Below are positions 1 to 64,000 of a stretch of 64,000 nucleotides of DNA, in pieces. Location of the stretch: the NCBI RefSeq assembly GCF_964204645.1, contig NC_134026.1, positions 7,029,950 to 7,093,949 on the forward strand, read 5' to 3'. The translations under genes were made by a program, and so were the position numbers. The stretch is from Tubulanus polymorphus. Lineage: Eukaryota; Animalia; Nemertea. Below the pieces are notes generated by a model. The model saw only the letters and a program-made list of their open reading frames with translations. It made no database searches and was not told the origin of the DNA. The first letter of the stretch is position 1. Every line of letters begins with the position of its first letter.

Positions 1-502
1 TAACGAACGCCGGCGTGTTCTATTTCCTGTTCGATATTTCGAAGATCAGTTTTCGATAGATTTGGACGGATGTTTTTACGAGCCGGACACCGATGTGGAC
101 GGCTTAAATATTAATTACGTAATATACGTTTTCATCGTTCCGTTAGTTCTGATAATATCAAGTAATTCGATGATAATTTTCCGGTTGTTCCGTGGAAATA
201 AAGTGATTTCATCCAGTAATAAATCTAGCGCGAAGTCGCTTCGCACGACCGTGATGCTAGTTACCGTTTCGCTAGTATTCGCTGCCTGTACTGGTCCTAT
301 AACTGTAGTTACGCTGTTGCCTATTTCATCAGCTTTGTTTCAAATTGTTAACCTCACTTTCGTATCTCAGATACTGATTTGTAATTACGTAGTGAATTTC
401 TATATCTATATTTTGATCGGTAGCGAAATTCGTACGTTTTTCTGCGACAAAGTATTGTCGTTTTTCGGAAAAATTTCGACTGCCGCTACACTGAGAACGT
501 AA
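1..502 (+). CDS. 3' part of an intronless rhodopsin-class orphan GPCR (TM4-TM7), nested antisense in an NF1 intron; truncated by window edge, apparent 1-nt frameshift near 50-55
   Basis: ORF 62..502 aligns by eye to the 316-aa GPCRs (PLVLIISSNSMIIFRLFRG, TTVMLVTVSLVF, CNYVVNFYIYILIGSEIR). The TM4-like sequence TNAGVFYFLFDISKISF lies in a different frame at 3-53. Confidence 0.8.
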   Translation, partial: NERRRVLFPVRYFEDQFSIDLDGCFYEPDTDVDGLNINYVIYVFIVPLVLIISSNSMIIFRLFRGNKVISSSNKSSAKSLRTTVMLVTVSLVFAACTGPITVVTLLPISSALFQIVNLTFVSQILICNYVVNFYIYILIGSEIRTFFCDKVLSFFGKISTAATLRT

Positions 503-521
503 TATGGAAAATAATTAACTA

Positions 522-771
522 CAGTAGAACTCAGTCGAAGTCGTCATTGGATAAGTCATAACAACCTAACTGAAGTCATCTGTATTTTTGAGTCCCAATC
601 TGTATTTCCAATTTAATTGACGAAGTATTAGTCATCATTTGGATAAGTCGTCATATTACTGAAGTCATCTCCATTCTTGAGTCCCCGTATGTATTTCCAA
701 TTTAATTGACATTGTTAGTCATCAACATAATGATCATGATAACCATGACGACTTCTGAGGTAGTTTCACTG
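522..771. mobile_element. Tc1/mariner (Tigger/pogo-like) MITE
   Basis: TA|CAGT...ACTG|TA termini with imperfect inverted ends (gaagtcgtca / tgacgacttc); related copies near 32850-32985 and 35755-36050. Confidence 0.55.
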
Positions 772-916
772 TAATCGTTAAACGCACATTTGAAATTCTT
801 TTCATTAGGCCTATCCTAATCACGGGGAACTCAACTGCACAAAAGATTCATCCAAAAAAATACAATTTCCAGACGGATGAGTACCAGGTATATGTATCCG
901 AAAATATGGAAGAACT

Positions 917-1354
917 GGTATCAGGACAATTGCCCCCCCCCCCCCAAATTAAATCTTTTTAGTCTTAAAGTAACACAGATATTTACTTCAAATCAATTAG
1001 ACAAAGTGAACTAATTCTAGCTAATTAATTTCTCTAAGACTGTTTTAAAGTTTTTGATTGGCTTAAGTAACACTAAACCTAATTCCAATAAATCAGTCAA
1101 CATTAACTAATGCACTAATAAGTGGACTTATTAAGTTTCCTTTAATTTGGTAAGTAAATTATAATTACAAAAGGACAGATTTAAAGTTTTTGATCTGCAC
1201 ACAACATCAGTAATTCTATATCTTATAAATCTATATTCAAAAATATACAAATGAATTTCTAAGTAAAGTATTTAGGTGGTGTTAATCCAAATCAAAAAGG
1301 ATTTTATTCAGGGGGAGGGGGGGACATTGTACGGGGGGCAATTGTCCTAGAATC
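917..1354. mobile_element. Mutator-like MITE with 9-bp TSD
   Basis: Ends ggtatcaggacaattgcccc ... ggggcaattgtcctagaatc; direct repeat ggaagaact at 908-916 and 1355-1363; second copy at 14609-14880. Confidence 0.75.
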
Positions 1355-1998
1355 GGAAGAACTAATGTAAAAATTTGAAGGTTTTGATTGTTATTTGTCT
1401 CGACAACAACAACCTCAGTGGGAAGGCAGACAGGGGTCCGGACCATCGAAAAATACCCCCTACATCCCCTGACTACTGAGTAAATATTGCCATAAATCAT
1501 GATTCATAAAATATTTGTTAGTTCAGACGGATAAAGTCTTTTAAATGATTTTCATCATTTAAACGTGAGGATTGAATAATGAAACATGTAATGGACCCAG
1601 TTCCACAGTTAACATTAGACTTTAAAGTAACAAATGAACTAACACCAGATTCAAATACAGTAGGACTGGGTCCAGGACTCGAACTTATCAGGGTGGCCAC
1701 TTTTATTTAATAATAATCTATTTTTCATTAAACTATAAGGGAATACATGTACAAGTCATAATGATGACAATAGTGATAATGAAGACAAATGAAGGAAGCA
1801 GCGAAAGCCTAGAGGCTGTACAGGTCACTGCACATAAATATTTGACTTGCTTTTCCATCCGACTTTTCCCTGACATGCATGTTGTTTTCCCTGACTTGAT
1901 CCGCTAAGAATCCAATCAATTAACACAGTCGAATACGTAAGGCACAGACTGACATCGTTTGATTTTACATGCATCTAGCGATCTTAACTAATTTCCCT

Positions 1999-3490
1999 GG
2001 GGCCATTTGCTCAAAAATTGGTTAAATATAACCGGCATATAAATACCATAGTAACAATGAACTTTTAGTTGTCACTATGTCAACTATCCACTCGTTAACT
2101 CTAACCAACTTTTGAGCAACTGGCCCCTGAATTTTATCTCCTTTACAAAATTCCCTGACTTATATAAAGCAAAGAAATTTCCCTGAATTTTCCCCGTTAA
2201 GTGGCCACCCTGCTAATAGAAAATGAACTAATGTCTGAGTCAAATTTGAACGGGAAAATGTGGTACTGGATCGGGATTTTTAAATAATGATCTACGTAAA
2301 AAAAAACAAAACATGGACAACTAGAGAACAAGAAGAAGATATGCTAAGGAGACGCGTGACACGACGTGTGACGTATAGAGATACTTACTGAGTAACCGGA
2401 CAGTATTGTGAATCAGATGAACAACTCGTCAGAACGCTACTCTTTCTACTGTCCATACTATTACAACTATTGCTCGTTGTACTACTGTTAGTCGTCACAC
2501 TAAAATCATAATCATACCAGTCAGTAGTACAGTAGTACACTACATCCCCTTTTACTCCCCTCATATACCACTCAACATCGTTCCTTCATTACAACAACAT
2601 ACCCCTCCCCTCCACTACCCCTAAGGCTTATCTTCCAGCTTTCATGTTACTATAGGTCCATCGGAGATTGGCTTACAGACCAGTTATAACTGTAATCATG
2701 ATGCCCAGTAATGACAAGTCAATTAAATCTAAAGACCGGTCTGATTGTAAAAATTAGCAATAGAAGCAAGATGAGTTTAGACTAGTCTTAGATCTAAGTC
2801 ATGATAGTGCAAGTGACCCCTAGGAGCCAGTTTCATAGACCTGGGCCCAGTTGCCCAGTCGTGACTTAAGTCCAAAAGCTGTCTTAAATCTTAAGACTGG
2901 TCTTACGTCCTTAGATTGGCTCCAGAACTAAGTTGGTCTTAGACTGGTCTTAGATATAAGCCATGACCATGCAACCAGCCCCTGGGGCCAGTTGCTCAAA
3001 AGTTGGTAAAAGATGACCAGTAGATAAATCCCATAGTAATAATGAACTTTTGATTGTCACTATGTCAACTATCCACTGGTTTACTCCTTGGTTGACCAAC
3101 TTATGAACCACTGGCCCCTGTTTTCATTCTTTATCCGAGGGTTAACTCAATTCATAGACAACGCCCGAGTTAGAATCAGAAGTGGTCAATGAAACCGGCA
3201 TCAGGGTTTCAGTTTGAACTGGTCTATAAAACCAGCACCAAGGCCCAGTTACACAGTCTTGACTTTAGTCCAAAAGTGCAGTCTTTAAGTAAGAAGTTAG
3301 ATTAGCTATAGAACTTACAGCTTAGACTGGTCTTCAAGTTTGAAGATTGGCTATAGAACCAAGATGTGAGCTCAGACTGATCAAAGTTGCTAGATTGGCT
3401 ATAGAACCAAAATAAACTTAGACTGGTCTTAAGTTGCAACATTGGCTATAGAACTAAGATTAGCTTATACCGGTCTCCGCCATGACTGAG
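1999..3490. repeat. Cluster of short palindromic (MITE-like) repeats in NF1 introns
   Basis: ggcc(a/g)ttgctcaaaa.ttgg...ccaacttttgagcaactggccc units at ~1999-2127 and ~2984-3118; gggcccagtt...cttaagactggtctta family at ~2845-2985 and 3241-3490, recurring at ~34513-34610 and ~63540-63770. Confidence 0.6.
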
Positions 3491-6400
3491 CGACTCAGGC
3501 TCCTTGACTGGGGCTCAATCAATGACGACTATCAGAGGCACAGATACTGACCTGGTCCGGTGAGGTTTATTTTGAAGACTAACGCAACCGAGAGCGCACA
3601 GAAATCCAGTCATATTCGCCCATTCATTCAACTGATCCTACAGTACAAATACACATCACAGAGATCAGAAATAAACACAGTTTATAATCACGTATCACAT
3701 TGATGGACACGATCAAATTTTTTACATTTCTTTCCAAATCTTTAATATTGGCTTTTTGCACTTTTTTTTCCAAAAGAATGACTTCACATTTTATAATGAT
3801 CATTTTTTTCAGATTTTTAACACTTTTTCACATCAAGATATGATAACATAAGCGGTAAATGATCACAGCTGGACGGATTAAAATGAAATTCATTTAAACT
3901 TTAACACAGCTTGTGCATAAATTCTGAACTACATATACGGTATATAAAACATATAAGAGGAACTAAATATTTCGATGGACACTTTTCTCGAACTTTCACA
4001 CATTTTATATTATTTTTCAGATTTCAATCTGTTTAACCGATGTGAGATGGTTTACCTCTAATTCGTGTTCGGTTGAATTCGGTTGTAGTCTACGTTTTGT
4101 AATATTTCTAGACGCGTAAGTATCCGCTGGTTCTTCGGGTTTCGTCTTCGGGAAATTCTCCAGGATTTTCGTCGCCGTATCCCACGTCGTGAACGTGTCT
4201 TCCCAAGCCTGAAATCAAATATCAGCGATTATGAAACAGTGTCTTCTATAATCATGAGCGCAGTGATCCCTGGCAGCTTAGGTTAACTGAGTCAGTCAGT
4301 ACAGAGTTGGCAGCAGTTTAAACAGAAAGTTTCAACCAAGATAAATTCATCTACTTCATCAGCACTGAGTCATCATCACCATAGCCAAAGCATTGGGGCT
4401 GTTGGCACAAGATGATGTGAACCGACACTTCCATTTTTGTCTGTTTCACCAGCGGCAGCAGCAACAGCAGCAGCAACAAGAAGGGGAGGTCCAGGAGATT
4501 CCATACCACTCCTTGACTCATAGCCACCATCGTTTGGTACCGACTGTTCTATCAACCGACCAAACGCCATTCAGGGTGGTCATTAGCAGGTTTCAGGGTT
4601 TTTCATCCCGATTAAGGGGGGGTCAGGGAAGAACCTTCTTCCAAGAAACTCAGTTCCCTGGATTTTGATCGATTCCAATGACTGATAGCTAAAAACCCTG
4701 AAAAGCTCTCAAATACATCCCTCAGCACACAACTCAGGCAGACGGCTCGGCACACTGATCAGGCACAGACACAATTTTTTCGGCACACCATTCAGCACAC
4801 TGCTCAGGCACACAGTTCGCCACACCATTTCTTATCCTATTACCTGATTATTTCCCGGTGTTGAATGTTCGATCTTTCTCAATAAAGACATGATTCGTTT
4901 TTGAAGAGCAGCCCTACCGGTAGCTAAAGATCGACTAGCATGCGTTAATTCAAGGTAGATATTATGATTGAGCATACTCAGTCCGGGAGCTAGTTCCTCG
5001 GTTCCAGATCTGATATCAGCTTCCTCACACAGAAACTGGAAACAGGACATTGCGGTCAACACAGCATCGATATCAATACTCCATAGATAGATGAAGAACA
5101 CAACCTAAAATGAAATTGAAATATCAAAAGCTCATTTAGATTTTCCTTTACGTTGTGGGTTTTTACTTCAAATATCATCAGACACCAGGGTGAAGTTAAA
5201 AGTGGTAGTACTAGTAGTGTTATCGATGGGTAGTACTTGGTAGGGAGATAAATCTCAATGTGTAAAGGATTTCCTTTCTTGAAATTTTCTATAAGGGCAG
5301 TTACACTTCTGGATTTTCTTGGTTGTTCAGGGGGTTTTAGCCAAATAGATGTAGATTGGACAAGGAAAGATTTATAGAAGTTATTACTTTTATGGGGGAA
5401 AATTTGGGGAAAGATAAATACGTATTTCAGACTTACCTCTAGTTTGATTTGTGCCTGTCGACAGATAGCTATATTACTGCCTATATTGGCGTACTCTTTA
5501 TGCCTATTGAGGAATTCAACGCGACACATCATTATGCTCCGCAGCCACTTCAATATCTCCTGATAATTTTCGATTTGATGTTGGATCAGTTTCTGAGAGA
5601 TCGCAAATAAAACTTGAGAACTGAAAAAATTTCGAAACGACAAGATATTGAATTAGAGAAGCGATTGTCAGAGGCCGGAGGGTTGATCCTGACTGAGATG
5701 CTACTTTCAATCAGGGGCTGACACAGACTGTACATACTACCGTTGAAATATCGGGTACCTGTTTTGAACTGATGACGACATTTTTGCCTTAGCTGCTTTG
5801 CGACATTTGTCAGAATAGATCACATATAATGTATACCCCCCAGTGCCCTTACAGTAGACTCGGCTTGCCTCGGATTTTGGGGAACCAATAAATCCTGTAT
5901 GAGGTACATAAATTCTGAACCAGTCGGAGCCAGATGGGTCATTATCTCAATCAGTTGGATTAAGAAAATTTGTGACATATTGTCAGGCGGGGTACGAGAA
6001 ATCCCAGATCAAATCCCAGGTGAATGGAGTATACAGCATAAAACTTGGTGTCAGTTAAGAGGAATATAAAATATAAGTGCCGTTTTCTCTTGCCGGCGCT
6101 AAAATCAGAAAACAGATACGAAATAAGCGTCAAATTATTCTACTTTTCGTACCTGACATCCCAGAATGTATTGACAGGTTTCTCTGGATTCCATTTCTCG
6201 ATGTTGATCGGTTGATGCAAGACTAACAACGCTTTCATCGCTTCCTGCGACACGACGTACGGCATACTTTGTAGATGAACTAGAGAAACTAGACCATTTA
6301 TCAGTTCTAACGTAGAACTCTGGATCTCATGACTGGCTTTACTAGGATTCTATAAATAATCAGATAACATACAAATTATCAATCATCAGATACATTTATT

Positions 6401-9400
6401 TGACTCGCTTTGTCCCGGACATCAGTGCTGTCAACCGATCAAATTCCATTTAAGGATTAATGGTAGATTTATTAGGAATATTGAATGTTCCGATATGAAT
6501 ACAGCAAAACTATAAAAATTTTGGCTTTCACCAATTGAGAATATTTTGTTTTCAATCGGTAATACTTTTTCAGACATGCACGTTGTTTTCCCTGACTTGA
6601 TCTGCTATAAGAATCCAATAAGTTAACAAGGTCAAATCGAAAGACAAAGAAATAAACTGTTTGCAATTAGTGAACACGGTCAAATACGTAAGACATAGAA
6701 AGAAACTGTTTGATTCCATGTAGCCAAATCTAAACTCAGTGATTTGTAGAATTTTATTTCTTTTTGATCCTGGTCATAGATTTGAACATAATGTTCAGAA
6801 ATAAGGAGGATTTCTTCATGAACTAGTGATTTTAGGGTGATTCTATTTGTCATCAAATTACAGGAGAAATGTTAAAGAATTCTTTCATTGAGAAGAGTAG
6901 AGTCACCAGTGTTTTCCCTATAGAACTGGACATTTCTATACAAAGACATACTCCAACCTTTTTCAGATGTTTAACTATAATACATTTCATAATTTACAAT
7001 GAATTCTTGTACAACATTTATTGATATTTCCTTTAGTTACACTTATATTTTGCACAATAATAAACTTTCACGTATTCTAAATGCATCGTATTAGATTTCA
7101 GACAATTAATTTTTTATTTTTTTCCTGTTAACAATAAAGCATACAAATGAATTTTAGCGGTAACAAAGACTTTAATGATTTCTTTACATTAAAGTTAAAT
7201 TAGTTTTCCAATAGGCCTATGGGGAGGCACGGCCAGTGCCAGAACGTTTCTCATACAGTCAGTACACTCTCACACAGTCAGTACATTCTTACAGTATTGA
7301 TGACACAGTTAATCTTCGTGACTCATGAATCTAACTCAGATGCAGATTGGTGAAACTTATCACAGTTACATCGTTCTCATGTCTGTGGTAAACAGATCCG
7401 GAATCTACCGTACTGTGTCACTGGTCATTCTGGTTATCTTATTCTTCTTAGGAGCCTTCGGAAATTCAGCTACTTTCCTCATAATGATAAGTCGCAGATT
7501 CCGCAGTTTGTCCTACGCTAATTATCTTATCGTTTTGTCTCTCAGTGATTTGCTGTACTCTATTAATTATACATTGATACCTGTTTTACAGTTTGTTCTC
7601 CTTAATCTAAACATTGGTCCTATATTTATGATAACTTCACTGGTCGGTTGTCAAATCTACGAATTTGTAATGCAACTTGCGTGCAGCAATAGTTCGTGGT
7701 TGATAGTAGCAATATCTCTAGAACGTGCGGCAGTTGTGCTCTTCCCGTTCACATCTCGTTTGATATGTACACCGAGATTCGCCAGATTTGCTACATTTAT
7801 TATTACTGCAGTGAACGTAGTGGTTATAAATCTTCTACCAACTTTGTCGATACATTTTACCGACCAGTTTTTGGGATGTTACTATGAATTATCTGACAAA
7901 ATAAGATTTCTGAGCATAATTGTCATTCACAGTAACATTCTACCTTTGTCTTTGATTCTAATATCAAATTCTGTTATAATAATTCAGTTATTCAGAGGTT
8001 CAAAAATGGTTTCGTCTGATCAGAAAACTACAAGATCAAAACGTACGACAATAATGCTTGTAACTGTTTCACTCGCATTTGCGCTATTCACACTTCCAAA
8101 CGCTATTAGTGCATTGTTACCAATCTCACCAGAACAGAAAGATTTTCTATATGACATTGTCACACACTTTCATGTTTGTAACTTCGTCGTAAATTTCTAC
8201 ATTTATATTTTACTCGGACGAGAAATTCGTGAATATTTCTGTATGAAAATCTGCTGTAGAAATTCAGTGAAATAACCATTGATTTCAAGTAAGTTTGATT
8301 CACTTCATACAACTTTTTCAAATCTACACAAAACTGCTTATCAAGATCTCGCGGGACTAAAAATGTTCTCTGATAAAAGCGAATTTTGAGGCAGCCAGAG
8401 TGAAATGATTGCGATCACAATCTTTATTAGAATCAAAAGTCAACTTCCTTTTTTACTTCATCGGCAGCTCATTGGTCATCACACTAACCACACAAACCAC
8501 CAAACATGGCAGAGAGAATCAGTGGAAGGAATGTATAACTCAACTTGGAACGCCGGAGGGAAATTTAAAAGATTAGCAGCTATCATGCTTTTTACACTCT
8601 TTCCACTAGGCGACAGCATTAGCAGTTAACATATGGTCTAGTGGGAAGATGCTGAGCTAGTAATTTACTGGCCCGGGTTCGAGTCTCGCTCTATCCGCGC
8701 GCTTCATATTCTACTTATACTTTAAAGAACTCTCCTTATCATAGGAGACACGTTTTAGTGTAGAAATTGGCTGGAAAAGAGTAAATGAATAATAATAATA
8801 ATCAGCAGAATCTAAAAGGGTTTTTTGTGGTTTTTCGCGACATAGCAGAAAACCCTAACAAAGAACAACGCATCCAGAAGGATCGACTGAGTAAACAGTT
8901 TACTTTTGAACACAAAAATCATTTTTCTCAGATTTGCAATTACATGTGAAGATGATATCGTAGTGTTAAACACCACTGCATGTAGTAGGGCCCATTTTTA
9001 AAAAAATCATTATGCTGTCGGCTTCCAGCAGATTGCGAATATGCTTACAAAAAAGATTACAACACATGGAAGCAGCTGAATTAAACATTCTTATTTTCAT
9101 AGCAATCTACATGGTATATGATGTTGTTTTTGAGCAGGTGTTCTCCCTCTATTCATTGACCCTGTACTTGTCTTGTACTTCAGCTGCGTTCACACTCCGT
9201 ACTTCGCTGGTGCCGAATTCACCAAAATACAACACTTATACGGCCATTTACATTCACAGTACGAGTCCAATTCGGCACTTAGTAAGTCCAGTATAGTAGT
9301 CACCCATTGTGCCAATAGAGGGGAGTGTATTTAGAGTTTTGTACTACGAGAATGTGAATACGCCGCTAGCTAAGCGCCGAATCTGCGTTCATACTGTACA

Positions 9401-12400
9401 TTTCATAATTTACAATGAATTCTTGTACAACGTTTATTGATATTCCCTTTAGTTACACTTATATTTTGCACAATAATAAACTTTCACGTATTCTAAATGC
9501 ATCATATTAGATTTCTGACAATTAATTTTCGCTGTTAACAATAAAGCATACAAATGAATTCTAGCGTTAATGAAGACTTTAATGATGTCTTTACATTAAA
9601 GTGAAACTAGTTTTCCAATGGGCCTATGTGGAGGCACGGCCAGTGCCAGAACGTTCTCATACAGTCAGTACACTCTCACACAGCCAGTACATTCTTACAG
9701 CATTGATGACACAGTTAATCTTCGTGACTCATGAATCTAACTCAGATGCAGATTGGTGAAACTTATCAGAGTTACATTGTGCTCATGTCTGTGGTAAACA
9801 GATCCGGAATCTACCGTACTGTGTCACTGGTCATTCTGGTAATCTTATTTTTCTTAGGAGCCTTCGGAAATTCAGCTACTTTCCTGATTATGATAAGTCG
9901 CAGATTCCGCAGTTTGTCCTACGCTAACTATCTTATCGTTTTGTCTCTCAGTGATTTGCTGTACTCTATAAATTGTACACTGATCCCTGTTTTACAGTTC
10001 GTTCTCCTAAATCTAAACACTGGTCCTATATTTATGATAACTTCACTGGTCGGTTGTCAAATCTACGAATTTGTAATGCAACTTGCGTGCAGCAATAGTT
10101 CGTGGTTGATAGTAGCAATATCTCTAGAACGTGCGGCAGTTGTGCTCTTCCCGATCACATCTCGTTTGATATGTACACCGAGATTCGCTAGATTTGCTAC
10201 ATTTATTATTACTGCAGAGAACATAGTCGTTATAAATCTTCTACCAACTTTGTCGATTCATTTTACCGACCCGCTTTCGGGATGTAACTATGAATTATCT
10301 GACAAAATAAGATTTCTCAGCATAATTGTCATTCACAGTAACATTCTACCTTTGTTTATGATTCTAATATCAAATTCTGTTATAATAATTCAGTTATTCA
10401 GAGGTTCAAAAATGGTTTCGTCTGATCAGAGAACTACAAAATCAAAACGCACAACGATAATGCTTGTAACTGTTTCACTCGCATTTGCGCTATTCACACT
10501 TCCAAACGCTATCAGTGCATTGTTACCAATCTCACTGGAACAGAAAGAGTTTCTATATGACATTGTCACACACTTTCATATTTGTAACTTCGTCGTAAAT
10601 TTCTACATTTATATTTTACTGGGGCGAGAAATTCGTGAATATTTCTGTATGAAAATCTGCTGTAGAAATTCAGTGAAATAACCATTGATTTCAAGTAAGT
10701 TTGATTCACTTCATACAAATTTTTAAAATCTGCACTAAACTCCAGATCGCATGGGACCAAAAAGTGTTCTCAGAGGAAAGCAAATTTTGAGGTGGCCAGA
10801 GTGAAGTGGTCGTGTGAATTGCCTATTGTGCACAGTTCACAATGTTTGTACCCGGGTTTCTGTAACGGAGACTGTTGTAGGTAACAAGGCAGGAAAGCAG
10901 CTGAATTAAACATCTTTTTTCTTCATAGCAATCTACATGTAAGATGTTGTCGTTTTTGAGCTGGTGTTCTCCCTCTATTCATTGACCCTGTACAAATGAA
11001 TCTATGGACTATGAAAATCATGTACCCAATTTCATCAAACTATGACAATTAAAACTCAAAACCTATTTTATACATTACATATATAGATTGCTTAGAAAAT
11101 AGTCACATATTTTCATTCTACAGTAAATCTTGCCTTATTAGGACAAACTGCGACAACCAGAAATATCAGTCAGAGGTAAGCAAAGTCCGAGTTAAGGATA
11201 GGAAAATATGTTAGTAAGTCAGAAAAGCGATTCTATTTGTCATCAAATTGTAGGCAAAAGAAATGTGTAACAAATACTGAAGCTAAACAATTCTTTTTCC
11301 CGAGAAGAGAAGTGAGTGTTTATTTATTTCTGCTGTAGCCAGTTACCAAGCCTGACTGGTCACCACAGTATAACTGGGGGAGATGCTATTGTGTGACCAG
11401 TGTTTTGCCTGTATAGATAGATATTTTCAAACCTGTTCAGATGTTTTACTATGAAATATTTCACCAATGACAACAAACTCTTGTACAGCGTATGTTGATA
11501 TTTGATACAGTTACATTTATCATTTTGTGCAATAACAAACTTTCACATATTCTGATTAAATTATGTAAGATTTCCGAGATGTGAACTTCTAGTTACAGAT
11601 AATGGATCTTACAAATGAATTGTAGCTGTAATAAAGACTTAAATGATATCTTCGAATTAAAGTTAAATCTAATGTACAATGGGCCTAAGTGAGGGAATAC
11701 ATGGTTCCCGAAGATTCTCATACAGTCAGTATATTCCGAGACAGTCAGAATACTCACAGTCAGTACAGTCTCAGAAAGTCAGTACAGTTTCTTCTGCATC
11801 CTCGCATGCCAGGGTTTGGTCTCCAAAGATTTCTGTGGTAGACAGGTTTCCGCTCAGCAGCCAACAGTCATACACCTAGCCGATCAAATATGTGGTATTG
11901 AAAGAGCGAACACGCTCGTAAAAAGCAATGCATATGATTGGCTTAATACATAAGACAGGTGGGCGATGGTCGAAAACCTGTCTGCTAAAGAAATCTTAGG
12001 CAGTGTAATAGACCTAATGAAGGGTCTGCGGCCAGGGTTTATGTTGGTGCAAGCTTCGGCGGTAGGCAACCAAACCATGTATACAACTGACATTTTTCCA
12101 ACCGGTTCAGATGTTTTACCATAGGACATTTCACCATTTACAATAAATTCTTGTACAGCAAATATTGATATTCAATTTAGTAACCAGGGATGAAAACAGA
12201 GGCGTTTAAAAGTTGCGAAGCCCCTAAAGGGGGTTTGGGAGAAAATTTTGAAATTCCAAGGAGTTTTTGGCGCATCTGAGGCCCATTTTCCAATGACAAA
12301 ATAAGACTGCTGCGACGTGGTTGATCGTTTGTTGTGAAAAGGATGGCTCCGACGATATCTAAATCACTAGACCATGTTCATACTTAAATGAACTTGTCAA

Positions 12401-15400
12401 TAAATAAGAGTCGCCCCTATCTATAATTTTCAAATCTATCACTCAAGCCAAGCGTATTGCGCCTGAATTAAAACGATGACTACTTTTATTGAGCACGTAG
12501 GCTATGCTTTGTTGGATGAATTCAAGCACGCGACCGCAGATTCTAAATATAGATTTCCCACGCAGCGCTAAAAAATATTTCAGATACCGTAGCACCGATT
12601 TTATGAGACGCTTTTACGGTCTGTTCTTTAACGATCTAACATCAACTTTTCCCCAAGACCCTAACCCCCCCTATCATTTTCTCAACGGATCTACATCAAT
12701 CTCAAGAATGATAAAAATGGACCGCTTACCGTGGAAATCCGCGGAAGAGTTTCATCCCTGAGTAACTATTTACATTTTACACAATAGTGAACTTTTACAA
12801 AATCCGAGTAAATTGTGTTAGATTTCTGAGAATTGATTTTGTGTTTGGTGTTAACAATAAATCTTACAAATGAATTGTGGCTGTCATAAAGACTTGAATG
12901 ATATCTCAAATGATAAATCAATTTTCCAATACGCAAGATGATACGGTCAATTCCAGAACAATCTCAGAGACAGTCAGAACACTGTCAGTCACTATACTCT
13001 CAGACAGTCAGTACTCTATCAGACAGGCAGTACACTCTCATTTGATCCTCATGAATCATGAATCTAACTCAGATGCAGATTGGTGAAACCTATCACAGTT
13101 ATATTGTTCTTATGTCAGTGGTAAACAGATCCGGAATCTACCGTACAGTGTCACTGGTCATTCTGGTTATCTTATTCTTCTTAGGAGCCTTCGGAAATTC
13201 AGCTACTTTCCTGATAATGATAAGTCGCAGATTCCGCAGTATATCTTACGCTAACTATCTTATCATTTTGTCTCTCAGTGATTTCACGTTCTCTATCAAC
13301 TCTACTTTGATACCTGTTTTACAGTTTGTTCTCTTGCACGTCCAAGATGGTCCTATATTCATTATGAGTTCTGTAATCAGTTGTCAAATCTATGAATTTA
13401 CAATGACGCTTGCAGCCATCAATAGTTCGTGGTTAATAGTAGCAATATCTATGGAACGTGCGGCGGTTGTGCTCTTCCCGTTCACATCTCGTTTGATATG
13501 TACACCGAGATTCGCTAAATTTGCTATTTTGATAATTACTGCAGTGAATGTACTGGTTATAAATCTTTTACCAACTTTGTCGATATATTTTACAGACCAG
13601 TTTTTTGGATGCTACTACAAATTAGTTGACCAAATGAGATTTCTCAGCATAATTGTCATTCATGGTAACATGCTACCTTTGTCTTTGATTCTTATATCAA
13701 ATTCTGTCATAATATTTCAGTTATTCAGAGGTTCAAAAATGGTTTCGTCTGATCAGAAAACTACAAAATCAAAACGTACAACGATAATGCTTGTAACAGT
13801 TTCACTCGCATTTGCAATATTTACGCTTCCAAACACTCTTACAATATTGTCACCAATCTCACAGGAACAGAAAGACTTTCTTTATGACATCTTCACACAC
13901 TTCCATGTTTGTAACTTTGTGATAAATTTCTACATATATCTTTTACTGGGACGAGAAATTCGTGAATATTTCTGTATGAAAATCCACTGTAGGAATTCAG
14001 TCAAATAACCATTGAATTCACATTTGATTCACTTCACACAACTTTTTCAAATCTACACTTAACTCCACTTACCCCAGATCTCATTCCGAGGAAAGCAAAT
14101 TTTTGAGGTAGCCAGAGTGAAGTGATCACGATCGGAATTTTTATTAGAATCTAAAATCAACTTTTTTACTTCCTCTGCAGCTCAATGGTCATCACACTAA
14201 CCAGACAAATTACTAAACTCAGTAAGCTCAGTAGTCACGGCTTGCGTGCTGGACGTCTCCTGTTTCCAATCTTACGTTCAGGTTTTTGACTTTTCAATAG
14301 AAAATGGATGCATTTCTCTATGCGAAATAAAGAACTACCCTTGAGAGCTACTGGACGGACCTGTGTATTTATGTGGTTGAATGTTTCTACTTGTTTCCCC
14401 GTATAGAACTGACTACGTAACTTAGTATACGTATTAGATATTTTCCAAACGGTTCAAATGTTTAACAATAAGATAATTCACTATTTACAATGAATTCTCG
14501 TACAACCTTGTATATTGATATTCAATTTAGTAACATTTATATTTTACACAATAATAGGAGTAAATTGTGTTCGCTTTGCCAGAATTGATTCACTGTTAAC
14601 AATAAATCGATTCTAGGACAATTGCCTCTAGGACAATTGCCCCCCAGACAATTGTCACTCAAATAAAATACTTTTTGATTTGGATTAGTTTATTGGAATT
14701 AGTTATAGTGTTACTTTCGCCAATCAAAAACTTTAAATCAGTCCTCGAGTAATTAGCTGCGCTAATTAGCTAGCATTGGCTCTAATTAATTAATTAATTA
14801 GAAGCAAATATCTGTGTTACTTTAAGATTAAAAAGATTTAATTTGGGGGGCAATTGTCCGGGGGCAATTGTCCTGATACCCAACAAATCATATACAAATG
14901 AATTGTAGCTTTAATGACGAATTATCAGCTGTGTACATCTAGTGGTTACTATTTGCCGAAACCGAAGAGCTAACAGAAAGTTACTCTCAGAACATTTCTA
15001 CAGTAGAATTCGGATCAATGTGGGACCAACAAAATTCATCCGGTTTACGGGAAATCCGGATTGAAAATCATCTCCTTGTATATTGATGAACGAATGAACT
15101 GCAAATATTGTCCGGATTAGACCAAGATTCAGATTAAGCGGGTTCGACTATATAAGGATACAAGGTATATTGTATCAGGAATACTTACATGTAACATGAG
15201 AACTGGATCGGCGTGAATCAATCTGACAATATGCAACAACAAATCGCGGTAACTCAGGCCTTCTTCTCCTTTCTCTTTGAATTTCAAACTTCCCGTCACT
15301 TTCTCGCGGAATGTCCAGCTCTGTGTGAAAAACTGCAACAATTATTTGAGAGTTTGGAACGTGATTTGAACCCTTGATCCGCGGTAGAGGCGCACACACA

Positions 15401-18400
15401 CGCACACATATATATATATATATACACATTCAACTAACGATGGTTACACTACGTACGTATGCCGGTAGAGCATAATCAACCATGCTTCAAACACAGGCTC
15501 CAGTCGCGGTATTCAACCCAGTTCCGAGTGGGACATCTAGCGAGCTCTGAGGTACCTAACTGGTGTTCTGAGGAGGGTGCCTAGCTGGCTCCCTTGCTTG
15601 CACACCCAAGGGGTACCTAGCTGGTTCTGTTAAGTCAGCTCTGAGTGGGGTATCTAGCTGGCTTTCTGAGGGAGGTACCTAGCTGGTTCTGTTGGGCTAA
15701 GCCAGCTCTGAGCAGGTACATAGCAGACTTTCTGAGGTGGTACCTAGCCGAATTTCTTTGGGGGGTTTCTAATTTTGAGGGGTTTCCTAGATTCGAACCC
15801 AACTCCTGAGGGGTCCCTATTTTCAACCTGGCTTTGAGTAGAATCATGAAATAATAGAAATTCTCTCATAGTTCAAATAATTAAAAGATTTAGTTGAAGC
15901 AAGAATGGACGAATTGAAAACGAATTACGAGAGGTTTGTCTCATTTTATCACTGTCAATAATCTCAACTAAACTTTGCGCAAAACACAAACGGAAACAGG
16001 ACTAAATATACCCAAGCCTCATACAGTGACCTCACTATCTGTAACATCACTGCCTCTCTTGGTACACAAGGTCAACTAAACCTCCCTATTATCAAACTAT
16101 GTTATACCGGAGATATTATTTCTAACTCCCAGATTCATCTTCTAAATACCTCTCTAACCTACCGGCAGAGGTTCTAGATCATCGCGAGAGAGGTCATAGA
16201 GGTATGTGACAGTATCGGGTCTAAATGGGTTAACAGTATCGTATTGATAATGAACACAGCAGGATTGAGGGAGGATAGCGACAAGAGGAAGATCGACACA
16301 CGAAGTGACCATTTCAAACATGAAGAAATATTCCAAAATCCAAGATAAACTTACACTCGATGATGGTCACCGTGTTTTACTGATCGAACAAAAGAGGGGG
16401 TAAAAGGGAGTGAGCTGGGGGGTTGGAGGGGGGAAGACTGACTGTATGAAGCGATGGTTGAACTATGCACTAAAACCCTCCACCACCTACCTTTAAATAA
16501 CTGAATATATGCAATATACACAGGTGTGTGATGAACAGGTGAACATAATATATACGAGTATACGTAGTGTAGTGTGCACCAATGCCACTGGCTCATACGT
16601 GGTGTAGTGTGTACCAATGCCACTGGCTCAAGAGGGATTGATTGATTTGATTGATTGATGGTGGTTATTAGAGGGGTGAGTTAGAGAACGAACACTGGAC
16701 CTACAAACAACCAAAAAAACAAACTAAAACAATCGAAAATCATTCAGATTCACAAATATCTATCGGAGACTCACCGATGACTCCATCGGTAAGTGTAGAG
16801 AGTCATCGGTGAGTCGTTAGTGAGTCATGGTGTTAATGCAGGTTATATTGTGAACAAGGTTTAAAATGCAGGTTAAAACAGTGATAGGATTGAATCAGCA
16901 CGCAGCCCAACAGTTCGCACCGTTATTTGACTCTGGGATTTTATGAAATAATTCACCGAACTGCAGAGTCAAAGTTAACAGCAAACTGTAGAACTAAATC
17001 TAAGTTTACATAGTTATCTGTTGTTTGTTAGTAGAATATTATACCATGCTTCAATAAGAGCAATTCAATTAGAGTAATCAGGTTATCCACTCCTGGACTT
17101 GGTTCCACAGTTCTCTCAGTTAGAAATAAAACCAATTTCAAACCCTTCGAGTCGAGCTGAACCACAGAACTGTCGAACTGAGTCCAAGATTTCGTAAATT
17201 ACCGGGTTGAAATTGGACATTTGCTTCATTTACGTACAAACCCTTAACCACCACCACCAGCAGCAGCAGCAGCTAGAGGACAGAGTAATAATTACCTGAC
17301 TCATCCGTAATGGCGGGTGTGACAGCGCCCCCTGTGTCACTTTATTCAACGTATCAACGAACATGGTACGGAAAAACGCAGCTTTACTGTAGATGAAATC
17401 AATTTTCGGCCACCAAGGTAACCGCGTCTACAACGATCAGCATACAATGCATTTAATAAGAAAATATGACGTCCATAAATTTTAAGTTTATTCGCAATCT
17501 TACGTAACTTTATTCTACTGCATCCGTTCGAACAATTATGGCTTAGATTTAATACCAATTTTAAAGACCAGGACCCAGTTCCACAGTTCTGGGTTCAAAT
17601 TTGACTCACGAGTTAACTCTAAACTCACAACTGTGGAACTGGATCCAGGGGCTGCAGTTGCTCAGAAGTTGGTTAAAGATAACGGCAAATAAATACCATA
17701 GCAAAAATGAACTTTTAATTGTAATTATGTCAACTATCCACTGGTTCTTAAGTTTTTGGACTTAACCCTGAAACTGGTTCTAAATTGTTACGTAGATTAT
17801 CCAACACTCTTCAAGGCACATGTACACAGACACTCCGCAAAGACACCGACACTCACTGACACACTCACCCGCGCACACCTTGCAGACGCACTTACCTGAG
17901 TGATGATTCGGTGAAGAGCATTGACTAGCACAAAATGAAAAGTAGATGGCGCCTGTTGATTGAGACAAACTTTCAGAATGTCGTTATTGTGAGGCGTAAT
18001 TCGGAAACACGACACAAAACAATCAATCATTAAATCGATATCCTGCGAGATGTACTGCTGACCTCTAGAGAACGGCTTCGCTTGATTGAATAACAACATC
18101 TACAATACACAAACAATTACTTCATTTGATCTTGAAGCAATCACTTCACTTTTATTCCACCTCAGTTAAGTTTAATCGGATCCAACCTCAGCATTCTCTC
18201 AAACAGCATCAATATTAAACTATCAGAATTACTTTTAGTATTTGGGATCCACCGACGATAATATTCATCCTCATTGTCTCTCAACCCAGGGGTTGAGTGA
18301 GGAAACATGGTCTGATAGAAAGACTCCTCAATGCGCAGTAGTGCAGGCCAAGCTTGAATCGTTCTTCTCTCAACCCAGGTGTAAAAATGAGATGAGCTTG

Positions 18401-21400
18401 CTCCAGATGGATAGATGACTCCTCGGTGCGGAGTAGTACAGTAAGCTAAGCTTCTTCCCTCTGTCCACCAGTGAGGGAACCTGGTCTGATAGACAACTCC
18501 TAAAAACTGCTCGAAGTTTGGATGTCACCGTACCCTACCTACTGGTTTTAGTTTGTATGATCAAATCTTTTTACTGAATTCACTAATTCACCTGATGCTC
18601 ATTCACCTGATGAAGCTTCTATACATTAGACGCGAAAGCTCGTGCATCAAATAAATAGTTAACCTATATACTACTACTTGTCTCGTTATTTATTCTGAAT
18701 TCCCTAAATACATATCTGGATCTATCAAATTGTGTTTCGAGTAACAATTACCTCTCAAGTCAAATTCTGGACTGTATTTGTTCATCATATTTTTCATGAG
18801 ATTGGAAACAAATTACAATTACAATTACCCAGTCCCACAATTCTCAATTAAGATTCGACTCTTTATAGAGATAAAACTAAATGAAAATGGACTAATTTCA
18901 ACTCTATATTCAAACTAAACCGATGCAACTGTTGAACTGAGTCCAGTTAAGTCTAAATTATTTGTCTACGCAATTTTCACCGTGAACTATTAAACCGGGT
19001 CGAGGGAACTGAAAATACTTACACGTAAATCTTGTATGACAGAGTGCACCAGTTTAAACAGTACATTAGTGCTATCTTTCGTATTAATATAAGTAGACGC
19101 TTTACACAGTTTCACACAGGTCACCGCTGCTCCTTCGGTTAACTGTTTATTCTGATGGTGATGACTACTCAAAGCTTTCTTTACTTCATCTATAAATCCT
19201 TTCTATAAAACATCAACGAAAACGTATCACATTCAAAATCGATGAAGTTATAAAAAAAAATTTCTCCTTTATTATTCTATTCTACGGGCATCCTCGCTCG
19301 GCAGGGATTCGAGCTTGATAGCATTGCTTAACTCAGCCCTGCCACACTAGACTGGGTGCGCAGGTACATGCGCAGGTTTGCTACACATATCAGACTGCTT
19401 GTATAATCGCTGAGGCAAATTTCACTAACTATAAATGGAAAAACCCGGCCTAGAATACATCAGATTCACTAATAATGACATCATCTTAGCTGAATGGGTA
19501 GCTGCGCACTCACTCTAGTGTGGCAGGGTTTCGTATCGTGGAAATCTTGATGCCATCAGGTTCAACCCAGTACTATATGGAAATAACTTGACCAAAAATC
19601 TCTCCCAGAACAAGACTGAAACAGCCAGGTTTCCAGTTTTATAAATCACGGCTTATATTTGAATTGTTAATATAACCCTAAATAGTTCATTCGAGTTTCA
19701 ATTGTGAGTTTCTTCAATATGTAGATTGACAAACAATTATTTGTTTACTAAGGGAATTACAAGACTTACTTTTTTCATATGTTGAGGTGAACAAGGAGCA
19801 CCATTATCAGCATTTGTGATCTCTTCGAGAATTTTCTGGAAGAAAAAACTAAATTGAACATATCTGAAAAACGATCGGAAAACAATAGAATGAATGATGA
19901 TAAGGTGAACTTACGGGACAGAGCACCAGCAACATCATCTGTAGAGGCCACACGGCAGCCTTCCTACGATTACTTTCGGCAAAAGTAGTAAATAATTCGA
20001 ATAGACGATCACAGCAATCTGTAAAACATAGACAGGCTGGGGTCAGACCTAGTACAACAGAAAAAGACAGGAAACACAATTAATTATCTGCAATAGAAAC
20101 AACAACACAACAACAACGACGACGATGACACAATAGTACAACATTCAACATCGAACAAACAAATATATATCAGTAACAACGGCTTACGACCTTAGAACCC
20201 TAGAACATTTATAGAACCCTTGTAGCCTAGAACCGTTAAATTCATAGAAGCCTGATATCCCACAACATTGAAAATTAATAGAACCCTAGTACCCAAGAAG
20301 AATCTTGACGTTCATAGGACCGTAATATCCCATAACAGTTAGGCTAAGACTCTCATAGAGCACAAATACCTTATAACATTTCAGGGAACTTGAGCACCCT
20401 ATAAGAATCACAGAACCCTAGTATCCCATAACATTCTGACAACTTGAGTACTCCACAACATTCCGAGAACTTAATACACTATAACATTCAGAGAAGCCTA
20501 GTATCCCATAACATTCAGAGAAGCCTAGTATCCCATAACATTCAGAGAAGCCTAGTATCCCATAACAGTCACAGAACTTTTAAGTGCCGCATAACATTCA
20601 TAGAACCCTAGTTTCCAAACCATTACCTTTACAGGACCCCGGGATACAGATTACAGGATAAACTGAACACCAGTGTCTCAGATAAGTATCTGATTCCAAC
20701 CAATGACCACAACCTTAACTGAAATAAGTACTAAGTATCCCATCCCAAATTTCAACCGCACACTGCCGACAGTAATACGGCTGATTTCAAAATGCCTTTT
20801 TTCTTCACTACCGAAATTCAGTTAGCCAAACACTTAAGTTACGCATGCATAGATCCTACACTAATAAAACGATAGATCAATTCACTCGTAACTAGAATTA
20901 GTTTTATACATAAATAGAGACAGTTTGGTAGAGTAGATAGTTTTCACATGCTTAGAGGGGTAAGAATCATGCTGACTGACTGACCGACTGACCGACCGAT
21001 AGAGGGACTGACTGACTGACTGACCAACCCACTATCATTATCAATTATAAACAGGTACATACATGCTGTAGTATTTGAAAACACAGCACATCAAATAAAC
21101 TATCACTCATGAAATAACTTAAAATAACATACATCACAAAGATCGAGGGAACAGTTGTTCAAACGAGTTGGTTAAAGTTAACTGAAAATCTAAATTATAA
21201 TCATATCGATGTATTCTTTAACAAACTCTTTACCAACTGGACCAAGTTCAGCAGTTCTACAGTTAAAATCCAGGGTCTATAGAGTTAAAACATTGAAAAT
21301 CAGCTAATTTTAACTCTACGCTCAAATTTTAACTAAGAACTATTGAACCATTCACTGATTTATATTCATCCAGTTTCTCAATTGAAATTTACCGGGACTC

Positions 21401-24400
21401 GGTCCCACAGTTCTCGGTTAGAAATTGATTCTATAGAGTTAAAACATTGGAAATTAGATTTTGAATTAATTCTAACTGTACAAACCGAGCTACGAACTGA
21501 TGAACCGAGTCCATAGATACACAGTGGAACCTCGTTACAGCGAACTTCACTGGTCAAGAAAATCTGTTCGTTATAACCGATAGTTCTATATTTGTTATAT
21601 CCGATGAATTGTTGTATCCGAGTTCGTTATAACGAGAGGTTTCACTGTAGTATGAACAAGAGAAACTGTATCACAGGGTGACCACTTTGCCCCATTTAAA
21701 AATTGCCGAGAAAGTTTCCCATGTTACACAGCAAAATTTCGGCCACTGGTAAATGGAGAAATGTTACAATTTGTTCATTTTTCATGAATAAAACATTAAG
21801 AAATGCCTGATTAAAAGCATATACAAATTCCCAGAGAGTTTTCCAGGTTTTTGTCAGAAATTGGGAAATTCCACAATTTTTCAAAGATTTTTCAGATTTG
21901 CTGAGGTTTCCAGGTCAGTGGCCACCCTGGTATGTGAACTATAAGATATTTTCGGGTATAGATACTTGCCTGCAAGTTCATCATCTTGTTTTTTCTGTAA
22001 GTCAGTGAACTCTTCAGGGTGATTATCCATCCAATTCCAGATTGCCTGTAAATAATACATCATAACATTCAACAGCGATTCAGTATCCTTGACAATTAGG
22101 ACATTGTCAATATAGTGAAATAAACTACTAGCTCAAGAAATACAATTCAGACTTGTCGACAAAATTGATCTGGACCCAGTTCCTGTTATGGAGCTAGTTC
22201 CACAGTTCAGGACCCACTTCAACAGTTCAGGATCCAGTTCCACAGTTCTGGACCCAGTTCCACAGTTCTGAATCCAGATCCACAGTTGTGAGTTAACAAC
22301 TCATTGAAATAACTGATAATTCAGATAACTATCTCACAACACTGAAGATTGTAAAACCCCTCACACAACACGTTACTGATAAATACCTTCTCCAGATTCG
22401 TGGCCAAACATAACTGAGCATTCTTCTTCATGAATTTAAACTTTGTGGCCACCTCTTCATGAAACGAGAAATAATCATAAAATCAAAAGATTATTTACTA
22501 AAGCACACTTCACCCCCAAGTTTCAGGATGCAAAAGTTGACCAGTAACTCTTAAATCAATTCAATTTCAATGAACCCAGAACTATGCTACACGAAGTTTA
22601 ACATAAAATTCGAAAATATTTCTTAAGATTAGAGGAAAATTCATCGACTTCCTAAATATTCTTAAACCGAGAAATATTACTAAATTCTCAATTTTTCTCA
22701 ATTTCCCAGTAATGTAGGAACCGCGTAATGCGTTGGAATTTAAATTTTGAATTTTGTCAAACTGACTGCGTGACAAATAGAGAAAATAGGAAAACAGATA
22801 TTTACCATTTAATAACCGAGTTAACCGATGTACGTCAACGTCAATGTGTTGGATAAGTTCAAGGTCAGTAAATTGGTCGTTATCGTCACTGCTGTTCAGC
22901 GCTTGATTGATTCTACAAATAAACAGAACAAAAATATTCATGACGAAACACTGACAGTTAACATTCTACAAAGCGTTTCAGAGTTCTTACAGACCAACAG
23001 AATTGAAAATTTCCCCCTATTTCCCATACGCTTGACCACAAACTCCCTGATTGAATCATAAGATATTCTCGGTGGGGGCTGTTTCTTATGAAGAGGTTCC
23101 TTGTGCCACTCGTCAACAGCAAGAATAATAAGAAACCAAAAATTTAAATTCTCTGACTTTTCCCAGATTTTCAAGAAAAGAGTCAAAATTCACCGATTAT
23201 CGCTGATCTGTAAGAACCATATCGATATTGAACACAACAAACCTGTTGGAAATCCGATTGAAGATGGCCGTGAAGTTATTCAAACTCAACGCGAAGAGAA
23301 CTTTTGAAGCGAGGTTTCTCTGAACAGGCCACGGATTATCAGATCTCTGATTCAATAACTACAAAACATCAACGCATACAACTATCATTGCAGCAACTAG
23401 AGATCTCCACTTGTTAGGAGGAATTTGAGATAGATGGACCAGTTGTATGAGGGATTGAGATAGATCTCGACCGGTTAGGAGGAATTTGAGATAGATTTCG
23501 ACCTGTTATAACCGTCGAATTATGAGGAATTTGAGGTAGATCTTCATGTGTTATGAGGAATTTGAGGTAGATCTCGACATGTTATGAGGAATTTGAGGTA
23601 GGTCTCGACATATTATGAGGAAGTTGAGGTAGATCTTCATGTGTTATGAGGAATTTGAGGTAGATCTCGACATGTTATGAGGAATTTGAGGTAGGTCTCG
23701 ACATATTATGAGGAATTTGAGGTAGATCTTCATGTGTTATGAGGAATTTGAGGTAGATCTCGACGTGTTATGAGGAATTTGAGGTAGATCTCGATATGTT
23801 AGGAGGAATTTGAGGTAAATCTCAACCTGTTATAAGGAATTTGAGGTGATCTCGACATGTCATGAGGAATTTGAGGTATGTCTTGATGTGTTATGAGGAA
23901 TTTGAGATGGATCTCGCCCAGTTATCAGATTCAAAATACCTTGCAGATTTCAGGCAGTAAATTCTGTACATATTTAGCCTCATCCAGTCTCGTGTGGGTG
24001 ACATCTTTCGGCTGCTAAAAAATGGACGAAAAAACGGGAACATTATGAAATTCGTCATCGTAAGTTAAACCAAGGTTACTTGAGATGTTACTGACCCCGT
24101 TTAGAACTTGTTCCAATGTGTCTAAAATTATCAGTTGTGATTCGATATAATTCCTACTCGCCTCATCACCAACTATTTTCTGAAATTACAAAATAATGTA
24201 AAAAATTTTACCAACCTAAGAACCAGAGAGCTCGCTAGTATTGGGACCGCTGTAAATATTTCACCGAGTTGAGAATCAGGGAATCCAGTAGTGTTAAGGA
24301 GGAGACTAACTGTCTAAACTGTAGATCTAATTGAAGTAAACAGGCTCCTCTTCGTACTTACCATAGTATCGACATTTTTCAATGTATTTGTTAACCCGTT

Positions 24401-27400
24401 GACGACCAATGAGAATTTGTATTTACTGATGTGTATCAAACAATCTTTATTTCGTTCAACATTCTGTATTGATTGTAACGTATGACTTCCTGTTCGAATT
24501 GGTAACTGAAAATAAATGAAAATACAAGTGAAATTCCGCATAAGATTTCGAGATTTTCATTTTAGAGATTTTGACATTTGGGCCTGCAGATTTTCATATC
24601 CAAATCAACCCCTGATATACCGCTCACATTGGTGTATAAGATTTACCCGGTATTTGAGGGATTTGGTACCCTCAAAATGGAATTTTGGAGCCGTGTGAAA
24701 AGAACAATACTCAGTTCTATAGGTTAAATTTGACTCTAGAATTGTTGGAAATTCTATCTGAGACAAGCGTAAACATTGAGCACTGGGCGAGAAAGGAAAA
24801 CTTTCTGCTAGAAAGATGGACAATAAACATTATAATCTTATTAGTGGACCAGGTAAATAAGTTATTAGGTAAATCAATCAGTGGGTCAGTCTAAAATCAG
24901 TCTGTCTAATGGGGCGAGTCAATGGGTGACTTCTAGTCGGTTTATTGGTAGTAAGATTTGAAATGTAGCCGGAATTCTGTGACATGGAATTGTGTGATAG
25001 GGTCTTGTCATTGTTTTTTTTTAATGACAGACTCAGACACAGATAGACAGACACAGACAGGTTTGAATAAGACAACTGATTATCTAGGAGTGTTAAGTAA
25101 GTACACACAGCACCACTGCGCTACAGCTACATCTTCCATATCCATACCAGTTACCATAGTAACGAGCATCTAAGGAAGGCTTGGTCTGCTGATAGAAACA
25201 AAAACAACTGCAGTTCAGTCAGTCAGTCAGTCAGTCAGTCAGTCAGTCAGTCAGTCAGTCAGTCAGTCAGTCAGTCAGTCAGTCAGTCAGTCAGTCAGTC
25301 AGTCAGTCAGTCAGTCAGTCAGTCAGTCAGTCAGTCAGTCAGTCAGTCAGTCAGTCAGTCAGTCAGTCAGTCAGTCAGTCAGTCAGTCAGTCAGTCAGTC
25401 AGTCAGTCAGTCAGTCAGTCAGTCAGTCAGTCAGTCAGTCAGTCAGTCAGTCAGTCAGTCAGTCAGTCAGTCAGTCAGTCAGTCAGTCAGTCAGTCAGTC
25501 AGTCAGTCAGTCAGTCAGTCAGTCAGTCAGTCAGTCAGTCAGTCAGTCAGTCAGTCAGTCAGTCAGTCAGTCAGTCAGTCAGTCAGTCAGTCAGTCAGTC
25601 AGTCAGTCAGTCAGTCAGTCAGTCAGTCAGTCAGTCAGTCAGTCAGTCAGTCAGTCAGTCAGTCAGTCAGTCAGTCAGTCAGTCAGTCAGTCAGTCAGTC
25701 AGTCATCCCTGGCTATGGTGCTAGATATTCTGCAAATCAAGTCGATGGTCTCTAAATCTTCAACAAAGTTTTATGGTTTCAATATATCAATATTTTGAGC
25801 ATAAAAAGTCAATCTGATTTTAAGCGATTTACATTCTCTCTGTATTCATTAAGTATTACTGACTATAATAGGTGTCCCTATTCTATATTGCTCCAATAGT
25901 ACATATTTTAGTTGGGCACAGTTCTATTGTTGTTCCTATACGGTTATTGTGTATCATTTCATTGAACTATTGAAGGTTAACAGTCAGTAATTCTGTAACT
26001 GATGAGTACATGTCACTAGAGCTGATTGGCGCTCTCTTGGTCAGCTGATCTTTCATGCGATTGTCTGACCAGTGTCTCAGTCTACCATAGGAATCTGTCG
26101 AACTAGATCACACAACTCAAACGACTCTGAGACTCACTTGGATTTAAATCCAAGATTCACAAGAATCTTGGGACTCTCTACTGAATAAGGCCACATGACT
26201 CACAGAACTCTCTGTTGGATTAGGTCTCATGACTCACAGGACTTATGACAGGACTGGGACTCTCTGTTGGATTAGGTCCCATGACTCACAGGACTCTGCT
26301 GGATTAGGTCCAATGACTCACAGGACTTGAACAGGACTGGGACTCTGTTGAATTAGGTCACACGACTCACAGGACTCCCGGATGGATAAGGTCCCATGAC
26401 TCACAGGACTTTGACAGGACAGGGACTCTCTGTTGGATTAGGTCGCACAACTCACAGGACTCTGGGACTCTCTGTTGGATCAGGTCACATGACTCACAGG
26501 ACTCAGGGACTCCCTGTTGGATTAGGTCCCATGACTCACAGGACTTTGACAGGACTGGGACTCTCTGTTGGATTAAGTCACACGACTCACTGGACTCCGG
26601 GACTCTCTGATGGATTAGGTCACAGGACTTTTGGACTCTATGACCTGGATTAGGTAACACAGAATCTTGTTTTGTTTGGGGACAAGTGTCTGAATGATTG
26701 ATAAACCTCCCCATGTATATGAGTACTAAAGTTTTAGGCTTTGAATTGAAGATGAAATAATCTGAATTAGCTTAATGTTTTAAAAGTGTACCCTTAGATG
26801 GCAGCTGAACCAGCTCTGCAGTTCTTTGTTCGTTAAGTTAGACCCTACAGTTAAAATCAGTTCATTTCCATTTGTAGAGTCCAATTTAACCGAGAAGCAT
26901 ACAGGTTTAGCACTTTCCTCTGTTATTGATAGGGCGTGCGGGGGCCCCAGATAATGATTCACACTACTCTGTTAGTTAAGGATGTCTGGCCAACTCAGAA
27001 TTGATAGCTCTATTTCTTATATAGGTCGTTGTGACACTGATAGACTTCACTGTTGCGATTGCAGATGCAGCATGATTCCTGTTGACGCTATTTTGTCAAC
27101 GATTCGATCTGAATGGCTAATTTATACCGCACATGCACACTAAGGTATATGACTTAGAGGAAAGTTTTGAGAACAGAGTAAAGCCGCGGACACACTGGGC
27201 GATTTCGTCGGCCGACGAAATCGCCGCCGATTTTATGACCGATTTGATCGCCGACAGACCCGGACACACTGGGCAATTTCGTCGGCCGACGCAATCGGCG
27301 AATAGCGCCGCTTATTTTGAAACGACCAGCTGCTAGCGCCACCTTTAATAAATCGAAGAGTCGTGATTGGCTGGTTAATACGGCGCATGAGGCGACTGAA

Positions 27401-28403
27401 CGCCGTACCCGGACACACTGGACGATTCTGTCGCCGGTGACGAAATCGGCAGCGACAGAATCCAACATGTTGGATTCGGGCGATTTCGTCGGCCGACTAA
27501 ATCGCCGAAGGACACACTGGGCGATTTTACCGGCGATTTCGTCGGGCGACGAAATCGCCCAGTGTGTCCGGGCCTTAAGAGAAAATATAGCGTACAGAGC
27601 TGTATTCCAACTCGGGCCAGCATATTGCTTAGTGCCTTAATACCACTCTCTGAAACCCTGCTATTGTTTAACTACAAATAGCACTCTAAACCCTAAACCT
27701 CTCCCTAACCATCCCTAACTAATGTTATTTTAATTAGTAGGCCTGCATCTTATGAGCCTATGTCAGCAAATAGCATTTATCAAAATAATACAGCATCTGC
27801 TAAATATCCACTTCCAGGTATAGGCCTATTGGATAAACAGCAGCTAAAGAGGAATGAATGCAGCAGGAGGCAATTGGCACGTATCTGTCTGTCAGTCAGC
27901 CTGTCTTAATTAGACGTGTCATGTTCTGTCTGTGACTGTGTATCTGTCAGGTTATGCTGACATCATCCTGGATGAATCTCTGACTGGCAGACGATATAAA
28001 CCTGTTCCTTGGGTTCTAATCAAGTGTCCAGACGAACGGGAAATTAGAGAAGATCCATTCACCAGTGGCAGTCGCAGTGTGTCGAGTTACAACAGTAGAA
28101 TCCAGGGCAGCAGAACCCCCATCTCTCCCTCTCCCTCCCTTGTTAACCCACATCCATTCAATCAGATCCAGTTCAATCGGATTCTAAAGACTTCATCAGC
28201 AGCATAAATCAACCTGTCCTTATCACACGGCGCTAGGGGGGTGGGGGTAGATAGACACTAGGCAAAACACGGACATCGTGGTGTAGTCTGTGTAAATGAC
28301 GCTGTACGCGCATGTTGTATTTCATACTTACTTGATGATCGAATCGAGTTATCAATGATACCGCCCATTCGGCTGCTTTATCATGTTTAGTATAATGTGC
28401 CAT
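2389..28403 (-). CDS. NF1: Neurofibromin (NF1), N-terminal portion; gene continues beyond the left edge
   Basis: Phase-consistent exons: 28332-28403 (MAHYTKHDKAAEWAVSLITRFDHQ), 24362-24505 (LPIRTG...CLIHISKYKFSLVVNGLT), 24096-24179, 23940-24014, 23243-23358, 22806-22912, 22387-22454, 21970-22045, 19915-20018 (RKAAVWPLQMMLLVLCP), 19770-19835, 19023-19202, 17896-18099, 17296-17427 (WWPKID), 15189-15320 (LIHADP), 6153-6349, 5437-5620, 4844-5104 (TGRAALQKRIMSLLRKIEH), 4056-4208, 3552-3637 (EWANMTGFLCALG), 2389-2499. Motifs match human neurofibromin in order. Confidence 0.97.
7325..8275 (+). CDS. Intronless rhodopsin-class (class A) orphan GPCR, FMRFamide-receptor/Srw-like, copy 1; antisense in NF1 intron 6350-15188
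   Basis: 316 aa, seven hydrophobic segments, TM1 GN, TM2 LSLSD, TM3 C...SLERAAVVLFP, TM7 NFYIY (instead of NPxxY), N-terminal N-glycosylation sequons NLT and NRS. Confidence 0.93.
   Translation: MNLTQMQIGETYHSYIVLMSVVNRSGIYRTVSLVILVILFFLGAFGNSATFLIMISRRFRSLSYANYLIVLSLSDLLYSINYTLIPVLQFVLLNLNIGPIFMITSLVGCQIYEFVMQLACSNSSWLIVAISLERAAVVLFPFTSRLICTPRFARFATFIITAVNVVVINLLPTLSIHFTDQFLGCYYELSDKIRFLSIIVIHSNILPLSLILISNSVIIIQLFRGSKMVSSDQKTTRSKRTTIMLVTVSLAFALFTLPNAISALLPISPEQKDFLYDIVTHFHVCNFVVNFYIYILLGREIREYFCMKICCRNSVK
8625..8705 (+). mobile_element. tRNA-derived SINE-like head
   Basis: A-box-like tggtctagtgg and B-box-like ggttcgagtct at tRNA spacing, but no complete cloverleaf. Confidence 0.4.
9731..10681 (+). 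CDS. Intronless class A orphan GPCR, copy 2 (very close paralog of copy 1)
   Basis: 316-aa ORF colinear with 7325..8275; upstream and downstream flanks are duplicated too. Confidence 0.93.
   Translation: MNLTQMQIGETYQSYIVLMSVVNRSGIYRTVSLVILVILFFLGAFGNSATFLIMISRRFRSLSYANYLIVLSLSDLLYSINCTLIPVLQFVLLNLNTGPIFMITSLVGCQIYEFVMQLACSNSSWLIVAISLERAAVVLFPITSRLICTPRFARFATFIITAENIVVINLLPTLSIHFTDPLSGCNYELSDKIRFLSIIVIHSNILPLFMILISNSVIIIQLFRGSKMVSSDQRTTKSKRTTIMLVTVSLAFALFTLPNAISALLPISLEQKEFLYDIVTHFHICNFVVNFYIYILLGREIREYFCMKICCRNSVK
12185..12760. mobile_element. Non-autonomous hAT-like element (576 bp) inserted in the upstream region of GPCR copy 3
   Basis: Perfect 11-bp TIR cagggatgaaa (12185-12195) / tttcatccctg (12750-12760); direct repeat agtaac on both sides; empty site visible in paralogous flanks (14521-14540, 58290-58310). 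Confidence 0.85.
13058..14008 (+). CDS. Intronless class A orphan GPCR, copy 3 (more diverged)
   Basis: 316-aa ORF colinear with copies 1 and 2; SMERAAVV and NFYIY motifs. Confidence 0.93.
   Translation: MNLTQMQIGETYHSYIVLMSVVNRSGIYRTVSLVILVILFFLGAFGNSATFLIMISRRFRSISYANYLIILSLSDFTFSINSTLIPVLQFVLLHVQDGPIFIMSSVISCQIYEFTMTLAAINSSWLIVAISMERAAVVLFPFTSRLICTPRFAKFAILIITAVNVLVINLLPTLSIYFTDQFFGCYYKLVDQMRFLSIIVIHGNMLPLSLILISNSVIIFQLFRGSKMVSSDQKTTKSKRTTIMLVTVSLAFAIFTLPNTLTILSPISQEQKDFLYDIFTHFHVCNFVINFYIYLLLGREIREYFCMKIHCRNSVK
14609..14880. mobile_element. Mutator-like MITE (second copy, opposite orientation, shorter)
   Basis: gattctaggacaattgcc ... ggcaattgtcctgatacc; flanked by caataaatc / caacaaatc (9 bp, one mismatch). 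Confidence 0.75.
16163..16500 (-). CDS. NF1: Three candidate small NF1 exons (16491-16500, 16355-16379, 16163-16220)
   Basis: Each is bounded by AG and GT; phases 0>1, 1>2, 2>0; joined they give 93 nt, LFKVKHGDHHRVPDTVTYLYDLSRDDLEPLP, in frame between the phase-0 ends of exons 17296-17427 and 15189-15320. Confidence 0.7.
18604..18644 (+). ncRNA. Minimal type I hammerhead ribozyme motif (Penelope-like repeat remnant)
   Basis: CAC-CUGAUGA-A-GCUUCUA uacau UAGACGC-GAAA-GCUC-GUG: stem I CAC/GUG, intact core, palindromic AGCU helix III, CUC cleavage triplet. Confidence 0.55.
20190..20610. repeat. Degenerate ~27-bp minisatellite
   Basis: taacattcagagaagcctagtatccca repeated exactly three times near 20482-20562, with decayed copies either side. 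Confidence 0.7.
21522..21648. mobile_element. Tigger-like MITE
   Basis: cagtggaacctcgttacagcgaac ... gttcgttataacgagaggtttcactg|ta inverted termini. Confidence 0.6.
23400..23915. repeat. 31-bp minisatellite with a 93-bp higher-order structure
   Basis: tatgaggaatttgaggtagatctcgacatgt units; variants cycle A-B-C-A-B-C-A-B from 23521. Confidence 0.9.
25216..25705. repeat. (CAGT)n microsatellite, ~490 bp, NF1 intron 1
   Basis: Uninterrupted tetranucleotide array. Confidence 0.99.
26170..26660. repeat. Composite minisatellite
   Basis: Repeated gggactctctgttggattaggtcccatgactcacaggact with a variable ttgacaggact insert. Confidence 0.9.
27182..27575. mobile_element. PIF/Harbinger-type MITE
   Basis: TIRs agccgcggacacactgggcgatttcgtcg / cgacgaaatcgcccagtgtgtccgggcct, flanked by TAA on both sides (27179-27181, 27576-27578); internal repeats of ggacacactgg. 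Confidence 0.8.
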
Positions 28404-28455
28404 TTCATCAGTGAATTTTCACTGTCTATTCGTAAGCCAGGTTACGGGTTACAGG

Positions 28456-28532
28456 TTACGGGTTGTTCCGCGGGTTTATTCGGGTTTTTCTCGTCGCCAT
28501 CTTGCTTATTTTGGTTACACTGCGCGTGCGCA
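28456..28532 (-). promoter_or_regulatory. NF1 promoter/5' leader: NRF1/ewg-like site, YY1-like site and a short upstream ORF
   Basis: tgcgcgtgcgca at 28521-28532; caagatggcgac (minus) around 28500, whose ATG opens MATRKTRINPRNNP* (28500-28456). Confidence 0.55.
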
Positions 28533-29114
28533 ATCGAATCCCACACTTCCATAAAAGGAAATTAATTTTTCATGCAAATCACATATTAATTAATTAATTG
28601 ATTGATTAACGAAAATCTATGTACTAGTAAAAAATTTCAAGAAAAAAATCGGTCGATCGTTTTGCCCGGAGATTGCGTAGTAGGCTAGTTACACATGAAT
28701 GCACGTCTTAAATGAACAGTTGATTCCTATGAAATTGTACCCGAAACCCACTCCCCTGATTGACTGCCATGCTTTGGTCTTTGTGATAAAACGTCAAGAT
28801 TCATAATGAATCAGACATAACCATGCTGCATATTTCGAAAATGTGATTCTGAAATATTTTGAAAAATTTCTTTTTGTGGATTCCAAGAATACAATTTTTC
28901 CTGAATGAACTTTTTCTTATGTAATTTTCCGGAAATTTCAACTCCACGAAACAGAAGTGAAAAATAATAAATTCTCTATCTTTTTTAACATAATTGTATA
29001 TTTATACTATTGATTATATTATAACAATTATATAATATTGTATACAATGTATTTAAATCAAGAAATCCCACACTTCGAATTTAAAATTATACAATCAAAT
29101 TTATTATTAAGAAA

Positions 29115-29157
29115 CCACAACGTTTCGGCTGTTGACTAAACAGCCATCATCAGGTGG
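29115..29157 (-). ncRNA. Minimal type I hammerhead ribozyme motif downstream of PEX3
   Basis: Minus strand CCAC-CUGAUGA-U-GGCUGUU uaguc AACAGCC-GAAA-CGUU-GUGG: 4-bp stem I, perfect 7-bp stem II, intact core, palindromic ACGU helix III. Confidence 0.65.
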
Positions 29158-29763
29158 ATTGACCAGAAAAACAAGTAACAAAGCGTATAAACTCACAGGA
29201 TCTAAAATAGAAGCAATGTGTCAAAACTAAAGATAAACAGACCAAGCAATAAAAACATCAAGGGGTAGGCCTACCGTAGAAACCACAGCAATTCTAAACA
29301 GTTCAGAGTAAAAACAAATCATGTAACTAAGCGAAGTGTATTATTTTACCTTCCTTACATACCTCGTTTAAATCATGTTCTTCCAATACCTATGTATTTT
29401 TTATATCTTTCTACCTTTTTGTAACACTTTGTTACAATCAATAAATAAAATAAGACCAAAGAGTTGCTTTTAATTTCCTCTAGAGTTCCAAAGATTCCTT
29501 CGTCCGAATTTGGAAGATTAGATCCTTTCTCCAAAAATAACTTAGAGAGAAGAATTGAACCAAGATCTATTTTTAACATAAGAATTTATTTACAATTATT
29601 TGATACAATTTTAGCACCAGGGGCTGATTATTACAGCTGCAAGGGAAAAAGTTTGATAATGCTGCTCTCCTCAGAATTAGAGTTCATGATTTAATGATTT
29701 CCGATCTCAAGATTTGGCAGGATTAGCCGATCATTTAACACAGTAAAGGACAGAATTTTATTT

Positions 29764-32700
29764 TCACGTGATATTGTGTAACGGAGGTTGACTGAAAGCC
29801 TCGTAAATGTTAGCTGCAAAATCTTTCACTTCATCCATCAATAAAATTTCCTACAAAAAATTAAAGAATTGAAAAATCATTTCCACACATCTGGACCAAT
29901 TTTTGTCACAGAAAAATTGTTTGCGCTTTTCAGTACCTGTATAAACTGGTTTGGAATGTCGGCTAGGACGATGTATATTAAACCATTCGTGATGGGAATA
30001 AGCTTTGCGAGAGGAATCTTAACATGTTCCGAACTAAAAATACACAATTTAAGCTTACTCATTTATCAAAAAGTAATCAATCTAAAAACAGGGTTCTAAC
30101 AGATTACAGATATTTCCCGGACCCCAGATCTAAAATTCCCTGAACAAATTATGAGATATCCTCAGAGGGGGCTATTTCTTAAAAGTTCCTTGTGCTACTC
30201 GTTCGTCACCAGCGAGATTTAAGACAGCAATTTCCTAAACTATAAGATATCCTCAGTGGGAGCTGCTTCTTAACAATACGTTCCTCCTTGTGCCACTCAT
30301 CAACAGCGAGAACAACAAGAAACAAAAAATCAAATTGCCTGATATTTTACGGACCCTTGACCAAAAATTCCCAGATTAAATTAAAGCATTTCAAGATGTT
30401 CATTGCCACTCCTCACCAGAATTGTCATTTGTCGGAATTGCCTGATTTTCTATGCAGAGAAAAATACATCCGCAATTCCCTGATTTTCTCTGATCTGTAA
30501 AAACCCTGACATATTACCGTAAGACGTGAATTGTTTTTCTGATTTACCTCAGGTTTGACGGCGGTTTGAAGTAATCGGATATTCTGTCGACCAATCGCGA
30601 GAAACCTTTATCCAAACAATTGGATAAAACAGACCGGAAATCAGTGCTGAAAAAAAAAAACAATTACGACTTAATCTGAAAATCTGTGAAATTCATCAAA
30701 TCCAAGTAAATGCAACGAGACGCATAGTACTTTATAGGTAAACTAGTTTATTTGACACACAACCTTTCGCTACTAATGTCTATTGTAGCTTCATCAGGTG
30801 AATGAGAGGAATGAATGTAAGTGCTATTCATCCTGTTATATACATTCTACATTCTACACCGGGTTAACACGATTCCTCAACAAATCTAATGAAATCTGAG
30901 TTATTCATTGGTTCTAATAAAGTGTTGTACTAACCTTTCAAACATATCTGTCGTTTCATTGATCAATTGGTGCATGAATCTATCCTGGCGACTAGCAAGA
31001 ATCTGAATGCATAATCAAAGGCCATGCATTAAGAACTTAAGAAAATTAGCAGATTTTCAACCTTCCCTCTCCCACATAGGGATTATTCATTTATTAAATC
31101 TGAAAGCAATACAGCTACGCTATTGTACTGACCCCTCCCCTAATGCAGAAATGAATGACTCCATACGCAATTCTATGTATTACCAAAAATTCTTTTTAAA
31201 ATTTTGGTATTACCGATATACTCATTGGGAGAAGTTGCTAATAGATTTGTAGATACGGAGGAACCTTTTTACGACAAATTTCAGGCAACCAGAGAATCAG
31301 TAAATTGTCATATTTGGGATGAAATTCGCGGCTTGTGAATCAAGATCAGAATACGGATGTTTTACCTCTGTGTTTTCGTTATATAAATCCTGTGAAGGTA
31401 TAATATATCGGCACAAGTGATAAAAGGGATGTTGCTGCTGTTGTTGATCTCTGTGTTCTAAATGCTGACGGACGTTGCGTAAAATATGATCGATATCACA
31501 AAGCGTTAAATTTTCCTTCAACGATTTACTGAAAATTAAGATTTGACTTCAGATATATAAAACAGAGGATAAAGGAAATGTAATACAATTTGGTCGATGT
31601 ATGGTAGGCCTACCTTCCGATTTCATGTTGAACTGATTCAGTTACATCTTTTATCATCAACTGCAAACCTGCAAAACAAAATATACCCGTTAAAAGTAAA
31701 CAATAAATTCAGAATAAACTTTCAGTGAAATAATTGTGCTATTTTTACCTTCGTTTAGAATAAACTGAACTCTTTCCAAATAAATCTGTTGAATTTCATT
31801 TGTAGCGACTGACAATTCTTTTGACTGCAAAATGAACAGATTACTACATTAATACAATAAGGACCCAATAACACATTTTTAGTTGAAATTTTACTTCAGT
31901 GTTTATTTCATTGGTAATGCGCTAGTCAAACTGTAGAAATCGATCTAGATCTCTATTCAAATTGAAACAGTATTGAGGACAATTTTGAAAGACCATAGCG
32001 TGGCCACTTTTATTTTTGTTTTTCTGCTAGAATCCAATCAATTAACACAGTCAAATACATGAGACATAGATAGCAATCTAAACAAATTTCACCGACTTTT
32101 CCCCTGATTTCGAGCTGTTTTTACAAAATTCCCTGACTATGCCCTGACTTTTTTTTAAAGAAAATTTCCAAGCGTGGCATGCCTGCAGTATTCGCAGCTG
32201 TTACTAACCATGCCATTTCTGTTCATACAACTATCTAGATACATGTATCCACCAATTACATTCAGTTTTACTCGTAAAACCACAGCAAGTAAACATGAAC
32301 CATAAACTGATACAATCGACCGAACGAAACCTACAATAAATACAGGTAACTATTAGAATTAAAACTCATCTGAAACAGCTCGAAATCTGAGTGAAAATTT
32401 CTTACTTTCAATTTTTAAATCCTCCCAAATTTCAAGTCGATTTTCAGGACTAAAGAAAAATGATAAAAACAAATCATATGAGTCGATGCACAGAAATGAA
32501 GGTGAACAAATTCTTTTAAAAACTAAATACATCAAAATATTGGTATTATTGATTTTGAGTAAGGGGAGGGGGTACTAACTTGTTTTTTAAAGATGCTGTC
32601 ATTTCTTCTGTGTTCAATATCTTCACAATTGCTTCTCGTAAACTAGGAATCATTGACAAAACTAAAAAATGAAAACACAAAGAAAATACTTCGAATAGTT

Positions 32701-33344
32701 GATCCCCATTTCGAACCAAATAGCAGAATATTTACCTGTTGTGTTACATGTTCGTTGATTGCTGTCAAAATGATGCTGCTTCCTACAGAGAATAAATTCA
32801 TTAAATCAAATGATATGATGCCTGATAATAATCAAATACAGTCCCGCGCTGAAGTTCTCATTATGTCATGATCATTATGTTGACGACTTATATCCAAATG
32901 AGGACTTACATTTAGTAATTTGAATTGGAAATACAAATTGAGACTCTATAATAGTGACGACTACGATCCAAGTATGATAACTGTAGTACATGTTCTTAGT
33001 TTAATAAACTCTGTGACTTCTTCATTGTTCAATGACAATATTGTTTGTTGCTGAGGACAAATGTACCTTGCATGTTCCAGACAATCTGCTGCATCTTTCT
33101 CCTGCAATTGCTTTAATTTGTATAAAGCATATCGACCCGTAACATAAACACCTGTAGAATAAAAACGAGATCTTTAACCATACGTGAACGGGAATAATTG
33201 ATGAATAAAAATGAGTTGATAATGATGAATTGTATTGATTTCTCTAGGAGTTACGAACTGATTAAACTCACCACTGACAACGACTCCCGTCCATAAAAAC
33301 TTCCTTCTGTGTCTTTTTAGAAAGTTCCAAACTCGACCAAACAT
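29764..33344 (-). CDS. PEX3: Peroxisomal biogenesis factor 3, complete, 13 coding exons
   Basis: Exons 33272-33344 (MFGRVWNFLKRHRRKFLWTG), 33067-33151, 32736-32782 (HHFDSNQRTCN), 32580-32661, 32406-32449 (LEIWEDLKI), 32209-32330 (LRVKLNVIGGYMYLD), 31749-31824, 31614-31668, 31366-31528, 30935-31002, 30548-30646, 29937-30033 (PLAKLIP), 29764-29850 (VKDFAANIYEAFS); phases consistent. Largely missed by the ORF track. Confidence 0.96.
30758..30800 (-). ncRNA. Degenerate hammerhead ribozyme motif in a PEX3 intron (same repeat family as 18604-18644)
   Basis: CAC-CUGAUGA-A-GCUAC...GUAGC-GAAA-GGUU-GUG; helix III palindrome broken. Confidence 0.45.
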
Positions 33345-33645
33345 ACTTCCTCCGATTCTTTAACCTCTAAATCGATTATAACCTTAATTTCACAAATGCT
33401 AAAATATATTTCAGAATCTATTTCCGGGTTTGTTTCGCTTTTTGCCGCTCAGCGGCGGGGTAATCGATTATCAAATTCTTGACTTGTTTGACTCTGAATA
33501 TTGCAAATCTTTTACATTACAATTAAACACAAAGCTAGAAAAGTAAATTAACTGTCTTACAGGGATAAACAACATTGACGCCTCAAAAAGATAACTAGTA
33601 ACGGGATAGGTGCGAGGCACCCGCTAAAATGAGACAACCGTTAGC

Positions 33646-33661
33646 TAGCGCCACCTACTGG
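33646..33661 (-). promoter_or_regulatory. CTCF-like motif between PEX3 and SRP RNA
   Basis: ccagtaggtggcgcta on the minus strand fits the CTCF core consensus. Confidence 0.55.
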
Positions 33662-33699
33662 ATGAGATTTAAGTACCACCAACGAGCACTTGATTATCA

Positions 33700-33998
33700 G
33701 CTGGGAGTTGTGGCGTGCTCCTGTAATCCAGTTGCTTGGAGGCTTGGTCTGGTGGACAGTTTGAGGTCGGGATTACTGTCAGTCGTCGGTCTATGTCGAT
33801 CGGGCGTCCGCGCTAAGCTCGGCGTCAATATGGTCGGCTCGGGGGAGCCTAGGCTGACCAGGTTGTCTAAGGAGGATCGAATCGGCCCAGGGTGGAAACA
33901 CAGCAGGCAAAAGATCCCGCGTCGAGCAGTAGTGGGTTCGCGCCTGTGAATAGTCGCCGGCTGACAGCCCGTCCAATATAGTTGGACCCATTCCTTTT
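33700..33998 (+). ncRNA. Signal recognition particle RNA (7SL / Metazoa SRP)
   Basis: Colinear with human 7SL over the full length: gctgggagttgtggcgtgctcctgtaatcc..., gatcgggcgtccgcgctaag, caatatggt, ccaggttgtctaaggagg, ggcccagggtggaaacacagcagg (helix 8), cagtagtgggttcgcgcctgtgaatag; ends in a TTTT Pol III terminator; TATA-like tttaagta ~30 bp upstream. Confidence 0.97.
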
Positions 33999-34214
33999 AC
34001 GAAAACTTCCCCTTCCCGAATTCAGAAAAAAATATTTTAACAAGTATAAACTTTTTTCTCATTTTTGAATCGGAGAATTCAAGTCAGAAATATAAGTCGA
34101 GATTCCTTTAAAAAGTTGTTCACTCCTAGTTCATATACCTCCCCCCCCCGATATCTCCATGGAAGATGCGAATTTAGAAAAAAATATCTTATTGAACTAT
34201 TTAAATAAATCAAT

Positions 34215-37075
34215 TTATTGCCCATTTAGAGTTTTAGCTTTTTGTAAATTATGTTGCACAGCATTTAACAATAATTCAATCCAAGCAGCATCAGATTCTG
34301 AACTCAAATGACCTTGCTTAACAAACTCTATTGTATTATTCAACATCTCAGCATTTTCATTCATCTGCAAATTGAAAATAGACGATCATTGGTTAATTAA
34401 CACAAATTCCCAGTAATTCACCACTGCTGCATAAGCCAACAGTGAGAGAATAGTTCTTCATTGAGTCGATAGATGGCAGTTTGATCGGCTACCGAATGAT
34501 ACTTTAGATTCCTGGGCTGGTTGCACAGGCCAAGTCCAAAAGTGGTCTTAAATCTTAAGACTGGTCTCAAATTGTTACATTGGCTACAGAACTAAGTTGG
34601 TCTTAAACGCCCTGAAATGTCCAGATTATGAATAAATGAATTCGATTAGTTTACCTGTATAAGAGCGACGGTGTGATTGATCGGTGGATATAAACTCATA
34701 GCCAGATCGTCTGTAACCGGACTCAAACATTTCAATCTCTCGTTTAAATCATCTAAATCATGAATCACAAGCATCGAATCACAGTCAATCGTCCTCAATA
34801 CAGTCGTTAATTTCTTTAATAATCCACGCGTGCATTTCATTAATCCGATACAAGATGTGACGAACGAACGATCGCTTTCAGACCAGATTACCAGATCATC
34901 CTCTCCACCACCACCGTCATCTTCAACTGCTGCTCCGTCTTCACTATTCATTGCCTGAAAAATAAAAACATAACTCTCACATATTTTCATTGAAATAAAT
35001 TTCTTTGTCATCTATTTTAGAAATTATGATCGATCCAACAATTGATGAAATCTAAGTTTATTATTCTGACGGTTTTCAGGTTTATCTAAATTCCTCTTCT
35101 GATAAACAATAATTATCGCAATGACGCATATCAGTTTTAAAAAAGTCTTTAAACATTAATTACTGTTTTTTAGAAATCTAATTTATCTAAATAAACTCTA
35201 AATATCATCATTGTGGCATTGTTTATTTTCCCTACATCACAGAGAATAGATCAGTATTGACAGTATTGAATAATTTATAATCAATTTAAAAACACAAAAG
35301 TTTTGCAAGTCAATCGAGGAGGAAGCTCTTTGAACAGAAAGGCAGTTTATAAATTGCTCAAATCATCATCGTTATCGTCATTTTTTATTATCAGTTTATC
35401 ACATCTTTTCAAAATGATTTTAAATCATCCAATATCCATTGCCTAAAAAATTAATTCTATACAACTCAAAAAGTTCTGCAGTTTTTCAGACACAACATGC
35501 GCCAGCTTCACAGGGATCTAAAAATATAAAATTCTTACCTCTTCAAGTTCATTAATTGCATCTTTGATTAGTTCTAAATGTTCTTTCACTTGTTTCAGCA
35601 CAACTTCACGATTTGTTTTTGGCAATGATTCAAATTTTTCACACGCTTCCCATAAACAACCTGTACTCATCAATGTGCAATCTTGTGTTCTAAAAATGAA
35701 TGAATAAAACACTTTAACACATGAAAATTGAGAATCAATGAAGTAAGTTTTTAGAGTCACACTCTGACGATCTATCATCGCCACATCATCTGAAGTCATC
35801 TCTATTTTGAGTCTTAACTTATATTTTTCAAATTCAATTGGAAAGTGCAGGTCATCATTTTGGGGTTATTCATTTATTGCGTACGCATTGGAGTAGGGGC
35901 TGTGCAAATTTTTGTACTGTAATGCCTGATGTATATGAAAAAGTGGGCGGTCGAAAAATTTCAAATTTACGTAATAAATGAATGGTCCCTTTGGATCATT
36001 AGTCATCATGATCATCACAACTATAACGACTCAAAGCAGTGAGTTACACTGCATTCTGCTTTTACCCACTGAATCCTTGTGTTTTGATACATTCAGCTAA
36101 AGACGAAACTCCCTCTATTATCAATAAAACACTATCTGTGACACTTTTCAGTAGACATTCTCCTGAAATTATAGAGTAATATTCATAAACACCGAATCCA
36201 ATTTCAGCGCAGTAGACAGGGTTGATCCTAGTTCAGAGCAGCAGACTGGCCTGAATCTAATCCCTTACCGTGTATTTTTGGTAACGTGTAATAAATCGAA
36301 ATTAAAGCCAAAGTCGTTTTTTCGATGGTTGAAATCATTGTTTGACAATCCTGAAATAGATGAGAGATTTCGATTTGAAAATGAAGGTCAGATTTAAGCA
36401 GAGGAAAAAGTAGTCTGAATACCAGTCGTTGTTACAGGTTCCCTACTAGTTGTTTGGGGAACAACGGCTAGGTACTAGACTAAGGAAAAAGAAGCTCCAG
36501 TTTGCTCAAGATGTTTACTCACCGTGGGTGTTGGAACTGGTGGTTCAGAAAAGACTAGAACTAATTTCGTACATTCCTTCGAAAGACATTTAACTGCAAC
36601 GTCTACAAAAAACATCAAACTAAGTTAAAAAATTATACGATATAAAGTTGATGTAACCAAGTAACTAACTGTGTGTGAAAGCTAAAAAAAATTGAAAATG
36701 GAATTTTCAAAAAAGGGACAATTTTAGAATTCAGTAAAACCCAAAATGCATGCAGCCAAATTTCATACATACTTATTCTTTGCCAGAAGTTATCCAGATC
36801 AAATCCATCTGCGACGCGATCTACCACTCCATCTAAAAAAGTGAAGTTTTAGCAATAAACTTGATTTGGATTTCGTCAAAATCTCAGGGTACGCAAATTA
36901 ACGGTTTCATGCTAAATTGTAGGGAATAAAGGCATGACAGCAATTGTAAAATGACGATGGAATTCAACTCTAAGTATATAATGATAAAAGAAAGCTTACT
37001 GCGCAACTGATCGGTTACAAGAGCGAGATTTTCGATAAAAGATGAAAAAATTTCGATCGTCGTGGGCGCTGCCAT
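34215..37075 (-). CDS. CCNDBP1: Cyclin-D1-binding protein 1 (GCIP) homolog, complete, 8 coding exons
   Basis: Exons 37000-37075, 36773-36832 (FWQRI), 36523-36602 (SKECTKLVLVFSEPPVP), 36269-36350, 36066-36162, 35539-35689 (TGCLWEAC...LIKDAINELEE), 34655-34954 (WSESDR...DDLAMSLYPP), 34215-34364 (WIELLLNAVQHN); phases consistent. Confidence 0.92.
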
Positions 37076-37535
37076 ATTGGATCGATCGGGTTCGAATCCC
37101 ACGTCTACCCTCACTCGCCAGGGACAAAACCGGAGCCTCCCTTACGTGCACAATGTCATCATGCCGACTAATACCAATTGAACCTAGTCATAAAGAACAC
37201 GGAAATAACAATTCAACAGTATTTATTTCGTCGAATTATTGTCTAAATATAGATTTCATCCTTCAGTTCAATTCACTTTCACACAGGAAATAATAAACTA
37301 TTGGTGGTTATTACGAGATTTTCTGTCCCGTTGGTCCTCGGAGCAAGGTTCCACTGTAGTCTTACATTCCAGCAACAATAATTCAAAACCACAAACAGTA
37401 AACGAATACTTTCGTAACGATAAATCAGAGATTTAATTAGCAATTTAAGAACAATTAAGTCGACACAACCTACTTCAATTAAGAGTCACTAAATAAAGCT
37501 ATAATTCTGGTTATAACAACCAGTGAGGCGATTTG

Positions 37536-40500
37536 TCAAGAATCCGCTTTATCATTCAGTAAAGTAGATCTATCAATTCCCCTCCCTCCTCTACTGCCGC
37601 GTCCCCCGTGGCTTCTAACCCGAGGAGCCCCTCTACTGAAGCCCCTACCCCTATGATGACTAGATGGTCTTTTATCTACACTATCGTTGACCTCATTCCG
37701 GTCATAATTTCTATAGGTCGTGTAGCAGCGCCCCCTGGTAGATGCCCGTCTACCCGGCGCCCTTCCTCTCAGAGATCTTTCATGGTTATCTACTGCTTGT
37801 TGTATTTTCTGATTCTCCTCTGAAGCTGTTCCTGTCTCAGTTCGTTTATTTTCAGCTGTCGCCACAAATGTTATTTTGTTAACGCTATTCGTCTGCCAAT
37901 CACGTTTCACTTCACTGCCACCAGGGGTTTCTGTACCACGATCATTGTTTTTAAATTGTCTTTCTCTGCGTCCCCTACCATATTGAGTAGTCCGATTATT
38001 TCTATGTCGGTTCTCATGACTGCCACTAGGGGTCTCACAATCATGGGCTTGTCTATCGCTACATCGCTTCCTTTCATTGCCACTAGGCGTCTCACAATCA
38101 CGGGCTTGCTTATTACTACATCGGTTTTTCTGATTATCAAAAGGTGTCTCACTATCTCGGCTCTGTCTATTCCGCTTCTCATGACTGCCACTAGGTGTCT
38201 CACAATCTCGGGCTTGTTTATCACTATATCGGTTTCGGGTTTGTTTATCACTATATTGGTTTCGCTGATTGCCAATAGGGGTCTCACCATCACGGCTCTG
38301 TCTATGTGTCTCACTATCTCGAGCTAGTTTATAACTACACCGGTTCTCCTTATTGCCACTTGGTGTCTCACAATCTCGGCTCTGTCCTTGCCGGTTCTCC
38401 TGTCTGTCACTAGGTGTCTCTTTCCTCCTAAAACCACGATCATTCCGGCTGTAACATTTTTCCCGGTTGCTGTAGTAGTCATTCTTGCGTCTGTTACCGT
38501 GGTAATCATTGCGCCTGTATTGTTCCGATGATTTTGATCGCGTTTTACTGTGATCTGGATTCTCGGGAATATCGACGTCAGGAAGAGGTACAGCAATCGA
38601 CACCGTATCACCGTCCTTAAAAACATACAAAATCTTAGAAAATAAGACAGACATATTTTCAAAATTAAAATGTTTTTTAATCTGATGAAAAAAAACCCCT
38701 ATTACCTGAACTAAGAACTTGTTGCTCTCTTCTTCCACGTCAATGATACCACCGCGTGATTTCTGTTTCGCGTATAGTTCGGCCATTTTTTTCTGCATTG
38801 CTACAATATCGTTGCTAGGTTGATATATCAGATCGTCGGCCGCTGGTTCGCTGCTCGTCGGATTATCAAGAATTTCTTCTACGCACGACGTGATTGGTTG
38901 ACGGCATGTCGGACAAAGAACCTAAATTTATAATTAAATTGAGTAACACGTAAATTAAAAGATTCTTTTGAGAAATGTGACTGCACTCGTGGTGACTTAA
39001 GTTACCTTGGTTATCTAAACTAAACTAACTAAACATTTACTTCTTTAACAGAGAGAGAGAGAGGGATATGGAAAATTTGATGGCGAGGGACAGAAGAGAG
39101 AGAGGGACAGATGGAGGGAGAGGAGAGTGATGGAGAAAAGGCGAGGGAGAGAAGAGAGAGGGACACATAGAGAAGAGAGAGATGGAGAATAGAGAGGAAG
39201 GTGAAAAGGAAAAGTGGGATGATATCAAAACGAACCTGTTTAGTTTTCTCTTGTTGTTTATGAGGTAGAATTTGTAGATGATTTTCATCATCATCATCAT
39301 CGGTATTAAGTAAACAGAACGTCACGTATCTCTGTAGACAGTGTTTATGTAGATAGTGATAACAGGGAGTCTTCGTGAATTCCGAATCAGAGTGAAAATG
39401 TTCCAGACAAACGACGCACGGACAATGAGGAATATTACTGTCGGTTAACAATTCTTTAGATATCTACAATTCAAACATATGACGTACATCATTTACACCA
39501 GTATACGTATATTAATTAGACAATAATCAATCTGCACCTTGGAACCTTCACCACTTCATACATTCATCATTCATCATTAGTATAAAGGATTGATGAACAG
39601 TTTTGAGAATTTACTGACAAAATGTCTAATGTCTGGTTGGACTCCGTGTCTGCTGCTTGAGGTTGTGAACACATGCGAGTGTTTGGGCGAACAGTTTTTG
39701 AAAGTGTGCTCAAAAAACGAATTTTTAGTGTTTGTAGTTTATTTTCAATTAAAAATGTCTAAGGTGAAGACGTACTGACCACATGTGAAATAAGGACGAA
39801 CAGTTTTTGAAAGCGCACTGATAAAATGTCTAATGTTTGGTATTTCAAGTTGATATTCAATCGAAAATGTTTCAGGTGAAGTTCTGAACACATGTGGGTG
39901 AAGTGTTGACGATCAGTTTTTTGAAAGTTTGCTGTCAAAATGTCTAAGTTTGGGTTTTTGTAGTTCACTTTCAATTAAACTCATGATGGTGAATGGTGAA
40001 CCCATTTGAAGTGTGGATGATCACAAATTGGTATAGAGGTGATAAACTGTTGAATGTTTGATTGAGCGCAGGGTCCAGGCTAAGAGCATACACACTTCAG
40101 ACAGCAGATTAAATTGAAAGATTCTAATCAAATTTTACCTCAATCAATTCATATAACATCGGGTTCCCTCGACTATTCACAGCATGTTCATACAGTCTCC
40201 TGTGTAAACTGAAACAACAACAAAATCGCTATGAAATAAAAAGACAGTTTGTAAGGAAGATTTAACACAATTCACTTCTTACCCAATAATCTCTTCATCA
40301 GCCAAACCCCTCGGGTTCTTAATTTCAATTCCTGGTAATTCATTAGGATACTGAAATACAAAAATATTTCTCAGATAATTATTGTTTTAGTGAAAGTGGA
40401 CCCTATGTAAAACTGTCACTGCCATATGACAATTGAAACTGCATCTGTTATCAATAATCATGCTTATTCAATTAACCAACTTTTGAGCAACTGACCCCGA

Positions 40501-41524
40501 CTACTAAATTCTAGTTACCTGTTGATTTAATGTTAATACTAAAGTTAAACAGACATATTGCTTGTCAGGATCATCTGCTGTAGCTGGATGCAACAACACA
40601 GAAACTATATCTGGAAAACCGCTGAAAGAGGGTATAAAATATAAACATCTTAAATCAGTGAATTCATGAGACTTTGAGATTAACTGCAGTTTAGGAGTCA
40701 TCCCCTAAGGCAATAGTTTTAGGTCAGCCGCTAATGTTACTTCAAGGATCAGTTTTATCCATATTGGACATTCATCACCAGTATAAACAACACCCAGGGT
40801 CTAGTCTTCCAAAAGATTGAAACCAGGTAAGTAGCCTCTAATAATCACAGGGGCTCATATTTGAAGTTTGGAGCTGAATAGTAGCTTAGGTCATTTAGTC
40901 CCAGGATCCTTCTACAGTGGACCTTGTTTTAACGACTTTGGGTATTAACGATCGACACCCAACATAGGAAAATTTCAATACTTTAGATACTAGCGAATAA
41001 TTTATATACTAACGAACAGATTAACTGTTATAACAAACAGATTTTCTGGTACTCTGGAAATTTGTTGTTGCGCTGTGAGCAGTCATCCTAATTACCGAGA
41101 TCAGCGTATTTACCGAGATCAACTGATATCGACCGAATTAAACCAAAGATTTTGAGTTTTTTCTACTTGAAACTAGACCCTCAACTGAACTGCGGTGGTT
41201 CTGATATTGATAAACATTCTCACCTGGTTTCAGATCGTGTTATAGTTAACTCGTGAATGTAAATAGCTTCCAACAACTGTAATTCCTCTTCTAGTGCTGA
41301 ACTGAAAATAAATCAAATCGAATTCAATAAATACTGAACAATTTTAAGGTGAAATTCTTTTAAGTTTAACAATTGATCGTTAATGAAACCAGAATAAAAC
41401 ACTAGAACGATACAAACACTTCATCGGACAGGTCATACTGTGAACTGTTATATGTTTTGTCGGTCTCAATATCAGATTTTTCGTTCGGCTTTTCAGGGAG
41501 AGTGGAACTAGCGGCCGTGGCCAT
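37536..41524 (-). CDS. RNF25: E3 ubiquitin ligase RNF25 (RWD + RING-H2) with long low-complexity C-terminus
   Basis: Exons 41439-41524, 41224-41301 (EEELQLLEAIY), 40519-40621 (LHPATADDPDKQYVCLTL), 40283-40350 (YPNELP..IKNPRGL), 40139-40208 (MLYELIE), 39236-39463 (LTDSNIPHCPCVVCL...FTKTPCYHYLHKHCL), 38706-38921 (CPTCR...QKSRGGIID), 37536-38615. Exon 1 donor is the least certain. Confidence 0.94.
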
Positions 41525-42378
41525 TTTGGAAATCTGCGGCGACATACGAGGGTGGCTCCGACTGTCACATGCCAGAGACTGAACGGCTGACTACGAACAT
41601 TCGGCATCGCGCGTTTTCGATAGAAGTCCAATTTCAAATCAACTGCCATAGACATGACATGGAGAGCTACGGTGAACAAATATCATCACTCTGACCACAA
41701 AAAAGTACTAACCGGACGATTAAAAATTTCCCTAAGAACAATGGCACGGCCGGGGTGCCCGTGGCGGCCGCAGCACTAGCGGAGAGGAGCCGTAAAATCC
41801 GCAATAGATCCCATGGGCCCCGGGCCCAGTTTCAGGAAATCGATTTAATGTCTTCATTAATTCGCTTTTTAAAATCGTTACCAGAGCGAGTGCCCGTGCC
41901 CGTGCCACTTAGGATTTCATTTTTACCGGCATGGAATCGTGTGGTTGCTTTTATTGGATCTATGGGCTTTGTTACGTGAACAAAATAAATCTTGAAAATA
42001 AAATAGATCTTGAAAATAAACAACAGATTACAAAGTTGAACTGATCAGCAGGATTCAATTGAATTCTTCCGTTGTTGCACCAGTTGGTTTTTCGCCCTGA
42101 CATGTGCGTGAATTGTTAGGCTTCAGTTATTATGTACACCGAGGGAGTGTGAACAAATACGTACTGTGCAACTACAGTGAAACCGCATCGGGCCGCCCGA
42201 CCCGGAGGATAGCGGTCAGTCAAAGGTAATTAAATCAATCATTACATAAAACGGGCTTCGAATCACTAATTTCATTACCACCTCAACCACACGCCGGCCA
42301 AATTGTATGACTTCGGGTCCCAAATCTGACCGCGAATATCTTGTAATCGTTTCAATTTAGGTTGGAAGAATCGCAAGA

Positions 42379-43439
42379 ATGGATAGATATAGCACCAGAA
42401 GATCGTCAAAATCGAATTACATTCGATCCAAATTAGAATTGAATATTCAACATATGAATTCACGAGAAATCGAAATATTTTGGAAAATCATCCCCTACAA
42501 CAGTGACAACAATGAAGAACACGTAGATTGTTTCAGTCTGGATGTGACGAATATTACTGCCGATTTTAAACGATACAGTTTTAATGATATCACTAATGAT
42601 ACCGTCCGTTTTAGAATCCCGTCTCTGACCCCCGGATGCAGATATAGAATGAGATTACGAGCTTTGAAACAGACAAGCAACCCGGGTGATTCAAATCCGA
42701 ACACTAACAGGGCTCTATTCGTGAGCAACGCTCTACATATCGATGCGGTCTATAACATCCGAGAACTGACCTGTCTGATGGAGAAAGCTTTGCGTTACAT
42801 AGCACGAAATAAAAACTCTTGCGGCACCGCCGAATTTCGACGATGTGAATTTCTGTATCGGAACAAATCTGACGAATATTTCAGTAAAATTCGACTCGAT
42901 TCGGATGGAATTATGCGCCCCTATATAAAAGATGGCAATGGCGACCCAGCGTCGCCGATAAATAATCGCGTAGACGGGTTGTTTTTTGCGACTTGGGTCG
43001 ACCCGAAAACAGGTCAACCACCGCTGATTTCTCCATACGGCGAGCTCCGTTTACATATCCCGGCTTCTAGACTTTTCAAAACTAGCTGCAATCTATATTT
43101 CGCAGATTTCTATTGCGTTTTCCAAGACCACTTTATCATATCAGTTCTAAAAGTGGAAGCCGAGCCGATGAATTCTGTTCCACAAACCTCATTCGGCTGA
43201 ATCTCGACGATAATGACTTTCTCTATTGGGATGCTAGGGTTGAAAGTCTAATGGTAACTAGGGCGATTTCTGTTGAAGTAATGTACACTGAAGATGTGGA
43301 TATTACTGAAGAATTGGGACATGGAGGTTTTTTTCGTAGTACCACGTTAGAACTACATTCGGCGGCGTCCCATCATAAGCAACCTTCCTGCACTAGTTGT
43401 AATATCTATACGAATACAAATGAAGGCTCTTTGATTTAG
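42379..43439 (+). pseudogene. Intronless PHYHIP/PHYHIPL-like gene with one frameshift near 43145 (pseudogene or assembly error)
   Basis: FN3-like N-terminus (LTPGCRYRMRL), then LYRNK..YF, YIKDGNGDPASPINNRVDGLFF, SPYGELRL, NLYFADFYC; the continuation GSRADEFC...VEVMYTEDVDI...CTSCNI is in the next ORF 43113..43439. Confidence 0.85.
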
Positions 43440-44274
43440 AAAAGCAGGCCTCTGCCTAGGGAGGGGGTGTGCGGGGTTGGGTGCGAACGAAAATGTATTA
43501 GATTACTAATGTTTCATCAGTGACATTCGCTTTGTTATATAAGATTTTTACTAAGATTGGCCAGAAATGCATCTAAAACGCTTCAAATAAATATGTTTAA
43601 CAATTTTTCTAGGGGGGATTCAAACCCCCGTAGAGTGCTTCGCGCCCGCGGCGCGCGGATCGCCAGGGACCGTCGCCAAATAAGTTACGCGTTTCGCAGC
43701 CACCCAGAGCCACTCATTTACGATTAAGACGGGTATTTTGGATTGAAATCGTGACGGATTTAATCAAATTAAAAATAAATAATGGAAACGGGTTTAATGT
43801 AAGTGTAAGAATGATTATTGAAAAATGTTATAATCGAAAGTTGTAAGACTTATGTTTATTGTAGTCGTTCATTGTATTTTGTTGAAAATTCAACGTAATT
43901 CTATCTGCATTTATGAAAATAAAATCTATTTTTTTTAGAAGAAAAATATATTTCTTTCTAAATTAATCTTGCTGTTTGTTAGGGTTTTGACTTCTGACTC
44001 GCGAGCTCGCGATTCGCGCCTCAACAACTTTCGACCAATGAACGCGCACTGCCGTTGGGGTTCGAGTCCTATAATTCAAAAATATTTTCTATGAATTGAA
44101 TAGAAATGAATTGAATTGAAATAGAAATGAATTGTACGATTACCTATACTTTTAAATAGTTTTTGCTGTTGTGAAATACATCATTTTTACTAACGGCATC
44201 CTACTTCTTCAAGGATGCTTGTTCGGGGATATCCAGAAGTTACTGGGTTAATTGGGATCATGTGACATTTCAAG

Positions 44275-47200
44275 ATGGCGGCCTCCATGGAATTGACGTT
44301 TCTGTTTCTACTGTGTTGTTTTTCTCTGAAAATAGCCGCATCAACTCGTCACGGATCCGTTGTTTTAGTTAAGAACGGTGTAAATGGAGACTATGGTTTG
44401 AAGTATTATGATCGATACGTTGCCGGCGCGGCAGCAGTTGGAAATTTTACTGATGATATCAATAAAACCGGGTAAGATTTATCTTTTTATTTTATCTTGG
44501 TGAGGTGTAGCGTTGTGATCAGGTGATATTGATCATCAGCTGACGCACAAACCGTGCCGTATCAGCTGATAGTTCTCATACTATCTTATTTGATGTCATC
44601 GTCACAATCAGATATTTTATTTCACAATAGTCTATCAAATTTCATTTGTTTCAGCACGAACATTCTATCAAAGGGGTTAGCATACCCGTAACCTTTAATA
44701 AAAACTATATCCATGCATGTGACGATAATGTGTGGAGTGTCCTACAATGATAAAAATAATACAAAAGATATGTAGAAAAAATAATATAAAGTTTGAAAAA
44801 ATCTTTTTGAGCTTTGCCTAGTATATTACCCAACAAATGGATACTGCTACAGTTCTCTAGAGTTACAACATTATTGGAAATAAACGCATTTTAACCCACA
44901 AAGAAACCTAAGTGTGAGCCGTCTTACTGGGTCCTGAACATCAAAACAAACACAATAAGATTGCTGATGATAAGCTTTAATAAAATTCCTTTCCTCATAG
45001 TGTATTTAAGTTGGGGGCCAGGGTCGTATATCCTCCTATGATGCAGTACAAGATCTGTAGCGGAGTGTGTGATAAGCAGTGATGCTGAGAGATTTGAGTC
45101 CTGCTGGCTGCTTTGAGTGTGCGGGCAACACTCAAAGGATCCCATTGTGAGCTTAAGTGAGGAATTGGGAAACGAAGTCTTGGAAACGAAGATCTAATAA
45201 AGCAAAAACAAATATTTTCGGATTGTGATTCACTTTTGGAAGCTGCATTCTGTTTGAATATGTGTTATTTTTGTATGATTTTTAAGGTGGTCATTTTTGG
45301 ATATATCGACGGACGCTGGCGCCGATGATATGACGCAAGCTTACAGCGCTGGAGTTCTCGAGTCTCACTTAACGCGTATCAGAATCGCTCAACACTGGAA
45401 CAATACAATGAGAGATTACTGTAAGAAGCCGTACACCGGTTACTGCACTCGTCTACAGTCATTCCTCATCAATAATACCAACTGGATTCAACAACAAATC
45501 AAACAGAATCAAAACGATTCGTTTTGGCATCAGGTAGAATTAGAGGTTTACGGTATTCTTAAAAAATCGATATGTGAAACTTCATAAATATGATGAATTT
45601 ATTGTTAGCTCATTTCCAAACTTGTCAATTAAGTTTGACTATCATCAGAAAGTTAGTTCATTTCCAATGTTTTCTAACTGTTGAGTTAATTCTTAACCTA
45701 GAACCGGGACTCAGTTCCACATTTCTTGGTAAAGAGTTGATTGTATAGAGTAAGATAATTCCATTTCAAATGTTTCAACTTTTAACCGACAGAAATGTGG
45801 AACTGGATCCTCTATCACAGATGTTTTGTAATTGATTAATTGAATCTCTGAATTTCAGATAGCTTTGATTTATTCTCAAATCAACGGAATCATTGATGGA
45901 TTCATGAATAAAACAGGGAAACCACGAACTACTATTGATGATCCTTTGGGTCTGTTGTAAGTGATTATTTCAATTTCAGATCGAGATTTGGTTTCAATAG
46001 CAAAGTTACTGTCTAGATATTAAGAAATAATCACAATTGATAGAAACTTTAATTCAAGTTTCATTGATATTTTAACATTTTGAAAATGGCCCATTGAGTA
46101 TTTGAATGAAAACTGTAGATTTAGATTTAATTTTCTCATGAATAAAGATTTATATTTTACAGTCTATTCTATATTGGGGGAGACACTGAAGACTTGGAAC
46201 CTGCTTTGAAGAAACCGAATTTGAAGCGAATTCTAGGATCTGGATCGTGTTCGGCATTGATTAAATTACTTCCTGGAAACAGTGATCTATTAGTAGCACA
46301 GGATACATGGAACGGTTATGAGAGTATGCTGAGAATTATTAAACGATATCATTTCTCATATAGATTAAACTCAGATCCCAGTAAGTGAAAAAAAAACATC
46401 TATTCATTGCAGAGATTTATACATATCATGAGTTTTTACGTTGAGAACATGTTAATCAGATCCGGGAATTTTCATAGATCTGTGTTTGACTGTATAGTTA
46501 AAATGAACAGGATTCAGTTTCAAGGTCCTAGGTTTAATTTGACCATGGACTCATTGCTTTTCCAAGAGTCCATGATTTGACTAGTTCATTACCAATGTTT
46601 TAACTCTAGAGTCAAAGTTTGATTGACGACTGTGTAATTGGAACCTTCATATTGTTTTGTTTGACAGAATCTGGATCAGTTGCGTCAAAGATGATTTCAT
46701 TTTCAAGTTATCCTGGAGCAGTTTTCTCAGGAGATGATTTCTATATCACAGATGCTGGATTGGTGAGTACCTGTAACTACCATTAAACAGGGACTCTTCC
46801 AACTTCCACAGTTTAACTGGAGCCACTTCCACAGTTAAACTGGATCCACTCCCACGGTTTAACTGGTTCCACTTCCACAGTTCAACTAGATCCACTTCCA
46901 CAGTTTAACTCGATCAACTTCCACAGTTAAACTGAATCTGTCGAGTTCACTAGGCTTGAATTAGATGAAGGGCGGAGGGGGTATCAAACTTGTACTAGAT
47001 GAACCCTTACCATAATTGTAATTAGGGCCTACCATTAGTGGGAATTAAGAGATATTGTGAAATGTCCCCTAGTGTTCGCCAGTCATTGAAACTGGAGAGT
47101 CAGTTATCACCAGCACTCAGTGTGAATCTTACTATGTTTAACGTAAAACATCACTAAAAGCTTTATCTTCAGGGAGGTCTCGTAGCTATGGAAACTGGGA

Positions 47201-50088
47201 ATATTTCGATCAATTTTATTTTTAAGGTCACGCAGGAGACGACGAATGGCAACAATAACGACAAACTTTGGTCGAAAATCACTCCGAATTCGGTTCTCGA
47301 AAATTTTCGAAGTATGGCTGCGAATCGTTTGGGAAATTCGGGAAAGACTTGGGTTTCTACGTTTTCTCGTTATAACAGTGGCACGTACGTATACCCCACA
47401 CGATTTCAAGGTCGTTTATTTCTGCGGATGTTTTATTGCAGATGGAATGTTATTTTCATCAATTATATGTTTCAGGTATAATAACCAGTGGATGATTGTT
47501 GATTATAAATTATTCACACCACAGGAACAAACGCTTAAACCGGGGCTGCTTTATGTCGCTGAACAAATACCGTAAGCTTGTTTGAAATTTCTGCTGTAGA
47601 AGCTTTAAAGTTTAGATAGGTGAATTTCAAATGTTTGCCTGTGAACTGAAGAACTCTTTCAACCATCAGAAAGATTTTAAATCCATTACCACAGTTTAGT
47701 GGGTGTGTTATATGCCAAAAATAGGGTGTTGACTTCATGTCATGATACAAAGGTCCCCTTTGGCATGGAGTTCCTGTCACCTTAGGGTGATTGGAAAAAG
47801 TTAATGAAAAGACAATATGAAGCTCGCCCTTAACATTTGAAATGGGGCAATTTCAAAAAATGGCCACCACTGCTGTTACTGAAAATCACATTTTCAACCA
47901 GAATTAGCATTGGTTAAAGTTTGACTGGAGGCTTTTAGAGCATTTGAAATCAACGAAATTGAACCGTATTAGAACCTAATGCAGTTAAACTTCGTTGTAC
48001 TGTTCTCTGGTTAAGTTAGACTTTCGAATTGAAATTAGTTCAATTCCTATGTTTTGATAAGTTTCTTTATATGAATAATGCTAATTTTAGGGGTAAAATC
48101 ACCAGTGGAGATTTGACTAAAGTTCTCAAACAACAGACATACTGGGCCAGTTATAATATTCCGTAAGTTTAATGTCTAACAGTTTTTATACTGTTATCAT
48201 TTTATATTGATTTTTTCACATATTCTTTTTCACTAATATAGAATGTATGTATGTATCTGAATAACATACAATGTATCTTCCAGAGTTGCAAACTGTTACT
48301 GATGTTCAGTATTTTGTTACTATTTTGTCATCCGAAATACTGATTTGATTTGTTTTATGTATACAGGAATATGAAAGATGTTACTGAGGGCCTTGAAATT
48401 GATTACCAATTACTTTGAAAATTTTCTTTCATATTTCAATAAAATTTTACTGAAAATGAAAATTCAATTTGTTACTGATAGAACTTTTCAGAGGATTATA
48501 GCCCTTTCTCTTGATGTATTTTGATAATTTTTCAGTTATTTCACCGACATCTTTAAAGAAAGTGGCTATCCTCGGATGGCCTGGAAGTATGGTGAATGGT
48601 TCACTCATGAAGGTTCACCTAGAGCTAAGATATTTAAACGTGACCATGTTAAAGTTACTGATTTGACTTCAATGACTACGTTAATGAGGTAAAAACAACT
48701 TTCAATTTCATATTGATAAAGTAATAAACAAATCGACAAGATACTCAAAAAGTACCAAAATCTTGCTTAGAATTACAGCGCGTTAGCCTTGGAGGGACCA
48801 ATAAATTCTCTATCCGAGGTACAGAATTGCAGAGCAGTTGGAGCATGGATGGGTCATTATTACGATGAATTTGATTAAGAACATAAGTAATATTTTCCTG
48901 GGCACGTGATTATCCAAGGCAATCAGCTCCAGGGTAAAACACAGTATACTGTTTTATGCAACTGTAACTTTGTACGTTTTGTATATTTCAGATATAACGA
49001 TTTTAAGAATGATCCATTGTCTAAGTGTAAATGTAATCCACCGTATTCAGCAGAGAATGCTATATCAGCTCGTAGTGATTTAAACCCAGCGAATGGAACC
49101 TATCCATTCGGTGCTTTAGGTCATCGTAAACACGGTGGAACTGATATGAAGGTTTGTTTTAGCCGTTTTCTCATCTTTCCTGGATCTTCAACTACTGGTT
49201 ACACAGTTGTCAGTATGTTTACACAACTCAAAGTTCTACAGTTCTTTTTTAAATTTGACATCTCCTTGAGCTAAGAGTTTATACAAAATTTCAACCATAC
49301 CCTAATAGTCGTCAGAAAAACTGATTTCGCTGCTTATAGTTTCCTTGTTCTGGATTGGATGTGAAATATTATATTTTGTTTTGGCATTGATATTCTTGAA
49401 GATGACTATTGGCAGGAAACGTTGAATAAACTACTAGCTCAAGGAAACGGTGTGCAGGGATTTTACATGATAGTTTACTTCTGTTGCTTAATAATGATAT
49501 TAATCTTGGAGCTCAGTCTGATTACTCCAATTATTGATAAACGCTTATAAAGCTCTTGTTTCTCATGATGCTGTGAAGTTTTATAGAGATCTTGCATGCA
49601 ACGTCATAGTTTGTTTGCCAACCAGTGTTGGAGACCTTCCATACATAACAACAAAAAATAATCAGGGGATTCATAAGCTTTGAGGGTCTGTCATGTTAAT
49701 TACTTATTGCGACGTGTTTATGGAAAAAGCAGTTGGCTGCAAGATCTCTTAACAAACGTTTGAACTGGCTGATGTGGTGAATATCTCGTAGAGTGTGATC
49801 GATGTTGCTCCAAAGGGAAGCGGCTTTTGCAGGAAATGAGCCTTAATGTAATAAGGTTGAAATGAAATGCTTGTTGATATTCATGATATTCAATTGTTTT
49901 GTATATTTTAGTTAACATCGTACAGTTTGTCGAAGAAGATGCGTTTTCTATCGGTTTGTGGCCCAACTAGCGACACACAACCTCCGTTCCAATGGAGTAA
50001 ATCGGATTATAAAGCCGTACCGCACGAAGGACACCCGGACCTGTTTAAATTTCCTCCTGTTCTACATGATTGGGCCACGGCTCCTTAA
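44275..50088 (+). CDS. PLBD2: Phospholipase B-like 2 (lysosomal Ntn-hydrolase), complete, 11 coding exons
   Basis: Signal peptide; exons 44275-44471, 45287-45533, 45859-45956, 46163-46380 (GSGSCSALIKLLPG), 46668-46762 (FSSYPG..SGDDFY), 47227-47384 (ETTNGN...YNSGT), 47476-47571 (YNNQWMIVDYK), 48091-48162 (YWASYNIP), 48536-48688, 48992-49151 (YNDF.NDPLSKC...AISARSDLNP), 49912-50088. Confidence 0.96.
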
Positions 50089-50420
50089 ATAACGAACTCC
50101 TTAGATAATTTTATTCATTAGGACCCAGATCCACTGGTGTAAGTTAGAGTTAACTCTTGAGTTGAAATTAGTTCATTTTCAATGAGCGAAATCTTAACTT
50201 AGAACTGTAGTGGAACTGGTTACAGTGTTTTTGTGATAAACAAGAATTTGACTATGATTTTGTTGATATTGATTCAGTTTGTTCAATTTAATGGAGACAA
50301 GATTTATATTTATGGATATTTTATGTATATAATTTGATGTCTAATGACAGAAAAAGTCGGCCTTATAAGTAGGAAGCAGGACCATTGACAAAACACTATC
50401 AGTCTGTGTTTTATGATAAT

Positions 50421-50646
50421 ATGAAATCCCTGCACACTAGAAATAAAAAAAAGTCCGAAATGTTTTCTTGAGCTTGTAATTCATTCGACGTTTCAACTTC
50501 ATCCTAATAGTCATCTTTAGGAAAACTGAGGAATTCAGTATTCGTGAATATGATTATTAGGATAGAGTCGAAACGTTGAATGAACTATTATAGCTCAAGG
50601 AAATATTTCGGACTCTTTTCATTTCAAGTGTGCAGGGATTTTACAT
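50421..50646. mobile_element. Foldback element whose two inverted arms are decayed Penelope-type hammerhead repeats
   Basis: atgaaatccctgcacactagaaat... versus ...atttcaagtgtgcagggattttacat; arms contain gatgactattaggat..agtcgaaacgtcgaa; related copies at ~49290-49470, ~53365-53460 and ~62375-62612. Confidence 0.65.
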
Positions 50647-53022
50647 TATGATTATTGACAGTTAAAAACTTCTTCCTTATTAAATAAGCTAAAGATTCTG
50701 ACAAGGATTTTAAACTAATGAATATTCAAATTCAATATGATCCGATTTGCTGTGAGAGGTCGGGGAGACCTCATCATTTTGTATAATTCATGTTTGGTTG
50801 ATTGATTAGTTATGAACGGATCAAGGTTTTTTGGATCGAACATTTATCTTCAGTTCAAGGGCAACACAAGTTCATAACTAATTACTGATGAAGATATCGT
50901 TAATTAGAATGAAATATGATACAAACGAAAATTTTCTTTATTGATTTTTGTTGCTACTGCTGCTCAAAGATGGAATGATGAGCCTGGAATGATTGATAAA
51001 TGTTTTTGCTGCCATGGATTCGGTTTCCCTTGTTCGCCCGGGCGTCATCAGCTGATAATGATATGGATGATTAGTTAAATAATTATTGTAATGATATCAG
51101 TTAAACTGACTCCAAAAATATCTTCACTTTGTACTAATTAGTCAATGATACCTGATTACTGGACTGAGGTGCCTCGGTACATGAAGTGTCAAGTTAAACA
51201 TTTAGCGGATTAGTTTTCTGTCAGTTGATTTGTATAATGAAATGTCTGATTAGTTTAGTGTAAAATAGTGTAAATTACTCATCAAAAAAAATAATCTATT
51301 TTTACACAATAAATGTGTCGAATCGTTTGTTTATTTATGACTCGTTAGTTATTTCATATTTCCGTATAATGAGGATCTGTATTTTGTTTATACGATGAAC
51401 CAGAGGTGATGTGGAGGATGTCACGCCAGTAGCTATAGGGCTTCAAACAATAGACAATTTTTCCTCATAAGGCATCCAGACAGAATTAGAAATATAGGAA
51501 GATTAGCGTCTCTGATCCTAGTCCTTGGTCCAATTTCATTCAGGAATCGAAACTGGCGATCAGTCAGGTGAAGCGACTGGTCTGTGGTGACTATTTACTA
51601 ACAATACTCGCTATCATTCTCTGATTACTTCGTCGTAGCAGTTAGGCGCATCTTTTTTAGAAACTGCAGCGTAAGAATTGGTAGTTACGTATGTCGCAGA
51701 CGATAAATCAACACTAGAATATCAACATTATATATTAACGACATTTATTGCCAAATTTGCTTCCCAAAGAAAGGAGGGCGTTAAGGGGCGTCGGTGTAGT
51801 CGTACTCTGCGCACAACCCCTGCGACATCGGTTATTTCAAAAACCAATTCGACCTTTACTAAAAGCGATGATTACGTACAAACAGGTTTCAAGAGGTTTG
51901 AAACATCGTTAGAATAATCCATAGAACTCAATTTTTCTTAACATTCTGATCAGAAATTCATTATTTACAATACCCGGTACGCATAATGAAAAGAACAATT
52001 ACAAGGTTTCTCGGCTAAGGGTTTTATTTGACTTAATAATAATCCTCTTTCAAACTAATCTCGACCTTAAACCCACGACTTTGTGAAATTTTTGCAAATG
52101 GGTAATAATGGCCTGGCAGGTCACTAGCGGATTTCTATCGATAAGATGGAGAAACAATTTTTTCGCTCTAAAAAGCGCTCTATGGTTAGAACTTTGTGCG
52201 ACAAAATATCTTCATTTCCTACGACAAAGAAACTACCAGATTATTCCTGGCTGTAAACCGTATGAAATCTGAGTATAATTCTACAGATCAGATGGTTACG
52301 CGATAGATCAAACGTAGATAGGTGAATATGAGCTCGTTATCACTGATAGTGAATGATACTTCAGGCGAATAATCTGCTGGGCATAAAAACGTCAGAATTA
52401 TTGCCGACAACACCTCATAATGCTTATTAGCGCGATTACTTCTCATGTACGGTAGGTAGATTAGAAGAGAAAAAACCTCTGACTTATCTCTCTCCAGCCA
52501 GCTGCTTCGTTATGAAGCTTTTACAGCGATGAAAGAAATCGGCAGACATGATACGTATACTCTACGTTCCGTAATGATAATTGGCGCGATTACTTAGAGA
52601 TTAGAACTAGCGTCGTTCATTACACGACGCGTTACATCAATGAAGATCTGCTGCTGCTGCTGCTGAAGCCGTTTGAAGCAGCCAATCAACAACTCGGAAC
52701 GGATAGGGACGAAAAAGGCAATCGCTATATCTAATTTCCACGTAAAAATCATGATGACAGTAAATTTTTTTCTCGTTTGTCTATTGTGAGACTGGCGTCG
52801 GTGAGATGTGTTTGTAGGTACCTGCCAGCGACGAAAGATGTTATCATTCGTGTGAATTGCACCGCGCGTAGAAGACTCAGAAAGACCAGGCAGGGCAGAC
52901 ATCAAAAACATTATATTTCAAACTTTTCACGAGGTTCATCGAACAATTGAAAAGCTTCTCAATTCTTTCAGCTAGTTGTCTTACACCCTTCGAAACAAAC
53001 TGTAAAACTGAAGACTACGTAA

Positions 53023-63478
<10,456 letters not shown>

Positions 63479-64000
63479 GTTAATGTACACGGGCTCACTA
63501 GCCATGGTTTAGTTATAAGAGCAGTCTAAGATCATCCGATCTAGTCAATTTAACAACTCATGACCAGTCTAAGCTCATTTTAGTTCTATAATCAATCGAA
63601 CAACTTTTTTAAGACCAGTCTCAGCTCATTTCAGTTCTATAACCAATCAAACAACTCTTAAGACCACTTCGTCTGGGCCCTATAGTCACAACTATTTTAT
63701 TTCTATTTTATAATGCTATTTTGAAATACAAAATAAATTCATTCATTCATTGAACTGTGCAACTGGCCCAGGTTTATAGGCAAGTTTTTCCCTTTTAACC
63801 TCAAAGGGAGTGGTTTTATAGACCAGATCTAGTTCCACAGTTGTTAGACATTTCAAATGTGCTGAGTCAAATCTTTCCCGGAAACTGTGAAAATGGGTCT
63901 AGTTTTACCTTAACGCAGTCGGGGGTTTAACAAATCGCCAATTGGGTGTATAAGTCAATACCAGTCTGTAAAGACGACCTCTCGTAATTAGATACTGATC

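What the first reader, a model, noticed from the sequence alone, without database searches (positions are those of the whole stretch)
16163..16500. Three phase-interlocked NF1 micro-exons at the site of human alternative exon 10a-2
Seen: AG|TTATTTAAAG|GTAGGT (10 nt), AG|25 nt|GTAAGT and AG|58 nt|GTAGGT. Joined they read LFKVKHGDHHRVPDTVTYLYDLSRDDLEPLP with no stop. Each is 3n+1 long, so only all three together (93 nt) or none keep the frame. A UGC lies about 11 nt upstream of the 10-nt exon acceptor. Known: human NF1 has a 45-nt alternative exon (10a-2 / 12alt13) at this same junction (...RMAP|SLTFKEK), and UGC near the 3' splice site marks SRRM4/eMIC-regulated neural microexons. Inference: an all-or-none neural splicing cassette, with partial inclusion feeding NMD, at an old insertion hotspot of neurofibromin.
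Basis: partly seen in the sequence, partly recalled or inferred. Interest (0 to 1): 0.8.

Follow-up and report, generated by a model that had tools for sequence, protein, structure and literature searches.

The report
Possible linked mini-exons in ribbon-worm NF1
Three short stretches flanked by splice signals lie in one intron of a ribbon worm's neurofibromin (NF1) gene and would, if spliced in together, add 31 amino acids to a predicted flexible loop; they are likely a lineage-specific optional insert of a known kind, their splicing is untested, and they share only their position with the human optional exon.

Summary
The sequence facts hold. Three AG..GT segments of 10, 25 and 58 nt lie in a phase-0 intron of NF1 (minus strand); all three together give 31 open codons, any one or two give a stop. 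The gene is 99.9% identical to the RefSeq NF1 of the nemertean Tubulanus polymorphus, whose single model skips them. The cluster is unusual: consensus-like donors, AG-free zones of 87 and 129 nt, and 2-14 of 3000 shuffles matching at strict settings, but 22-60% at loose settings. The site lies in a predicted disordered loop. Against: no similar insert in any relative checked, including 15 Lineus isoforms and 28 orthologous introns; 11 other in-frame combinations exist, e.g. 10+11 nt. Human 10a-2 shares the junction but is ubiquitous, predicted transmembrane and absent from mouse and zebrafish: no homology, no neural precedent. Only one segment has a nearby UGC. Verdict: about 65% that some are real exons, 40% for the co-included 93-nt cassette; linked frame-restoring cassette exons are known. 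Modest interest.

The parts
17296..17427 (-). NF1 constitutive exon (human exon 12 equivalent), 132 nt, phase 0
   Evidence: 100% match to P0198 residues 433-476
16501..16587 (-). 87-nt AG-free zone before segment 1, UGC at -13; overlaps a 35-nt two-copy repeat
16491..16500 (-). candidate exon 1, 10 nt, donor 8/9 consensus, weak acceptor
16380..16490 (-). 111-nt spacer intron; C/T-rich tract, CTCAC at -35; in frame and stop-free, so retention also keeps the frame
16355..16379 (-). candidate exon 2, 25 nt, donor 7/9; one run's contig carries another base at 16361 that would change His to Arg
16221..16354 (-). 134-nt spacer intron with a 129-nt AG-free zone
16163..16220 (-). candidate exon 3, 58 nt, donor 7/9
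16163..16173 (-). rival 11-nt form of exon 3 from an internal acceptor (47-nt AG-free zone, CU-rich tract); 10+11 nt also keeps the frame
16701..16723 (-). T-rich tract ending in a strong unused acceptor at 16700 (second best of 1003 intronic AGs); any exon from it to the three donors contains a stop
15189..15320 (-). NF1 constitutive exon (human exon 13 equivalent), 132 nt, phase 0

Best explanation
The three segments are likely a linked, usually skipped set of alternative exons specific to this nemertean lineage: when all three are spliced in they would add 31 hydrophilic residues to a predicted disordered loop of neurofibromin's N-terminal helical region, and partial inclusion would create early stops that nonsense-mediated decay is inferred to remove. 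Shown: the splice dinucleotides, lengths, phases, stops and the identity of the gene. Inferred: that the sites are used; that weak acceptors with long AG-free zones and strong donors make skipping the default; that the short 111- and 134-nt spacers couple their recognition, as for linked cassette pairs in mammals; that decay, not a special splicing switch, makes the output all-or-none. A neural eMIC trigger for the 10-nt exon is possible (about 0.4 if the exons are real) but not shown.
For: Donors rank 11, 14 and 18 of 1134 intronic GTs on a matrix from the gene's own exons and score within the constitutive range; 3 of the 5 donors with >=7/9 consensus in the 1975-nt intron lie within 330 nt. 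AG-free zones of 87 and 129 nt are in the top 1.1% and 0.4% of 1003 intronic AGs. They are the only two sites on the masked 64-kb minus strand that pair a zone >=85 nt with a strict donor within 60 nt; compact three-exon chains occur only here, 0 on the 64-kb plus strand and 0 in 344,742 antisense bases of 66 loci. Shuffles: 14 and 2 of 3000, 6 and 3 of 4000. Junction = model residues 176|177, inside the only segment with pLDDT <50 (166-197) between two helices. The loop varies in length among animals: ticks up to +18, bdelloid rotifers about +18, 2-4-residue isoform differences in oysters, limpets and snails. Weak 3' sites, long AG-free zones and CU-rich tracts are the described features of eMIC-type exons, and such programs are rewired between phyla. 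Lineus NF1 has many alternative exons elsewhere that the single Tubulanus model lacks, so that model may be incomplete.
Against: The RefSeq model XP_074643053.1 is a single isoform without the insert. No insert of this size or sequence in 73 of 186 fragments spanning the junction, 54 of 81 full-length proteins, or the cluster members listed, including 15 of 21 Lineus longissimus entries. No similar peptide or conserved cluster in 28 orthologous introns from metagenome loci; none is from a close relative. Acceptors of segments 2 and 3 score below all 17 constitutive acceptors (-5.8, -4.2). Loose criteria are met by 22-60% of shuffles, and strict ones were set after seeing the site. Chance look-alikes exist: a 102-nt stop-containing stretch with stronger sites at 14174-14073 and a 10-nt UGC/GTAGGT site in L040/L042 absent from L041. 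The pyrimidine-rich region is open in several frames anyway. A variant at 16361 changes an amino acid (one change, little power).
Confidence: 0.4

Rival explanations
1. The segments are chance splice-site matches in a pyrimidine-rich stretch of intron and are never spliced at a meaningful level.
For: Absent from the annotation and from every relative checked; two very weak acceptors; 22-60% of shuffles pass loose criteria; look-alikes elsewhere; one AG-free zone overlaps a tandem repeat; a scan of very many introns will surface 0.1-2% events.
Against: Strict criteria pass in <=0.5% of shuffles, also with local composition kept, and never in about 409 kb of real antisense sequence for compact chains.
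Confidence: 0.33
2. One or more segments are real but act as poison exons: included singly or in pairs, or from the strong acceptor at 16700, they introduce early stops and tune NF1 levels through nonsense-mediated decay; the open 93-nt frame is incidental.
For: All 6 partial combinations give stops far upstream of later junctions; the strongest unused acceptor in the intron (16700) yields no open chain; the peptide has no relatives and carries an amino-acid-changing variant.
Against: Three 3n+1 lengths and 31 open codons fit a coding use, although at roughly 1 in 10 odds by chance (inference).
Confidence: 0.15
3. The exons are real and coding but in another arrangement: two true microexons of 10 and 11 nt (21 nt, 7 residues), or a 146-nt exon (spacer retained) plus the 58-nt exon.
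For: Both chains are open and in frame; the internal acceptor at 16173 has a 47-nt AG-free zone and a CU-rich tract; 10 and 11 nt both fit the microexon size class.
Against: The 129-nt AG-free zone ends at the 16220 acceptor, and the strong donor at 16354 would be left unexplained.
Confidence: 0.12

Closest known systems
Linked (LNK) adjacent cassette exons with combinatorial frame preservation (PMC2432081, passages read)
   Same: Adjacent alternative exons whose summed length keeps the frame; short intermediate introns.
   Different: That study covers pairs in human and mouse (957 human linked pairs), mostly old, conserved and usually included; here three segments, apparently lineage-specific, skipped in the annotated form, and linkage is untested.
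eMIC / SRRM3/4 / Srrm234-dependent neural microexons (bioRxiv 10.1101/2021.02.24.432780 and 10.1101/2024.09.17.613571, passages read)
   Same: Weak 3' sites, long AG-free zones, CU-rich tracts; UGC 13 nt before the 10-nt segment.
   Different: No CUAAY branch point in 100 nt before any segment; no proximal UGC for segments 2 and 3; the 58-nt segment is beyond the usual microexon size (recalled, 3-27 nt); neural inclusion untested.
Human NF1 exon 10a-2 / 12alt13 (PMC5530422, PMC7692384, passages read)
   Same: Same exon 12/13 junction; in-frame insertion into the same loop.
   Different: One 45-nt exon, ubiquitous and low-level, predicted transmembrane, not found in mouse, rat or zebrafish; here three frame-shifting segments encoding a hydrophilic peptide. 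No homology. The neural NF1 exon is 9a / 11alt12, one intron upstream.
Poison (PTC) cassette exons coupled to nonsense-mediated decay (recalled)
   Same: Each segment or pair creates an early stop.
   Different: Classic cases are highly conserved autoregulatory exons; no conservation seen here.

Membership tests
NF1 / neurofibromin gene | Flanking exons align to neurofibromin | tested here: met
   human residues 465-508, E 3.7e-06; 99.86% over 710 aa to P0198
Linked cassette exons | Summed length keeps the frame while single exons do not | tested here: met
   (10+25+58 = 93 nt); not the only in-frame chain
Linked cassette exons | Short intermediate introns | tested here: met
   111 and 134 nt within a 1975-nt intron
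Linked cassette exons | Correlated inclusion in transcripts | not testable with these tools
   needs RNA reads; see Tried and rejected
Linked cassette exons | Conservation in relatives | tested here: inconclusive
   absent in all relatives checked, none closer than another nemertean class
eMIC-dependent neural microexons | Weak 3' site with long AG exclusion zone | tested here: met
   segments 1 and 3: 87 and 129 nt; segment 2: 35 nt
eMIC-dependent neural microexons | UGC close to the 3' splice site | tested here: inconclusive
   1 of 3 segments (-13); also 3 of 16 constitutive acceptors; motif present in only 74-79% of known targets
eMIC-dependent neural microexons | Strong CUAAY branch point | tested here: not met
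   no CTRAY in 100 nt before any of the three
eMIC-dependent neural microexons | Neural-specific, Srrm234-eMIC-dependent inclusion | not testable with these tools
   no tissue RNA and no whole genome
Human exon 10a-2 / 12alt13 ortholog | Same intron position | tested here: met
   phase-0 intron also kept in arthropod and annelid loci
Human exon 10a-2 / 12alt13 ortholog | Single 45-nt exon encoding a transmembrane segment | tested here: not met
   three segments, 93 nt, best 19-residue hydropathy -0.34

The most novel reading that the evidence does not exclude
A three-part, all-or-none neural splicing switch in nemertean NF1: eMIC-driven inclusion of a 10-nt microexon licenses two further frame-shifting exons, so that only nerve cells make a 31-residue-longer neurofibromin and every partial product is destroyed; the same loop was recruited independently for an optional exon in humans.
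Probability: 0.15. Interest if true: 0.55.

Novelty: new member of a known kind. Interest (0 to 1): 0.27.

Why it matters
If real, it is an unannotated NF1 isoform and a compact natural example of three frame-shifting exons that work only as a set, useful for asking whether coupling comes from splicing or from decay of partial products. It would also mark the exon 12/13 loop as a place where neurofibromin tolerates insertions in more than one lineage. It opens no new mechanism: linked frame-restoring cassette exons are described, and no function for the peptide is in view. If it is chance, it is a caution that such interlocks are easy to find by eye.

Tried and rejected
RNA test: no RNA holder listed for 15100-23380; the three runs listed cover the introns and gave no exon-exon joints, so they behave as DNA and say nothing on splicing. 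No whole genome is held, so Srrm234/eMIC and genome-wide splice statistics were not checked. First homolog search with the downstream exon: 4 candidates, none significant; full-length NF1 lay outside its length range. One junction script had a faulty pattern (second half) and was rerun; the rerun missed 27 of 81 proteins, most of which were covered. The 31-residue peptide against 351 fetched proteins: best E 11; against 66 loci: best E 0.10, a 6-residue match 4.5 kb upstream of the exon in L058, rejected as chance. A stem that would hide the third donor: z -1.0, rejected. Transposon origin: no copy of the segments elsewhere in the window, no Pfam match for the two open frames over them, no Rfam match near a curated threshold. 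Lineus alternative exons near residue 850 were not found in the 3.7 kb of window available. Earlier findings: nothing returned. PMC8580823 (passages) says nothing on this loop. Print searches for an invertebrate NF1 microexon (listings only) showed none; supplementary microexon tables were not seen and may bear on this.

Full report
What is there. The window holds the 5' part of an NF1 gene on the minus strand. Sixteen exons between 24505 and 4844 splice to 709 open codons that are 99.86% identical over 710 aligned residues to P0198, named neurofibromin-like of Tubulanus polymorphus, XP_074643053.1, a nemertean; matches to P0198 run from 28403 down to 2388. The finding lies in the 1975-nt phase-0 intron between two 132-nt exons. 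The downstream exon aligns to human neurofibromin from residue 465. Human 12alt13 (10a-2) lies between exons 12 and 13 (PMC5530422, passages); that exon 12 ends at codon 464 is recalled and fits.

Observation. The three segments, their AG and GT ends, lengths (10, 25, 58 nt) and the 31 open codons are as reported. Each of the 6 partial combinations reaches a stop within or before the end of the downstream exon. The UGC begins 13 nt before the first segment. But the interlock is not unique: with all YAG acceptors and the four GTA[AG]GT donors, 39 candidate exons give 12 open in-frame chains, including 10+11 nt through an internal acceptor at 16173 and 146+58 nt with the 111-nt spacer retained. 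The region is pyrimidine-rich and open in two frames for 109 and 70 codons.

More than chance? On matrices from this gene's own 17-18 sites, the donors score 7.6, 7.2 and 6.7 (constitutive leave-one-out 3.4-13.5) and rank 11, 14 and 18 of 1134 intronic GTs; the acceptors score 2.3, -5.8 and -4.2 (constitutive -3.6 to 15.8). AG-free zones are 87, 35 and 129 nt; 1.1% of 1003 intronic AGs reach 85 nt. In dinucleotide shuffles of the intron, a chain of three frame-shifting, jointly open exons appeared in 14/3000 (whole) and 2/3000 (300-nt blocks) with strict donors and zones >=30 nt, in 293 and 220/3000 with loose donors, and in 1793 and 1580/3000 with loose donors and no real zone rule. With donors of >=7/9 consensus: 94 and 81/4000, 6 and 3/4000 within 400 nt, 1012 and 889/4000 without the zone rule. 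In real sequence, compact chains occur on the window's minus strand only at this cluster (3 chains), not on its plus strand (0 within 400 nt, 2 within 2000 nt), and not in 344,742 antisense bases of 66 loci; sites pairing a zone >=85 nt with a strict donor numbered 2 (both here), 4 and 5 respectively. The criteria were chosen after seeing the site. Look-alikes do arise: 14174-14073 has stronger sites and contains stops, and L040/L042 carry a 10-nt site with UGC and GTAGGT that the related L041 lacks. Reading: the cluster is unusual, at roughly the 0.1-2% level per intron, which is suggestive, not proof.

Relatives. No insert of about 31 residues was found at this junction in 73 of 186 proteins whose sequence spanned it (the longest extra, about 18 residues in P0185, looks like intron read-through), in 54 of 81 full-length proteins, or in the cluster members listed, among them 15 of 21 Lineus longissimus entries, 2 Lingula, 1 Owenia and about 85 mollusc entries. 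The Tubulanus cluster has one member, without the insert. Lineus isoforms vary at other places that the Tubulanus model does not show, so a single model is weak evidence. The loop itself is tolerant: ticks add up to 18 Gly/Ser-rich residues, bdelloid rotifers about 18, and oyster, limpet and snail entries differ by 2-4 residues. A metagenome scan gave 66 loci; 61 were checked for the next exon and 28 introns of 174-1763 nt extracted (several near-duplicates, three with imprecise ends). The intron position is kept in most arthropod-like and annelid-like loci; no similar peptide or conserved cluster was seen. None is a close relative, and eMIC programs are described as almost wholly rewired between phyla, so absence counts only modestly.

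Structure. An AlphaFold2 model of P0198 residues 301-650 (28 sequences, mean pLDDT 76.6) places the junction at model residues 176|177, inside the only stretch under pLDDT 50 (166-197), between helices 148-166 and 200-213. A 31-residue insert would likely be tolerated. The peptide is hydrophilic (GRAVY -0.74, best 19-residue window -0.34).

The human link. 10a-2 is 45 nt, ubiquitous at low level, predicted transmembrane (PMC7692384, passages) and was not found in mouse, rat or zebrafish. The neural NF1 exon is 9a, one intron upstream. The shared position reflects a conserved intron in a tolerant loop, not homology.

The neural link. eMIC-type exons have weak 3' sites, long AG-free zones, UGC near the 3' site, CU-rich tracts and CUAAY branch points (10.1101/2021.02.24.432780, passages); UGC occurs in 74-79% of targets (10.1101/2024.09.17.613571, passages). 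Segment 1 fits size, zone and UGC; segments 2 and 3 have CU-rich tracts but their nearest UGC is at -90 and -41; none has CTRAY; 3 of 16 constitutive acceptors also have a proximal UGC. Inconclusive.

Variation. A 2206-nt stretch of one X1 contig differs from the window at 5 bases and one indel; one change, at 16361, lies in segment 2 and would turn His into Arg. About 0.2 changes are expected in 93 nt, so this has little power.

How it most likely works. Best reading (0.40): a linked, usually skipped set of lineage-specific alternative exons; full inclusion lengthens a disordered loop, partial inclusion is removed by decay. Linked adjacent cassette exons that keep the frame by their summed length are described, with short intermediate introns (PMC2432081, passages), so this would be a new member of a known kind, unusual in having three parts. 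Rivals: chance (0.33), poison exons (0.15), another in-frame arrangement (0.12). Interest 0.27; the all-or-none neural switch has probability about 0.15 and would merit about 0.55.

Noticed in passing
window 7322-8275, 9728-10681, 13055-14008 (+ strand): Three tandem, intronless 317-codon frames with Pfam 7tm_1 matches (E 1e-15 to 7e-15; repeats 78-97% alike) nested on the opposite strand in the 8.8-kb NF1 intron after exon 15189-15320: rhodopsin-type GPCR genes. Human NF1 also has nested antisense genes, in another intron and unrelated (recalled).
   Followed up: partly
window 15193-16717: Both runs of sample S2 have a contig joining 15192 to 16718 (1525 nt skipped, 4-nt microhomology, not GT-AG; sides 155 and 105 nt), removing the three segments and most of a constitutive NF1 exon, while other S2 contigs lie inside the gap. 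No such long-sided joint in a 19.9-kb control. Deletion allele or library chimera; unresolved.
   Followed up: partly
window 16767-16816: Near-perfect 18-bp inverted repeat in the same intron, z -5.2; it contains the GTGAGT donor-like site at 16774. Only a weak Rfam match.
   Followed up: partly
window 20087 (minus strand): Best-scoring unused acceptor in the NF1 introns (14.8, 95-nt AG-free zone), 69 nt upstream of the exon starting at 20018: possible alternative 3' site.
   Followed up: no
window 21970: A constitutive NF1 intron with a GC donor.
   Followed up: no
window 42361-43200 (+ strand): Open frame matching PHYHIP_C (E 1.3e-25) with a weak fn3 match: a PHYHIP-like gene upstream of and divergent from NF1.
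   Followed up: no
window 37536-38921 (- strand): 461-codon open frame with internal repeats and no Pfam match.
   Followed up: no
P0201 cluster (Lineus longissimus NF1), alignment to P0198 residues about 813-855 and 2480: Several combinatorial alternative segments in Lineus isoforms that the single Tubulanus model lacks.
   Followed up: partly
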